Shown here: positions 1 through 64,000 of the stretch, one piece after another
How positions within the stretch are numbered: the first letter of the stretch is position 1
Layout of the letters: the number at the start of each line of letters is the position of its first letter
Origin: an uncultured delta proteobacterium
Lineage (GTDB): Bacteria; Desulfobacterota; Binatia; UBA9968
NCBI GenBank assembly: GCA_963727625.1
Contig: CAVSHR010000004.1
Location: 192,001 to 256,000 of the forward strand
DNA: 64,000 nt
Direction of reading: 5' to 3'
The notes under the pieces: generated by a model
What the model was told of the DNA's origin: nothing
The model's input: only the letters and a program-made list of their open reading frames with translations
Databases searched by the model: none
Position numbers and translations under genes: made by a program

Positions 1-8
1 ACGCTTAC

Positions 9-569
9 TTGAACGAGTGGAGACAGCGCCTGCGCTATTACTGGCGACGGACGGAGTTAAATTATTTACTGATGCGGGCTCGACTGCGGGGACCTCCGCG
101 TGTGCTTCTCTACGAATCTGACACGAACGTGGCGATCCTGCGTGCCTTCGGCGCCAAGATCGGGACGTTCGTGCGTGTTCATGCGCCACTAGTGCTCCAT
201 GCGGCCGAAGATGGCTATGCCAATCTCGACGTCGGTGACGGATGCATACTGAACGGAAATGTTTACCTAGACCTGACCGGCAAGATCACACTGGAGAAAG
301 GTGTGAGTCTCGGGCCAGGTACCATCCTAATGACCCACAATAGGTTCAACTACAACCCGCTACTCGAGGAGCGACTTGCAAACCAGTGCGGCGTTGCTGA
401 GGTACTCGTAGAAAGGGGCAGCGGAATTAAGGCAGGCGCAATAGTGAACAAGGGGGTGACGATCGCGGCGAACAGCGTCGTTGCCGCCGGAGCTGTAGTT
501 ACGCACGATGTTGAAAGTCTCTGCGTCGTCGCGGGCATACCAGCGAAGGTAATTAGTCGAATTGAGTGA
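9..569 (+). CDS. Hexapeptide-repeat (LbH) acyltransferase, polysaccharide O-acetyltransferase-like; may start upstream of the window
   Basis: Left-handed beta-helix repeats and C-terminal VVAAGAVVTHDV..VVAGIPAKVI motif; frame is open to the window edge. Confidence 0.85.
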   Translation: MNEWRQRLRYYWRRTELNYLLMRARLRGPPRVLLYESDTNVAILRAFGAKIGTFVRVHAPLVLHAAEDGYANLDVGDGCILNGNVYLDLTGKITLEKGVSLGPGTILMTHNRFNYNPLLEERLANQCGVAEVLVERGSGIKAGAIVNKGVTIAANSVVAAGAVVTHDVESLCVVAGIPAKVISRIE

Positions 570-681
570 TCCAAGCGTTCCTGGAGCCATTCCGGGGGCC
601 GGAGGACGTTTTCTTGAAAGGGGAGGATGGATAAATCGACGATGCCCGGGGACAGTGTAAGTGGGGTGGATAAAATGAACG

Positions 682-836
682 TGTAAGTCAACCCTTTATC
701 TGACAGTCGGTCGATAAATCCTCCTCGTCAGTTGTTGTTACACCTCCACTCACGCCGCCAGTATCCTTTTCTTTGGCCAATGGGATCGTATCGATGGAAG
801 TTGCATTGGTGTTTTACCGCAGCACCAGCGACCCTG
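682..836 (-). pseudogene. IS481-family transposase C-terminal remnant with element end
   Basis: Minus strand reads QGRWCCGKTPMQ/(frameshift)SIDTIPLAKEK, like the IS481 tail GRWCYGKTPMQTFxDxxPLAKEK; followed by TGTCAGATAAAGGGTTGACTTACA with a TGT terminus at 682. Confidence 0.65.
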
Positions 837-992
837 AAACGTAAGCGGAATACGACCGGCGCGTCTAGCGCAGGAAGGGACACTCGAGACGACGGCGACA
901 AGCCGTCACGCGACTAAATTGCGATTGTAACCTCGACCGACGAAAAAGCGGAGAGCAAAATCTTTTCGAGAGATGGTGCTAAGCTTTCGGAT

Positions 993-1020
993 AATTTGGC
1001 GTCCCCGACGGGATTTGAAC
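993..1020 (-). repeat. att site: 28-bp copy of the tRNA-Glu 3' end (distal island boundary)
   Basis: AATTTGGCGTCCCCGACGGGATTTGAAC is identical at 993-1020 and 7123-7150. Confidence 0.92.
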
Positions 1021-1093
1021 TTGAAACGGTTAATTTTGATGATGTGAGTGAAGGGACCGAAGTCATTGATATATTTGCGCTAAGGAAGCCTAG

Positions 1094-2578
1094 CAGCCCG
1101 TGGTGAAAGTCGAGAATGAAGTGGGAGAGTGATGGAGAGTAGTCGACAGGAACGATAGATCGTGTAGAATTTTTTGCATGGCGATGGGACAACGAAAACA
1201 CGAAGAGCAGAGAGCGATGTGGGTGGGAGTGAGCGAGCTGCCGAAGTCTGTGAGCCACCCGTTCTACGAGAAGCTCAACGGGTTATTGGCCAAGCATGGG
1301 TTCGACGAGTTTGTCGAAGCGCAGTGCCGGGCGTTCTATGCCGAGAAGATGGGGCGGCCCAGTCTGGCGCCTGGACGATATTTCCGTTTTCTATTACTTG
1401 GCTACTTCGAATGCCTGGACTCTGAACGCGCCATGGCGTGGCGCGCGGCGGACTCCTCGGGAGTGCGATCGTTCCTTGAGCTGGGGCTGACCGAGTGTGC
1501 ACCGGATCATTCGACGATATCGCGGACTCGGCGATTGATCGATTTGGAAACCCATCGGACGGTGTTCACATGGGTACTTCAGTGTCTGGGCATCGCCGGA
1601 CTCATCAAAGGGAAAACGCTGGCGATCGATGCTACCACGCTCGAAGCGAACGCGGCCTTGCGCAGCATCGTGCGCCGCGACACCGGGGAGAGCTATAACG
1701 AGTTTTTGACCAAGCTGGCTGAAGAATCCGGCATTGAGACCCCAACGCGAGCCGATCTGGTGAAGTTGGATCGCAAACGTAAGAAGAAAGGATCTAACCA
1801 GGACTGGGAACATCCGCATGACCCCGACGCACGGATCGCCAAGATGAAGGACGGACGGACCCATTTAGCGCACAAAGCCGAGCATGCCGTGGACCTGGAG
1901 ACCGGTGCCATCGTGGCGGTCACGCTGCAGGAAGCCGATCAAGGCGACACGACCACGATCCAGACGACGCTGCCTGAGGCAATCGAGCAATTAGAAGCGG
2001 TGGCTGCGATCATCGACGACAAGGTGAAGATAGGCAAGGAAGTGGTCACCGACAAGGGCTATCACAGTAAGCAAACCGTGCTCGATATGCAGAACCTAGG
2101 ACTGCGCACCTACATCAGTGAACCGGATCGCGGCCGGCAGCACTGGAAGGGTCAGCAGGCTGAGCGTGACGCGGTGTATGCCAATCGGCGGCGCATTCGA
2201 GGCGAGCGTGGGCAGCTATTGATGCGGCAACGAGGTGAGTTGTTAGAGCGACCCAATGCGCATCTCTACGAGACCGGCGGCATGCGCCGGACTCATCTGC
2301 GCGGGCACGGCAATATTCTCAAACGGCTACTCGTGCACGTAGCGGCCTGCAATCTGGGCCTGTGGATGCGCACGTTGACCGGAATTGGAACGCCACGCGG
2401 CCTACAGGGCCGTTTTGCCGCCGTACTGGCTATCTGTTTTACTCTGTGGGTGCTACTGCGCGACCAACTAACCGCTCATCGGCGCCGAGGACTCGACCTG
2501 AGACTATTTGCGCTCCCAAGTCACCGCTTCGCCGCGATCCCATGCGTTTTGTAAAAATCGGACTTCTACCACGGGCTG
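1094..2578 (+). mobile_element. IS5/IS1182-type insertion sequence, apparently intact
   Basis: Terminal IRs CAGCCCGTGGTGAAAGTC (1094-1111) and GACTTCTACCACGGGCTG (2561-2578), 2 mismatches; CTAG on both flanks (1090-1093, 2579-2582) consistent with a target duplication. Confidence 0.9.
1178..2554 (+). CDS. IS5/IS1182-family DDE transposase
   Basis: GRPSL, PDHSTISR, AIDATTLEANA, VTDKGY and R..LLER motifs; lies between the terminal IRs. Confidence 0.92.
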   Translation: MAMGQRKHEEQRAMWVGVSELPKSVSHPFYEKLNGLLAKHGFDEFVEAQCRAFYAEKMGRPSLAPGRYFRFLLLGYFECLDSERAMAWRAADSSGVRSFLELGLTECAPDHSTISRTRRLIDLETHRTVFTWVLQCLGIAGLIKGKTLAIDATTLEANAALRSIVRRDTGESYNEFLTKLAEESGIETPTRADLVKLDRKRKKKGSNQDWEHPHDPDARIAKMKDGRTHLAHKAEHAVDLETGAIVAVTLQEADQGDTTTIQTTLPEAIEQLEAVAAIIDDKVKIGKEVVTDKGYHSKQTVLDMQNLGLRTYISEPDRGRQHWKGQQAERDAVYANRRRIRGERGQLLMRQRGELLERPNAHLYETGGMRRTHLRGHGNILKRLLVHVAACNLGLWMRTLTGIGTPRGLQGRFAAVLAICFTLWVLLRDQLTAHRRRGLDLRLFALPSHRFAAIPCVL

Positions 2579-3095
2579 CTAGGGGATTGCTGGCGTTATC
2601 CCAATATATCCCGCATATCACCCATCAAATCCCGTAAAAACCGGAACGGTTCCGGTTTATGGCCAGACTAAAAGCCTAACACTTTTGCGCCTGGATTATT
2701 CTTCAAGGCGCGGTGTTGTCGGCGTAAGCCGCGGGGGTGGCATTTAAAAATCGCAACGTAGGCGCCCTCCATCATCACATGGACTCCATGGCCAAAAACA
2801 TCTGAAATTTTTCACCAAATTTTCGAACTCAAAGATCGCGGTCCGTTGAATGCCGTTCAAAAATAGACCGTAACTAGTCCGCAAACAAAACGGGGAAGCC
2901 CAACAAAACCAAGCCCTGAGAGCTGCCGACGATCGTGGTTTTTGAGGCTTGTCGTTTCAGGTACGCGGACAAAAGAAGGACAGACGGATTTTTTGTAGGC
3001 TCGAATTGAGTCGATGGAGAATAAAGCTCGAGCCTAGCTAGTGGCTCTCACGGTCTAAAAACCAATCTGCAAGAATCGCCGAACTCGAAAGACAA

Positions 3096-3218
3096 TTATC
3101 TGAACACTTTATCCGCCCGCGCCAGTACGTCCGGCGGAATCGCCAGGCCGATTTGCTCGGCGGTGATGAGATTGATCCCGAAATCAAACCTCATTGGCTA
3201 CTTCGTGGGGAGATCAGC
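3096..3218 (-). pseudogene. C-terminal fragment of an ABC substrate-binding protein (PF04392 type)
   Basis: Minus strand reads ADLPTK*PMRFDFGINLITAEQIGLAIPPDVLARADKVFR*, matching the family tail ADLPVEQPTKFELVINLKTAKxIGLxIPPxVLARADKVI; has an internal stop. Confidence 0.75.
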
Positions 3219-3563
3219 GCACGTTAAAGATCATTGCCGCTATGGAAGATCCAGCAGTGATTGTCAGAATCCTCACTCATCCGGCCCTCCCTCCTCGCGC
3301 CCCGCGCGTGTCCCGGCCCAGCAATTCGATCTATTCCAAACGACCAGAGAGCCGAAAACCGGTTGCCAACAAAGCCGACGGAGCTGCTCACTCTGAGTTC
3401 GAGCGAGCAGCGCTATATGGAATCTGTCACGCGCGCCCGACCGCTACGCGGCCCGAGCCAGCCAAAGCAACTCGGGATCTTTATCAAATAGATGGGGATT
3501 GACAACTCTCCGGTCCGACGCTATGGCTCGGGCTAGAAAAATAGGTGGTTTAAATGTCCTATA
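3219..3563 (+). pseudogene. IS91/ISCR-family transposase C-terminal remnant plus oriIS-like end
   Basis: TLKIIAAMEDPAVIVRILTHPALPPRAP/(shift)PAQQFDLFQT resembles the IS91-family C-terminus; GGTTTAAATGTCCTATA at 3547-3563 resembles oriIS (GxTTTxAAxTTCCTAT). Confidence 0.7.
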
Positions 3564-4846
3564 ACATCATGGAGAGCAATCCGTCTGTGGAATTCTCCCA
3601 GAAGCCACGAAAACTTCCTATTATCGCGCTAGCTACTACCGTTTGGAATGGCCAGTGGATGAACCGTCAGCAAATTCTGTCGCGATTGGCCCAGCGCGGC
3701 TGGCCGATCATTTATTCCAATGGAGTTCTATCCGTTACGCAGCGCCAATCAGAAGATTTCAAGAATGCACCTTGGTTGGGTAGCGTTGAAACGCTCAACG
3801 GAGTGACCGTCGTTAACGCGAACAAGTTACCGGCGCGCTGGCCGCGATATCCGCGATGGGACCGGCATGTGTTGCGCCGGCATGCCAGACGGCTGAAGGC
3901 GCTTCGGCCAAATCTGGATTTCTCGAATTTGATCTGCTACGTGTTCAATTCGGATTACTGGCCCTATGTCGAGCACCTCGGTCCCAAGTATCTGGTCTAT
4001 CACGTCTACGATCAGTTCGAATTGATGGGCGAGCCATCTTACAGTCTTGAGCGGGATCAGCTGGAACTGGCCAGACGAGCCGATCTACGGATAGCATCCT
4101 TCCACGGAATGGTTAGCTCCCTTCCCGATGACATCCGGAAGAGCTTCCGCGAGTTGCCGAACGCCGCTGACGGACTACGGTTTGCCGCTGCAGACGGCTT
4201 CCCCTGTCCGGAGGACTTGGCCATAATCCCGCGCCCCCGGATCGGATACGTCGGAAGCATCAACCCGAAAGTGCACTTCAATCTCGTTCTGCAGATCGCT
4301 AGAGAGCGTCCGGATTGGCATTGGGTGTTTGTAGGCGCGTCTCATCTTGAGAACAGGGCAAGAACGGGATTATTTGAGCAGAGTTCGCGAGTCTGGCACG
4401 AGTGTCTCCGCCTTTCCAATGTGCACCATCTGGGCTATCGCAGAACAGAGGATATTCCGGTCTATGTGAAACATATGGATGTCAACGTTCTCTGCTACAG
4501 GACAGATGAGGGAGGGTGGTGGCGGACAATTTCCCCCCTGAAATTACACGAGCAATTGGCGGTAGGAAAACCGGTAATTTCCTCACCAGTAGAGGCAGTC
4601 CTACCTTTTCGCAAGGTCGTAGCATTTGCAGACGATGCATCAGAATGGATCAAAGCGCTATCCGAGGCAATAGACGGCCGGGGCGCAGGAACACCGGTAG
4701 AACGCCGGGTCGTCGCCCTACAAAATAGTTGGAACCGGCGCGTGGACGTATTGGAAAACTGGTTGCAGGACATGATCGAAAGCCGTCCCTACCCCATGGA
4801 TTATAAGGCGACGGACCAACAATCGACGAGCCCGTGCCTGCTGTGA
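3554..4846 (+). CDS. GT-B fold glycosyltransferase (GT4/TuaH-like); start may be ATG 3569
   Basis: RQQILSRLA, LVYHVYD, PRPRIGYVGSI and SPLKLHEQLAVGKPVISS motifs. Confidence 0.85.
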   Translation: MSYNIMESNPSVEFSQKPRKLPIIALATTVWNGQWMNRQQILSRLAQRGWPIIYSNGVLSVTQRQSEDFKNAPWLGSVETLNGVTVVNANKLPARWPRYPRWDRHVLRRHARRLKALRPNLDFSNLICYVFNSDYWPYVEHLGPKYLVYHVYDQFELMGEPSYSLERDQLELARRADLRIASFHGMVSSLPDDIRKSFRELPNAADGLRFAAADGFPCPEDLAIIPRPRIGYVGSINPKVHFNLVLQIARERPDWHWVFVGASHLENRARTGLFEQSSRVWHECLRLSNVHHLGYRRTEDIPVYVKHMDVNVLCYRTDEGGWWRTISPLKLHEQLAVGKPVISSPVEAVLPFRKVVAFADDASEWIKALSEAIDGRGAGTPVERRVVALQNSWNRRVDVLENWLQDMIESRPYPMDYKATDQQSTSPCLL

Positions 4847-4998
4847 ATGGCCTAGCGCATGAATCGGCCGATTAGGAACGAGCGCAGGCAATCGCGACCA
4901 CCTAGCGCCGAGCGCTTGATGCGCTCCCGGCGTGCGGTGGCGAGGCTGTTGACCCTGTACTACCATGCTGCGGATCGCAGCCGCGATCGGAGGAGTCC

Positions 4999-5985
4999 GT
5001 GGAAACTTACAAGGCGACGATCGTAGTCGTGCCGCGCGACCACTTCAGCGATACGAAGGAGTCCCTCGAAAGCCTGAATGCGTTTACTGATCCGTCCTGC
5101 CCGCTGGTTTACGTGGACGGCAATTCGCCGTCAGGGATTGCCCGATATCTGAGGGAACAGGCGCGCACACGGAACTTCAAGTTGCTGCGCTACGACCACT
5201 ACCTCACACCCAATCAGGCGCGCAATGTAGGCGCCAGCCACGCGGACACCCGGTACGTCGTATTCCTCGACAATGATGTCATTGTGTCGCCGGGCTGGCT
5301 TCTGCCGCTTATCGATTGCGCTGATTCCACCAATGCTGCTGTGGTTGGGCCGCTCAATTATGAAGGGCGTCCGATTCACCGAACGGTCCATTTCGCCGGT
5401 GGCGAGACCCGGATCGTCGACATCACGGAGGATGGCGTGCCCCGCCGACACCTCGTCGACGAAATTCACAAGGAGTCCATTCCGGAAGGCAGCGTACTAA
5501 CTGCCCTTGCGGAATTCCATTGCATGCTGGTGCGGACCGATGTCTTTCACCGCCTCGGAGGCCTCGACGAACGCGTGCTGAGCACCCGGGAGCACATCGA
5601 CTTTTGCCTGACGGTCCAGCAAGCAGGCGAACAGATTTACTTCGAGCCCCGCTCCCGGATCACTTTTCTCCCTCCAGCTCCCCTGAGGCTGTCGGACGTA
5701 CCCTATTTCGCCCTGCGATGGAGTGATCTCTGGGACGCAGCAAGCTTTCAGCATCTTCAAAAAAAATGGGGGCTCGAAGAGGATACGTATTTTGTCCGCC
5801 GGTATCAAAACCTAGGCTGGCGGCGGCGAGAAGTTCTGATGTGCGAGGGGTTGCTGCGGTGGCTGGTTTCCTGGCGCGTTCGCATTGCTGCCGAACGGCT
5901 TTTGCATCCGCTCGAACGGCGTGTCAATAACCTGATTGCCCGGCGCCATGCCAGGCGGTATGGCAATCCTTCGTCTACTTCGTAA
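4999..5985 (+). CDS. Glycosyltransferase family 2
   Basis: TIVVVPRD, YVDGNS, ARNVG, VVFLDND (DxD), GGLDE, EHIDFC; GGAGGAG RBS before GTG. Confidence 0.9.
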   Translation: METYKATIVVVPRDHFSDTKESLESLNAFTDPSCPLVYVDGNSPSGIARYLREQARTRNFKLLRYDHYLTPNQARNVGASHADTRYVVFLDNDVIVSPGWLLPLIDCADSTNAAVVGPLNYEGRPIHRTVHFAGGETRIVDITEDGVPRRHLVDEIHKESIPEGSVLTALAEFHCMLVRTDVFHRLGGLDERVLSTREHIDFCLTVQQAGEQIYFEPRSRITFLPPAPLRLSDVPYFALRWSDLWDAASFQHLQKKWGLEEDTYFVRRYQNLGWRRREVLMCEGLLRWLVSWRVRIAAERLLHPLERRVNNLIARRHARRYGNPSSTS

Positions 5986-6063
5986 GCCGCCGAAAGCACC
6001 ACACCTGATGTCGATTCCGGGGATGTCGTACAAGGTCATTATGACGGGGATCGCGCTCCTTAC

Positions 6064-6162
6064 CGGCCGGCGATCGCCAACGAACGGCGCAAATGTAATC
6101 GCCCCGGCCAAGTCGTGTTGCAACTGAAGAGTCCTTACAAAGACGGCACCACCCATGTGGTA
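6064..6162 (+). pseudogene. IS91/ISCR-family transposase internal fragment
   Basis: Reads RPAIANERRKCNRPGQVVLQLKSPYKDGTTHVV, like the conserved IS91-family segment RPAIAxERL...GQVxxxLKxPxxDGTTH. Confidence 0.75.
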
Positions 6163-6292
6163 CGGACATGTAAGGGCCGCAGGCTACTTTGCCGAATCGT
6201 TGCACCACGGTCAGCGTGAGAGTCTTGGACCAGATTGCGTTCTTAGAGCGCAGCCTGGCCTTTTTTTCTAGTTAAGCTTTCTCGGCCGTCTC

Positions 6293-7063
6293 GTGACTTT
6301 CGTGTTCGGGCCCAGCTTGGCTTTTACTTTCGCCTCGTACTTATTATCGCATCTCACCCGTTTCTTTTCCTTGAGTTCGCCAGCTTCTTGTCTTCGGTAC
6401 CGGACCGCTGCGGCGGCTGGAAGACTCCGCTTGCACGTGCTTGAATGGAGGAATCAACCGACTAATGACCTTGACCTGTTTACTGACGAAGAACGCGACA
6501 AAATTCTGGAGTTCTACCGTGACAACCGGCCATTTAAGGCTTACGTTTTTGTTCACAATCAGTTTTGGACGGGTATGCGGCCGAGTGAAGCAGTTGCCCT
6601 GCGTCGTGGTAAAGTGAATCTTACGAACGGCACGGCGATGATTGTGAGGTCCAGGCAATTAGGTGCCGAAGACGCACCAAAAGGACGCGCAAGCAGGCGA
6701 GCAGACAAGCTCTTGGCGAACGTTATCGACCTTCTGAAGATCACTGAAACCCTACACCAGCAGCCCGATGACTACGTATACACAGACGAGCAGGGTAGGC
6801 CAATTGATCAATCAGAATTTGTGCGAAGCTTCCAGGGAGTGTTGCGGGTTCTGCACATCAGACCACGGCTATTCTACAACACCCGACATACTTATATCAG
6901 CGTTGCCCTAACCGCTGGTTGCAATTTCAAGTGGATAGCAGAGCAATGCGGAACATCGGTGCTTATGATTCAGGAGAATTACGGCAAGTATATCCGTAGC
7001 GATGGCGATGCACCGATGCTCGCTTATTTGTCGCAATCAAAAGACAATAACAAAGCATTGTAA
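6293..7063 (+). pseudogene. Tyrosine recombinase/integrase, N-terminally truncated (homology from about 6460)
   Basis: FWTGMRPSEAVAL (Arg), YNTRHTYIS (HxxR variant), WIAEQCGTS and ENYGKY (Tyr); no N-terminal binding domains; ends about 60 bp from the att core. Confidence 0.8.
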
Positions 7064-7126
7064 AGGAAAAAACCGAAACGTAAGCGAAATTTTCTCAATT
7101 GCCGGCTCTAAGTACGCGGAAAAATT

Positions 7127-7204
7127 TGGCGTCCCCGACGGGATTTGAACCCGTGTTATCGGCGTGAAAGGCCGGTGTCCTGGGCCGAGCTAGACGACGG
7201 GGAC
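7127..7204 (-). tRNA. tRNA-Glu(TTC)
   Basis: GTCCCCG/CGGGGAC acceptor stem, anticodon loop CTTTCAC, GGTTCAAATCC T-arm, encoded CCA. Confidence 0.97.
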
Positions 7205-7208
7205 GCGA

Positions 7209-7284
7209 TGGTGAGCCGTGCTGGATTCGAACCAGCGACCCTCTGCTTAAAAGGCAGATGCTCTACCGCCTGAGCTAACGGCTC
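7209..7284 (-). tRNA. tRNA-Lys(TTT)
   Basis: GAGCCGT/ACGGCTC acceptor stem, anticodon loop CTTTTAA, GGTTCGAATCC T-arm, encoded CCA. Confidence 0.97.
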
Positions 7285-7307
7285 GCTGGCGGATTCGGAA
7301 CCCTATT

Positions 7308-7336
7308 TTCATAGCGGGAATGCTTCGCTAAGTCAA
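7308..7336 (-). promoter_or_regulatory. Putative sigma70 promoter of the tRNA-Lys/Glu pair
   Basis: TTGACT-N17-TATGAA on the minus strand, about 23 bp before tRNA-Lys. Confidence 0.6.
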
Positions 7337-7550
7337 ACAATCGGCCCCAATTTGGCCGCAAAAATCGTTCGAGAATCAAAGCCTTACACCGCGCGAAATG
7401 AGCGGCCCGGGGGCTCTAAATCAGCTCGGAGGCGAATTAAGTTCGTGTCGTGTGTTCGTGGATCGTTTACTCAAAACATCATGATCACGGGTCACGAGCA
7501 CGGCCGTCGATGCGGTGAACCAAAGAACGCAGACCCAATCGGGTCGCAGT

Positions 7551-8384
7551 TTATCGCTGCTTTGGGTCGAGCATGTCGCGTAGGCCGTTGCCCAAAAGAT
7601 TGAAGGACAGAATCGTCAGAAAAATCGCCCCGGCGGGAAAGGCGATGATGTGGGGATAGCTGCGCATGGCGCGGTAGCCGTCTTGCGCCAGCGTGCCCCA
7701 GCTGGTGCCCCAGGCGCTGTATGGGTCGTTGATGCCGATGCCGATGAAGCTCAAGGTCGATTCGGCGAGAATCGCCGACGGAATGCTGAAGGTCAGCGTG
7801 ACGATGATCGGCCCGAGGATGTTGGGCAGAATGTGGCGCAGCATGATTCTCCAGCGCGAGGCACCGAGCGCGTTGGCGCTCTCGACGAAGAGAAATTCCT
7901 TGGCCTGGAGCGCCTGGCCGCGGACGATGCGGGCGAAGCGCACCCAAGAGACCAGTCCGAGAGCGACCAGCAGGCCGCCGATGTTGCGGCCGAACAGAAG
8001 CGACAGCAAAATAAAAATCAGCATCTCCGGCAGGCCGTAGAAGATATCGACGACGCGCATCATGAATTGATCCAGGGTGCCGCCTCTGAAGCCGGCGACG
8101 AGACCATAGCTTGTGCCGATGACCAGCGCGATCAGCGCGGTGCCGAGGCCGACGGTGATCGATACCCGCGCGCCGTAAAGCACGCGGGTGAAAAGATCGC
8201 GTCCGAGGTTGTCGGTGCCCATCCAGTGCGACCGGCTCGGCGCTTCTAAAAGCTGCTTCGCTTCCAGGCCGCCGACGGAGTAAGGCGCAATCCACGGCGC
8301 GAGATAGCCGAGTACGACAACGATGCAAACGATCAGCGCGCTTACGATGAGCCAGGGATTTGCCGCCGCCGTTGATTTATTCAC
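7551..8384 (-). CDS. oppC: Oligopeptide/dipeptide ABC transporter permease
   Basis: HWMGTDNLGRDLFTRVLYGARVS, EFLFVESANALGAS (EAA loop), HILPN, ESTLSFIGIG, GNGLRDMLDP. Confidence 0.92.
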   Translation of the reverse strand: MNKSTAAANPWLIVSALIVCIVVVLGYLAPWIAPYSVGGLEAKQLLEAPSRSHWMGTDNLGRDLFTRVLYGARVSITVGLGTALIALVIGTSYGLVAGFRGGTLDQFMMRVVDIFYGLPEMLIFILLSLLFGRNIGGLLVALGLVSWVRFARIVRGQALQAKEFLFVESANALGASRWRIMLRHILPNILGPIIVTLTFSIPSAILAESTLSFIGIGINDPYSAWGTSWGTLAQDGYRAMRSYPHIIAFPAGAIFLTILSFNLLGNGLRDMLDPKQR

Positions 8385-8400
8385 GCTTCCCTCTTGGTGC

Positions 8401-9318
8401 TCAGTTGGCTCGAATGCGCGGGTCGACGTAGCCGTAGAGCAGGTCGACGACGAAATTAGCGCAGACCAGGAGCGCGGTATAGATCAGCGTGACGCCCATG
8501 ATCAGCGGATAGTCGCGGTCGGTTACCGCGGTGATAAAAAAGCGTCCCATGCCGGGGATGGCGAAAACATATTCGACGACGAAGGAACCGGTGAGCAGTG
8601 CGGCAGCGAGCGGTCCCATGACGGTCAAGACCGGGATGAGCGAGTGGGACAGCGCATGCTTCATCACGACCATCGATTCTTTCAAACCCTTGGCGCGCGC
8701 CGTGCGCACAAAGTCTTCGCCGAGGGTCTCGATCAACGTCGAACGCAAGAGTGCCACCAGATAGGCCGCCGGCGCGGCGCCAAGGGTAATGGTCGGCAAG
8801 ATCACGCTGCTCCAATCGTCCCAGCGACCGGCCTGCAGCCAGCCAAACTCGAGGGCGACCGTCCAGATCAACAGCGCGCCTAAAATAAAATTGGGCAGTG
8901 AGATGCCGAGGGTGGCAAGCAGCAAACAAAGGCGGTCGACCAATGAGCCGCGGTAATAGGCGGCGAACAGAGCGACGGGAAAGGCTGCCAGGAGGGCAAA
9001 GATCAGCGCAAGGGCGCCGAGCAGGGCGGAGGTCGGCAAGGTTTCGCCGATGATTTGGCTCACGCTTCGGTCGAGATACTTGTAAGAGGGGCCGAAGTCG
9101 GCGCGCGCGACTCCTGAGAGATAGCGCAGGTACTGCTTCGGTACCGATTCGTCGAGGTGATACTTGGCCGCTAAATTAGCCAAAACCTCCGGCGGTAGTT
9201 TTCGTTCGCTGTCGAAGGGGCCGCCCGGCGCTACCCGCAAGGCCAGAAACGTCAGCGTGGCGACGACCCAGAGAACGATCAATCCATGGACGATGCGCTT
9301 CAGAAGTAGGGCAATCAT
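8401..9318 (-). CDS. oppB: Oligopeptide ABC transporter permease
   Basis: APGGPF, DFGPSY, EDFVRTARAKGL, VEYVFAIPGMG, DRDYP, DLLYGYVDPRIR. Confidence 0.92.
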   Translation of the reverse strand: MIALLLKRIVHGLIVLWVVATLTFLALRVAPGGPFDSERKLPPEVLANLAAKYHLDESVPKQYLRYLSGVARADFGPSYKYLDRSVSQIIGETLPTSALLGALALIFALLAAFPVALFAAYYRGSLVDRLCLLLATLGISLPNFILGALLIWTVALEFGWLQAGRWDDWSSVILPTITLGAAPAAYLVALLRSTLIETLGEDFVRTARAKGLKESMVVMKHALSHSLIPVLTVMGPLAAALLTGSFVVEYVFAIPGMGRFFITAVTDRDYPLIMGVTLIYTALLVCANFVVDLLYGYVDPRIRAN

Positions 9319-9478
9319 TACCTGCGCTGACTGTAACCCGTCGAGCCGTTATTGTCATGCGCGGTCGACTAAAGAGAAAATTGTCTTTCCAATTGCATTG
9401 AGGGGGGAAACTCCAAGCAGATCTTTCGCTCTGCTCATCAGCGAGACCTTCGCGCGGCATAGGGCGCCTGCGGCGAAA

Positions 9479-10951
9479 CTAGCGGCGCGCCCCAGCGCGT
9501 TTTTCCAGGGCCAAACTGAATCCGGGCTTGCGCACGTGGATTCGGCTGCAGTCGCGCCGGCGGGTCAGCTCTTCGATCAGCGCCATCAGCGGATTATGCC
9601 CATCGCGGTATTCCTTCGGCGCGCCGGCCGCACGCATGGCGTCGAAATCCTCGTTGCCGGCGACATAGCGCATCAGCAGCTCATCGTCGTCTAAGCCGGG
9701 GCCGCCGAGTTTGTTGCGAACTTCGGTAAGCGTAGGCTGCGGCGGCTCCCAGTTGGTGAATTCTTTGGCGCGCGCCCGGTCGAGGATCTTCGCCTTGACG
9801 GCCGGGTCGACTTCCGACGCCGCTTCGCCGCCCCAGAGCCCGACCGCATACTGAATGACCTGATCGGTGACCTGGAGATAACGCTCGCCCTTGATCACGT
9901 TGATCGCTGCCTGGCTGCCGACGAACTGAGAGAACGGCGTGACCATGATCGGGTAGCCCAGATCTTTCCTCACTTGCACGGCCTCTTCCAGGACTTCAGG
10001 CAGGCGATGCAGCAATCCCAGATTTTGCAGCTGAAAGCGCAGATTGGAAATCATGCCGCCCGGTACTTGATGCACATATTGGCTGTAATCGTATTCCACC
10101 GGCGCGCCGATGGGCATGTTCTCCAACTTGGCAAAAAACGTTAAGTCCTTTTCCACCGAGCCGAGCGCCGCTTCGTCGATGACCGGAGAGTAGCCGAGCG
10201 CTCGGGAATTTTGCGCCACGTTGAACACCGAAGGGTTCGACGACGCATTGGCGAGCGGCGGCACCGAGGTATCGATGATCCCGACGCCAAGTTTGATCGC
10301 TTCGAGGGCGCACAGAGGACCTAGCCCGGTGGTGCAATGAACATGCAGTTCGATAGGAAAATTCGGCGCTTCTTTCTGAATCACCTTGACCAGGGCGATG
10401 GTGCGCTCGGGCGTGAGCAATCCGCCCGGATCTTTCAGACAAATAAAGTCGGGTGTCAATGCGGCCGCCTGGCGCGCTTTGCGCCCGTAGTAGGCATCGG
10501 TATGTTTGGGCGAAACCGAAACGATTAAATTAAGCACCGTGCCCAGGCCGTTGCGCTTGGCGCGCTCGACCGACTTCTTCCAGCCTTCCGGATCATTGGC
10601 CGGATCGGAGATGCGCAACTGCTTCATGCCGTTGGCGACCATGCGCTCGAACCATAGATCGACCACCGAATTCGGGGTCAGCTCGAAGGCGCTGATGCGC
10701 TCGGCGCCGATGGCGCGCAGCGGCGTCCTGGTGATTTGTTTCGCCACCCGGCGCATGCGCTCGAAGGGGTCTTCGCGCAGCTCGCGCACGCATTTCTTGA
10801 TGTGGCTCGAAGCGATCAGCTCGATGGCTTGGAAGCCGGCGTTATCGATGCGATCGGCCACGGCGAGCATCATGCCGGTGCGCATGTTTTCGGCCCACAA
10901 ACTGGCCTGGCCATCGCGCAACGTGGTATCGACAAATTTGACTTCACTCAT
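9479..10951 (-). CDS. Stand-alone carboxyltransferase of the pyruvate carboxylase B / oxaloacetate decarboxylase alpha family (no biotinyl domain)
   Basis: DTTLRDGQAS, CLKDPGG, HVH metal ligands, HQVPGGMISN, GYPIMVTPFSQFVG. Confidence 0.88.
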   Translation of the reverse strand: MSEVKFVDTTLRDGQASLWAENMRTGMMLAVADRIDNAGFQAIELIASSHIKKCVRELREDPFERMRRVAKQITRTPLRAIGAERISAFELTPNSVVDLWFERMVANGMKQLRISDPANDPEGWKKSVERAKRNGLGTVLNLIVSVSPKHTDAYYGRKARQAAALTPDFICLKDPGGLLTPERTIALVKVIQKEAPNFPIELHVHCTTGLGPLCALEAIKLGVGIIDTSVPPLANASSNPSVFNVAQNSRALGYSPVIDEAALGSVEKDLTFFAKLENMPIGAPVEYDYSQYVHQVPGGMISNLRFQLQNLGLLHRLPEVLEEAVQVRKDLGYPIMVTPFSQFVGSQAAINVIKGERYLQVTDQVIQYAVGLWGGEAASEVDPAVKAKILDRARAKEFTNWEPPQPTLTEVRNKLGGPGLDDDELLMRYVAGNEDFDAMRAAGAPKEYRDGHNPLMALIEELTRRRDCSRIHVRKPGFSLALEKRAGARR

Positions 10952-10971
10952 CCCAGTCTACTCGGTTGTAA

Positions 10972-11047
10972 TCACCGCGGAGACGCAGCGTTCACAGAGA
11001 TTCCATCACATACGCTTAGCTCCGCGTGCTCGGTGCCTCCGCGGTGA
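10972..11047. repeat. REP-like extragenic palindrome
   Basis: TCACCGCGGAG...CTCCGCGGTGA inverted arms between accC and the carboxyltransferase. Confidence 0.6.
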
Positions 11048-11084
11048 GCTATCTTATTTTTCACGGGCGATCATCCTTTCGCAT

Positions 11085-12452
11085 TTATCCGGGTTGCGCC
11101 GCCGGGTACTCTTCGAGTTTTTTTTCCAACCAGCGGGTGTTGACGGCGCCGGCTCGGTATTCGGGGTCGGCGATGACGGTTTCTAAAAATGGAATAAGAG
11201 TGTCGATGCCGCTGACGTGAAAGTCCTGCAAGGCTTTCATCATGTGATCGGCGGCCTCCTGGCGCGTGCCGGCGTGGACGATCAATTTGGCCAGCAGCGA
11301 GTCGTAGTAAGGCGGCACGAAATAGCCCGGGTAGCAGTGGGTATCGAGACGGATCCCTTGCCCCGTCGGTCCCTGCCATTTGGCAATCCGGCCGGGGCAG
11401 GGGCGAAAGCCATGCTGCGGTGACTCGGCGTTGATGCGGCATTCGATGGCGTGGCCGGTGAAATTGATGTCTGCCTGCTTATAGGACAGAGTTTCACCGC
11501 GCGCGATCAGAAGTTGCTGCTGCACCAGATCGACGCCGGTGATCATCTCGGTCACCGGGTGCTCGACTTGGATGCGCGTGTTCATTTCGAGAAAATAAAA
11601 TTCCGCCGTGTCGTTGTCGTAGATGAACTCGATGGTGCCGGCGCTACGGTAGCCGATACTCCGCGCCAGGGTCGCCGCGGCATTGCAGATCTTGGCGCGG
11701 ACCTCGGGCGGCACGGCGTAAGCCGGCGCTTCTTCGACGATCTTCTGGTGACGGCGCTGCAGAGAACAATCACGCTCACCCAAGTGAATCACATGGCCAT
11801 GCTGGTCGCCGAGGATTTGCACTTCGATGTGGCGCGCATTGCCGACGTATTTCTCCATGTACAGGGTATCGTTACCGAAGGCGGCGCGGGCCTCGGCCGC
11901 GGCCACGCGAAAGGTGTTTTCCATTTCACCCGGGTTCCAGACCAGTTTAATTCCGCGGCCGCCGCCACCCGCCGAAGCCTTGAGCAGGAGCGGGTAACCG
12001 ATCTGTTCGGCGAGCCGGGCCGCCTCATGGGGGTTCTTCGCGTGGTCCGATCCCGGCACCAGCGGCACGCCGGCACCGCGCGCGATTTTGCGCGCTTCGA
12101 GCTTGTCTCCCATCATCGTGATGTTCTCAGCGCTGGGGCCGACGAAGGTAATTCTATTCTCGGCGCAGGCTTCGGGCAGGGCTGCGCGCTCGGCCAAAAA
12201 TCCGTAGCCGGGATGGATCGCGTCGCAGCCGGTGCCTTGGGCGGCGGTGATCAAGTTTTCCACTTTCAAGTAACTGTCGGTGGACCGCGCGGGACCGATG
12301 CAGACGGCGCGATTGGCCAGCTTGGCGGCCAAACTCTCGCGGTCGGCATCGGAAACCGCGGCGACCGTTTCGATCCCCAAACTTTGACAGGCGCGAATGA
12401 TTCTGACGGCGATCTCGCCGCGGTTGGCGACTAAGACGCGGGTGACACTCAT
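11085..12452 (-). CDS. accC: Biotin carboxylase
   Basis: VLVANRGEIA, IHPGYGFLAE, KASAGGGGRG, ERDCSLQRRHQK, EMNTRIQVEHPVTE, ECRINAE, YYDSLLAK. Confidence 0.95.
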   Translation of the reverse strand: MSVTRVLVANRGEIAVRIIRACQSLGIETVAAVSDADRESLAAKLANRAVCIGPARSTDSYLKVENLITAAQGTGCDAIHPGYGFLAERAALPEACAENRITFVGPSAENITMMGDKLEARKIARGAGVPLVPGSDHAKNPHEAARLAEQIGYPLLLKASAGGGGRGIKLVWNPGEMENTFRVAAAEARAAFGNDTLYMEKYVGNARHIEVQILGDQHGHVIHLGERDCSLQRRHQKIVEEAPAYAVPPEVRAKICNAAATLARSIGYRSAGTIEFIYDNDTAEFYFLEMNTRIQVEHPVTEMITGVDLVQQQLLIARGETLSYKQADINFTGHAIECRINAESPQHGFRPCPGRIAKWQGPTGQGIRLDTHCYPGYFVPPYYDSLLAKLIVHAGTRQEAADHMMKALQDFHVSGIDTLIPFLETVIADPEYRAGAVNTRWLEKKLEEYPAAQPG

Positions 12453-12472
12453 GGGTACTCCCGAAATGAAAC

Positions 12473-12499
12473 AGGGGCGGGTCTAAAACCCGCCCCTAC
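12473..12499 (-). repeat. GTAG-type REP palindrome
   Basis: Reverse complement is GTAGGGGCGGGTTTTAGACCCGCCCCT. Confidence 0.7.
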
Positions 12500-12557
12500 A
12501 AATAAAGAACGAAACTTGCGAGATTCAATCGACACGTCGCACAGATCAGAAACCGCC

Positions 12558-13040
12558 CTACGGTTTGACGATGAACAAGGTCTGGCCGAACTCGACGAAC
12601 TGCCCGTTTTGCGCCACCACTTCGACGATTGTGCCGCTGACAGTGGCGCGCACGCTGTTAAAAACTTTCATGACTTCGACCAAGCCGACCGTGGTGTCTT
12701 CGGTAATCTGCTGGCCCGCTTTAACGAAGGGCGGGGCGCCGGGCTCGGGAGCGACGTAGAAGGTGCCGAGCAGCGGCGCCGTGATCGGCACCATGCCTTC
12801 GGGAATCGCCGCCGGCTTGGCTGCCGGCGCTGCCGCTGTCGCAGGTGCCGCGACCGGCGCCGCTTTGGCGGCAGTGGGCGCCGGGATCACCGCCGCAGGT
12901 TGGGCGGCGCCGGCAATCGGGATAGGCTCCCCTTTGCTCACGGTGATTTTTAATTCGCCGACTTCGAGTTGGAAATAATCGAACTTCGACTCGTCGATGA
13001 GTTTCAATATATGCAAGACGTCATCTTCACTGAGTTCCAT
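12558..13040 (-). CDS. accB: Biotin carboxyl carrier protein
   Basis: Ala/Pro-rich linker, APLLGTFY, EVMKV biotinylation motif, VEFGQ. Confidence 0.93.
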   Translation of the reverse strand: MELSEDDVLHILKLIDESKFDYFQLEVGELKITVSKGEPIPIAGAAQPAAVIPAPTAAKAAPVAAPATAAAPAAKPAAIPEGMVPITAPLLGTFYVAPEPGAPPFVKAGQQITEDTTVGLVEVMKVFNSVRATVSGTIVEVVAQNGQFVEFGQTLFIVKP

Positions 13041-13114
13041 GGGCTCGCCTTCCTCACGGTTGATTGGTTTTATCTCTTATGTGATTTCCCGGAGCTTGGC
13101 AAATTCTCGAAGAA

Positions 13115-14716
13115 TTATTGCTGCTCCGCCGGGCGCACATGGCGCAGATCCATGCGCGCCATCGAGTTGTACTCCAGGCCGGTGAATTTCGGACTGAGCA
13201 GGGTGCCTTCGGCAATCCAATAGAGCGGCACGATGGCGGCGTCGGTTTCGGTAAGCAGTTTTTGCGCTTCATCGTAGAGGGCCACGCGCTTGGCGGGATC
13301 GCTTTCGCGCGCCGCCTGATCGAGCAATCGATCGTAGTTTGGATTTTTCCAGCGGCCGTTATTGTTACCGCTGTCGGAGGTAAAAAGCTTCATGAAGTTG
13401 TCGGGGTCGGGGTAGTCGGCGCCCCAACCGGAGCGGAACACGGGAAAAGGATCGTTCTGCAGTTTATTCAAAAATATCTTCCACTCTTGGTTTTCGATCT
13501 TGACTACAACCCCCAGGTGCGTTTGCCACATGCTCTGGACCGCCTCGGCGACCAATTTTTTTTCCTCGTCGGTGTTGTAGCCGAGCACGATGGGCGGCAA
13601 CCCCTTGCCTTCGGGATAGCCGGCGTCGGCGAGCAGGCGGCGCGCTTTTTCCGGATTAAAACTCAAACCGATCTTGGGATTATGCGCGAGCATGCCGGGC
13701 GGGATCCACGAGGTTGCCGGTAGCCGGCCGCCCTGAAGAATGTGAGGAAAGACCTCGCGGTCGATGGCCATTGCAAACGCTCGCCTTAGTTGAGGGTTAT
13801 CGAAAGGTTTGCGATCGACGGCGAAGGCATAGTACTCGCCGCGCAATTGTGGCACCAGTTTGTAGCCCGGCATTTTTGCCAAGCGCGGTTTCTCCAGCGC
13901 CGGTATGCTGTGAGTCTCGTCGATGAAATCGAGCCGGTCCTGCTCGAACATCGCCAGCGCCGTGGTCTTTTCATTGACCATGTACATCGTCACGCTGTCG
14001 AGCGGCGGCTTGCCGCGAAAAAAATCGGCGTTGGCACCAAGCTCGATTTCGTTCTCATGCTTCCACGAGACCAGGCGGAAGGGGCCGTTGGTGATAATAT
14101 TTCCCGGATCCGTCCAGCGGTTGCCGAACTTTTCGATGACGTCCTGACGTTGCGGGTAGGTAACTTCGAACGTAGTGATGGCGAGAAAATAGGATGCGGG
14201 GTGACGCAGCGTAACCACCAGCGTATGGTCGTCCTGCGCGTGGACGCCGACCGTTGACGCATCTTTGATTTTCCCCTCGTTGAATTTTTGCGCGTCGACA
14301 AGGTCGAAGAGAGTATAGGCGTATTGCGAAGCGGTTTTGGGATCGAGCAGGCGTATCCACGAGTATTCAAAATCCTGGGCCCTGACAATCTTACCGTCGA
14401 TCCACTTCACATCGTCGCGCAGGTGAAAAACGATCTTTTTGCCGCCCTCCAGGACCTCCCAGGACTTGGCGATCACCGGCGCGGGTTTTAAGTCTTTGTC
14501 GAATTCCGTGAGACCGATCATCAAATTCGAAATCACGTTGAACGACACATGATCGGTGGCCAGAGACCAGTCCAGGCTCGGCGGCTCGGTACCGAGATTG
14601 ACGCGAAAATGGCTTGCGCCGCCCTCTGGCGGCGTGGATTTGCAAGCGCCCAGTAGGGCGCTGAACGCCAGCGCCAAGAGACAAAGCAGTGCGCGGGATT
14701 TTCCTGGAGGTAACAA
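13115..14716 (-). CDS. oppA: Oligopeptide ABC transporter substrate-binding lipoprotein
   Basis: Lipobox LLGAC, EPPSLD, NGPFRL, RRAFAMAIDRE, GWGADYPDPDNF. Confidence 0.92.
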   Translation of the reverse strand: MLPPGKSRALLCLLALAFSALLGACKSTPPEGGASHFRVNLGTEPPSLDWSLATDHVSFNVISNLMIGLTEFDKDLKPAPVIAKSWEVLEGGKKIVFHLRDDVKWIDGKIVRAQDFEYSWIRLLDPKTASQYAYTLFDLVDAQKFNEGKIKDASTVGVHAQDDHTLVVTLRHPASYFLAITTFEVTYPQRQDVIEKFGNRWTDPGNIITNGPFRLVSWKHENEIELGANADFFRGKPPLDSVTMYMVNEKTTALAMFEQDRLDFIDETHSIPALEKPRLAKMPGYKLVPQLRGEYYAFAVDRKPFDNPQLRRAFAMAIDREVFPHILQGGRLPATSWIPPGMLAHNPKIGLSFNPEKARRLLADAGYPEGKGLPPIVLGYNTDEEKKLVAEAVQSMWQTHLGVVVKIENQEWKIFLNKLQNDPFPVFRSGWGADYPDPDNFMKLFTSDSGNNNGRWKNPNYDRLLDQAARESDPAKRVALYDEAQKLLTETDAAIVPLYWIAEGTLLSPKFTGLEYNSMARMDLRHVRPAEQQ

Positions 14717-14801
14717 GTGCTTTTCAAACTTGCTTGAAAGAGGTTTAGCCGGTATTAGTACTCCAATAACTCCGCACCTTCAAGAAAGAGACTCGTTGAC
14801 T

Positions 14802-15833
14802 ATGGATGCAAAAGATTTGGTGATGAACAGCTTGGTGATCGAGGGTCATCGGGACGTTTACGAGCAGCTCTATCGAACCTCCCTTGGGGAAAAATCGCCG
14901 ATCCGCGACGCCGTGGCACCGCGTCTGATGCGCGACGGCATTAATATGACCGTCTACGCGATCAGCGGCGACTCCTATTCCCACTCGCAAAACACCGGGC
15001 GCTATTTGGAAACCGCGCTGGATCAAATCGATCAGTTTCTCGAGGAGGCGCCGCGCTCGGAGGGAATGATCCAGATGGTCAAGACCCGCGGCGATCTCCC
15101 GGAAAAAGCCGAGCCGGGAACCGTTAAATTTTTGCTGCACTTCGAGGGCTGCATGCCGCTGCGCGGCAGCATTCATAATCTCAGAAATTTCTACCGCCTC
15201 GGGCTGCGCTCGCTGCAGCCGGTATGGAATTTTCGCAATGAGCTCGGCGACGGTGTGTGGGAGAACCGCACCGGCGGCGGGCTGACCCATTTCGGCGTAG
15301 CAGTGATCAAAGAAGCGAATCGCCTGGGCATGGTCGTCGATCTCTCGCATATGAACCGCGAGGGCTTCTTTCAAGCCCTGGACGCCGCCACTGCGCCGCT
15401 TTTGGTTAGCCACGCCAACGCCTGCGGCATGCTCGACAATGCGCGCAATCTCGCCGACGATCAGATCAAGGCGATCGCCAATCAAGGCGGCCTGGTCGGC
15501 ATCCTGGCGTTGCCCGAGCGCGTCGGCAAAGGCGAGGTTGGGATCGACGACATGCTCAAACACATGGACTACATGATCAAGCTCGTCGGCATCGAGCACC
15601 TCGCGCTGGGCATGGATTTCGTCAAATACGACGGACCGCGCACGCTCAAGGACCGCCACCATCCGCTGCACAAGGACCCGCTGATCAAGGGCTTCGAAGA
15701 AATCGAAGATCTGCCCAATCTGATCGACGGCTTGCAGCGCCATGGCTACAAAGACGAAGAAATTCAATTGATCCTCGGCGGCAATTATCTGCGGGTGTTG
15801 AAGACGGTCCTACCGGAGCAGTCGGTGATTTGA
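14802..15833 (+). CDS. Membrane dipeptidase family (peptidase M19)
   Basis: GHRD, HFEG, GLTHFG, VDLSH, VSHAN, RNLADDQI, LGMDF, GGNYLRV; start moved to ATG 14802 to avoid overlapping oppA. Confidence 0.88.
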   Translation: MDAKDLVMNSLVIEGHRDVYEQLYRTSLGEKSPIRDAVAPRLMRDGINMTVYAISGDSYSHSQNTGRYLETALDQIDQFLEEAPRSEGMIQMVKTRGDLPEKAEPGTVKFLLHFEGCMPLRGSIHNLRNFYRLGLRSLQPVWNFRNELGDGVWENRTGGGLTHFGVAVIKEANRLGMVVDLSHMNREGFFQALDAATAPLLVSHANACGMLDNARNLADDQIKAIANQGGLVGILALPERVGKGEVGIDDMLKHMDYMIKLVGIEHLALGMDFVKYDGPRTLKDRHHPLHKDPLIKGFEEIEDLPNLIDGLQRHGYKDEEIQLILGGNYLRVLKTVLPEQSVI

Positions 15834-15884
15834 CTGGTCTCCCGATTGGCAAAATGCGTCCTCAAGCGTTTCCCCAGACCTGTA

Positions 15885-15981
15885 CTCTCCCCCTTGACGG
15901 GGGAGAGTTAGAGAGGGGGCGTTGGATGGTGCTCCGAAGATTCACCCCCATCCTCGCCGTCCCCCGTCGCGGGGGAAGGGA
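15885..15981. repeat. Palindromic CTCTCCCCC..GGGGGAGAG-type repeat doublet
   Basis: CTCTCCCCCTTGACGGGGGAGAG followed by the inverted unit TCCCCCGTCGCGGGGGAAGGGA. Confidence 0.65.
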
Positions 15982-16062
15982 TAGGCCCGCGCACACAGTC
16001 GATTCAATATTCGCGACCATCCGCTTTCCTCAGTCGTGTCGCGCGGAAGAAAATCATTTCTC

Positions 16063-18327
16063 ATGACAGTAGGGGTCTCCGTGCCGCGCATCGACGGCAT
16101 CGAAAAAGTCACCGGCGCGGCAAAGTTCACCGGCGATCTTGCCATGCCGGGCTCGCTCGAATGCAAGGTGCTGCGCAGTCCGTTGCCGCATGCGATCATC
16201 GAATCCATCGATACCCGGAAGGCCGAGTCGCTCCGGGGCGTGGTCGGGATTTTAACCCGCGATGATCTCAAAGACATCGATCCCTATTACGGCAATTGCC
16301 TGCGCGATCGAGCGGTGGTGGCGATGGATCGGGTGCGCTTCGTGGGCGAGCCGGTGGCGGTGGTCGCTGCCGAAGATGGACTGACCGCCGAAGAGGCTTT
16401 GTCGCTGATCGAAGTGCGCTACCGCGAATTGCCCTGCATCGCCGACATCGACGCGGCCCTGGCGCAAGGGGCGCCGCGCTTGCATGAGCAATTTGCCAAC
16501 GCCGGGGAATTCCATGACGTGGCCGGCGTGGGCGAAAACTTCGGCGGCAATATTTGTCATCGCGAGCAGTTCGTCAAAGGCGACCCGGACACCGCCTTTT
16601 GCCAGGCCGATGAAATCATCGAGGAGACTTTCGAATTTCCGATGATCTACCAATACTCGATGGAGCCGCACACAGCGGTAGCTCGGTTTGCTTCGGCCGG
16701 CATCAGACTGTGGAGTTCCTCGGCCCATCCCTTTTTGGTGCGCGCCGAGATCGCCCACATGTTTGGCTTGCCTCACTCCAAAGTCGAGGTCATCGTGCCG
16801 TACGTCGGCGGCGCCTACGGCAGCAAATCCTATTTCAAGATTGAACCGCTGGCGGTTGCCATGGCGCGCAAGACCGGCGGCAGGCCGGTGCGCGTGGTGC
16901 AAAGTGTGGCCGAAGCCATGCTGACGACACGGCGCCACTCGGCGCGGGTGCGCATCAAGACCGGCGTCAAACGGGACGGCAGGCTGGCCGCGCGCGAGGC
17001 GGAAGTGTTGATGGATACCGGCGCCTACGCCGACAACGGGCCGCGCGTGGCGAAGCGGGCGATCAGCCGCATGCTCGGGCCCTATCGCTTGGATCACTGC
17101 AAGGTCAATGTTTTGGCAATCTACACGAACACCGTGCCGGCGGGGTCGATGCGCTCGATCGGCGGACCGCAGACGATCTGGGCGTTGGAATCGCACATGG
17201 ACACGATCGCCGATCGCCTGGGCATCGACCCGTTGGAATATCGTCTGCAAAATCTTCTGCGCCGCGGCGATGTGCTAAAACCCGGCGCCACGGCGATCGA
17301 CGCCGATTTATGCGCAGGCACTCAGGCCGCGGTGAATCCATTGAACTGGACAAGCGCAATTCATCATGACGGCGGAGCGTTCGGGGTCGCCGTTGGGGTG
17401 TCGGATTCGGAAGCGATGCCGGTGTCGGTGGCTTTGGTCCGTTTGCTCGCCGACGGCAGCGTGATTTTGAGCGCCGGCACCACCGAAGTCGGTCAGGGCG
17501 CGCGGACGATCTTGGCGCAGATTGTCGCCCAGGAATTGGCAATACCGGTCGAGCGCGTGTCGATGCAAGGAACCGATACCCGCACTACGCCGTTCGACCG
17601 CTCGACCGGCGCAAGCCGTTCGACGACAGTCATGGGCAGCGCCGTCAAAGCCGCAGCCGAAGATCTGTGCCAGCAATTAGTCACCGCCGCCGCTGAGGTT
17701 TTCCACGCGAACACGAGCACGATCACGTTGAATGACGGCGGAGTTTGTTCGGCAAACAAGCGGCTCAGTTTCAGCAAATTAGTCAGCGCGCACTTCGGCA
17801 TGCCCGGCGGCGAATTTATCGGCCGCGGCACCATGCGCCCGAGCGCCGGTCTGGGCTCGACCTTTCCGCTGTTTTGGGAAACCGGCATGGGCGCGGCGGC
17901 GATCCAGGTCGACCGTGACACGGGCGCCATCAGAGTCGACCAGTACGTCACCGTGGCCGATGTCGGCAAAGCGATCAACCCGCAGCAGGCCGAAGGGCAG
18001 GACGAAGGCGCGGCGATTCAAGGATTGGGCGCGACCTTGTTCGAGTCGCTGATCTACGAGCAGGGCCAAGCGCTGAACGCGAATCTGATCGACTATCGCG
18101 TGCCCAGGTTTACCGACTTGCCGGATGATTTCAAATCCGCCTTGATCGAGAACGGCGATGGTCCCGGCCCCTACGGCGCCAAGGGTATGGGCGAATCGGG
18201 CATCGTCTCGGTGGCGCCAGCGGTGGGCAACGCGCTTTATCGCGCCACCGGCGCGCGCGTGCGCGAGTTGCCGCTGACCCCGGAGCGAGTGTGGCACGCG
18301 CTTAAAAAACTTAAACCACATCCCTAG
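16063..18327 (+). CDS. Xanthine dehydrogenase/aldehyde oxidoreductase family molybdopterin-binding subunit (copy 1)
   Basis: RIDGIEKVTG, LRSPLPHA, GGAYGSK, GAYAD, GQG, GAKGMGE. Confidence 0.92.
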   Translation: MTVGVSVPRIDGIEKVTGAAKFTGDLAMPGSLECKVLRSPLPHAIIESIDTRKAESLRGVVGILTRDDLKDIDPYYGNCLRDRAVVAMDRVRFVGEPVAVVAAEDGLTAEEALSLIEVRYRELPCIADIDAALAQGAPRLHEQFANAGEFHDVAGVGENFGGNICHREQFVKGDPDTAFCQADEIIEETFEFPMIYQYSMEPHTAVARFASAGIRLWSSSAHPFLVRAEIAHMFGLPHSKVEVIVPYVGGAYGSKSYFKIEPLAVAMARKTGGRPVRVVQSVAEAMLTTRRHSARVRIKTGVKRDGRLAAREAEVLMDTGAYADNGPRVAKRAISRMLGPYRLDHCKVNVLAIYTNTVPAGSMRSIGGPQTIWALESHMDTIADRLGIDPLEYRLQNLLRRGDVLKPGATAIDADLCAGTQAAVNPLNWTSAIHHDGGAFGVAVGVSDSEAMPVSVALVRLLADGSVILSAGTTEVGQGARTILAQIVAQELAIPVERVSMQGTDTRTTPFDRSTGASRSTTVMGSAVKAAAEDLCQQLVTAAAEVFHANTSTITLNDGGVCSANKRLSFSKLVSAHFGMPGGEFIGRGTMRPSAGLGSTFPLFWETGMGAAAIQVDRDTGAIRVDQYVTVADVGKAINPQQAEGQDEGAAIQGLGATLFESLIYEQGQALNANLIDYRVPRFTDLPDDFKSALIENGDGPGPYGAKGMGESGIVSVAPAVGNALYRATGARVRELPLTPERVWHALKKLKPHP

Positions 18328-18337
18328 AAATCACCCC

Positions 18338-19345
18338 ATGAAGTTTTGCGTCCAGCTCAATCCCCAAGTGGCCGTCGACAAACCCGGCGAATCTTTGATG
18401 CAGACCCTGATCGAACAGGTTCGCGTCGCCGACGCCGTCGGCTTCGACGCCTTTTCCATGGGCGATCACCATAACATTCCCGGTTTGCAGCGGCTTAACC
18501 AAGTTCCGGCCCTGGCGCGTTTATGCGCCGAGGCGAAACACTGCGCGGTCGGCACCGCCGTGATGCTGCTCGGCCTGCGCCATCCGGTCACGGTCGCAAG
18601 TGAGTTGGCCAGCCTCGATGTCCTTAATGGCGGCAAATCTTTCTTTGCATTCGGTTTGGGCTATCGTGACGAGGAGCTCAACGCTTTCAACCTGACCAGG
18701 AGCCAGCGCTTCCATCGCTTCATCGAGGGCGTCGAAATCATCAAGCGACTCTGGACCGAAGACAACGTGAGCTTCGACGGGAAAGTTTTCAAGCTGAAGC
18801 ATGTGACCGTCGATCCCAAGCCGATACAAAAACCGCGCCCGCCGATCTGGCTTGCCGCGAATACCGACATCGCGGTTCAGCGCGCGGCCAAACTCGGCGA
18901 TGGTTGGTTGATCGGGCCGCACTCGGCTATCGACGAGCTCGATCGGCAAGTGCAGCTATGCCGGAGCGCGTGGACCGGCGCCGGTAAAGCCGGCGCGCCA
19001 CAGACACCGATCATCCGTGAAACCTTTGTCGCCGATAGCAGGAAAGAAGCCGTCGAAAAAGCCCGCCCCTGTTTAGAGCATCTCTATCGGGGCATCTACG
19101 TCAAGTGGAAACAGAACGAGGCGATGAAGGATCCCGGCGAGCTGAGTTGGGCTTTTGATAAGCTGGCCAAAGGCCGCTTCATCCTCGGCTCGCCATCTGA
19201 GTGTATCGAGCAAATTCATGAATATGAGGAACGGTTGGGGCTATCCTATATGCTGCCGAGATTCGACTGGACGCCGGGCTTGCCTCACGATGAAATTCTC
19301 GCTTCAATGCGCTTATTCGGCGAAAAGGTGATTCAAAGACTCTAG
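18338..19345 (+). CDS. Luciferase-like (LLM) flavin-dependent oxidoreductase
   Basis: GFDAFSMGDHH, HPVTVASELASLD, GLGYR, PKPIQKPRPPIW, GSPSECIEQI. Confidence 0.9.
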   Translation: MKFCVQLNPQVAVDKPGESLMQTLIEQVRVADAVGFDAFSMGDHHNIPGLQRLNQVPALARLCAEAKHCAVGTAVMLLGLRHPVTVASELASLDVLNGGKSFFAFGLGYRDEELNAFNLTRSQRFHRFIEGVEIIKRLWTEDNVSFDGKVFKLKHVTVDPKPIQKPRPPIWLAANTDIAVQRAAKLGDGWLIGPHSAIDELDRQVQLCRSAWTGAGKAGAPQTPIIRETFVADSRKEAVEKARPCLEHLYRGIYVKWKQNEAMKDPGELSWAFDKLAKGRFILGSPSECIEQIHEYEERLGLSYMLPRFDWTPGLPHDEILASMRLFGEKVIQRL

Positions 19346-19370
19346 GCTCAAATAGCAAGGAAGGGCGGTA

Positions 19371-20321
19371 ATGAAACGAATCTTGATTTCCCTCGCGCTG
19401 GCGCTTTGTCTGCTCGGCAGCGCTCCGATGCAGAGCTCGGCCAAAATCATCGTCGGCCTGTCGTCGGTGAACGTGGCTTTCCTGCCGGTATACGTGACCG
19501 AGGCTAAGGGCTTTTTCAAGGCTGAAGGACTCGACGTTTTGCTGGTTCTGTTCAACGCCGGCGCCACCAATCTGCAGGCGCTGATCGGCGGTGACGTGCA
19601 GATCATGGGCAGCGCATTCGTCGAAACCATCGGCGGGCGGGCAGCCGGTATCGATGTGAAAAATTTCTGGGGAATCTGCAATCTGATGCCTTTTCAGCTC
19701 TATTCGCAGCCGGACTTTAAATCGATGAAGCAGGCTAAAGGCAAACGTTTTGCGATCAGCCGATTCGGTTCTTTGACCGATTTTCTTACCCGCGCGACCT
19801 TGCGACACTTCAACCTCAGTGAAAAGGAAGTGACGATCCTGCAGATTGGCAGCACGCCGGCGCGCTTTGCGGCGCTGACAGCCAAGGGCGTGGACGCTTC
19901 GCTGGTCTGGTTCCCGGTGACCGAGATCGCCAAGAAGCAAGGGTACAACAAGCTGCTCGATCTGAAAGAAGTCTTTCCCGAATGGCCCTACGAAACTTTT
20001 GCCGCGCGCGAGTCTTACCTCACCAAAGAAAAGGATCAAGTGACAAAATTTTTGCGCGCCTATCAGAAAGGCGTGAAGTATGCGCGCGAAAATAAGGATG
20101 AGGCGGTCAAGATCATGATGAAATACGTCAAGATCGATCCCGCCTACGCGCCGGCGGGGTACGACGAATACCGCGACTCGTTTCCGCTCAACGGCCAGAT
20201 TGCCGAAAAAGCCATACCGGTGGTGATCGACGAAGAATTCCGCACCGGCAGAATCAGGAAGAAATTGACTTTGGACGATATGGTTGACCGCTCGTTTATC
20301 TCTATGTTAGGCGGGAAGTAA
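19371..20321 (+). CDS. NMT1/THI5/SsuA-type ABC substrate-binding protein
   Basis: Signal peptide, GFFKAEGLDV, ALIGGDVQ, KGKRFAISRFGS, GVDA. Confidence 0.88.
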   Translation: MKRILISLALALCLLGSAPMQSSAKIIVGLSSVNVAFLPVYVTEAKGFFKAEGLDVLLVLFNAGATNLQALIGGDVQIMGSAFVETIGGRAAGIDVKNFWGICNLMPFQLYSQPDFKSMKQAKGKRFAISRFGSLTDFLTRATLRHFNLSEKEVTILQIGSTPARFAALTAKGVDASLVWFPVTEIAKKQGYNKLLDLKEVFPEWPYETFAARESYLTKEKDQVTKFLRAYQKGVKYARENKDEAVKIMMKYVKIDPAYAPAGYDEYRDSFPLNGQIAEKAIPVVIDEEFRTGRIRKKLTLDDMVDRSFISMLGGK

Positions 20322-20348
20322 GCGAAACCCAAGCCGGAGGAGGATTCT

Positions 20349-21443
20349 ATGATTATCGATCTTGATTCTCATTTGCGGGAAGGTTACTTCATGGACGAGG
20401 TTTACAATCTCCCGGAGCCCTATGCGCGTTTCACGCCGCAGAAATCCGGCGAAGGCCGGAATCATAACACCAAGTGGGTGCATCAGCTCGATCCCGGCGA
20501 CCCGCAGGGTCGCGCTGCGCACAAACATCCCTATATTTACGATCCCAAGGTCAACTGGCGCAATGGCGAAATCGCCGCGCGCCAGATCGCCGGCCACGAC
20601 ATGGAATTTCGCTTCAACGATATCAAGAAAGAGGGGATCGATAAGCAAATTCTCTTTGCCACGGGCATCAGCGTTGCCACGGAAAACGTTGGCGGCCTCG
20701 GGCTGGCTTGCGCGCAGTCGTACAATAACTGGGTCAAAAAACTGGTCAAAGGGCATGAAAATACGTTTTTGCCGGTGGCGATGGCGCCGGCCGGTTGCCC
20801 GGAAGAGATGGCCAACGAATTGCGCCGCTGCGTCAAGGAACTCGGCTTCAAGGCGTCGCATCTGGTTCCGTACATCGGCCGAAGAAACCTCGACCATCCG
20901 AGCTTCTTTCCGTACTATCAAACCGCAGAAGAACTCGGCGTGCCGCTTTTCTGCCACCCGAACAGCAACGGCGAGTTGACCGATCGCTTCGACAACTTTT
21001 TTAAAACCCATGTGCTCGGACGGGTGATGAATTGCACGCCCGCTTTGGTCGCGCTGGTGCTCGGCGGCGTGTTCGAGATGTTTCCCAAGCTCAAAGTGGC
21101 CTTCTTTGAATGCAGCGCCGAATGGCCGCTCTACTGGATGCATCGAATGGACGACGACTGGGAGTGGGCCAAGGACTTTCCGCAGATCTCCGGCCAGCTC
21201 AAAATGCCGCCTTCCGAATACGTGAAACGAAATTGCTATGTGACCTGCGAAGCGGACGAGGGCGACATGAGCCAATCGCTCAAAGAAGTCGGCGAAGATC
21301 ATATTTTGATGGCCACCGACTATCCGCACTTCGACTCGGAATTTCCCCACACCGTGTCAGGGATCATGGAGCGCTCGGATCTGACCAAGCGACAAAAAGA
21401 AAAGATTTGTGGGGAGAATGCCGCGAAACTGCTGAACCTCTAA
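20349..21443 (+). CDS. Amidohydrolase family (Amidohydro_2) protein
   Basis: IIDLDSH, EGIDKQILF, YNNW, LFCHP, GVFEMFPKLKVAFFE, ATDYPHFD, ENAAKL. Confidence 0.9.
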   Translation: MIIDLDSHLREGYFMDEVYNLPEPYARFTPQKSGEGRNHNTKWVHQLDPGDPQGRAAHKHPYIYDPKVNWRNGEIAARQIAGHDMEFRFNDIKKEGIDKQILFATGISVATENVGGLGLACAQSYNNWVKKLVKGHENTFLPVAMAPAGCPEEMANELRRCVKELGFKASHLVPYIGRRNLDHPSFFPYYQTAEELGVPLFCHPNSNGELTDRFDNFFKTHVLGRVMNCTPALVALVLGGVFEMFPKLKVAFFECSAEWPLYWMHRMDDDWEWAKDFPQISGQLKMPPSEYVKRNCYVTCEADEGDMSQSLKEVGEDHILMATDYPHFDSEFPHTVSGIMERSDLTKRQKEKICGENAAKLLNL

Positions 21444-21470
21444 CCGATTAGACTAAAGTTCATCTCTTGG

Positions 21471-21513
21471 GCGCCGGCGGAGCGAAGCAACTCTCCGACC
21501 GGCGCTTTTTTTT
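21471..21513 (+). terminator. Intrinsic terminator
   Basis: GCGCCGG-CGGAG...CTCCG-A-CCGGCGC stem followed by T8. Confidence 0.75.
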
Positions 21514-21668
21514 CGCTTTGATACGCCGCAGCGATCGCCGTGAAAATGCTTCTTGTCAGATCGCAGCCGGTTGTATTATTGTCTGAAGCGATGCTAAGCA
21601 CTACGAGAATGCCGGTACCAAGCTGCAACAAACTTTGGCTGAATCGGTACTAAAGGGAGGGCTCGGAG

Positions 21669-22760
21669 ATGGCGATTGACGGAATGAAAGTGATCGATCT
21701 CGATAGTCATTTGGTCGGTGACCTGGAAAATTGGCACCAAACGGTTGAAGCCAAGTATAAAGAGTTCCTGCCGCACAAGCTGCCGACCAAGGACAATGAG
21801 CGAAGAAAAACCCTGGTCGGCAATCAAATCATGATCGGCTCGGAGCTTGGCCGGCAGAAAGCGGAAAAGAAAGAATGGGTCACCGAGGCCGATCTCACAT
21901 CGCAGGGACGCGTGCGCAACATGGACTTGGACGGCATCGACGTTGCGGTGCTGTCGCCCAATTCGCCGGCACTCGACATCCTGTGGTTCGCCGACGACCC
22001 GGAGTTGGCGGCGGCGTACGCGCGCGCGCAGAACAATTACATGAACTGGTACGCATCGCAGCAACCGGGTCGGCTCATGTGGGCGGGGGTTATCCCCCTC
22101 CAAGACCCAAAAGAAGCGATCCAGGAGCTGCACCGCTCACGAGAACTGGGGAGCAAGGCGCTCAACGTCAAAGCGACACCGATCCCCGGCAAGGAATGGT
22201 GGAACCCGCACTTCGATCCGATCTTCGATGAGCTGGAAAAGACCAAAACACCGATCATTTTCCACGACACCAAGACCGGCTCCATGGGCCATGACCGGTT
22301 CGCCGATAATTTCTTCTTTTCGCACATGGTTGGCCGCACCATCGAGAGCATGGTTTGCTTAATGATTTACCTATGCGGCGGTGTCATGGAAAAACATCCG
22401 GACCTGAAAATAATCTGCTTGGAGACCGGCGCCTCGCAAATGCCCTGGTGGCTTTCACGCATGGACGAACACTGGGAGAAATTGCCGCATCTCGTGCCGT
22501 GGCAGAAGCGCAAGCCCTCGGACATTTTCAACCAAAGTGTTTACGTCGGCTGTGAGCCCTTCGAGGACGGCTTGTTCGAATGGGCGGTGGAATATTTAGG
22601 CGGCGATCGCCTCGTGCTCGCCACCGACTCGCCGCATTGGGATTCCTCCCAACCCGGCCAGGTCACCGGCCCGGTCGCCAAGAGCACGAAAATCTCTCGG
22701 GAGAACAAGCGGAAAGTTCTGGGTGAGAACGCAATTAATTTACTCGGGCTGGGGCTTTGA
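21669..22760 (+). CDS. Amidohydrolase family (Amidohydro_2) protein
   Basis: VIDLDSH, MDLDGID, IIFH, GVMEKHPDLKIICLE, ATDSPHWD, ENA. Confidence 0.9.
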   Translation: MAIDGMKVIDLDSHLVGDLENWHQTVEAKYKEFLPHKLPTKDNERRKTLVGNQIMIGSELGRQKAEKKEWVTEADLTSQGRVRNMDLDGIDVAVLSPNSPALDILWFADDPELAAAYARAQNNYMNWYASQQPGRLMWAGVIPLQDPKEAIQELHRSRELGSKALNVKATPIPGKEWWNPHFDPIFDELEKTKTPIIFHDTKTGSMGHDRFADNFFFSHMVGRTIESMVCLMIYLCGGVMEKHPDLKIICLETGASQMPWWLSRMDEHWEKLPHLVPWQKRKPSDIFNQSVYVGCEPFEDGLFEWAVEYLGGDRLVLATDSPHWDSSQPGQVTGPVAKSTKISRENKRKVLGENAINLLGLGL

Positions 22761-22794
22761 TCGGCGAGTAGTTATGTGACGAAAGGGAACAGGA

Positions 22795-23808
22795 ATGGCT
22801 AGATTATTTTGGGTTTTGGTGACTGTCTTATTGTCTACGGTGCCGGCAAACCGTGTTCAAGCTGCTCCGGCAATGCGCAAGATCGTGGTCGCCTATGCCG
22901 CGATGAATGCGCGGGTGGCGCCTTTGTGGGTAGCGCGAGAGCATGGATTTTTCGCGAAGTATGGAGTTCAGGGGGAGACCTTGTTCGTTCGCGGTGCGCC
23001 AACTCTGGTTAGTGCCCTGACAACGGGAGACGTCGATGTGGGTTATACAGGCGGCACCGCCGTGATCGGGGCGGCAGCCGGCGGCTCAGATCTCAAAATT
23101 CTCGCGGCCCTGACGAATCGCGTAACCTATGATCTTGTCGTTAGACCGGGGATCAAGAGGCCGGAGGATCTTCGCGGTAAGACGTTTGGCGTTCAAAGCA
23201 TCGGCGGTACGGTATGGATGGGCGCAATCCTGGGATTGGAGCATCTCGGGCTCAATCCAGAGAGGGACAAAATTAATATCATCGTGGCAGGGGATCAAAC
23301 CGTGTTGGCGCAAGCCGTCGCGACGGGTACCATCGACGCGACCGTCTTGGACGGCGTTCAGAGCCGCCGGTTGCAAGCGATGGGACTTACGATTCTCGCA
23401 AGTCTAGCCAAGGCTAATTTGCCCATTCTGAGCGTCGGAATCGTCGCGCGAGAATCCCATATCAAAAAAAACCCGGAAATCATCGAGAGCGTCATGAAAG
23501 CGCTCCTCGAAGGGCTGGCGTTTTCTCTCTCACCAACGCGAAAACCGGAGACATTGAAGGTCGTACGAAAATATCTCAAAGTCGATGCGCAGTCGGCCGA
23601 AGAAGGATATAAGGATATGATAATCGGCTTTGACCGCAAGCCATACCCCTCGCCCAAAGGCGCTGCCAACATCATTCGGCTCATGCAGACACGAAACCCC
23701 AAAGTGGCAAAGGTCAAACCTGAAGATGTAATAGAAGACAGCATCTTAAGGAAACTCGATGAGAGCGGTTTCATCGATGAGATGTATGCCAAGTACGGCG
23801 TGAAATAA
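22795..23808 (+). CDS. NMT1/THI5/SsuA-type ABC substrate-binding protein
   Basis: Signal peptide, PLWVAREHGFFAKYG, DLRGKTFGV, GTIDA, LDESGFID. Confidence 0.88.
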   Translation: MARLFWVLVTVLLSTVPANRVQAAPAMRKIVVAYAAMNARVAPLWVAREHGFFAKYGVQGETLFVRGAPTLVSALTTGDVDVGYTGGTAVIGAAAGGSDLKILAALTNRVTYDLVVRPGIKRPEDLRGKTFGVQSIGGTVWMGAILGLEHLGLNPERDKINIIVAGDQTVLAQAVATGTIDATVLDGVQSRRLQAMGLTILASLAKANLPILSVGIVARESHIKKNPEIIESVMKALLEGLAFSLSPTRKPETLKVVRKYLKVDAQSAEEGYKDMIIGFDRKPYPSPKGAANIIRLMQTRNPKVAKVKPEDVIEDSILRKLDESGFIDEMYAKYGVK

Positions 23809-23945
23809 ATCGTGCTCGTGACTCGCGCTTGGGTTCGGTGACGCGAGCGAGCCGCGAACACGATCGCGTAAAACATGGCGGTTCTGCGTGTATGTAAAAA
23901 TTCCACTATGACCCAAGTGCTGAAGATCGGCTAAGGAGATCAGCG

Positions 23946-25058
23946 ATGTATATCGACGGAGACACTCATTACTGGCCGCTGCGCTTCATCGAAAAGGTGT
24001 CGCATCCGGGCAAAGGTCACATAGAGATCACGCCAGATACCGGCAATTATTTGCGTTACGGTAACGCAGTACCGGGCAAGGTCGCGACCTACTTTCGCGA
24101 TGGTAAAAAAATCCATTCCTTCAAAGAAGGGCGCTGGAGCATACCCCTGCGCGCCGAGTTCATGAAAAAGGATGGATTCGACAGACAGGTTTTAATCCCG
24201 GACAATCGGCCGTTGATCTACGAATGCGACCCGGAACTGGGCCGCCAGCTCGCGCGCGCCTATAACGATACAGTGGCGGAAGATATCCAGGGCGACGATC
24301 GTTTTATCGGCTGCGCCTGGATTTATTTGCCGGATATCCAGGAATCGGTCAAAGAACTGCGCCGCGCGGTCAAGGAGCTCGGTCTCAAAGCGATAAAATT
24401 CAACGGCGGTTGGGGCGACGGCGATTTGGATAATGAAGTGCTCTTCCCGCTTTATGAAGAAATCGCCGATCTGAATATCCCGATTTTGCTTCATCCCGCC
24501 GCGCGCGTGTTCGAATTACAACATAGCCATCCCTGGCTCGTCGGTGCCGAACGCTTCCGGGGCTACCAGCATTTCCCGACGGCACTGGGCTTTCCGCTGA
24601 CTTATATGGTCAGCGCCGCGCGATTGATCTTCGGCGGTGTGCTCGATCGCTTTCCGACCTTGAAGTTCGGTTTTTTCGAAGGCGGTATAGGCTGGGTGCC
24701 CTGGCTCATGCACACCCTCGACGCGCATATGCCGAACGAGTCTACGGTGTCCGTGTCCGTGCAACAGTTTTTCGAAGGCAAGAAAGGGATCAAGAAAAAA
24801 CCGAGTGAGTATTTCGATCAATTCTACATCGCTTGCGTGTCGTGGGAATCCTATCTAGCCGACACGGTGAATGGCTGGCCCAACCACAACATCATCATCG
24901 GCAGCGACTTCGACCACGGCGACGCGGTGGCCACCTGGCCGAAAACGGTCGACGTCATCAGGCAGATGAAAAATCTCGCCGAGGTCGACAAAGAAAAAGT
25001 TCTCGGCGGTAACGCGATGAGATTGTTTGGCTTGAACGGGAACGGCACGGCTCATTGA
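23946..25058 (+). CDS. Amidohydrolase family protein (ACMSD-like)
   Basis: IDGDTH, ARAYND, ELRRAVKELGL, ILLHP, GVLDRFPTLKFGFFEGGIGW, GSDFDHGD, GGNAMRLF. Confidence 0.88.
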   Translation: MYIDGDTHYWPLRFIEKVSHPGKGHIEITPDTGNYLRYGNAVPGKVATYFRDGKKIHSFKEGRWSIPLRAEFMKKDGFDRQVLIPDNRPLIYECDPELGRQLARAYNDTVAEDIQGDDRFIGCAWIYLPDIQESVKELRRAVKELGLKAIKFNGGWGDGDLDNEVLFPLYEEIADLNIPILLHPAARVFELQHSHPWLVGAERFRGYQHFPTALGFPLTYMVSAARLIFGGVLDRFPTLKFGFFEGGIGWVPWLMHTLDAHMPNESTVSVSVQQFFEGKKGIKKKPSEYFDQFYIACVSWESYLADTVNGWPNHNIIIGSDFDHGDAVATWPKTVDVIRQMKNLAEVDKEKVLGGNAMRLFGLNGNGTAH

Positions 25059-25264
25059 CAAAACGAGCGGTAAGGAAACCGGCGTTGTAGTCACCTCCCG
25101 TTGGCAGCCCTGCAACTCGGCCATTTGCGCTTAACATAAAATATCTGTTTAACTGTCGGTTTGCCTGGTATTTCCACCTGACGCGGTTTGCCGCGGTTCG
25201 GTTTATCTCCCGTCTTGATCATGCGATACTAACCGAGATTTTTGATTGAAAGGGAGATCGGATT

Positions 25265-26101
25265 GTGCCACCCCATATTCTTCGTATCGACTGTTCCGAT
25301 GAGCCCGGTTTAGTCCACAAGATCACCGGCGTGCTCTACAATGCCGGCTACAATATTCTAAGTAATCAAGAGTTTGTCGACCTGGAAGCGAAGCATTTCT
25401 TCATGCGCACGGCATTTGAGGGAGGGACCGAACCGGATCGTGTGGTGTCCTATCTGGAACAGATACTGCCAAAATATGCGGTGGTTAAATTGACCGCGGT
25501 GAATCACCAAGCGATCGTTATCATGGCGACCACCGAGGCGCACTGTCTAGGCGATCTACTGATCCGCCATTATTCCGGCGAATTGCCGGCGCAGATCCGC
25601 GCGGTGGTCAGCAATCACGAAAAACTAAAAGCGCTTGTGGAGCAATTCGGCGTCCCGTTTCACTATGTCGGCCATCAGAATATCGAGCGTGCGGCCCATG
25701 AAGACCTGGTCGTTGATGTGATCAAGGATTACGCGCCGGAATACATCGTTCTGGCAAAGTACATGCGGATACTTTCACCCAAGTTCGTGGCGCGTTATCC
25801 GAACCGGATGATCAACATTCACCACTCCTTTTTGCCGGCGTTCATCGGCGCCAAGCCGTACCACCAGGCGTACCATCGCGGCGTCAAAATCATCGGCGCG
25901 ACCGCGCATATCGTCACCGACGATCTCGACACCGGGCCGATCATCGCCCAAAGCGTCATCCCGGTGAATCATACCCACAGCGCGACCGCGATGGTGCAAG
26001 CGGGCAGGGACGTGGAAAAGGTCGTTCTGGCAAAGGCCGTGAAGCTGGCGCTCGAAGAGCGGGTTTTTTTGCACGGCAATCGAACGATCATCTTCGAGTA
26101 G
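25265..26101 (+). CDS. purU: Formyltetrahydrofolate deformylase
   Basis: N-terminal ACT domain (CSDEPGLV..FFMR), HCLGDL, VVSNH, LAKYMRILS, INIHHSFLPAFIGAKPYHQA, GVKIIGATAH. Confidence 0.95.
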   Translation: MPPHILRIDCSDEPGLVHKITGVLYNAGYNILSNQEFVDLEAKHFFMRTAFEGGTEPDRVVSYLEQILPKYAVVKLTAVNHQAIVIMATTEAHCLGDLLIRHYSGELPAQIRAVVSNHEKLKALVEQFGVPFHYVGHQNIERAAHEDLVVDVIKDYAPEYIVLAKYMRILSPKFVARYPNRMINIHHSFLPAFIGAKPYHQAYHRGVKIIGATAHIVTDDLDTGPIIAQSVIPVNHTHSATAMVQAGRDVEKVVLAKAVKLALEERVFLHGNRTIIFE

Positions 26102-26298
26102 GCGCATCCGTTCGCAAAGCCGACCTCTGTGCCTTAGTATAAGGCTCGAGGGCAACATTGCTCTCCGCCCTAATTTGAATTTCTCCGCAGAGCGCCACCT
26201 CGACGGCGTCGCCGTCTACGCAGTTGGATTGACAATATCGGAAGCATTGGATAAATCTTTTTGCATAAAATTTTTCATAAATTTACTAGGAGGCCGAC

Positions 26299-27744
26299 AT
26301 GGCTAAGGATTTGAGAACGTTTATCGCCGACTGCGAGCGCCAGCTGCCGGGCGAAGTGATCCACATCAGCAAAGAAGTCAATCCGGCAAACTATGATGTC
26401 ACGGCGATCATCAAACATCTGGGAGCCCAGAAAAAGTTTCCCATCATTATTTTCGATAAGCCTTTGAACTTAAACGGCAAGGTCGGACCGATCAAACTGA
26501 CGATGAACTGCGAGATCTCGCAGGGAAAAACCCAAATTGCCTTGGGCATGCCGCGCAACGCCACCCGGCCGCAGATGGCGGAAAAATGTCTGGAAATGGA
26601 AGAGCATCGGGTGCGGCCGACGATCATAAGCAAGAAGGATGCGCCGATTAAAGAAAACACCATGGTCGGCAAGGATGTGGATCTGTATCAGATTCCGATC
26701 ATGCGCCACCACGAGATGGACGGCGGACCGTACATCGTCTTGTCGACGATCACAAAAGACCGCAAGTCGGGAATTTACAACCTGTCCTATCATCGCATGG
26801 AAGTGAAATCGAAGAACTCCACCGCGCTTTACGCCTCTCCGCGGCATCTTTGGAAAATTTTCAAGGACTACGAAGAAAACAACCTGGAGATGCCCGTCGC
26901 TACCGTCCTGGGGCATCACCCGGCGTTTCACATGGGCGCATGCTACAGCGGTCCTTTCGAAGTGAGTGAGTACGATGTTATCGGCGGCTATCTCGGTGAA
27001 CCGCTGCGCTTGGTCGCTTCGGAAACTTTCGGCGACGATTTGTTGATCCCGGCGGACGCCGAAGTGGTGATCGAGGGTGTGCTCAAACCCGGACACCGCG
27101 TCGTTGAAGGGCCATTCGGCGAGGCGCCGGGCTACCTCGGACCGCAGCGCTATACGACTTGTGTCGAGTATGAAGTGCGCGCGATCAACTATCGCAATGG
27201 CGCTATGTATCAGTCAGTGATCACGCCGGAAGGCGACAAGCCGTGGATGGATCTGCCGCGCGAAGGCGCTTACCTGCGCCGCTGCCGCGAGGCGATACCG
27301 AACGTGACCGCGGTGTGCAAGCAGGGGCGTCACGCGCACTACAATGTTTTTATCTCGATGAAAAAGATGTCGGAAGGGGACCCCGGCCGTGCCGCCGCTG
27401 CCGCGTTAACCTTCGATCACACCAAGAACGTCTTCGTTTTCGACGACGACATCGACGTGTTCAATCCGACCGACATTCTATGGGCAATCGCGACCCGGGT
27501 CCAGCCCCATCGCCAGGTGTCGATCCTGCAACCGCTGTTCCGCGGCAATTTCCTCGATCCTTCGTTGGTCGATGAGATCAAGACTTCCGGGATGATCATC
27601 GATGCCACCAAGCCGCTGGACCGGCCGTTTTCTCCGGTGTCGAAGTGTCCCGACGAAGCAATGGCGCGTATCAAGCTGGAAGATTACGTTCCGGGCGAAG
27701 TGCTGCAACATATTCCGATGGACCGAACGACCTATTGGGCGTAA
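26299..27744 (+). CDS. UbiD-family prFMN-dependent (de)carboxylase
   Basis: DLRTFI, DGGPY, NLSYHRM (Arg), PADAEVVIEG, EGPFGE (Glu pair), DDDIDVFN, WAIATR, IDATKP. Confidence 0.92.
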   Translation: MAKDLRTFIADCERQLPGEVIHISKEVNPANYDVTAIIKHLGAQKKFPIIIFDKPLNLNGKVGPIKLTMNCEISQGKTQIALGMPRNATRPQMAEKCLEMEEHRVRPTIISKKDAPIKENTMVGKDVDLYQIPIMRHHEMDGGPYIVLSTITKDRKSGIYNLSYHRMEVKSKNSTALYASPRHLWKIFKDYEENNLEMPVATVLGHHPAFHMGACYSGPFEVSEYDVIGGYLGEPLRLVASETFGDDLLIPADAEVVIEGVLKPGHRVVEGPFGEAPGYLGPQRYTTCVEYEVRAINYRNGAMYQSVITPEGDKPWMDLPREGAYLRRCREAIPNVTAVCKQGRHAHYNVFISMKKMSEGDPGRAAAAALTFDHTKNVFVFDDDIDVFNPTDILWAIATRVQPHRQVSILQPLFRGNFLDPSLVDEIKTSGMIIDATKPLDRPFSPVSKCPDEAMARIKLEDYVPGEVLQHIPMDRTTYWA

Positions 27745-27792
27745 GCGGTTGCGGAAGCGAATTCTAGTTTAGGTTTTCAATGAGGAGGAACC

Positions 27793-27939
27793 ATGGGTCA
27801 AGCGGTCGAAATTACCTGTCCAAGCTGTAAGAAAGTATTTGTCGTTAATCCCCATATGCTCGGCTCGGGAATGAATTTTCACTGTCCGTTTTGCAATCTC
27901 TATTTTCCTGAAAAAGACAGCCCGAAAATCCGCAAATAA
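27793..27939 (+). CDS. 48-aa zinc-ribbon protein (below the ORF-track length cutoff), putative UbiD accessory subunit
   Basis: GAGGAGG RBS; MGQAVEITCPSCKKVFVVNPHMLGSGMNFHCPFCNLYFPEKDSPKIRK with two CxxC; followed by a terminator. Confidence 0.85.
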   Translation: MGQAVEITCPSCKKVFVVNPHMLGSGMNFHCPFCNLYFPEKDSPKIRK

Positions 27940-27947
27940 CGCGAGCC

Positions 27948-27983
27948 AGGCCGCGACGAGCGCTTCGCCGCGGCCTTTTTTTT
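27948..27983 (+). terminator. Intrinsic terminator after ubiD and the Zn-ribbon gene
   Basis: AGGCCGCG..CGCGGCCT stem followed by a T-tract. Confidence 0.75.
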
Positions 27984-30293
27984 ATGATGAAACCCAAGCA
28001 AGGCTATACGACAGCGGGAACCAGCGCGCATCGAGTCGACGGCGTCGAGAAGGTCACCGGCAAAGCGGTCTACACCAGCGATCTGCAGTTTCCCGGCATG
28101 GCCCATGCGCGGATTCTGCGCAGTCCGGTGGCCCATGCCAAGCTCGTGAAGGTCGACGCGTCCAGAGCGAAGGAGTTGCCCGGCGTCATCGCCACGCTGA
28201 CGCGCGATAATATCCAGGGGTTCAACTACAAGTACGGCGCGACTTACAAAGATCAATCCATCGTCGCCGTCGATAAGGTTCGCTACGTCGGCGATCCGGT
28301 GGCGGCGGTTTTGGCGGACGATCCGGCGACAGCGGAGCAGGCGCTGGAACTGATCGAGGTCGAGTACGAGGAGCTGCCCAAGGTCACCAATATCGAGGAG
28401 GCGACGGCTTCCGGTGCAGCGCTGGTGCACGAAGCCGGGGTGGCTCGAGCGGAGTTGCGCGGTTCGGTATACGGCGCGCCGGAAAGATTTAACGGCACGA
28501 ATATTTGCTACTATTTAACCTTCGGCCGGAGCGATGTGGAAAAGGGCTTCGCCAAGGCGGATCATATATTCGAAGATACCTTTCGTTTTCAAAAGGTTCA
28601 GCACTATTCGCTGGAAGCACATAACAACGTCGCTTACTACGACGGGGACAAGCTTACCATGTGGGCCTCTTGCCAGGACCCGTTTACCTTGCGCGATCAT
28701 CTCTCCGGCATTTTTCGCTTGCCGCTCAGCCACATACGGGTCATTGTCCGCTACGTCGGCGGCGGTTACGGCGGCAAGCTTTACGTCAAGGCCGAACCGA
28801 TCTCGGCGGCGCTCACCTGGATGACGCGCAGACCGGTGAAGCTCCAGCTGTCGGTCAACGAAAGCTTCAAGACCGTGACCCGGCACCCGGCGCGCGTCAC
28901 GGTAAAAAGCGGGGTTACCAACGACGGCAAGCTGATCGCCCGCGAGTGCCAGGTTTACATGGACACCGGCGCCTACGCCGATGCCGGTCCACGGGTCACG
29001 CAGAAGGCGGCTTATCGATCCCTCGGTCCGTACAAAATTCCCTACGCCAAAGTCGAAGCGTACGGTGTTTACACCAATACCGTGCCGGCCGGGGCCTTCC
29101 GCGGTTTCGGCGCGCTGCAGGTCACTTGGGCCTACGAATCGCAGATGGACATGATCGCCGAGCGGCTGGGCCTCGATCCGCTGGAATTTCGCTTGAAGAA
29201 TTTGCTCAAGAAGGGCGATGTTTATACGACAGGCGACACGCCGGTGGACTGCGATCTCGAAGAGGGGCTTTTAAAAGTTGCCGACGCCATCCGCTGGAAG
29301 GAGAAAAGCGCCAAACCCAATCGCGCCAAGGGCATCAGCTGCTGCATCAAAGACGCCGGCGGCACTTACAAGGTAGCCGGTGCCACGGTCAAAATGTCAT
29401 CGGACGGCAGCGTGGTCTTGCTCACCGGAACCGTCGAAGTGGGCCAGGGAGCGCGGACCGCGTTGAGCCAGGTGGTGGCCGAAGAACTTTCCATGCCCAT
29501 GGAGCAAATCAGTGTCGCCCAGCTTGATACCGACGTGACGCCCTACGACATTTCCACCAGCGCCAGCAGCTCGATGGTTGTTATGGGTACGGCGGTGTTG
29601 CGCGCCGCCGAAGACGCCAAGAAGCAGTTGCTACAATGTGCCGCAAAGGTTCTCAAACAAAAAATAAGCAACCTCAGGTTGCACAACGGTCACGTCGTCG
29701 TGGGCGAAGGTCCGGCCCTTTCGTTCAGTAAAGTGATTGTTGACTTCTTTGGCAGCAAGGCCGGAGAAATCATTGGGAAAGGTCTCTACAAAGACAAGCG
29801 CAACGCCAAAGCGGTTTTGGGCTCGACGACAACCTTTTGGGAAGTGGGCTGGGGCGGAGTCGAAGTCGAAGTGGACCCGGAAACCGGCGTCATCCAACTG
29901 CTCAATTACGTTTCCGCCTGTGACGCGGGCAAGGCGATCAATCCCGAACAGTGCATCGGCCAGGATGAGGGCGCCGTCATGTTCGGTATCGGCCACACAC
30001 TGATGGAGGAAATGGTTTACGAAGATGGCCAGTTATTAAACGGCAATCTGGTCGACTACCGAGTGCCACGATTCGACGATCTACCCGCAGGGTTGCACAC
30101 GATCCTGATAGAAAACGGCAATGGCCCGGGGCCGTTCGGCTCGAAGGGAATCGGTGAAGGCGGGCTTTTGCCGGTGGCCTCGGCGGTAGCCAACGCGGTA
30201 TCACGAGCGGTCGGCGTACGCATCCAGGAACTGCCTTTGACGCCGCCCAAGGTCTGGCGTGCGCTCCAAACTAAAGCAGCTGGTAATGTTTAA
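27984..30293 (+). CDS. Xanthine dehydrogenase family molybdopterin-binding subunit (copy 2)
   Basis: RVDGVEKVTG, ILRSPVAHA, GGGYGGK, GAFRGFG, GQG, GSKGIGE. Confidence 0.92.
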   Translation: MMKPKQGYTTAGTSAHRVDGVEKVTGKAVYTSDLQFPGMAHARILRSPVAHAKLVKVDASRAKELPGVIATLTRDNIQGFNYKYGATYKDQSIVAVDKVRYVGDPVAAVLADDPATAEQALELIEVEYEELPKVTNIEEATASGAALVHEAGVARAELRGSVYGAPERFNGTNICYYLTFGRSDVEKGFAKADHIFEDTFRFQKVQHYSLEAHNNVAYYDGDKLTMWASCQDPFTLRDHLSGIFRLPLSHIRVIVRYVGGGYGGKLYVKAEPISAALTWMTRRPVKLQLSVNESFKTVTRHPARVTVKSGVTNDGKLIARECQVYMDTGAYADAGPRVTQKAAYRSLGPYKIPYAKVEAYGVYTNTVPAGAFRGFGALQVTWAYESQMDMIAERLGLDPLEFRLKNLLKKGDVYTTGDTPVDCDLEEGLLKVADAIRWKEKSAKPNRAKGISCCIKDAGGTYKVAGATVKMSSDGSVVLLTGTVEVGQGARTALSQVVAEELSMPMEQISVAQLDTDVTPYDISTSASSSMVVMGTAVLRAAEDAKKQLLQCAAKVLKQKISNLRLHNGHVVVGEGPALSFSKVIVDFFGSKAGEIIGKGLYKDKRNAKAVLGSTTTFWEVGWGGVEVEVDPETGVIQLLNYVSACDAGKAINPEQCIGQDEGAVMFGIGHTLMEEMVYEDGQLLNGNLVDYRVPRFDDLPAGLHTILIENGNGPGPFGSKGIGEGGLLPVASAVANAVSRAVGVRIQELPLTPPKVWRALQTKAAGNV

Positions 30294-30360
30294 CTTGAGA
30301 TTAACTAAAGTGCTGCTTTAGCATCTTGTCGGTCCGCTTTTTTCCCACATTTGATCGAAC

Positions 30361-30864
30361 TCATAGATCGAGAACCTCGCCGCAATTTTTGCAAGTGGCC
30401 AGAGCCGGATCGCTTTTGAGTGAGTCCGTGGCCTTCTTCACCGCATCTCCCGGATCGTCGAAGCGAACCTCAGTCTCATAAAGCCTGTTGCCGCATTTTT
30501 CGCATGGCCAGATGAATCGGTCGCTCTCGGCTTCGCTGCGCCTGCGTTCAACGACAAAAGTCCAAGACCCATTGGCGCGCCGCGGCGAGTGCGGCACGTG
30601 ACCCGGCATCAGAAACAAATCTCCCGACTTTAGGACAGCGAGATTCGGCTTACCGTCGTTTAAATAATGCAGGTTAAGCTCGCCTTCGAGCTGATAAAAA
30701 ATTTCATCGCCGGGATTGATGTGAAAATCCTTGCGCCGGTTGGGCCCGCGGGTGACGAAAGCGATGAAGTCCGAGTCCTGCCAAATGACCCGGCGCTGTC
30801 CCCAGTCGCCGCGGTTTTCATCGATCCATTTTTGCAGATTGAAGCCTTTTAAATGAGGAAACAT
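30361..30864 (-). CDS. nbaC: 3-hydroxyanthranilate 3,4-dioxygenase (complete copy)
   Basis: GPNRRKDFH, EIFYQLEG and VPHSP (His-Glu-His Fe ligands), VVERRR, rubredoxin-like CEKC and CKNC. Confidence 0.88.
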   Translation of the reverse strand: MFPHLKGFNLQKWIDENRGDWGQRRVIWQDSDFIAFVTRGPNRRKDFHINPGDEIFYQLEGELNLHYLNDGKPNLAVLKSGDLFLMPGHVPHSPRRANGSWTFVVERRRSEAESDRFIWPCEKCGNRLYETEVRFDDPGDAVKKATDSLKSDPALATCKNCGEVLDL

Positions 30865-30887
30865 AAAGCCTCCCTTACAGGATTATC

Positions 30888-30917
30888 ACTATAGAATTGC
30901 GCCGCGAGGGGAATCAA
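30888..30917 (-). promoter_or_regulatory. Putative sigma70 promoter of nbaC
   Basis: TTGATT-N18-TATAGT on the minus strand, conserved in both repeat copies. Confidence 0.55.
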
Positions 30918-30931
30918 GCTAAATCAGGCGA

Positions 30932-31096
30932 GTGCAATCCGTACAGAAAAAACGCGTGACGCTCGCTGTGGGGCGAGTCGGTGTAATTTCTGATACCCAC
31001 GGTCTGCTCCGGCCCGAAGCGCTTGCGGCATTGAAAGGCTCTGAGCTGATCATCCACGCGCAGGCGACATCGATAAGCCGGGAAGTGTTGGAGTCC
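30932..31096 (+). pseudogene. Truncated 5' copy of the metallophosphoesterase gene
   Basis: VGVISDTHGLLRPEAL..LIIHA matches 32819-33316; +2 and +1 insertions corrupt the HAGD motif; homology stops at EVLES. Confidence 0.85.
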
Positions 31097-31298
31097 GAGA
31101 CCGGGCTTTACTCATTACGGCGGCCGGTATTACGACGCCGAGACCGGGAGGTTTGTCTCCGCCGATCCCTTCGTCCAGACGATCTTCGATCCGCAAAACC
31201 TTAACCGCTACAGCTACGTCGTCAACAACCCCCAGAACTACATCGATCCGGACGGGTATTTCCAGGAGGAGGGGGGAGGGGTCAGGCCTGAGTATTGA
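31097..31298 (+). pseudogene. Rhs repeat-associated core fragment
   Basis: ETGLY/(+1 shift)HYGGRYYDAETGRFVSADPFVQTIFDPQNLNRYSYVVNNPQNYIDPDG is the canonical Rhs core end (PxxxxDPxG); it continues YFQEEGGGVRPEY* into the TIR. Confidence 0.88.
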
Positions 31299-32293
31299 TT
31301 TATTTGACATTGAGTCTTCTCCACTGATACGGTGCCGGCATGGCGCGAAAGCCCCGAGTCGAGTTTGACGGCGCCTTCTACCACGTCATCGTACGCGGTA
31401 ACCAGCGCCAGAGGACCTTTCACGACGAGCACGACCGCCAGAGCTACCTCCAACGCATCGAGTACTATCGCCAGCGCTACGGCTTTCGGCTCTATGCTTA
31501 CGTCTTGATGGCCAACCACGTCCACATCCTGATCCAGACCAAGCGCGTTGGACTGTCCAAGATCATGCAGGGGATCCAAGGAAGCTACACCCAGATATTC
31601 AACCGCCGCCACCGCAAGGTCGGCCACCTGTTTCAAGGCCGCTACAAGGCGATCCTCTGTGACCGCGACGCCTACCTGCTTGAACTGGTGCGCTATATCC
31701 ATCTCAATCCGGCTCGATTGAAAGTCCCCGAGAATCCGTGGCGCTATCGCTGGAGCAGCCACGGGGCGTATCTGGGCAAACCGGCTGCCGTCAAAGTCGA
31801 CACCGAAGCAACGCTTGGCCAGTTTGGCTCGACCCTGGGAGCCGCCCGGCGGGGGTACCAGAGGTTTATCGAAGACGGGTTCAAACAGGGGCATAACGAA
31901 AAGTACTATGAGACCATCGACCAGCGCTTTTTGGGTGAAGAGCGATTTTTAAGCAAGGTGGCAGAGCGTAGCGAAGCCAGAGAAGTTGAGATAAGGGGAA
32001 ATAAAGTGAGCTTTGCCCGGCTGCTCGAAGCGATTGCACAAGCCCACGATGTGAAAAGCGAGGTATTGCTGCACGTCGGGCGGCAGCGTCGATGGGTGGC
32101 CATGAGAGCGCAGCTGGTGTACCTGGCACGGCAACGGTGTGGACTGACGACGAAGGAACTAGGGCGGCGGCTGCATCGCGATGCGTCCATGATCAGCCGT
32201 CTCTATGCACGGTACGAGACGCATCGGGACGAGCCGACCGAGAAGAGACTCGCACGAATGTTGGCTAAATAGTCAATACTCAGGCCTGACACC
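31278..32293 (+). mobile_element. TIR-flanked HUH (RAYT-like) tyrosine transposase element
   Basis: Perfect 18-bp inverted repeats GTCAGGCCTGAGTATTGA (31281-31298 and 32273-32290) with outer GGGGTCAG / GGTGTCAG ends. Confidence 0.85.
31340..32272 (+). CDS. REP-associated-type (Y1/HUH) tyrosine transposase with C-terminal HTH
   Basis: YHVIVRGN, YVLMANHVH (HUH), GHLFQGRYKA, RYIHLNP (catalytic Tyr), YRWSS; C-terminal helix-turn-helix-like region. Confidence 0.92.
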   Translation: MARKPRVEFDGAFYHVIVRGNQRQRTFHDEHDRQSYLQRIEYYRQRYGFRLYAYVLMANHVHILIQTKRVGLSKIMQGIQGSYTQIFNRRHRKVGHLFQGRYKAILCDRDAYLLELVRYIHLNPARLKVPENPWRYRWSSHGAYLGKPAAVKVDTEATLGQFGSTLGAARRGYQRFIEDGFKQGHNEKYYETIDQRFLGEERFLSKVAERSEAREVEIRGNKVSFARLLEAIAQAHDVKSEVLLHVGRQRRWVAMRAQLVYLARQRCGLTTKELGRRLHRDASMISRLYARYETHRDEPTEKRLARMLAK

Positions 32294-32752
32294 AGATCCC
32301 TCGCTGAGCGACTCTGATGCCCTCTTCACGGCATCGCCCGGATCATCGAAGCGCAGCGCGGTTTCATAAAGCTTATTGCCGCACTTCTCACAGGGCCAGA
32401 TGAAGCGGTCCATTTCCGCCCTGCTGCGCTTGCGTTCAACGACGAAGGTCCAGGAACCGTCGGCGCGGCGGGGCGAATGCGGGACATGGCCCGGCATGAG
32501 GAATAAATCTCCCGCCTTAAGGACCGCAAGATCCGGTTTGCCGCCGATAAAATAATGCAAGTTGAGCTCGCCTTCGAGCTGATAAAAAATTTCGTCGCCG
32601 GGGTTGAGGTGAAAATCTTTGCGCCGGTTGGGCCCGCGGGTAACGAAGGCGATGAAATCGGAATCCTGCCAGATCACCCGGCGCTGCCCCCAGCTGCCGC
32701 GATTTTCATCGATCCAATTTTGCAAGTTAAAGCCTTTTAAATGTGGAAACAT
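32273..32752 (-). CDS. nbaC: 3-hydroxyanthranilate 3,4-dioxygenase copy 2, C-terminally truncated by the TIR (possible pseudogene)
   Basis: 18 differences from copy 1 over the first 149 aa (manual count); lacks the second CxxC; tail GVRPEY* is encoded by the TIR. Confidence 0.75.
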   Translation of the reverse strand: MFPHLKGFNLQNWIDENRGSWGQRRVIWQDSDFIAFVTRGPNRRKDFHLNPGDEIFYQLEGELNLHYFIGGKPDLAVLKAGDLFLMPGHVPHSPRRADGSWTFVVERKRSRAEMDRFIWPCEKCGNKLYETALRFDDPGDAVKRASESLSEGSGVRPEY

Positions 32753-32980
32753 AAGGCCTCCCTATCGTCGCCTCACTATAGAATTGCGCCGAGACGGGAA
32801 TCAAGCTAAATCAGGCGAGTGTTCACGGGCAAAAATCAACGTCTAAGCTTGAAGTCAGGGCATGTCGGTCTGATCTCCGATACCCATGGACTGGTGCGGC
32901 CGGAGGCCTGCGCCGCGCTGCAGGGCTCCGAGGTAATTCTTCACGCAGGCGATATCGGCAAACCGGAAGTTTTGATGTCG
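32306..32980. repeat. Diverged ~680-bp direct repeat, copy 2
   Basis: Colinear with 30418-31096. Confidence 0.9.
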
Positions 32981-33316
32981 CTCAAATCAATCGCGCCGGT
33001 GATCGCGATTCGTGGCAATAATGATCGGGACCCTTGGGCAAAAATCTTCCCCGACGTTTTGAATCTGCGGATCAATGGCGTCAAGATTCACGTTATCCAC
33101 GACCTCCATGATATGGAGACCGATCCACTCGCCGGCGGCTTTAAATTGGTCGTAAGCGGCCACTCGCACAAGCCGAACGTGATCAAAAGAGCGGGAGTTC
33201 TCTTCATCAACCCCGGCAGCGCCGGCCCGCGCCGGTTCAAATTGCCGGTGACGGTAGCCCGGTTAAAGATTGACAGCAAAAATCTTAAGGCAAGAATCGT
33301 CGAATTAAAGATTTAG
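32819..33316 (+). CDS. Metallophosphoesterase (YfcE/MJ0936 family)
   Basis: ISDTH, HAGD, RGNND, GHSH and NPGSAG calcineurin-like motifs. Confidence 0.9.
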   Translation: MFTGKNQRLSLKSGHVGLISDTHGLVRPEACAALQGSEVILHAGDIGKPEVLMSLKSIAPVIAIRGNNDRDPWAKIFPDVLNLRINGVKIHVIHDLHDMETDPLAGGFKLVVSGHSHKPNVIKRAGVLFINPGSAGPRRFKLPVTVARLKIDSKNLKARIVELKI

Positions 33317-33366
33317 GCGAACTTTATTGACTTTGATTGCGTCCCACGATAATTAATCAAGAGAAA

Positions 33367-33399
33367 CCTTTTAACCCGATCCTGTGAGATTGGAAAAGG
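33367..33399 (+). promoter_or_regulatory. PyrR-binding stem-loop (pyr attenuator)
   Basis: CCTTTT-AACCCGATCCTGTGAGATTGG-AAAAGG resembles the ARUCCNGNGAGGYU PyrR loop, directly upstream of a terminator and pyrR. Confidence 0.75.
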
Positions 33400-33437
33400 C
33401 TCCATGAAAAATCTAATTCGACAAATAATTTGTGCTC

Positions 33438-33473
33438 AAAGACCCTCTCGGTAGGCCGGGAGGGTCTTTTTTT
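33438..33473 (+). terminator. Leader (attenuator) terminator upstream of pyrR
   Basis: AAAGACCCTCTCGG-TAGG-CCGGGAGGGTCTTT followed by a T-tract. Confidence 0.85.
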
Positions 33474-33477
33474 ATCC

Positions 33478-34035
33478 ATGGTGGACGAAAAACAAATCGT
33501 ATTGGAGCAATCTGAACTGGGCCGGGCGATCGGCCGGATGGCGCATGAGATCATTGAAAAGTGTGTTGATCCGGACCAACTGGCGTTGATCGGCATTCGC
33601 TCGCGGGGCGTTCATCTGGCACGACGGCTGGCGCGGCGCATCGGCGAGCTGGGTAAACCGATGCCGCCGGTAGGCGTCATCGACGTGACACCGTTTCGCG
33701 ACGATCGGGCGCAGGGCGAAACCGCCGCTCCAGCTACCGGCGTCGAGATCTCGACGCCGGTGGATGAAAAGACCGTGGTCTTGATCGACGACGTGATCTA
33801 TCGAGGCCGTACCGTTCGCGCCGCAATGGAGGCAATCGAACGATTGGGCCAGCCCAAGCGGATTTGCGTCGCCGTGTTGATCGACCGCGGCGCCCGGGAG
33901 CTGCCGATCCGCGCTGATATCGTCGGCAAGAATCTCGACGCCGGCGACGGCTATCGGGTGAACGTGCGTTTACAAGAAGTGGACGGCATCGATCAAGTAA
34001 CGTTGTCGAATTGGCAAGGGCAAAGCGGAAGTTAA
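33478..34035 (+). CDS. pyrR: Pyrimidine operon regulator / uracil phosphoribosyltransferase PyrR
   Basis: RAIGRMAHEI, GIRSRG, DVTPFRDD, VVLIDDVIYRGRT, LIDRGARELPIRAD. Confidence 0.92.
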   Translation: MVDEKQIVLEQSELGRAIGRMAHEIIEKCVDPDQLALIGIRSRGVHLARRLARRIGELGKPMPPVGVIDVTPFRDDRAQGETAAPATGVEISTPVDEKTVVLIDDVIYRGRTVRAAMEAIERLGQPKRICVAVLIDRGARELPIRADIVGKNLDAGDGYRVNVRLQEVDGIDQVTLSNWQGQSGS

Positions 34036-34052
34036 ATCGAGAATCTAAAGCG

Positions 34053-36002
34053 ATGCGCAGTCTTATTTCCATCGCCGATTTGACCAACGACGAAATTGAA
34101 GAAATTTTTTCGTTGGCGGACAACGCCGATCAATTGCGCGCGGCCAAGGCCGCCAGCGGGCAGATCATGGCGACACTTTTTTACGAGCCGAGCACGCGGA
34201 CCCGCTTATCTTTCGAGTCGGCGATGCAACGCTTGGGCGGTTCCGTGATCAGCTGTTCGGATATGAAAGCTTCGTCCACCGCCAAGGGTGAAACGGTTGC
34301 GGATACCGCGAAGGTGGTTTCAAGTTACGCCGATGTTTTGGTGGTGCGCCACAACTGGGACGGCGCGGTCCAGGCGATGGCTGAACATGCCGACGTGCCG
34401 GTGATCAACGCCGGGGATGGCGGCCATGAGCATCCGACACAGACTTTGTGCGATCTGTATACCTTGCGCAAGGAAAAAGGCGCGCTTAAAGGACTCACCG
34501 TGGTGGTATGCGGTGATCTCAAAAACGGCCGGACGATCCATTCGCTGGTGTTTGCCCTAGCGCGCTTCGGCGCCAACGTGGTTGCGTTAGCGGCTAACGG
34601 TATGGCGTTGCCGCAGTATGTCATCGAACGATTGGAGCGGGAGTATGACTACTCTCTGGCGCCGATGGCATCGGACGATCTGAGTGCCGTGGTGACGGAG
34701 ACCGACGCGCTTTATCTGACGCCCAAACAGCCGCACCAGCTCGCGCTTTTTACTCAGGTGGATCAGGTGATTCAGTCGCGCTTAAATAGCATAGCTAGCG
34801 GCTTGCGCTACGACGCCTTTTACATGACTCGCAAGCAAAAGGAGCGCATGAAGGAGGGCACCACCGACAGCAGTTACCCGACCATCGGCGCGAAATTTCT
34901 GCGCGAGCAGCGTTTTCAAGACACCGTGGTGATGCATCCGCTGCCGCGAGTCGACGAGCTTTCGCCGGAAGTTGATAAAGACCGGCGCGGCATCTATTTC
35001 AAGCAGGCCGCCTACGGCGTGCCGGTGCGCATGGCCTTGCTCAAGTTTCTCTTCGATCGGCGTGAGGAGAGACCGAGCGTTAAAAATAGCCGTGCCACCT
35101 CGTACGAAAGCCCGGATCCGATCGGCCCGTTATGCCGCAATCCGAATTGTGTGACGCTCAAGGAGCCGGCGTCGAGCGCCGAGCGCTTCGAGATCCTCAC
35201 GCTCGGCCAAGCCGATGCGTTGATTTTGGCCTGCGCTTATTGCGATCATCGCTTTAAAATCCAGATTGCCGGCAACGCCAAGTTAAAGCGCTACGGGGCT
35301 TTCGATGCCGCTCTGGCGCCGGCCCTCGGTGAATGGCTCAAAGACGGCGAGTTGGCGCTGTTCGACTCGATCAAGAAAGCCGAAGAGTTGGGTTACGAGC
35401 CTTTCAAAAGCGGGCCGCAACGGGTACTGATGGGCGGCGGCGAGATTCAAAGCGCTTTGGCGGAAATGAGCGGGCAGATCTTGCGCGATTGCCGCGACCC
35501 GGATCGTTTGCTGATTCTCGGCGTGCGCAGCGTCGGCTCCTATTTAGCGCAGCGCCTCGCCGCGGAAATTGAGAAGCGGGACCAGCGCAAGCCGGAATTG
35601 GCCGAAATCGAGATCTACGGCTCGGGAGATGGAATCCGTAGACTATCGCCGAGCGATCCGGAAGCGCCGGCGCTGAATTTGAAAGACCGCGAGATCATTC
35701 TCGTCGACGACGTTATCTATACCGGTCGAACGGTCAAGAGCGCGCTGAACATTATTTTTCGCCTCGGACGGCCCCATTCGGTGCGGCTCGCGGTGTTGAT
35801 TGACCGCGGCCACCGCGAAGTGCCGGTGAAGCCCAATTATGTCGGTAAACATATTCCCAGCGCCGAGCAGGATCGCGTGCGCGTCAAGTTGCGTGAGATC
35901 GATCCTGAAAAGAGCGATCAAGCGGTCATCTATTCGATCATCAAGCCGGGCGAAGAATCGCACCGGCTGGCGCGCAAACCGGATCTGAGTGCGACCAAGT
36001 AG
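34053..36002 (+). CDS. pyrB: Aspartate carbamoyltransferase fused to a PyrI-type Zn domain and a PyrR-like PRT domain
   Basis: [50 protein letters not shown]; then [13 protein letters not shown]; then [25 protein letters not shown]; one uninterrupted frame. Confidence 0.9.
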
Positions 36003-36006
36003 AGCT

Positions 36007-37173
36007 ATGAAAGCGATTTTAGCACTGGCCGATGGGCGAATCTTTGACGGCTTGTCATTCGGCGCCGTCGGCGAGACGGTCGGCGAGGTTGTTTTCAACA
36101 CCAGCATGACCGGTTACCAAGAGATTCTCACCGATCCATCCTACGAAGGCCAACTGGTGGCCATGACCTATCCACAGATCGGCAACGTCGGCGTCAATCC
36201 CGAGGACGTCGAGTCGCGCGGGCCGTTCATGAAAGGTTTTATCGTTAAGGAATACACGTCGCAGCCAAGCAACTGGCGCGCTACACAACCGCTCCATTCA
36301 TACATGGAAGTCAATGGCGTCGTCGGCATCCAAGGCGTCGACACGCGCTCTTTGGTGCGCCACCTACGCGATCATGGCGCCCAAGAAGCGGCGATTTCGA
36401 CGGTGACGGAAAATCCCGAAAAGCTTGTCGCCAAAGCCAAAGCTTCGCCGGGACTTATCGGCAAAGATCTCGTGCGTAATGTGACCTGCGCCGAAGCCTA
36501 TGATTGGAATCAAGGCGGATGGCAGCTGGAAGGCGGCTACAAAGAACGGGACGGAGCAAAACCGGCAGGAAAGCGCAGAGGCAAGGGCAGCTTTATCTCG
36601 CCGGCGTATTTCGTCGTCGCCTATGACTACGGCATAAAGTACAACATCCTGCGCAAACTCGCCGAGGCCGGCTGCCGTGTCAAAGTGGTGCCCGCTGCCA
36701 CTCCGGCCGAGGATGTTTTGGCAATGAAGCCGGATGGAATCTTTCTTTCCAACGGCCCCGGCGATCCTGATGCCGTGCCGTACGCCAAGGAAAACGTCGA
36801 AAAGCTGATCGGCAAAAAGCCAATCTTCGGCATCTGCCTGGGTCATCAGATTATGGGGCTCGCGCTCGGCGGCAAGACATACAAGCTCAAGTTCGGCCAC
36901 CACGGTGCCAATCAACCGGTGATGGATTTAACCACGCGCAAAGTCGAGGTCACCTCGCAGAATCACGGTTTCGCGGTAGATGCCGATTCACTCAAAGGCG
37001 CCGTGGAAATCACGCACTTGAATTTGAACGACAACACCGTCGAGGGGCTGGAGCATCGCGAGCTGCCGATCTTTTCGGTGCAGTATCATCCGGAATCATC
37101 GCCCGGGCCGCATGACGCCGATTACCTGTTCAAGCGATTTACCGACCTAATGGCAAAACAAAAGAGCACGTAA
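36007..37173 (+). CDS. carA: Carbamoyl-phosphate synthase small subunit
   Basis: [50 protein letters not shown]. Confidence 0.97.
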
Positions 37174-37179
37174 GGATCC

Positions 37180-40419
<3,240 letters not shown>

Positions 40420-40566
40420 AGCGCCCGAATGCTGGCGCAGAGAATGAAAAAAAATGAGCGGGCTCTGGCGCGTCTTGACGAACGCAGCGTCGTAATCCCA
40501 GAGAGCAGTTGCGTCCCATGCGCCCGGGAGTTCAGCAAATAAAATCTCCACGTCAACGGCCTTGTC

Positions 40567-42771
40567 TTGAAACCCGCCGGATCGTCGCCAAGAGTTAATC
40601 GGCCCAGCGAAATCCCATCAGCCGGCACAAGCCGGCGGCGGCGCGTCCTGGATGCGCCGATTCAATTTCTCAAGGGTGTCGGCCCCAAGCGGGCCGCGCA
40701 GCTGGAAACGTTTGGCCTCAAAACCATCGAGGATCTGCTCTATCATCTGCCGTTTCGCTATGAGGATCGCCGCCAGATCAAAAAGCTCGCGGTCGCATTG
40801 CCGGGTGAAGAAGCGAGCTTTATCGGCCGCCTGATCGCGCTGCAGAACCGGTATATTCCGCGCCGGCACAGCCAGATGTTGCTCGGCGCCCTGCAGGACG
40901 ACAGTGGGAGTATCGACCTGGTCTGGTATCGCGCGCCCAAGTTCCTAGTCGACGGCCTGGTCAAAGGCCAGATCCTGTTGGTGCATGGCAAAGTAGAGAT
41001 CGGGCTCCATGGGCACCCGCGTCTCAGTCATCCGGATTTTGAAGTGATCGATAGCGAAGACGCCGCCCCATTGCAGCGTATCCTGCCGGTTTATATCCAT
41101 CCGGCCGGCCTTTCCTTGACCTGGCTGCGCGGCTTGATGGGGCAGGCGTTGCAAGAATATCGCGACGACGTGGCGGATTGTCTGCCTGCCGAGGTCAAAC
41201 GGCGCCAGGGCTTGATGCCCATGCGCCAAGCTCTGGCGCAGCTGCACGAGCCGGATTCGGATATTGAAATCGAGTCGTTGAACGATTTCTCCTCGGCGGC
41301 CCATCGCACGATAATCTTCGACGAGCTTTTTTATCTCCAGCTCGGCCTGGGATTGAGAAAACGGGCGCGCTCCAACAGCGCGGCGGTTCGCTTGTCTCCT
41401 CGCGGCGCCAAGCTGGCAGAGCGCATGATCGCATTGTTGCCGTTCAAGTTGACCGGCGCCCAGGAGCGTGTGCTCAGCGAAATTTGCGCCGACATGGCCG
41501 GCGACCGGCCCATGCAGCGCCTGGTCCAAGGCGATGTCGGCTCGGGGAAAACCATGGTGGCCTGGTTCGCGTCGCTCGCCGCCATCGAGCACGGCTGCCA
41601 AGCCCTGTGGATGGCGCCCACCGAGCTCCTCGCCGAGCAGCACTACCGCAACTTAAAACCGTTCGCCGACGAATTAAAAATTCCCTCGGCGCTGCTGACG
41701 GCCGCGACTCCGGCCAAAGAAAAAAGATCTTTACTGCAGGCCATCGAGCAAGGCGACGTCGCCTTTGTCGTCGGTACCCACGCCCTGATCCAGCAGGAAG
41801 TGCGCGCGCCGCGCATGGGCTTGGGTGTCATCGACGAGCAGCATCGCTTCGGAGTCCTGCAGCGCCTGTCGTTGCAGCGCTTGGTAAGCGGTACGAATGC
41901 GCCGTCGCCGTTGAGCGGACAGCCGCATATGCTGCTGATGAGCGCGACGCCGATTCCGCGCAGCCTCGCCATGGTGCTCTACGGCGACATGGAAGTCTCT
42001 TTCATCGATGAAATGCCGCCGGGCCGGACGCCGGTGCAGACCCTGGTATTCAACGAACGCGAGCGGCGCCAGGCGTACGGCCTTGTGCTCGAACAGCTAA
42101 AGCATCGCCATCAGGCCTTCGTGGTCTTGCCGCTGGTGGAAGCCTCCGAACAACTGCAGCAGGTGCGCGACGCCACGCAGATGGCTGAGAAGATGGGCCA
42201 GACGCTGTTTAAAGACTTCGGCATAGGACTGGTGCACGGTCGACTAAAGGCCGAGGAGCGCGACGAAATCATGCGTGCTTTTCGCGACGGCAAGCTGGGA
42301 ATTCTGGTTGCCACCACGGTCATCGAAGTTGGCATCGATATTCCCAACGCCACCGTCATGGTGGTCGAGCATGCCGAGCGCTTCGGTTTGGCGCAATTGC
42401 ACCAACTGCGCGGCCGGGTCGGACGCGGCAAGGCGCCCGGTTATTGCTTGTTGATCAACCGCGGCGCGGCAAACCCGTTGGCTAGCGCGCGCCTGCACGC
42501 CATGGAAAAGGAGCATGACGGGTTCAAGATCGCCGAGGCGGATCTCAGGCTGCGAGGCGCGGGAGAATTACTCGGCACGCGCCAGTCCGGGCTGGCGGAT
42601 TTTCACCTGGCGAGTCTGGCGCGCGACGGCCATTTGCTCACCGAAGCGCGCAAAGAAGCTCTAGCCTGGCTCGAAGGGGACCCGCGCTTGGCGCGGCCGG
42701 AGTCAGCGGGGATGAAAGAACTGTTGCGCCATCGATGGGGCGCGTGCTTACAGCTGGGTGCGGTGGTTTAG
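40567..42771 (+). CDS. recG: ATP-dependent DNA helicase RecG (start uncertain)
   Basis: LKGVGPKRA, QGDVGSGKT, APTELLAEQH, IDEQHRFG, MSATPIPR, QLRGRVGRG, DLRLRGAGE. Confidence 0.96.
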   Translation: MKPAGSSPRVNRPSEIPSAGTSRRRRVLDAPIQFLKGVGPKRAAQLETFGLKTIEDLLYHLPFRYEDRRQIKKLAVALPGEEASFIGRLIALQNRYIPRRHSQMLLGALQDDSGSIDLVWYRAPKFLVDGLVKGQILLVHGKVEIGLHGHPRLSHPDFEVIDSEDAAPLQRILPVYIHPAGLSLTWLRGLMGQALQEYRDDVADCLPAEVKRRQGLMPMRQALAQLHEPDSDIEIESLNDFSSAAHRTIIFDELFYLQLGLGLRKRARSNSAAVRLSPRGAKLAERMIALLPFKLTGAQERVLSEICADMAGDRPMQRLVQGDVGSGKTMVAWFASLAAIEHGCQALWMAPTELLAEQHYRNLKPFADELKIPSALLTAATPAKEKRSLLQAIEQGDVAFVVGTHALIQQEVRAPRMGLGVIDEQHRFGVLQRLSLQRLVSGTNAPSPLSGQPHMLLMSATPIPRSLAMVLYGDMEVSFIDEMPPGRTPVQTLVFNERERRQAYGLVLEQLKHRHQAFVVLPLVEASEQLQQVRDATQMAEKMGQTLFKDFGIGLVHGRLKAEERDEIMRAFRDGKLGILVATTVIEVGIDIPNATVMVVEHAERFGLAQLHQLRGRVGRGKAPGYCLLINRGAANPLASARLHAMEKEHDGFKIAEADLRLRGAGELLGTRQSGLADFHLASLARDGHLLTEARKEALAWLEGDPRLARPESAGMKELLRHRWGACLQLGAVV

Positions 42772-42868
42772 CCAGGCCAGCCGAGAAGTGTTTAGTTGCA
42801 CCGATTCTGACGATAGCTTATAAAAAGAGGTTGTAATATTGCTTCGAGAAAGGATCGGGTAGCGACGC

Positions 42869-44047
42869 GTGGAATTTCAGCGCATCAAGCGGCTGCCGCC
42901 CTACGTCTTCAGCATCATCGACGGCATGAAGATGGAGGCCAGGCATCGGGGTGAGGACATCGTCGATTTCGGTATGGGCAATCCCGATCTACCCACGCCG
43001 CCGCATGTGGTCGCCAAGCTGGTCGAGGCGGCAAGCAAACCGCAGAACCACCGCTATTCGGTCTCGCGCGGTATCTACAAGCTGCGTCTAGCGATCGTCG
43101 GTTGGTACAAACGGCGTTACAACGTGGATCTCGATCCCGACAGCGAGGCTATCGTTACGATCGGCGCCAAAGAGGGCATCTCCCACTTGGCCTGGGCGAC
43201 CATCGATCCCGGCGACGTGGTGCTCTGCCCCAGCCCGACCTATCCAATTCACCAATATGCCGTGGTGCTGGCGGGCGGCGATTTGCGCTGCATCCCGCTG
43301 ACTACCAGCGAAGCCTTCTTCGGCCATCTCGAAGAAGCGATCCGCCAGACTTGGCCTAAGCCGAAGATGCTGATCATCAGCTTTCCCCATAACCCGACCA
43401 CAGAAGTGGTCGACCTCGGATTTTTCGAACGAGTCGTCAAGACTGCCCAGGAACATGGGTTTCTTGTGATTCACGACCTCGCCTACGCCGATCTGACCTT
43501 CGACGGTTATCAGGCACCGAGCTTTCTGCAGGTGCCGGGCGCCAAGGATGTCGGCGTGGAATTTTTCTCGCTCTCGAAGAGTTACAACATGCCCGGCTGG
43601 CGCGTCGGTTTTTGCGTCGGCAACAAGGAAGTAATCCATGCCCTGGCGCGCATCAAGAGCTATCTCGATTACGGGATTTTTCAGCCGATTCAGATTGCCG
43701 CCATACAGGCTCTGAATGGACCGCAGGATTGCGTCGAGGAAATCCGCCTGGTGTACGAAAACCGGCGCGACTCCCTGATCGAAGGTCTCGAACGCGCGGG
43801 TTGGCATGTTCCCAAGCCTAAGGGGACGATGTTCGTCTGGGCCGAGATTCCCGAGCCGGCGAAGAAAATGGGCTCGGTGGAGTTTGCCAAATATTTGCTG
43901 CAAGAGGCTCAGGTTGCGGTATCGCCGGGAATCGGCTTCGGCCAATACGGCGACGAGCATGTACGCTTCGCCTTGATTGAAAACGAGCACCGCACCAAGC
44001 AGGCGGTGCGCAAAATCAAAAAGGCGCTGGGAAAACTGCTCGATTAG
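42869..44047 (+). CDS. alaC: PLP-dependent class I/II aminotransferase (AlaC-like)
   Basis: [48 protein letters not shown]; typical position upstream of hom. Confidence 0.8.
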
Positions 44048-44088
44048 CCGGTAGCTAAATTTCTCTCGAATAATATCAAAGGTCCGAT

Positions 44089-45483
44089 ATGGCATCAGCG
44101 AACCCACCGCATAAAGTCGGCGTCGGCCTGCTCGGCTCCGGCGTGGTCGGCGAGGCGATCCAAGACATTCTCTTTCGTCGCTTAAAAGACGAATCGAACG
44201 GCGAGATCCAGCTCGAGCTCCGTAAAATTTATACCCGCAATCCCATAGGCAAGAAGTGGTTCGGCAAACGGCGCAAGCTCTTTACCCGCCGCGCCGAAGA
44301 TGTGATCGATCACCCGGAGGTCGATATCGTCATCGAGGCGCTGGGCTTTCAATCCGCGACCCATCTACCGCAGTTTCGCGATTACATTTTGCGCGCCTTT
44401 CGCAACGGCAAGTCCGTCGTTACATCGGACAAGGCGGTGCTGGCGCGCTACGGGAAAGAAATATGGGCCGCGGCAAAAAAGACCGGCCAGCAGCTGCGCT
44501 TTGAAGCCTGCGTCGGCGGCGGCATTCCGGTGATTCGCTCTTTGAGCGAGAGCTTTGCCGCCGAAGAGCCCGAGGCGATCTTCGGTATCGTCAACGGCAC
44601 CTGCAACTACATCCTTTCGCAGATGGAAAAAAGCGGCAAGCCCTACGCCGAGGCACTCAAGGAGGCCCAGCAAAAGGGTTACGCCGAGACCAACCCGGCA
44701 TCGGACGTAAACGGCAGCGACGCCGAGGCGAAGTTGTTGCTGCTCAGCATGGTCGGCTTTGGCCTGCAGTTGCAACCTGGGCAAATCTGGCGCAAGGGCA
44801 TCGAAGATATTCAAGCGGTGGATTTTCGCTACGCCGGGCGGATCGGCGGCAGCACCATCAAGCAGCTCGCGGTGGCCCGGCGCCGGGGGTCGGCGGTACA
44901 AGTCTTCGTCTCGCCGGCGCTGGTGCCAAGAGACAATTTTCTCGCCCGTGTCGACGGCGCTACCAACGCCATCTGCTTCGCCGCCAAAGGCAGCAGCGCC
45001 GGCCGCGGCGAGCGCGATTGCGACTATGTTTTGGTCGGTCCCGGGGCGGGCGGCGGTCCGACGGCGGTGGCGGTTCTCGGTGATGTCTGCGAGCTGGCTC
45101 GCGCCAGCCGAAAATTTAGCGGCGCGCCGGCTCTCGTGGCGCCGGGGCGGCTTAAGCTCCAGGCCGAAGACGATATCGAAGTGCCTTTTTATATTCGCTT
45201 TGTGGTGAAAGACCGCGCCGGTATCGTTGGAGACATCGGGCGAAGCTTCGGCCGCATCGGTGTCAATATTTCAGAAATCTGGCAATTGAGGCATGTGGAG
45301 GAAGAGCTTGAGGGCTTTGCACAGAACTATCAGCTCAAGCATAAATCGACGGAGATCTTGCCCTTCGTTATGACCCTGGAGAGCACCTCGCTGCGGCAAA
45401 TGCGCCGGGCGCTGGATTCCATCCGCCGACGTGACTATATCCTGGTGGAGCCCGTTTGGTTTCCGATTTGGGGCGGGAAATGA
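44089..45483 (+). CDS. hom: Homoserine dehydrogenase with ACT domain
   Basis: GLLGSGVVG, FEACVGGGIP, GIVNGTCNYIL, GYAE.NP..DV.G.D, GPGAGGGPTA, C-terminal DRAGIV ACT domain. Confidence 0.92.
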   Translation: MASANPPHKVGVGLLGSGVVGEAIQDILFRRLKDESNGEIQLELRKIYTRNPIGKKWFGKRRKLFTRRAEDVIDHPEVDIVIEALGFQSATHLPQFRDYILRAFRNGKSVVTSDKAVLARYGKEIWAAAKKTGQQLRFEACVGGGIPVIRSLSESFAAEEPEAIFGIVNGTCNYILSQMEKSGKPYAEALKEAQQKGYAETNPASDVNGSDAEAKLLLLSMVGFGLQLQPGQIWRKGIEDIQAVDFRYAGRIGGSTIKQLAVARRRGSAVQVFVSPALVPRDNFLARVDGATNAICFAAKGSSAGRGERDCDYVLVGPGAGGGPTAVAVLGDVCELARASRKFSGAPALVAPGRLKLQAEDDIEVPFYIRFVVKDRAGIVGDIGRSFGRIGVNISEIWQLRHVEEELEGFAQNYQLKHKSTEILPFVMTLESTSLRQMRRALDSIRRRDYILVEPVWFPIWGGK

Positions 45484-45554
45484 TTGGGACGGTAGCGGAA
45501 CGAGAGCCATTTCGGTCGCTCGGCTGATCGTTTGCGAAAGCAGGAATTAGGAAT

Positions 45555-46775
45555 ATGAAATACATCATCCTTCAAGGCGACGGCATGGCGGATTATCCGC
45601 TCGATGTGCTAGGCGGCAAGACACCCCTGGAAGCGGCCCGAACGCCGAACATGGATTGGTTGGCGCAGTATGGCGTGTTCGGCATCGCCCACGTGATTCC
45701 AGAAGGCTTCTCGCCGGGCAGTGATGTCGGCAACATGAGCATTATGGGCTACGATCCGGCGGTGTATCACACCGGCCGCTCGCCGCTCGAAGCGGCGAGC
45801 ATGGGTGTGGCGTTGGGGCCGAACGATATCGCGTTTCGCTGCAACTTGGTGACGCTCGGCGGCGCGGGCGCGGAAATTTTCATGGAGGACTTCACCAGCG
45901 GCCATATATCCACCGAAGAAGCCGCGGAGCTGATCCGCGATATCGGTCATGAGCTGAGCGGTGGCGGCATCGAATTTTTCCCCGGCGTGAGCTACCGCCA
46001 CCTAATGGTCTGGCGCGACGGCAAGGAAAATATGGAGACCACACCGCCGCACGATATCACCGACCAAAGAACCGCCGGCTATATGCCCAAAGGCGATGGG
46101 GCGGATCGCTTGTTAGAACTGATGGGCAACTCGCAAGGCATTCTGGCCGAGCATGCAATCAACAAAAAACGCCAAGCCGCAGGGCAACGGCAAGCGACTT
46201 CGATCTGGCTTTGGGGCCAGGGTAGGGCGCCGCAGTTGCCGCCGCTGACCAAACGCTTCGGCATCAAAGGCGGGGTCATTTCCGCAGTGGATATCATCCA
46301 CGGGTTGGGAGTTTATGCCGGATTGGAGCGCATCGACGTGCCGGGCATCACCGGTTTCCTCGATACCAATTATATCGGCAAAGGCGAGTACGGCGTACGC
46401 TCGCTGGAGAAAAACGATCTGGTGTTTATTCACGTCGAGGCTACCGACGAGGCCGGCCACATGGGCGATGTCGAAAAAAAGATTCAAGCGCTGGAGGATT
46501 TCGATGAGAAGGTGGTCGGCACGGTGCTCAAAGGCATGGCGCAGCGCAAGGATTTTCGCATTCTTTTGATGCCCGATCATCCGACCGCAATCGCGCTCAA
46601 GACCCACGTGGCCGAGCCGGTGCCGTTTGTTTTATATTCGGCGGAAACGCCGCAGAACAACGGTGCCGTCGGTTATAACGAGAAAGACGCGTTGAAGACT
46701 GGAATCGTAGCCAAAAAAGCTTATCGCTTGATGGACGCTTTGATCCAAGGGAGACCGACATGGACCGAAACTTAG
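45555..46775 (+). CDS. apgM: Cofactor-independent phosphoglycerate mutase, ApgM type
   Basis: GDGMAD, TPLEAA, PGSDV, GRSPLEA, RCNLV, YRHL, PPHD, HVEATDEAGH, PDH. Confidence 0.9.
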   Translation: MKYIILQGDGMADYPLDVLGGKTPLEAARTPNMDWLAQYGVFGIAHVIPEGFSPGSDVGNMSIMGYDPAVYHTGRSPLEAASMGVALGPNDIAFRCNLVTLGGAGAEIFMEDFTSGHISTEEAAELIRDIGHELSGGGIEFFPGVSYRHLMVWRDGKENMETTPPHDITDQRTAGYMPKGDGADRLLELMGNSQGILAEHAINKKRQAAGQRQATSIWLWGQGRAPQLPPLTKRFGIKGGVISAVDIIHGLGVYAGLERIDVPGITGFLDTNYIGKGEYGVRSLEKNDLVFIHVEATDEAGHMGDVEKKIQALEDFDEKVVGTVLKGMAQRKDFRILLMPDHPTAIALKTHVAEPVPFVLYSAETPQNNGAVGYNEKDALKTGIVAKKAYRLMDALIQGRPTWTET

Positions 46776-47710
46776 CATTGGAAGCCGTACGTGTGACCGA
46801 AGCGGCGGCGCTCAATTGCGCGCGCTGGACCGGGCGCGGCGACGAGAAGGCCGCCGATCAAGCGGCGGTGGACGCCATGCGCAAGGCGTTCGACGCCCTG
46901 CAAATCGACGGTACCGTGGTGATCGGCGAAGGCGAGCGCGATGAGGCGCCGATGCTTTACATCGGGGAAAAAGTCGGCTCGGGCGGACCCAAGGTCGATA
47001 TCGCGCTCGATCCTCTCGAAGGCACGACGATCTGCGCCACCGGCGCGCCCAATGCGTTGGCGGTCATCGCCATGGCCGACGGCGGCAACTTGTTGCATTG
47101 CCCGGACACCTACATGGCCAAGATCGCCGCGGGGCCCATCGGCAAAGGGGTGGTCGATTTGGATCGATCGCCGACGGAGAATCTGCGTGCGCTGGCCGAA
47201 GCCAAGCGCTGCAAGGTTGAAGATCTCACAGTGATTATCTTATTGCGACCGCGCCATGAGGCGCTTATCCAGGAAGTGCGCAAAGCCGGCGCGCGCATTC
47301 GCTTGATCGGCGACGGCGATGTCTCCGCCGCGATCGCTACGACCAAACCCGAGACCGGCATCGACTTGCTGCTGGGCATCGGTGGCGCGCCGGAAGGGGT
47401 ACTGGCGGCGGCGGCACTACGTTGCATCGGCGGCGAATTTCAAGGACGTTTGGCGCCGCGCAACAACGAAGAAATCGAACGGGCGAAGAAAATGGGGGTG
47501 GCGGATATCAAGCGAAAGTTCAAAATCGACGAGTTGGCCGCGGGCGAGGTCATGTTTGCCGCCACCGGGGTTACGGACGGAGACTATCTGCAAGGGGTTC
47601 ATGCCTTTCCCGGTGGCGCGACCACCCAATCCGTGGTCATGCGCTCCAAAACAAAAACCGTCCGGATCATAAACGCAACTCATCATTTCGACAGCAAGCC
47701 GATCTACTAA
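46760..47710 (+). CDS. glpX: Fructose-1,6-bisphosphatase class II
   Basis: RVTEAAA, VIGEGERDEAPMLYIGE, DPLEGT, DGDV, GGAPEGV, ATGVTDG. Confidence 0.96.
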   Translation: MDRNLALEAVRVTEAAALNCARWTGRGDEKAADQAAVDAMRKAFDALQIDGTVVIGEGERDEAPMLYIGEKVGSGGPKVDIALDPLEGTTICATGAPNALAVIAMADGGNLLHCPDTYMAKIAAGPIGKGVVDLDRSPTENLRALAEAKRCKVEDLTVIILLRPRHEALIQEVRKAGARIRLIGDGDVSAAIATTKPETGIDLLLGIGGAPEGVLAAAALRCIGGEFQGRLAPRNNEEIERAKKMGVADIKRKFKIDELAAGEVMFAATGVTDGDYLQGVHAFPGGATTQSVVMRSKTKTVRIINATHHFDSKPIY

Positions 47711-47808
47711 CCCGGGAGCGCCCGATCACAAGCAGCGCCGGAATTTTTCCCGGTCGCATGGCTCCAAGGGGGCCGGGCCGGAAGCCCGTTTCGAGAAGCT
47801 CACTCACC

Positions 47809-48090
47809 ATGGCACGCAAGAAGAAGCGAAAAACCGGTTGGTTTAGAATCCTGCTCTTGTTCCTTCTCGTTCCTCTGACCGTGTGGTTTGCGGCGTTGGT
47901 CATTTGGTTTTATTGGTACGATCTCAACAGTTGGTTAAGGCCGGATCACCTCCGTCGAGCTCAACCGAGTGCGGCGCGGCAACGCGAACCTGACGAAAAA
48001 CGTGAAACCAGCGCGGCAAAGCAACCCAAAGAGCGCATCCTCGATGACGATCGAAAAACACTGGAAGATATTCTCAAGCGCCATAATTGA
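47809..48090 (+). CDS. Small single-pass membrane protein
   Basis: Basic N-terminus, one hydrophobic helix and a charged tail; fits the glpX-dus gap. Confidence 0.65.
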   Translation: MARKKKRKTGWFRILLLFLLVPLTVWFAALVIWFYWYDLNSWLRPDHLRRAQPSAARQREPDEKRETSAAKQPKERILDDDRKTLEDILKRHN

Positions 48091-48289
48091 TCGGCGTTTA
48101 GGGTCGGCGCTTTCCAAGAGATAATTTTGGGCGGGCGTTGTCCCCGAAGCGTCATGAGCTCCGTGGCTAAATCCGGCACAGGCGCGACTTCTCATTGCAA
48201 CGCCCCGGCGAATATGAGGCACACAGTTGGCGAATCTCAAGCCCGGTTTGAAGGGGCGCTGTAGCGATGATATTTTACTTCGTGTTCCC

Positions 48290-49453
48290 ATGAACTTTTG
48301 GCGCCAAATTCCTAAGCCGATCATCGGCCTGTCACCCATGGACGGCGTGACCGATGCCTCGTTTCGTTTCATTACGGCGAAACATGGCGGGCCGGACGTG
48401 ACGTTGACGGAGTTCGTCAACATCCAATCGGCCGTCTATTCACCTCACCTATTGCTCAAAGATTTTGCTTATGCGGAAATCGAGCGTCCCGTGGTCGCGC
48501 AGATTTACGGTCGGACACCGGAGTTGTTTTACAAAGTCGCGCATATCGTCGGGGAGCTCGGTTTCGACGGCCTCGACATCAATATGGGTTGTCCGGCAAA
48601 AAAAGTGGCGGCGGCCGGTTGCGGCGCGGCGCTGATTCGCACGCCCGATCTGGCGCGCGACATCCTGCGTGCAGCCAAGCGAGGCATCGAGGATTGGTGC
48701 AACGGGCAGAGCCTCGAAGATCTCGACTTTCCCGGTGAATTCATCGAACAAATCGAAGAGACCCATCGACGGCGCAGCGGCGGCGAAGGAGTGATCGAGA
48801 AACGGCTGATTCCGGTCTCAGTGAAAACGCGTTTAGGATACGATCGCGTCCTCATCGACGATTGGTTGCAAACATTACTGGCCGAGCAGCCTGCGGCGGT
48901 TTCACTTCATGGCCGCACCTTGGAACAGGGTTACAGAGGCGAGGCCGACTGGGATGCGATCGGCCGGGCCGTGGAGAGTGCCAAGGGCTCCGGGACGCTA
49001 ATCCTCGGTAACGGCGACTTGCAGGATTTGCGCGACGTTTATCTCCGTGTGCGGCAGACTCAAGTCGACGGAGTGTTGATCGGCCGCGGTGCGCAAGGCG
49101 ATCCCTGGCTTTTCCGTGACAAAGAAGCACTCAAAGACGCCATGGGCCGGGGCGCCGGGTTCATTCCTCATGCTCAGCCGGTTGAACTCGCGGTAAGATT
49201 TGCCGTCCTCGTCGAGCACAGCGAACATTTCGAAGCGCTCAACGGGCGGGCTCGATTCGTCGCGATGCGCAAGCACCTGACTTGGTATTGCCGCAATTTT
49301 CGCGGCGCCGCGGAAATGCGCGCTCAGTTGACTCGGGCGAATAACGCTGGCGAAGTGCGCGCCTGCCTGGCGGCATTTCAGGCGCAGAGCCGTGAACCTG
49401 TGCCGGGTTACTCGGATTCACCGCGGGCGCCGGCTTTTTCTCTCTCGCCTTGA
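48290..49453 (+). CDS. tRNA-dihydrouridine synthase family protein
   Basis: LSPMDGVTD, TEFV, DINMGCP, GAALI, SVKTRLG, LHGRT, GNGD, DGVLIGRG, MRKH. Confidence 0.92.
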   Translation: MNFWRQIPKPIIGLSPMDGVTDASFRFITAKHGGPDVTLTEFVNIQSAVYSPHLLLKDFAYAEIERPVVAQIYGRTPELFYKVAHIVGELGFDGLDINMGCPAKKVAAAGCGAALIRTPDLARDILRAAKRGIEDWCNGQSLEDLDFPGEFIEQIEETHRRRSGGEGVIEKRLIPVSVKTRLGYDRVLIDDWLQTLLAEQPAAVSLHGRTLEQGYRGEADWDAIGRAVESAKGSGTLILGNGDLQDLRDVYLRVRQTQVDGVLIGRGAQGDPWLFRDKEALKDAMGRGAGFIPHAQPVELAVRFAVLVEHSEHFEALNGRARFVAMRKHLTWYCRNFRGAAEMRAQLTRANNAGEVRACLAAFQAQSREPVPGYSDSPRAPAFSLSP

Positions 49454-49466
49454 CACTAGATATTTC

Positions 49467-50096
49467 ATGCGACTGATTCTCGCCTCCAGTTCGCCGCGCC
49501 GCAGTGAGATCTTGGCGCTGCTCGGATTGCCTTTCGAAGCGATCACCCCGGAGTTCAACGAACGGGTTTCCGCGCAAACTTCGATCGAAGAGGAAGTTCT
49601 TGGCTTTGCGCTGGGGAAAGCGCGCTCGGTGGCGATTGACAATCCGCAAAGCACGATCATCGGCAGCGATACGATGATTCTTCTCGACGGCGCGAAGATC
49701 GGCAAGCCGCGCGACACGGCCGACGCCGCACACCTCTTGCGTTCGCTTGCCGGCAGGCGGCATGAAATTTTTACCAGCGTGGTCATTCTCGACAACGACA
49801 ACAGGCCGCCTCTCGCGATCATCGAAAAGGTTTCGGTGCACATGCGGCCGTACGGGGAAGGGGAGATCGAACGCTATCTTACGTACGGCGAATCGCTGGA
49901 TAAAGCGGGTGCATATTCCATTCAGGGGGAAGGCCGCAAGCTGATTGACACCATTTCGGGCGATTACCTCGCCGCGGTTGGACTGCCGCTCAAGCCGATC
50001 GCGGGTTATCTTGCCGGCCGTGGTATTGAGCTGCCGCGCGATGTCGATCAATTGTATGAGGCGAGAGATTTTTTAAATTGGCGGAGTTTCGATTGA
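49467..50096 (+). CDS. maf: Maf-family nucleoside triphosphate pyrophosphatase
   Basis: LILASSSPRR, IGSDT, GKP, DKAGAYSIQG, VGLP. Confidence 0.93.
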   Translation: MRLILASSSPRRSEILALLGLPFEAITPEFNERVSAQTSIEEEVLGFALGKARSVAIDNPQSTIIGSDTMILLDGAKIGKPRDTADAAHLLRSLAGRRHEIFTSVVILDNDNRPPLAIIEKVSVHMRPYGEGEIERYLTYGESLDKAGAYSIQGEGRKLIDTISGDYLAAVGLPLKPIAGYLAGRGIELPRDVDQLYEARDFLNWRSFD

Positions 50097-50148
50097 CGGC
50101 GTGGCCGGCGCGCCTCGGTTCGGCTTGGCACCGGTGGCGAGTAAGCGC

Positions 50149-50784
50149 TCACTGGCGGGCCGCGCGAACGGTTATCTGGGTCGCCGAGAGCGTACCGTCG
50201 GTATTGCGGGGTCCTCGGAGTGAGACCTCCAGGCCGGTCTTCAATGCTTCCCGGTTGCGCACGACTCGTTTAACGACCGGAATATCCGGCGGCACCACCA
50301 CCTTAACCTCGCCGCCTTTATATTTGAGCGTCATGATTCTGCCTTTGACATTCTGAACGGTGACATCTTCAACCCGCTCGACGTTGGCGTTGGTCATAGT
50401 CGCACCGCTTTGTGGTGCCGAGCCAAGCGGACGATGGCCCTCGCCGGTGCCGCGCTGATCTTCCGAAAAGACATGGACTTCGGACGCTAAGAAATTGCCG
50501 TCCGGCTGTTTTGTCGCTGTGGTGCCGAGATACATGCCTCCGGCAATCTCCGATAACCGAATTGCCTCCTCGACGCGGATGACCGTCTTGTCCGTCAGAA
50601 CGGCTTTGACCGCGCCACCTGGACCTGCAATGGTCAGCTCCCGCCCCTTGAGTGCCGTGATTTTGCCCCGCGTCACTGAGGCGGCACGCGTTTGGGCTTC
50701 GATGCCGGAACTCAGGCCCAACACTAGGCTGAGCCACGCCAGTAGCGGGATAGCTACGGCCTTCATGGTAGTTGACTGATGCAT
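50149..50784 (-). CDS. Exported protein with duplicated small beta-barrel (DUF5666-like) domains
   Basis: Signal peptide; GxIT..G..L repeats; EVHVF..RGTGEGH and TMTNA motifs. Confidence 0.7.
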   Translation of the reverse strand: MHQSTTMKAVAIPLLAWLSLVLGLSSGIEAQTRAASVTRGKITALKGRELTIAGPGGAVKAVLTDKTVIRVEEAIRLSEIAGGMYLGTTATKQPDGNFLASEVHVFSEDQRGTGEGHRPLGSAPQSGATMTNANVERVEDVTVQNVKGRIMTLKYKGGEVKVVVPPDIPVVKRVVRNREALKTGLEVSLRGPRNTDGTLSATQITVRAARQ

Positions 50785-50992
50785 GGTCTGTGACCTCGGT
50801 CCACGTATAGGCCATCAGCCAATTCGCTTCAAGCTAGGCAAGGGCCAATTCGGCTGGGCCGGCACAACATGCGCACGGGCCGGGACACAACTGTACGCTT
50901 TGGTTCGTTATTTATGGCCAACGTCGACAAATTTTGTTCATTATATGCGGCACCGTCGGAATGCTTTTGACGTAAATTAAGCTACTTATGAT

Positions 50993-51007
50993 TGGTACGG
51001 AGCTTGC
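50993..51007 (+). promoter_or_regulatory. Putative sigma54 (-24/-12) promoter
   Basis: TGGTAC-GGAGC-TTGC versus consensus TGGCAC-N5-TTGC, after an AT-rich stretch. Confidence 0.55.
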
Positions 51008-51029
51008 TCGTCTGATTTTACAGACTGTT

Positions 51030-51224
51030 ATGAAATCAGCGACAAGCTACGGAGAGCACGATCAGAACTGGCATTGGCCGGAGAAAACCTGGTTCCGGGA
51101 GCGCCTTAATGCGGTGAAAGCCCTGGAGCACGAGCAACGCAGAAAAGTCATGGTCAGCGGGAAAAAACCCGAACAAGATCGACCCTCAACCAGGGCCGAC
51201 AACAGCAAACTTAAGATCGACTGA
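51030..51224 (+). CDS. Small hypothetical protein (64 aa)
   Basis: ATG downstream of the sigma54-like motif; no recognisable domain. Confidence 0.4.
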   Translation: MKSATSYGEHDQNWHWPEKTWFRERLNAVKALEHEQRRKVMVSGKKPEQDRPSTRADNSKLKID

Positions 51225-51888
51225 CGCCTCGACAGCTGTTCAGGTATCCCTCCCGACGCCACTTTAATTTTCTAGCGTTCATCCGACCATGCCAATCCTA
51301 CCGATCGGTTCAGCGAAGGGTTTCCCCTCCTTGGGCAGTGAAACATCGAAAACATGTATGATCCCGTGCCGACTATCGCATAAATCCGCAAGCGCCGATC
51401 AAATCGATCAAGCTTGACTCCCGCGGCAAACGAATCCTCCAGCTTGAGCGCTGTCTCGGCAAGCTCGCCATTTCTCAGCCAGACGGCATAGGGCTTCGCA
51501 CCTGATCACGCACGCCTCTGATAGCATCAAAGATTTTTTTCAACTTTGTTGAACGCGCGCTTTCCTTTAGCGGCGGTTGTCTACTCATGTTCAAGGCTCT
51601 TGCGTGTTTGTTGTTAGTCATCGGATCTCAAGAGCCCGCATCGGTTCAAGGTAAATTCTTAGCTGACGGTGTTGATCCGTCGGAACAGAAAAAGGTAAAA
51701 AGGACAACCGCGATGCTCATCCTGAAAGCGCGTACAGAAGCGGGTTCCGACTCTACGGCTTGTAAATTTTCCGGCGCGGTTGTAAGCGAAGCTAGTTGCC
51801 CGTTGAAAAAAGGGCAGCAAGGGTCGCCGGAGCGCGGCGCATTTCAAAGAATGAAATAGTTCGAAAACATCGTGAGGGAGGAAAATCG

Positions 51889-53628
51889 ATGGCACAAACA
51901 ACGGTAAATCTCGACGGCAACTGGGATCTGGAAGCCGACGTGGTGGTGATCGGTTCGGGCGCGGCGGGGCTGCCGGCGGCGATCAAAGCGGCGAACGCCG
52001 GCGCTGCGGTGATCGTCGTCGAAGCCAATTACGACGTGGGCGGGCATGCGATCATCAGCGGCGGCAATGTGCCGCTCGGGGGCGGAACCAGCGCGCAGAA
52101 AAAATACGGCATTAAAGATTCGCCGGACACCGTTTTCTCGGATCTCACCGATTGGACCATCGTGCAACCCAACGGCTGGCCGGATTACCGTTATAACGAT
52201 CGCGAAATTATGCGCTCGTTTGCCGACCATTGCGCGGCGACCTATGAATTTCTCGTGGAAAACGGCGTGGAGTTCAAAGACATACCGCCCGACAATCAAG
52301 GCGGGCATAACCTCGGCAATTCCGCGCCACGGGAGAATCATGCCTTTTGGACCAAGGGGGCGGGCTATGAAAGTCCCAACAACCGCGCCGGAACCGGCGT
52401 CATCAGGCCGCTGGAAAACAGCGCGCGGGCCAAAGGCGTCAAGTTCTTGCTGAACTACAAGATGACCAGTTTCATCCGCGAAGGAAAGAACGCGGGGCGC
52501 GTAACCGGCATCACCGCTCAATACACGCCGCGCATCATGCCGGGGCAGTCGACACCGCTCAAGAGTTTCCGCTCCGACGGTAACATCGAGAGTACCCAGC
52601 CGGCGATGCGCATCCGCGCCAAGAAAGCGGTCGTCGTCGCTACCGGCGGCATGACCAGCAACGTAAACTTCCGGCGCATGTTCGACCCGAGATCAACCGC
52701 CGTGCTCACGGTCGCTGGCGAACCCTATAGCTACCAGGATGCCAGCGGCGAGCTCGCCGCCTTGGCGATCGGCGCCTCGCTTTGGGGACTGGTAAACCAA
52801 ACTTTGGAAAACGGCGACAACATTCGCACCCAGCGAGTGTTGGCGACGAAATGGAATTACATGACTTGGGAACTCGAGAGTCCGATTTTCCCGCTGGTGC
52901 GTTCCACCGGTTTGGGTGCGAAGGACTGGCACGATCTGATTTTGGTCAATCAAGTCGGCAAGCGTTTCTACGACGAGACCAAAGGCGATTACCCCCATGG
53001 CAACGTATACAACGACATTAATCCTTACACGCCCAACGATTACCGCAACAACGAAAACATCCATTACCATCCCAGCAAATATAATTTCTTCAACGCCGCG
53101 GTGGCGATGAACGAGTATTCACAGCCGCCGGATTATTCCGCCGGGCCGATATGGGCAATCTTCGATTCAGAAGCAGTCAAAAGAAACAAATGGAATGTTA
53201 CTCCCCCTTATGTCGATCCAGACGGATACTTCTTTAGCGGCAACACGCTCGACGAGTTAGCCGCGGCGATCAAGAACGAATATCAGGCGAAGCCGATGAA
53301 GGGGGAGACGCTCCATGCCACCGTAGAGCGTTATAACTCGTTCGTCGACGCTGGCAAAGACACTGACTTTGGTAAGCCGGCGCCGAAGTACAAGATTCAG
53401 GCAGCGCCATTCTACGCCGCATGGGCAACACCCAACGTGCACGACACTCGGTCCGGGCTGCGCATCAACGCTAAGTGCCAGGTTATGGATATGAACGGGC
53501 AGGTCATTCCCGGCCTCTATTGTGCTGGAGAAAGCGCCGGCGGTTTCAACCAGCATGGCCTGGGCCGGTGCACGACGCAGGGATTTATCGCCGGGACCAA
53601 CGCTGCTGAGGAGCCCAGCCGAAATTAA
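51889..53628 (+). CDS. FAD-dependent oxidoreductase (flavocytochrome c / TcuA / fumarate reductase flavoprotein family)
   Basis: WDLEADVVVIGSGAAG, GGHAIISGG, VVVATGG, ILVNQVGKRF, PFYA, GLRIN, IPGLYCAGE; GGAGG RBS. Confidence 0.88.
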   Translation: MAQTTVNLDGNWDLEADVVVIGSGAAGLPAAIKAANAGAAVIVVEANYDVGGHAIISGGNVPLGGGTSAQKKYGIKDSPDTVFSDLTDWTIVQPNGWPDYRYNDREIMRSFADHCAATYEFLVENGVEFKDIPPDNQGGHNLGNSAPRENHAFWTKGAGYESPNNRAGTGVIRPLENSARAKGVKFLLNYKMTSFIREGKNAGRVTGITAQYTPRIMPGQSTPLKSFRSDGNIESTQPAMRIRAKKAVVVATGGMTSNVNFRRMFDPRSTAVLTVAGEPYSYQDASGELAALAIGASLWGLVNQTLENGDNIRTQRVLATKWNYMTWELESPIFPLVRSTGLGAKDWHDLILVNQVGKRFYDETKGDYPHGNVYNDINPYTPNDYRNNENIHYHPSKYNFFNAAVAMNEYSQPPDYSAGPIWAIFDSEAVKRNKWNVTPPYVDPDGYFFSGNTLDELAAAIKNEYQAKPMKGETLHATVERYNSFVDAGKDTDFGKPAPKYKIQAAPFYAAWATPNVHDTRSGLRINAKCQVMDMNGQVIPGLYCAGESAGGFNQHGLGRCTTQGFIAGTNAAEEPSRN

Positions 53629-53956
53629 ATCAGTTTCCGCAACACATCGCCTGACCGGAGGCTCGACGGAAGGATCCCCGGTCGGTAAAACGCCAGCGCG
53701 TTCAGACGAGATCTCGGGCTTACAAGTCGAACACGCATCGATTTTTGAAGAGAAGCTTGGCACCCAAATCTCGCGCGTCGATAATTATTTCTAACCGCCA
53801 CTCGGCAGCTGAGCGCTAACCGTCGTCAAGGCCATCGTTGTTATCACTGGTATCCTCGGGCCGAAGGGGAATTTGGAATGAGGGTGGCAAGCGTTAGCTT
53901 AGAGCGACGGCGGATGACGCGAACGACCTGGTTCAACGAGGGGATATCAAAAATAA

Positions 53957-54442
53957 ATGACGACGATGATTTCCGAGCCCAGCTACGCCAATCAATATCT
54001 CGCCGGGCATGTCGAGCGCCTGCTCGTCAGTTTGCGCCGCTGGACCGGTAGAAATCTCGTCGAGCCCGGCCTGACGCCGAAGGAACAAGCGCGCCGGATA
54101 TTTTATGCGCCGTATGTGGTGCTTTCGCATAACACGAAAAACGACCCTATTTTAAATTATACCAATCGGGCAGGCTTAGAGCTTTTCGAGCTTAGCTGGC
54201 AGGATTTGATTGTCACGCCATCGCGCCAAACCACCGAACCGGTCCATCGCGCCGAGCGCAACCGTTTGCTCTCGGACGTAGCAAATCACGGATATATCGA
54301 CGACTACCGCGGCGTACGTATTTCCAAGAACGGGCGGCGTTTTCAAATTGAACGGGCTACCGTATGGAATCTGTTAGATGAACAAGGCGCGCCCTATGGT
54401 CAAGCCGCGACCTTTAGCGCTTGGCAATTCCTCGATGCCTAG
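53957..54442 (+). CDS. Stand-alone MEKHLA (PAS-like) domain protein
   Basis: APYVVLSH, DPILNY.N, PSRQTTE, ER.RLL, GYIDDYRGVRI, GRRF.I..A.VWNL, GQAATF. Confidence 0.85.
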   Translation: MTTMISEPSYANQYLAGHVERLLVSLRRWTGRNLVEPGLTPKEQARRIFYAPYVVLSHNTKNDPILNYTNRAGLELFELSWQDLIVTPSRQTTEPVHRAERNRLLSDVANHGYIDDYRGVRISKNGRRFQIERATVWNLLDEQGAPYGQAATFSAWQFLDA

Positions 54443-54720
54443 CAAGCGAGAACGTTTAGCGACGGCGACCATTCCGCTAGAGACGACTCTTAAGACCGGC
54501 GATGATCTGCCGCGAGAGGTAGAAAAATAACCTGCTCGCTGAGAATTGTTGCCGCCGGAAATCAGCGCGGCGACGACGCACGACTCCGAAGAGTAAAATT
54601 CGCGGCGCCGCGGCTTGAATGAAACTTCCCGCCCGCTTACAATTTGACGGCGCATGACAGCTTAAACCAAGGAAAAGATCGAGCTGTCTAAAGAATTCGA
54701 AAGGGAAATAAGGAATTGGC

Positions 54721-55239
54721 ATGCCGCATGCGAAATCATTGAGAGCGATCGGGCAATCATTGGAATCGATCGGCGTGGTCGGTTTTGTAATGGACAAAGA
54801 CGGCAGGAATTATGTCGTGCGCAGCGAATCGCTTCCCGATTTCGCAGAGTTAGACGCCAAGAAAGATGTCTCAGAGAAGGTTTGGAATTCGCCCGGCGGC
54901 TCAGGGCGCCGGCGCAGGCAGATGATTGGCGACGACGGTTCTTGGCATTACGATCCTGCCTACATTTCCTGGCTTGACGCCCAAGGTCGCAGGAAACGGC
55001 GCCGGCGTTATTCCGCGCAGACAACTGGAACCGGGAAAGTTTCTCAATTGTTGCGTACTCTCGGCAGATATCTCGACCGCCTCGAGCCGCATTCCTTCAG
55101 TATCTCATGGACCAAGGATGCCGTTATCATAGACTACCAGTTAGGTGACGGACAAAAGATTCGTGAAATCCTGTTGATGGATAAGTTGCGCGAGTTGACG
55201 GTGCGTTCACGCTTCCGCCGGGCGCGGCGGCGCGTATGA
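54721..55239 (+). CDS. Hypothetical protein with an internal repeat
   Basis: LRAIGQSLE.. and LRTLGRYLD.. segments; AAGGA RBS. Confidence 0.65.
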   Translation: MPHAKSLRAIGQSLESIGVVGFVMDKDGRNYVVRSESLPDFAELDAKKDVSEKVWNSPGGSGRRRRQMIGDDGSWHYDPAYISWLDAQGRRKRRRRYSAQTTGTGKVSQLLRTLGRYLDRLEPHSFSISWTKDAVIIDYQLGDGQKIREILLMDKLRELTVRSRFRRARRRV

Positions 55240-55480
55240 TCCATTGAGTTGAATCCTGAGAGCGAATTGATTCAATCAGACTTGCTCGTTTGTCTCGACG
55301 ACGCTGCGAATCCGTCACTGCCTTACCCCCTCCGTGATCTGATGTTTAAAAGGTTTTTTTCTGATCGAGACCAGCGTTTTCCAATTCATCCGTGTGAACG
55401 GTCCGGCAAACGGTTTGGGATGGATTTTCCCGCTCCTCTTCTTATATACTTGCGGATTTGCCGGTGTTAACCTTAAATCA

Positions 55481-56032
55481 ATGGTAGCTTCATCGGACAG
55501 GTTTGCTCGACCAAGCCTCGCCTGGCTCGTGAGTCTTGTGCCGTTACTGCTCCTGGTGTCCTGTGTCCATCCTTTAACGATGCATTCGAAAGACGGTGAT
55601 CGCCTCGACGGACGCTGGCGTTTCGCCCGCGAGGGTAGCGGTTTGATGCAAGTCTTCGGTCCCGACCGCGAGGTTTTAGTCGGGGCATTTACGCCGGTGA
55701 CGCGGCGCGAGTTTTTTGCAAACTACCAAAAAACTTTCGGCGCCGGCTCCATCGACGCTGACGGCCCGGAGTTGTCTATTTACGGCAATGGGTTTTGGGG
55801 TAACCTGGGAAGTTCCAATGCTCTAGTTGACGTGGTTTATGGAGAAAACTTTAACAGCGCCGCCGGAAAGTCACCGCAAGTCGTGAGCGGGCCGCTTTTT
55901 TATTGGACGGCGAACCTGCAAGGCGACAAGCGTACCGTCATGCAATGCTTCTTGATCGGTTCTTCGTACACCGGCCATGGTCTGGGCCGGTGCAAAGGAA
56001 TCGGATCAAAAGAGTACACGGTTGAATTTTAG
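55481..56032 (+). CDS. Hypothetical lipoprotein
   Basis: Hydrophobic leader ending in an LLVSC lipobox; start uncertain (ORF open from 55394). Confidence 0.6.
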   Translation: MVASSDRFARPSLAWLVSLVPLLLLVSCVHPLTMHSKDGDRLDGRWRFAREGSGLMQVFGPDREVLVGAFTPVTRREFFANYQKTFGAGSIDADGPELSIYGNGFWGNLGSSNALVDVVYGENFNSAAGKSPQVVSGPLFYWTANLQGDKRTVMQCFLIGSSYTGHGLGRCKGIGSKEYTVEF

Positions 56033-56098
56033 AGCGCTCGCTTATCGTCAAACTTCGCTTCAACGCCAATCTTTCTCATAAGGTGAGTTTTCGGTTTT

Positions 56099-57082
56099 AT
56101 GAGAACAACTCTTAAGTTCGGTCTTCTGCTGCCGCATTTCGGCCCGCTAGCGTCGATTGAAAAGTGTCTCGAAGGCGCGCATCGCGCCGAAGCCTATGGG
56201 TTCAATTCGGTCTGGGCGCGCGATCATCTGATTTTCCGGCCCCACGATCTCGAGGGCAACAACAATACCCATATCGAGAGTTTGATTCTCTTGTCCGCGG
56301 TCGCGTCGACGACTAAACGCGTAACGTTAGGCACTGCCATGACGATTTGTCACCGCCACCCGATTCACCTGGCGCAATCGTTTTCGAGCTTGAGCGTGCT
56401 ATCGAATGGGCGAGTGATTCTCGGCATGGGGCTGGGCGGTTTTGCTCATGAATTTGCCGCGGTGGGCCGGCCAACGGAGATAAAAGAACGGGCCGAGCTC
56501 GCCAAGGTCAATGTAGAAATCTGCCGTGGTCTCTGGAGCGGAGAAAAATTGTCACATAGCGGCGGCGGTTTTTATTTTGACAGCGTCGCGCTCAAACCTA
56601 CGCCAGTTAAACCGATCCCGATTTGGGTTGGCGGCGGCACCACCGCGGCATGCCGGCGCGCGGTGGCGTACGGTGACGGCTGGATGCCCGCCCGCGTAAC
56701 CCTGGCGACCTTCTCGGAGCGAATCGCGTTCTTGCGGCAGCTGTGTTGCGAGGCGGCCAGGCCGATGGTTGAGACCGCGGTGATGCCGCTGACGACGATC
56801 GGCAAAGATCGGCAGCACGCGCTTCGCGGCGTCGATCTAGAAACCATCATGAATGAGTCCCAGCGCTTCACCCAATGGGTAAGGCCGGATGGCGGAGCGG
56901 ATAAGGACAGCAGCCGTGGTATCGTACTCGCCGGCTCTCCCGCCGATATCGTCGATGAAAGCCGCGCTTACGAAGCCGCCGGCGCAAATCATATCGTATT
57001 CGATTTACGCCTGCGCTATGCCGATTGGTACGAACAGATTGATCTTCTGGGAAAAGAAGTGCTGCCCGCGCTCAGAGCCTGA
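56099..57082 (+). CDS. Luciferase-like (LLM) flavin-dependent oxidoreductase
   Basis: AEAYGFNSVWARDH, RHPIHLA, GRVILGMG.G, PIPIWVGG, GDGWMP. Confidence 0.9.
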   Translation: MRTTLKFGLLLPHFGPLASIEKCLEGAHRAEAYGFNSVWARDHLIFRPHDLEGNNNTHIESLILLSAVASTTKRVTLGTAMTICHRHPIHLAQSFSSLSVLSNGRVILGMGLGGFAHEFAAVGRPTEIKERAELAKVNVEICRGLWSGEKLSHSGGGFYFDSVALKPTPVKPIPIWVGGGTTAACRRAVAYGDGWMPARVTLATFSERIAFLRQLCCEAARPMVETAVMPLTTIGKDRQHALRGVDLETIMNESQRFTQWVRPDGGADKDSSRGIVLAGSPADIVDESRAYEAAGANHIVFDLRLRYADWYEQIDLLGKEVLPALRA

Positions 57083-57092
57083 TCAAATGGTT

Positions 57093-57677
57093 TCAGATAA
57101 TCCGACGCCAATCTCGCAACGTCAGCGGTAAATTTGCGGGCTTTGACCGTCGACTTGCGGGCTGTAAGTGTTCTTGGGAGCGCTTAAGTTTCGATCTGAT
57201 TTTACCCCAGGAACAATGACTCTCCGTGCGCAACTGAACCAAAGCGGCGTAACTTTTCAACAGCGAAGGTTCACTGAGGTTCGCTCCCAGACTCGCTAGG
57301 TTTGTCTTAAAATCCTCGAAGGTAAGAGTCTTTCCCGAATTTCTTGATAAAGCCGGCCGAAGTTGCCGCGTCTGGCTAGCGCTGCCCTTTAACAGAGTCC
57401 GGCTAGCTTCCCGAATCGGTGTTTGCGGCTCCGTTGAGGCGTCCCATTGCCGGCGATTCCCTCTTTTATGGTCGTCGATCCAGGTTTTGGCGGCCCGTAA
57501 GGCGCATTCAACGGCTTCGCTTTCGCTCGTTACCCGCATGGAAAATCTGACGAATGCGGACTCGCGCACCGCTCCGACCACCCAGCTAATGCTGGCCTGA
57601 GGCGCCCATAAATGGGTAGCGGTATCAAAACTCGGAAAAGCCATGATCACGTGGCCGCGGTAGGATCGGCACCACAT
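57093..57677 (-). CDS. Hypothetical protein
   Basis: GAGGAG RBS before ATG 57677; compact N-terminal YRGH...W...AKTWID domain and a basic C-terminal region. Confidence 0.65.
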   Translation of the reverse strand: MWCRSYRGHVIMAFPSFDTATHLWAPQASISWVVGAVRESAFVRFSMRVTSESEAVECALRAAKTWIDDHKRGNRRQWDASTEPQTPIREASRTLLKGSASQTRQLRPALSRNSGKTLTFEDFKTNLASLGANLSEPSLLKSYAALVQLRTESHCSWGKIRSKLKRSQEHLQPASRRSKPANLPLTLRDWRRII

Positions 57678-58257
57678 AATTAACTCCTCTTTCGGTGAGC
57701 GAGTTGAGGTGCGAAGAGCTAATTCGTCACTGCTTAAAATGTTGGACCAAAAGCCGGGAAAGAACGCCCACCTGACAGATATTGTGATCACTTCATCAGG
57801 GAAAGGCAAGTACTGCTTTTAATAAATTTAAGCCGAATTATTTAAAAGCCTTAAGCCTTTAAAAAATCAAGGTGCTTGAAGTGCGGCAGGTTGGCGCAGC
57901 GGGAAAAACATCAGGAACGGCAGAATGAATTCGACGGCAAAATCATAACCGACATTTTTCAGTTGCCGCTCGGACCGCGCATGCTCGCTTGACCAAGGGT
58001 GTGACCATAAGGGCTAAGCGCGACGATCAAGAGGACCGCGTGAATCTGATCGTAGCTGCAATGCTGACGAGTCTTCAGACGCGAACCCCGTTAGGCAAGA
58101 CTTGGTTAATAGAGCATCAACAGAGCATCTCGCAGGAACGGAGTAAACTGGACGACGGCGTCCCGCCGCTCAAGCTCCATCGCAGCTTGATAGATTCTTA
58201 TTTCTGACGTTCGCTTGTGCACATAGGCACATCAAATCTTGTCGAATGATCCGCTAC

Positions 58258-58391
58258 AAAAAAAACCCCGGGTGTGAAACCTGTGAGCTCATCCGGCCAT
58301 GCCCGGAAACAGGTTCTAGCGCCGCAAAACTCCGCCGAGCTTGTAGGCACTCCAAAGTCAAGTATGATAATCGATAGTTTAGCGGGGGCTC
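58258..58391 (-). ncRNA. Candidate small structured RNA
   Basis: TTGACC-N17-CACAGT upstream; 5' GAGCCCC can pair with 3' GGGGTTT; internal AACCTGT/ACAGGTT and TCCGG/CCGGA stems; T8 tail. Confidence 0.35.
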
Positions 58392-58492
58392 ACGTGGACT
58401 GTGAAATCCTGATTTGTTAGGGTCAATCGACCATCCTTCAGCTGTTTCTTGGTTGCGCATTTTGGAACACTCTTCGACCATCTAAATCACAT

Positions 58493-60397
58493 ATGCCGAT
58501 TCTTCGCCTCGACAAAGTTTCGCTCGGCTACGGTCATCTGCCGCTGCTTGCCAGGGTCGATTTTCAGATTGATGCCGGCGAGCGGGTTTGCTTGATCGGC
58601 CGCAACGGCGCCGGCAAAACCACCTTGTTGCGGGTGATCACCGGCGCGGCCGTGCTGGATGACGGGGAGATCTGGCGTATGGAGGCGCTCCGCGTCGCGC
58701 ACCTCGAACAGGAGGTGCCGCCGGACACGCAGCAGACCATCTTCGAGGTGGTCGGCGGCGGTTTGGGTGAACTGGGCCGGCAGCTGAGCGAATATCATCA
58801 CCTCACGACTAAGGAGCTTGATAGCAGATCCATGCAGCGGATAGCGCGCTTGCAGGCGCAAATCGAAGCGCGTGGCGGTTGGAACGTCAATCAAAAGGTC
58901 GAAACCGTGCTCACGCGCCTGGGTTTGCCGCAAGATAAACGTTTGGCCGATTGTTCCGGAGGCATCCGGCGGCAAGTCATGCTCGCCCGCGCCCTGGTCA
59001 ACGAACCGGATCTGTTGTTGCTCGACGAACCGACCAACCATCTCGATATCAACGCCATCGCCTGGCTAGAAAACTTTTTGCTCGAGTACCGCGGTGCGTT
59101 GATTTTTATCACTCACGATCGCACCTTCGTGCGCCGCTTGGCGACGCGCATCGTCGAACTCGATCGCGGCAAGCTTACCTCCTTCCCCGGTGATTTTGAT
59201 GCTTATCTGCGCAAGAAGGAGGAACTGCTGGAGATCGAAGAACGGGCCTCGGACAGGTTCGATAAAAAACTGGCCGAGGAAGAGGCCTGGATTCGCAAGG
59301 GTATCAAGGCTCGACGTACGCGCAACGAAGGGCGAGTGCGGACGCTGCAAGCTTTGCGCCGTGAAAAGGCTGAACGGTTGGAAGCCCAGGGCAAAGCGCG
59401 TTTTGGCATCGACGCCGGAAGCCTTTCGGGCAAGCTGGTGGTCGACGCGCGGCGGGTCAGCTTTCGTTACGGCGTAAATTGGATCGTTCGCGACTTTTCC
59501 ACCCGGATACTGCGCGGCGACCGCGTCGGCCTACTCGGTCCCAACGGCTGCGGCAAAAGCACCATCCTAAAATTGATCCTGGGAGAATTGGCGCCGACGA
59601 ACGGCGAGGTTGTCCTCGGCACGCGCCTGCAGTTGGCCTACTTTGACCAGCACCGGCGCATTCTCGATCCAGAAAAAACCGTGCGCGAGAACATGAGTGA
59701 TTCGGACTTCGTTACGGTCAAGGGCCGCTCGCGTCATGTGATCGGCTATTTGAAAGATTTCCTGTTTCCACCTCAGCGCATCGATTCGCCGGTACGGGCG
59801 CTCTCCGGCGGCGAGCGTAATCGCTTGTTGCTGGCAAAGATCTTTACCCAGTCGGCGAACATGATGGTCTTGGACGAACCGACCAATGATCTCGACGTCG
59901 AAACACTCGAACTCCTTGAAGAGCTGCTGGCCGATTACGAGGGCACGTTGCTTTTGGTCAGCCATGACCGGACTTTTCTCGATAACGTGGTGACCAGCAC
60001 TTTGGTTTTCGAAGGCGAGGGCAAATTCGGCGAATACGCCGGCGGTTACGGAGACTGGGAACGCTATCAACGGCGAATTCCGGAAACGCCGGCACCCAGT
60101 CCGCGACCGAAGATCGACACAGCGGAACTTCGCAGTGAAGAAAAACGCGTCGACAAGCCGCGCAAGCTAACCTACAAAGAGCAACGCGAGCTTGAAGAAC
60201 TGCCGGCCAAGATCGAGGCGCTCGAAGCAGAGCAGGTCGAGCTTCACCAACGCATGGGCGAGGCTGATTTTTATAGACAATCGAGCGACAAGATCACCGC
60301 GACGATGGATCGTCTGGAAGCGATCAAGCAGGAGCTCGAAGCTTGCTACCGCCGTTGGCAAACATTGGAATCGCTCGGCGCAGGAACCGGTGTTTAG
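58493..60397 (+). CDS. uup: ABC-F family ATPase Uup
   Basis: Two ABC cassettes (GRNGAGKT, GPNGCGKS; LDEPTN twice), linker WIRKGIKARRTRNEGRVR, C-terminal coiled coil KLTYKEQREL. Confidence 0.93.
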   Translation: MPILRLDKVSLGYGHLPLLARVDFQIDAGERVCLIGRNGAGKTTLLRVITGAAVLDDGEIWRMEALRVAHLEQEVPPDTQQTIFEVVGGGLGELGRQLSEYHHLTTKELDSRSMQRIARLQAQIEARGGWNVNQKVETVLTRLGLPQDKRLADCSGGIRRQVMLARALVNEPDLLLLDEPTNHLDINAIAWLENFLLEYRGALIFITHDRTFVRRLATRIVELDRGKLTSFPGDFDAYLRKKEELLEIEERASDRFDKKLAEEEAWIRKGIKARRTRNEGRVRTLQALRREKAERLEAQGKARFGIDAGSLSGKLVVDARRVSFRYGVNWIVRDFSTRILRGDRVGLLGPNGCGKSTILKLILGELAPTNGEVVLGTRLQLAYFDQHRRILDPEKTVRENMSDSDFVTVKGRSRHVIGYLKDFLFPPQRIDSPVRALSGGERNRLLLAKIFTQSANMMVLDEPTNDLDVETLELLEELLADYEGTLLLVSHDRTFLDNVVTSTLVFEGEGKFGEYAGGYGDWERYQRRIPETPAPSPRPKIDTAELRSEEKRVDKPRKLTYKEQRELEELPAKIEALEAEQVELHQRMGEADFYRQSSDKITATMDRLEAIKQELEACYRRWQTLESLGAGTGV

Positions 60398-60427
60398 TCT
60401 TTCGTATAGCTTCGCTTCGCGCCGATA

Positions 60428-61153
60428 TTACTTCACCGCAGGCCAGTCCGCCAATAATCTGCCGTAGCCATGCACGGAAAATTTTAAACCCAGCTTCGAC
60501 AAAAGATTCCAAAGCATGGCGGTATTGCTGGTGATCACCGGCACGGCAAATTCGCCTTCCAAGCGCTGGATCACCGGCAGGGGATCCAGGGTCGCGCCCT
60601 GAAAATAGATTGCCTCGGCGCGCGATTGTGTCTTGAAGCTTCTGACAACGAGATTGAAAAGCTCATCGGGGCTCATATTGACCGCCGTTCCGGCTTTGCG
60701 GTTTTCAAAGGCCGGACCTAGATCAACAACAAAACCGCGTTGGTTGAGGTGGGCTTTGATCGCTTCGTCGGCGGCGGCGTCGAAGGGTGTCATGAGCAGA
60801 ATCGTCCTTGCGTTGTACGCCGTCAGCGCGGTGACTGCGGATGCCACCGCGCTGACTACCGGCAGACCGATCGCATCGGCGACCTTGGCTTCTAACTCCG
60901 GGTTAAACAGGGTTACGAAGCCGCCGGTCAGCATCAAGCCGCGAACTGCATGGCGGCTGACAAAATCCTTGGCCAACTCGACAATTTGATCGCTCTTGCC
61001 GGCTAAATCTTGATAGGATTCGCCGAGCAAACCGAGTCCCTCGTGGGCGACGGAAACGCCCCCAGGCAATATGCCATCGAGCGATTTAAAATGCGGCCGG
61101 TTAGGGGTTGCCGGCGATAAGATTCCGATGTGAACTGGAATAGGCGCAGTCAT
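60428..61153 (-). CDS. Maleate isomerase / arylmalonate decarboxylase (Asp/Glu racemase fold) homologue lacking cysteines
   Basis: IGILSP, PVVSA..A.TAL, MTPF, VIQRLE..FAVPVITSN.A.LW, GYGRLL. Confidence 0.8.
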   Translation of the reverse strand: MTAPIPVHIGILSPATPNRPHFKSLDGILPGGVSVAHEGLGLLGESYQDLAGKSDQIVELAKDFVSRHAVRGLMLTGGFVTLFNPELEAKVADAIGLPVVSAVASAVTALTAYNARTILLMTPFDAAADEAIKAHLNQRGFVVDLGPAFENRKAGTAVNMSPDELFNLVVRSFKTQSRAEAIYFQGATLDPLPVIQRLEGEFAVPVITSNTAMLWNLLSKLGLKFSVHGYGRLLADWPAVK

Positions 61154-61281
61154 GAAAGCTCCTTTGGCGATGAATACGCGTATACCATGGCGCGGAATTT
61201 ATCACGAGCCGAAGGGCGCCCCAATTTGAACAAAACCTGGGAATCTCGCATAGTCGATTAAAAGATTTTTATGGAGGCCTC

Positions 61282-62208
61282 GTGCAATTTCGCATCGCTG
61301 CCGTAGATCTGGTCAGCAACACTTGTTTCCCCGCGTTGGCCGCCGATGAGCTGGGATATTTCAAAGCGGAAGGTTTAGACGCGCGGATCGAACTGGTTGC
61401 CATGCTTGGCGCCACCCAGGCCTTGCGCAACGGCAGCGCCGACGCCATGATCGCCGGCTCAGTGCACGATGTCTTGACCGAATTTCCCGATTGGACTGGC
61501 GTCAAGATCGCCGTAGCGCTGTCCCAGGGCACGCCGTGGCTCCTGACCGTGCGCGCAGATCTTCCGGCCAGGCGCGGCGATCTCAACGCGCTGCGCGGCC
61601 TTCGCCTGACCGCGGCTGAGGGCCCAGACCTGGCGCTCAAGCAAATGTTGCGTATCGCGACGATTGATCCCGATCACGATTTACAGCTGGTGGAATTATC
61701 CGGCGCCAAATCTCGCGATGTTTCCTTTGGCGTGTTCGCGGCTCGCGCCTTGGAAGCGGGAGAGATCGACGCTTTTTGGGCGAATGCCATGGGCGCGGAG
61801 ACGGCGGTCAGCCGTGGGGTGGGGAAGGTGCTGGTGGACGTGCGCCGCGGCGACGATCCTGACGAGGTGAGGTTTTTTACCTTTGCCGGGATGGCGACGA
61901 CGGATAGTTTCATCGCACGCGAGCCCGAGGCGGTCGGCGCCGCGGTTCGGGCGATCGTGCGAGCACAAAAAGCCTTACGCGACGATCCCGCCTTGGCGCG
62001 CGAAGTCGGTCTAAGAAAGTTTCCTCAAGGTGCCGCTAATTTGATCGGCAACGTCGTCGCGCGCGACGTAACATTTTATGAGCCCGCGATCAGCAAAGAA
62101 GCGGTGGTCAAAATGAACCGCTTCGCCCAATCCGTCGGCCATTTATCCAAGCCGGTTGCTTATGAAAACGTGGCGGCGATTCGCTATAGAGATTTCTGGA
62201 CAATTTGA
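61282..62208 (+). CDS. NMT1/THI5-type binding-protein-fold protein without a signal peptide
   Basis: ELGYFKAEGLD, ALRNGSAD, LRGLRL, ALEAGEIDA; GGAGG RBS before GTG. Confidence 0.82.
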   Translation: MQFRIAAVDLVSNTCFPALAADELGYFKAEGLDARIELVAMLGATQALRNGSADAMIAGSVHDVLTEFPDWTGVKIAVALSQGTPWLLTVRADLPARRGDLNALRGLRLTAAEGPDLALKQMLRIATIDPDHDLQLVELSGAKSRDVSFGVFAARALEAGEIDAFWANAMGAETAVSRGVGKVLVDVRRGDDPDEVRFFTFAGMATTDSFIAREPEAVGAAVRAIVRAQKALRDDPALAREVGLRKFPQGAANLIGNVVARDVTFYEPAISKEAVVKMNRFAQSVGHLSKPVAYENVAAIRYRDFWTI

Positions 62209-62240
62209 GAGATGCTGAAGGCGTCTTCCGAATTCAGCGC

Positions 62241-63620
62241 TTAGCCGACTGTTGCCGTCACCGGAAGCACGGGTTTTTTGACCATCGTATAAAGCAGGCT
62301 CGCCAGCAGCAGCAAAATCGCGGCGGACCAGATCATAATATTATAGCTTGCGGTGCGATCGTAAATCGCTCCCGCGATCACCGGGCCAAGGACGCTGCCC
62401 CAAGTGGAAACAAAGCTCATCGAGCCGCGGATCTTCGCGAAGTTTTTCCGCCCAAAATATTCTCCCACGGTTGACCAGTTCACCGGAAAGGTCGACTCGA
62501 CGACGCTGAACAAGGGAATAAAAACTAAAATCGCCCACTCGGAATGAGCCGTTGCCAGAACCACCATGGCCACCATGGCCAGCAGCATGCAAGCGGCCAT
62601 TAATTGGGGTTTGCTCACGCGATCGCCGATCCAGCCGAAGAGTAGATGGGAGGGAAAAGAGGAAAACGCTTGCGCCGCGAGAAAGAACGCCGCGCGCTGC
62701 TGATCCATTCCCTTCCAAACCATTAATGCGATGTAATGGACGTTGATCGCGCTGAGAATGATCACGCGTATGGCAGTAGCGCTGGTCAGATACCAAAACG
62801 ACGAAGTGCGCAACGCTTGCGCGAGGGTAAAGTCAGCCGGTTCACGAGGCCGGCCGCGGTCATCGGAGCGGCTGTCGGGCGGGCGGGTCAGCACCGCGTC
62901 GCCGTCGGGCTCCAGTCCCATACTCTCCGGCGAACGCCGCACCAGCAATGCCAACGGCATGCCGATGACGATGAACGCGATGCCGCAACCGAAGGCGGCC
63001 TGGCGCCAACCGAAGCTGTGCACGGCTGCCGACAACAGGGGGGTGAAAATAAATCCACCGATCCCGATGGAGCCGCTGATGATCGCCATCGCCATGGTGC
63101 GCTTGCGAACGAACCACGTGTTGGCGATCAGCATCGGGGCGTCCATAAAGCCGGCATGAAACGACAGCGACACCACGCCCATGTAGACAATCACCAGCAT
63201 GAGATAGCTGTTGACCCCCGACAACAGCATATGGCCGATGCCGGTCATCATGAGCGCCATGATCATCAGCGGCCGCGGTCCATGGCGATCCATGAAATAG
63301 CCGGCGATGGGCCCTTCAAAAGCGCCTTGGGCACGTGCTAGCGAAAAAACTAATGCCGTCGAGGCGCGGTTGAGGCCGAGATCCTGGCTCAAGGGCAAAA
63401 AGAAAACCGAGAATCCGTAAAAATACAGGCCGCCGCCTAAGATGCGCAAAATCGAACCGACGGCGATCATGCGCCAGCCGTAGTAGAGATCGGACAATCG
63501 TCCGCGAATTGAATAGAACACGTCGGTCCTTTGAGCTGAGCCTAGCGCGATTGGAAAATCCCGGGGCGAGACAACGGGCTTGGGCGTCCCCAAAGTAACC
63601 GAGTCGCCATGCCATTGCAA
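62241..63620 (-). CDS. MFS transporter (MCT/OFA-like); start uncertain
   Basis: YYGW, GYFMDRHGPR motif A, WFVRKR, GWRQA, GWIGDR, GEYFGRK; about 12 hydrophobic segments. Confidence 0.9.
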   Translation of the reverse strand: MQWHGDSVTLGTPKPVVSPRDFPIALGSAQRTDVFYSIRGRLSDLYYGWRMIAVGSILRILGGGLYFYGFSVFFLPLSQDLGLNRASTALVFSLARAQGAFEGPIAGYFMDRHGPRPLMIMALMMTGIGHMLLSGVNSYLMLVIVYMGVVSLSFHAGFMDAPMLIANTWFVRKRTMAMAIISGSIGIGGFIFTPLLSAAVHSFGWRQAAFGCGIAFIVIGMPLALLVRRSPESMGLEPDGDAVLTRPPDSRSDDRGRPREPADFTLAQALRTSSFWYLTSATAIRVIILSAINVHYIALMVWKGMDQQRAAFFLAAQAFSSFPSHLLFGWIGDRVSKPQLMAACMLLAMVAMVVLATAHSEWAILVFIPLFSVVESTFPVNWSTVGEYFGRKNFAKIRGSMSFVSTWGSVLGPVIAGAIYDRTASYNIMIWSAAILLLLASLLYTMVKKPVLPVTATVG

Positions 63621-63707
63621 TCCGACCAGACTCGGGATGAATGACTAGGCAACGGATGACGACCTGCTTTAACCCGAACCAGCCACGGGCGAAATACGGT
63701 GCGCAGA

Positions 63708-64000
63708 TTACTGGTTTCGCGAAGCTTTCGCTGAAGCGAGTGTCGGCCCGGTTCGAGCGACGCGATATTCCTTTAACACGCTTTCCAGAGTGTCAAAATC
63801 AGCCAGGGTCCGCAGCGAGGCGAAGGTTGGAAAGATCATCGGTAGACTGCCGCGTTCATGGAGCTGCATCGCTCCTTCGGGAGTGAGCCACAGGCTATGC
63901 GCGACTTCGTAGGAATTTTCCAACGGCGCTTGGTCGTCCGGTAATGCCGTGACGAAAAACCTGGTGTCGAAGCGCATGGCAACCTGAGCCGGAGTTTGCC
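63708..64000 (-). CDS. NUDIX hydrolase (Nudt19-like), C-terminal part; runs off the window
   Basis: QTPAQVAMRFDTRFF, EVAHSLWLTP, MIFPT. Confidence 0.8.
   Translation of the reverse strand, partial: QTPAQVAMRFDTRFFVTALPDDQAPLENSYEVAHSLWLTPEGAMQLHERGSLPMIFPTFASLRTLADFDTLESVLKEYRVARTGPTLASAKASRNQ

Follow-up and report, generated by a model that had tools for sequence, protein, structure and literature searches.

Allosteric regulation has its classic model in aspartate transcarbamoylase (ATCase). In the E. coli enzyme, the Zn domain is the part of the regulatory chain PyrI that contacts the catalytic chain. The locus described here, in a 64,000-nt stretch of DNA from a soil bacterium (the window), carries an ATCase gene in which a PyrI-type Zn domain is followed by a PyrR-derived domain of the PRT fold. 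What does such a domain do at the end of an ATCase? The parts of the gene are listed below, with residues counted from the ATG.

34053..36002, + strand: fusion gene, 649 codons plus stop, encoding an ATCase catalytic chain, Zn domain, adaptor and PRT domain
34053..35057, + strand: ATCase catalytic chain, residues 1-335, closest to the PyrI-partnered archaeal/enteric ATCases
34698..34805, + strand: insertion of about 36 residues, about residues 216-251, which starts as a degenerate repeat of the T-R-x-Q strand
35091..35261, + strand: PyrI_C-type Zn domain, residues 347-403, with Cys361, Cys366, Cys394 and Cys397
35262..35420, + strand: adaptor of beta-alpha-beta-alpha type, residues 404-456, conserved, possibly similar to Ada-N in fold and without cysteines
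35421..35948, + strand: PyrR-family PRT-fold domain, residues 457-632, from Pfam, NCBIfam and structure-sequence matches
35949..35999, + strand: C-terminal tail, residues 633-649, conservation 2-4 of 10 and pLDDT below 50

The gene is a single open frame on the + strand, running from 34011 (TTG) or 34053 (ATG) to 36002, and the 649 aa counted from the ATG is also the length of its homologues. An earlier note on this DNA had described one frame of about 650 aa. The motifs that it named are all present in the translation (STRT at 47-50, HPTQ at 127-130, MHPLPR at 294-299, CRNPNC at 361-366, CAYC at 394-397 and the PRPP motif at 548-560), and its sub-coordinates were right within a few codons. 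Four Pfam families matched the protein: OTCace_N at 2-139 (171.8 bits, gathering score 29.9), OTCace at 146-332 (74.3 bits, gathering score 29.4), PyrI_C at 361-403 (27.4 bits, gathering score 23.4) and Pribosyltran at 465-599 (58.4 bits, above its gathering score). The NCBIfam ATCase model TIGR00670 scored 296.8 bits against a cut-off of 236.95. The AF2 model of the whole protein has a pTM of 0.74, which is no more than a hint at a defined domain arrangement.

The fusion is real and old. Searched for across genomes, it has homologues with the same architecture, and among species-representative genomes it forms one intact frame in 63 of 70 loci; it is therefore not an assembly artefact. Five of the other loci are cut by contig ends and two (L040 and L044) have frame breaks. 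A TGA is carried by two of the 46 matches in the class (G235 and G326). The gene itself lies on a 1.65-Mb contig of a genome that is 98.45% complete with an estimated contamination of 6.3%. Contigs from sequencing runs that match the gene are 100-430 nt long, none of them spans it and no indels were reported in them, so that they are uninformative on the junctions and on expression; at most 0.10 of the sampled words of the gene are present in any sequencing run, and no RNA run is among those listed. Hundreds of fusion clusters come from soil, sediment and groundwater metagenomes and are annotated 'catalytic subunit', while one JGI name covers both halves ('ATCase catalytic subunit/pyrimidine operon attenuation...'). 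All 120 of the listed clusters are 592-665 aa long and contain OTCace_N, OTCace and Pribosyltran, and 99 of the 120 also contain PyrI_C by our own count.

The distribution is all-or-none per family. The fusion is present in 5 of the 19 sampled families (f1, 8/8; f87, 2/2; f89, 1/1; f6, 17/17; f91, 17/17) and in none of the 14 others. A lineage that is 42-44% identical shows the same layout of pyrR, fusion and carA, and two distant fusions (P0123 and P0124) were placed without support in both the PRT tree and the PyrB tree. A few pieces of the fusion of 180-290 aa lie on long ENA contigs. Several shorter frames were considered as variants and rejected. P0270 (313 aa) and P0128 (327 aa), taken as stand-alone chains of Zn and PRT domains from a split gene, come from contigs of only 1.1-1.3 kb, and a 647-aa protein belongs to the same cluster as P0270. 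The 313-aa frame of G174, also taken as a split gene, ends at a contig end with its PyrB half on another contig. P0130 (583 aa), considered as a differently appended module, is a frameshifted copy.

The catalytic chain is closest to the enteric/archaeal type and is complete, as the earlier note had proposed. In addition to the Pfam and TIGR00670 matches, the nearest solved ATCases are those of M. jannaschii (2rgw, 4e-73), P. abyssi (1ml4, 4e-72) and E. coli (about 1e-62), and Foldseek gave a TM of 0.85 (normalised to the target). The catalytic set of the E. coli enzyme consists of S-T-R-T-R, the 80s-loop Lys, R105, H134, Q137, R167, R229, Q231 and H-P-L-P-R. In alignment with E. coli chains, the corresponding residues are S47, T48, R49, T50, K78, R99, H127, Q130, R160, R260, Q262 and 295-299, and they are near-invariant across 77 sequences. 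Only two OTCace_N genes occur in the 98.45%-complete genome, the other being argF beside argD; the fusion is the only ATCase of this bacterium. Its standing as the sole ATCase candidate suggests that the catalytic chain is active, a prediction made from sequence. The insertion lies just upstream of the equivalents of R229 and Q231 and of the 240s loop. E. coli residues 221-234 align twice, with query residues 216-229 and 252-265. The first part of the insertion is strongly conserved in the family, the pLDDT falls below 50 at residues 227-246 within it, and a bare PyrB from a relative in the same order lacks the whole of it.

The four-Cys module behind the catalytic chain is of the PyrI type. 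When its region was scanned alone, PF02748 scored 30.9 bits (cut-off 23.4), and the four cysteines are invariant in 77 of 77 sequences. Both structural aligners placed it on the PyrI fold: the VIA matches were PyrI 2be7_D (Z 5.7) and 2yww_B (Z 5.6), covering PyrI residues 98-146, and each of the top 24 listed Foldseek rows was an ATCase regulatory chain, at an rmsd of 1.2-2.3 A and an E of about 0.1-0.6. The allosteric domain that precedes this module in PyrI (PyrI-N) is absent, again in agreement with the earlier note. PF01948 had no match in the fusion protein, in the genome or in any of 151 genomes of the class, and the control was positive in 7 of 14 reference genomes.

The gene had been called a triple fusion. 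The three named parts are there, but a fourth piece, the possibly Ada-like segment at residues 404-456, is also present. Conservation of this adaptor is strong: its W, F, K, A, E, Y and P do not vary among 46 sequences, and its pLDDT is about 80-87. The leading VIA rows for it were Ada, 1u8b_A of E. coli at Z 4.8 (45 residues, rmsd 2.0 A) and 1eyf_A at Z 4.5, both below the caution level of Z 8; the Ada matches cover 45-48 residues at rmsd 2.0-2.1 A, and the next VIA rows reach Z 3.2 at most. Ada is absent from the Foldseek rows shown for this region, no Pfam family matched residues 404-456 even at E<=10, and the best score in the protein atlas was 0.75, which gave no lead. The four-Cys Zn site of Ada is lacking, with zero cysteines in residues 404-456. 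The earlier note missed this segment, as well as the insertion of about 36 residues, the upstream pyrR with its leader and the existence of PRT-less PyrB-Zn proteins, which form a much larger family.

A rough motif count assigns no fewer than 44 of the top 150 representatives to that larger family. Its proteins have no family name and occur in metagenome-assembled genomes labelled Dehalococcoidia, SAR202 and Anaerolineales, often as 'hypothetical protein'. Like the fusion, they have the same catalytic subtype with the insertion, followed directly by the Zn domain; they often share its adaptor motif, which is found in the C-terminal tails of many of them, and are 39-52% identical to residues 2 to about 456. 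Unlike the fusion, their chain stops behind the Zn domain or the adaptor. A PRT domain is thus evidently dispensable for the Zn domain and adaptor to function, and the one in the fusion could be an appendage with its own task, which counts against the regulatory role preferred below. The clade of the window forms a branch separate from the forms without a PRT domain (SH-aLRT 99).

The genomic setting of the fusion gene bears on what the added domain does. The neighbouring features are as follows.

33270..33297, + strand: promoter-like site (TTGACA, 16 nt, AAGAAT), 10 of 12 matches, a consensus match only
33363..33475, + strand: PyrR-binding RNA leader, Rfam RF00515, 57.5 bits (gathering score 54), full model 1-115
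33478..34035, + strand: stand-alone pyrR, 185 aa from ATG 33478, NF003549 194.1 bits (cut-off 138)
35989..37173, + strand: carA, CPSase_sm_chain and GATase by Pfam, with a GTG start and a 14-nt overlap with the end of the fusion gene
37180..40419, + strand: carB, 1079 aa, identified by eye from the translation

The gene order is thus pyrR leader, stand-alone pyrR, fusion and carA. The region holds two promoter-like sites, whereas shuffled sequence gave an expectation of 3.5. At the end of the leader, an intrinsic-terminator hairpin (33438-33469) has a 14-pair stem with 8 GC pairs and is followed by a T-run TTTTTTAT. The longest pyrR frame begins at a TTG at 33430, within the leader. The stand-alone PyrR matched solved PyrR structures at 1e-41 to 5e-47. 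This arrangement is conserved. In 67 of 70 loci a PyrR ORF immediately precedes the fusion, the remaining three being cut by contig ends, and carA comes after it in all 59 loci with enough downstream sequence. Of 14 related loci, 5 reached the gathering score with a single RF00515 site upstream of pyrR, and the six misses that were re-tested all matched at 50.7-53.2 bits; wherever the sensitivity sufficed (11 of 11 loci) there is one RNA site per locus, before the stand-alone pyrR.

The fused domain is a member of the PyrR family with an intact PRPP motif, as had been claimed for it. NF003549 matched residues 457-620 with 145.2 bits (148.5 in a second scan), only just over the cut-off of 138, whereas the ordinary PyrRs of the phylum score 170-250. 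Matches to solved PyrRs were 3e-34 to 5e-32, and the stand-alone PyrR and the fused domain are 36% identical. The fused domains form their own long-stemmed clade in the PRT tree (SH-aLRT 100), which is not sister to the operon PyrR; judged by eye, the fused and operon-PyrR clades are parallel in branching. A word-index search for the closest stand-alone PyrR returned only fragments of the fusion.

We compared 67 fused domains with 64 operon PyrRs residue by residue. The PRPP/5'-phosphate loop is kept in both, with D552, D553, V554, I555, G558 and T560 at >=90% in fused and stand-alone forms, and the D-R-G-x-R-E...V-G-K block is also common to them. The first helix has diverged. A helix R-M-A-H-E-x-x-E-K is near-invariant in the operon PyrRs, whereas the same positions are variable or acidic in the fused domains. 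At the R, H and K positions of this helix the operon PyrRs have R in 100%, H in 97% and K in 80%, and the fused domains have Q/E/D, E/R/G/A and D; the signature R20, H23, E24 and E27 (operon PyrR numbering) is lost, and the net charge of the helix is -2.7 in the fused domains against -0.3 in the operon PyrRs. Roles have reportedly been assigned to T18, R19, H22, R27, R141, R146 and K152 of B. subtilis PyrR. We take the helix-1 positions to be those of the RNA-binding residues R19, H22 and R27 of that protein. The equivalents of R141 and K152 are retained in the alignment. A second difference concerns the R-D-D loop, which is invariant in the 64 operon PyrRs and replaced by Y-G-S-G-D in the fused domains of the window's clade. 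We suspect that the Y-G-S-G loop is similar to the flexible loop of 6-oxopurine PRTs. The candidate ORF for Hpt in this genome was rejected as a generic PRT adjoining a nicotinate PRT. Conversely, 27 columns are at least 90% conserved in the fused domain only, and paths are shorter among the fused domains than among the operon PyrRs (0.41 against 0.65, WIN-L010); on these two grounds the fused domain is not decaying.

In view of these features a tethered attenuator is very unlikely; under that reading the fused domain would have kept its binding to the pyr leader RNA, and the ATCase would join the attenuation or translational control of its own operon. The domain does score above the equivalog cut-off of the PyrR family (145-148 bits against 138), its operon contains a PyrR RNA site, and the R141 and K152 equivalents are in place. 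Nevertheless, the helix-1 signature is lost and the helix is acidic, each locus has a single RNA site ahead of the stand-alone pyrR, and a canonical PyrR is kept in every locus with upstream sequence. A review describes PyrR as a dimer that, with UMP bound, contacts RNA by a basic concave surface; GMP is an antagonist, the known ligands are UMP/UTP versus GMP/GTP, and the protein is bifunctional with UPRTase activity.

That second activity raises another explanation, in which an active UPRTase is tethered to the ATCase as a bifunctional enzyme, with no allosteric coupling or with coupling only through substrate occupancy. We consider it improbable. PyrRs are bifunctional UPRTases by their NCBIfam name as well as in that review, the PRPP loop of the fused domain is intact, and no Upp-type UPRTase above the cut-off was found in the genome. 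Upp was matched in 13 of 151 class genomes, in none from the fusion families and in none from 12 of the 14 non-fusion families. Its absence is therefore not specific to fusion carriers and does not discriminate for a UPRTase role. Two stand-alone PyrR paralogues with the R-D-D loop in the same genome could supply the activity, and the loop that is invariant in the 64 operon PyrRs has been replaced in the window's clade. Simple tethering also gives no reason why the Zn domain and adaptor between the two parts should be so strictly retained. On the other hand, the R-D-D loop is retained in the distant fusions P0123 and P0124 and in loci L128-L130, so the fused domain may at its origin have functioned as a PyrR/UPRTase, and it might still be catalytic.

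The reading that we prefer is that the fused PRT domain is a ligand-sensing regulatory module in place of PyrI-N, to which, on sequence evidence, we give an even chance. It is strengthened by the loss of the helix-1 and loop signatures while the phosphate loop is kept, and by the strict co-occurrence of the fusion with a separate canonical PyrR and leader. Under this reading, the PRT domain would no longer be an RNA-binding attenuator but a small-molecule sensor. A 5'-phosphoribosyl ligand (UMP/UTP versus GMP/GTP, or PRPP) would bind at the conserved phosphate loop, and its occupancy would be signalled to the catalytic chain by way of the adaptor and Zn domain. Should the domain form a PyrR-like dimer, it would also link two catalytic trimers, as PyrI dimers do. 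The only ATCase of the cell would then be a self-contained regulated enzyme in one polypeptide, and the pathway would be under dual control by the PyrR family, with the stand-alone PyrR acting on the leader RNA and the fused domain on enzyme activity. The architecture with its conservation and synteny, the lack of PyrI-N and the pattern of residues lost and kept are observed; that the PRT domain binds a ligand, passes on a signal and dimerises, and which way any effect would go, is what we infer. The full proposal is more tentative, with somewhat less than an even chance: a PyrR that no longer binds RNA would have been joined to ATCase by way of a PyrI Zn domain and an Ada-like adaptor, to serve as allosteric nucleotide/PRPP sensor and as dimeric bridge between trimers, so that the pyrimidine/purine signal would be read twice per operon, on the leader RNA and on the enzyme. 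In this proposal the much larger PyrB-Zn(-adaptor) family would be another undescribed ATCase class and the source of the fused form.

It may also be that the PRT dimer is a structural scaffold only, which would assemble two trimers and sense no ligand, as an inactive DHOase-like subunit might. A review of ATCases distinguishes three quaternary types of bacterial ATCases, including dodecamers built with active or inactive DHOase, and PyrR is a dimer according to the PyrR review cited above. The operon of the window has no pyrC after the ATCase gene, pyrC lying on another contig, and in non-fusion relatives pyrB is followed by pyrC (G110 by family model; G143 and G076 by eye from ORF tails). 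Even so, the ligand-contacting phosphate loop is near-invariant in the 67 fused domains, which would be needless for a pure scaffold, and the parallel with inactive subunits is an analogy only. We think a pure scaffold unlikely.

As for the origin of the sensor proposed here, the claim that a PyrR domain stands in place of the allosteric domain is right in that PyrI-N is absent. It does not describe an in-place swap of a resident PyrI-N, because the relatives in the class are without PyrI and use an ATCase of an unrelated pyrR-pyrB-pyrC type. We found no description in the literature of an architecture of ATCase, PyrI Zn domain and PyrR-derived domain, in line with the earlier note, and a PRT domain in place of PyrI-N suggests an undescribed way of controlling ATCase. 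If true, this would be a natural domain swap in which the Zn docking domain was kept and the sensor was replaced by an unrelated fold from the RNA-binding regulator of the pathway. It would test how independent of the sensor allosteric transmission through the Zn domain is, and would show a regulator moved from RNA-level to enzyme-level control. Should the PRT domain turn out to be simply a UPRTase or a scaffold, only an uncommon gene fusion would be left of the finding. The analysis also brought to light a large family of PyrB-Zn proteins that have no allosteric domain.

Fused catalytic and regulatory parts have a precedent. The PyrB-PyrI ATCase of Thermotoga maritima (Chen et al. 1998, as cited in the ATCase review), to which the earlier note had correctly pointed, also carries both parts in one chain. 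That protein (NF009916) holds a complete PyrI with allosteric and Zn domains, whereas the present one is without PyrI-N and scored 90.5 bits with this model against a cut-off of 800, with only residues 39-197 matching. The PyrR of Bacillus and relatives shares with the fused domain the family, the PRPP loop and most of the core motifs, and its known ligand set is what an ATCase sensor would need. The fused domain differs in standing behind an enzyme, in having lost the helix-1 and R-D-D signatures in the window's clade, and in coexisting with a canonical PyrR as a clade of its own with 27 newly constrained positions. In the DHOase-associated ATCases, as would be the case in the fusion, a protein of the pyrimidine pathway has been recruited as a non-catalytic partner; there the partner is a DHOase homologue on a separate chain, and here it is a PyrR homologue on the same chain. 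The E. coli and archaeal ATCases represent the nearest catalytic class, and the four-Cys Zn domain of the fusion matches PyrI residues of about 98-146 in sequence and fold. The E. coli enzyme consists of two PyrB trimers bridged by three PyrI dimers as separate chains, whereas the fusion is one polypeptide, with an Ada-like adaptor and an insertion of about 36 aa next to the 240s loop as extras. PyrI-N is missing from it, and the candidate sensor is a non-homologous PRT fold that comes after the Zn domain rather than before it as in PyrI. In the E. coli and archaeal enzymes, a nucleotide-binding domain acts through the Zn domain, and the same logic is proposed for the fusion.

The fusion occupies a single open frame in the window and, from its ATG, encodes 649 residues, the same length as its homologues. 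The earlier note had placed an ATCase catalytic chain, a Zn module and a PyrR-type PRT domain in one frame; Pfam and NCBIfam together bear this out, and the motifs that it named are all present in the translation where it had put them. The features of the frame are as follows.

34011 (TTG) or 34053 (ATG) to 36002, plus strand: fusion open frame
Residues 2-139: OTCace_N (Pfam, above gathering score)
Residues 146-332: OTCace (Pfam, above gathering score)
34698-34805, plus strand: insertion of about 36 residues in the aspartate domain
Residues 361-403: PyrI_C (Pfam, above gathering score)
35262-35420, plus strand: adaptor (residues 404-456) between the Zn and PRT domains
Residues 465-599: Pribosyltran (Pfam, above gathering score)

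By NCBIfam, the N-terminal part is an aspartate carbamoyltransferase (TIGR00670, 296.8 bits) and residues 457-620 are a PyrR (NF003549, 145.2 bits; cut-off 138). Homologues were sought in two ways. Among the matches listed by a word-index search there were at least 120 clusters (592-665 aa, 76-100% identity); OTCace_N, OTCace and Pribosyltran occur in all 120 clusters listed and PyrI_C, by our own count, in 99. A scan of species-representative genomes gave 70 fusion loci (55-93% identity), in 63 of which the fusion is an intact single frame; it is broken in two (L040 and L044) and truncated by contig ends in five. In each sequencing run searched for the fusion, a tenth of the sampled words at most was present, and only short contigs resulted. 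The candidates for stand-alone Zn+PRT proteins (P0270, P0128 and a 313-aa frame of genome G174) proved to be fragments or contig-end breaks, and a 583-aa variant was a frameshifted copy of the fusion. Two matches to the Zn-adaptor-PRT module in genomes of the class, G235:C60:25558-26442 and G326:C4:2850-3704, contain one in-frame TGA each, which could reflect an error in sequencing, loss of function as a pseudogene or recoding of the codon. The source MAGs of nearly all 70 loci are labelled Candidatus Binatia or 'Deltaproteobacteria'. For some closely related fusion genes, P0121 being one case outside the 70 loci, the label is Chloroflexota, Verrucomicrobiia, Candidatus Udaeobacter, Limnocylindrales or Candidatus Acidoferrales. 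The probable cause is wrong labelling or binning of contigs from this one lineage; gene transfer is the less likely source of such labels.

The fusion is part of an operon with the following elements.

33270-33297, plus strand: promoter-like site upstream of the leader
33363-33475, plus strand: PyrR-binding leader RNA (Rfam, 57.5 bits)
33478-34035, plus strand: stand-alone pyrR (NF003549, 194 bits)
35989 onwards, plus strand: carA, start GTG

A 14-pair terminator hairpin and a T-run close the leader just ahead of the pyrR ATG, and 17 nt separate pyrR from the fusion gene. The first 14 nt of carA, which is followed by carB, coincide with the end of the fusion gene (35989-36002), an arrangement that points to coupled translation of ATCase and carbamoyl-phosphate synthetase. 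This gene order is constant: 67 of 70 loci have a PyrR ORF immediately before the fusion, the other three being cut by contig ends, and carA is downstream in all 59 loci with enough sequence. A single PyrR RNA site per locus was found at gathering score in 5 of 14 loci; the re-test covered six of the loci below that score, with three outside it, and all six carry the site at 50.7-53.2 bits. Upstream of the operon are a 310-aa ORF with an IS200-like Y1 transposase domain and a DnaA_C-like helix-turn-helix (31340-32272), a 3-hydroxyanthranilate dioxygenase-like gene (32273-32752, minus strand) and a metallophosphoesterase (32819-33316).

Residues 457-632 form a PyrR-type PRT fold. We compared 67 fused PRT domains with 64 operon PyrRs (the stand-alone proteins encoded directly upstream) from the same loci, with columns tied to Bacillus numbering via alignments to solved PyrRs. 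The PRPP/5'-phosphate loop and the D-R-G-x-R-E...V-G-K block are common to both sets, and 27 positions are at least 90% conserved in the fused domains and not so in the operon PyrRs. A ligand-blind scaffold is an unlikely role for the PRT domain. The almost invariant R-M-A-H-E-x-x-E-K helix and the invariant R-D-D loop are retained only in the operon PyrRs; in the fused domains the helix is variable or acidic (net charge -2.7 versus -0.3) and Y-G-S-G-D stands at the position of the loop. According to review literature, PyrR binds RNA as a UMP-bound dimer via a basic concave surface, and GMP antagonises this binding. A tethered attenuator is a very unlikely role for the PRT domain. More distant fusions (P0123, P0124 and L128-L130; 42-45% identical, with the same pyrR-fusion-carA layout) retain the R-D-D loop, and its loss is therefore specific to the window's clade rather than general to this architecture.

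In the PyrR tree, the fused domains of the window's clade form one clade with a long stem (SH-aLRT 100) and the operon PyrRs another (SH-aLRT 100), nested among ordinary PyrRs. The two are not sisters, and the fused domain is therefore not a recent copy of its neighbour. By eye, the two clades appear to branch internally in parallel, and the fused one has the shorter paths. The distant fusions P0123 and P0124 have no supported placement in this tree or in a PyrB tree.

The window's genome (98.45% complete, 6.3% contamination) has only one other OTCace_N gene, an argF adjoining argD, and its pyrC lies elsewhere, outside the fusion operon. The PyrI allosteric domain, which the earlier note took to be absent from the fusion, was not found in this genome or in any of 151 sampled genomes of the class. 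No match to Upp-type UPRTase was above cut-off in the window's genome, and the canonical enzyme was found in only 13 of the 151 class genomes (two genera); the class may generally rely on PyrR-type proteins for its UPRTase. The PRT domain is unlikely to be an active UPRTase tethered to ATCase, and the absence of Upp does not discriminate here. A second stand-alone PyrR is encoded on another contig (G000:C2:356576-357100; locus L076 1489-2040, minus strand; 190 bits). It retains the Y-R-D-D loop, differs in helix 1 and adjoins an M20-type amidohydrolase-like ORF identified by eye; no PyrR RNA site was found near it, and the protein may serve this cell as UPRTase or regulate pyrimidine catabolism.

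An ordinary PyrB of about 310 aa occurs in almost all of 201 sampled genomes of the window's GTDB phylum. Of the 151 class genomes, 46 carry the Zn-adaptor-PRT module, the window's own included (a 47th match, G303, was a plain PyrR), and its presence is all-or-none by family: f1 8/8, f87 2/2, f89 1/1, f91 17/17 and f6 17/17 (16/16 without the unpublished genome G282), and none in 14 other families, including f86 of the same order (0/8). The non-fusion relatives G143, G076 and G110 have pyrR followed by a PRK00856-type pyrB of about 300 aa; the next ORF is pyrC by family model in G110 and, as read by eye from ORF tails, in G143 and G076. The PyrB of G332, from the same order, is a bare 310-aa chain at only 36% identity, without the insertion, and pyrD follows its gene. 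In G224 of f86 (locus L091; one contig, 99% complete), which shares a genus with G332, no pyrB was found with the query used, and the only OTCace_N match is argF in an argD-argF-argG locus. The fusion did not come about by in-place replacement of a resident PyrI allosteric domain, because the sampled genomes of the class lack that domain and the non-fusion relatives carry a different pyrB. The whole PyrB-Zn gene differs in kind from the usual ATCase of the class.

Outside the clade, the fusion is closest to PRT-less PyrB-Zn(-adaptor) proteins (39-52% identical), labelled Dehalococcoidia, SAR202 or Anaerolineales and often 'hypothetical protein'. Of the best 150 representatives, a rough motif count makes at least 44 PRT-less, versus three full-length PRT-bearing clusters. 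This family is large and diverse (about 360-490 aa; P0127-P0199 and others, G006:C352:6766-8121, G036:C147:20417-21613), with the PyrI-type Zn domain joined straight to the end of the catalytic chain, without any allosteric domain and, in many members, with the Ada-like adaptor. The catalytic part of the fusion is nearest to archaeal and enteric PyrI-partnered ATCases (M. jannaschii, P. abyssi, E. coli), and all catalytic residues are in place in the alignment. The insertion is common to the PRT-less family and absent from ordinary PyrBs. Because E. coli residues 221-234 align to the fusion twice, at 216-229 (a degenerate copy) and 252-265 (the canonical T-R-K-Q-K-E-R), the insertion sits immediately before the R229/Q231 equivalents and the 240s loop. 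It starts with a degenerate repeat of the strand bearing the T-R-x-Q motif, and its first part is conserved in the family; AF2 predicts the insertion with low certainty.

The fold predicted for residues 347-403 alone agrees with the Zn domain in solved structures of PyrI by two aligners: VIA gave Z 5.7 and 5.6 (29-31% identity), and the best 24 rows listed by Foldseek were all regulatory chains (E about 0.1-0.6). All 77 aligned sequences retain the four cysteines of this domain. Residues 404-456, which had been taken as a linker, are strongly conserved and have a confidently predicted beta-alpha-beta-alpha fold. They have no Pfam match. With moderate confidence from one aligner, the predicted fold resembles the E. 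coli Ada N-terminal domain (Z 4.8 and 4.5, rmsd about 2 A), without any of Ada's four cysteines.

We give about an even chance to the PRT domain being a ligand-sensing regulatory module that acts where the PyrI allosteric domain would. Its coupling to the catalytic chain would run through the adaptor and the Zn docking domain that the protein has kept, and the stand-alone PyrR would be left with RNA-level control. The architecture, how well it is conserved, the gene order, the lack of the PyrI allosteric domain and the pattern of residues are observed; that the domain binds a ligand, which ligand this is, that it dimerises, that a signal is transmitted and whether activity rises or falls are inferred.

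The earlier note knew of no published description. Our full-text search, whose scope left out most subscription journals and domain-architecture databases, likewise returned no ATCase with a PyrR or PRT domain, which is to be read as 'not found' rather than 'absent'. Passages of a 2015 survey of transcarbamylase architectures describe three prokaryotic quaternary types and contain neither 'PyrR' nor 'phosphoribosyl'. Automated annotation already recognises both halves of the fusion in at least one record. The architecture is of real interest for allostery, on a reading drawn from sequence and predicted structure: compared with the known regulated ATCase, in which a sensor is docked through the Zn domain, the putative sensor here is non-homologous and the domain order is reversed.
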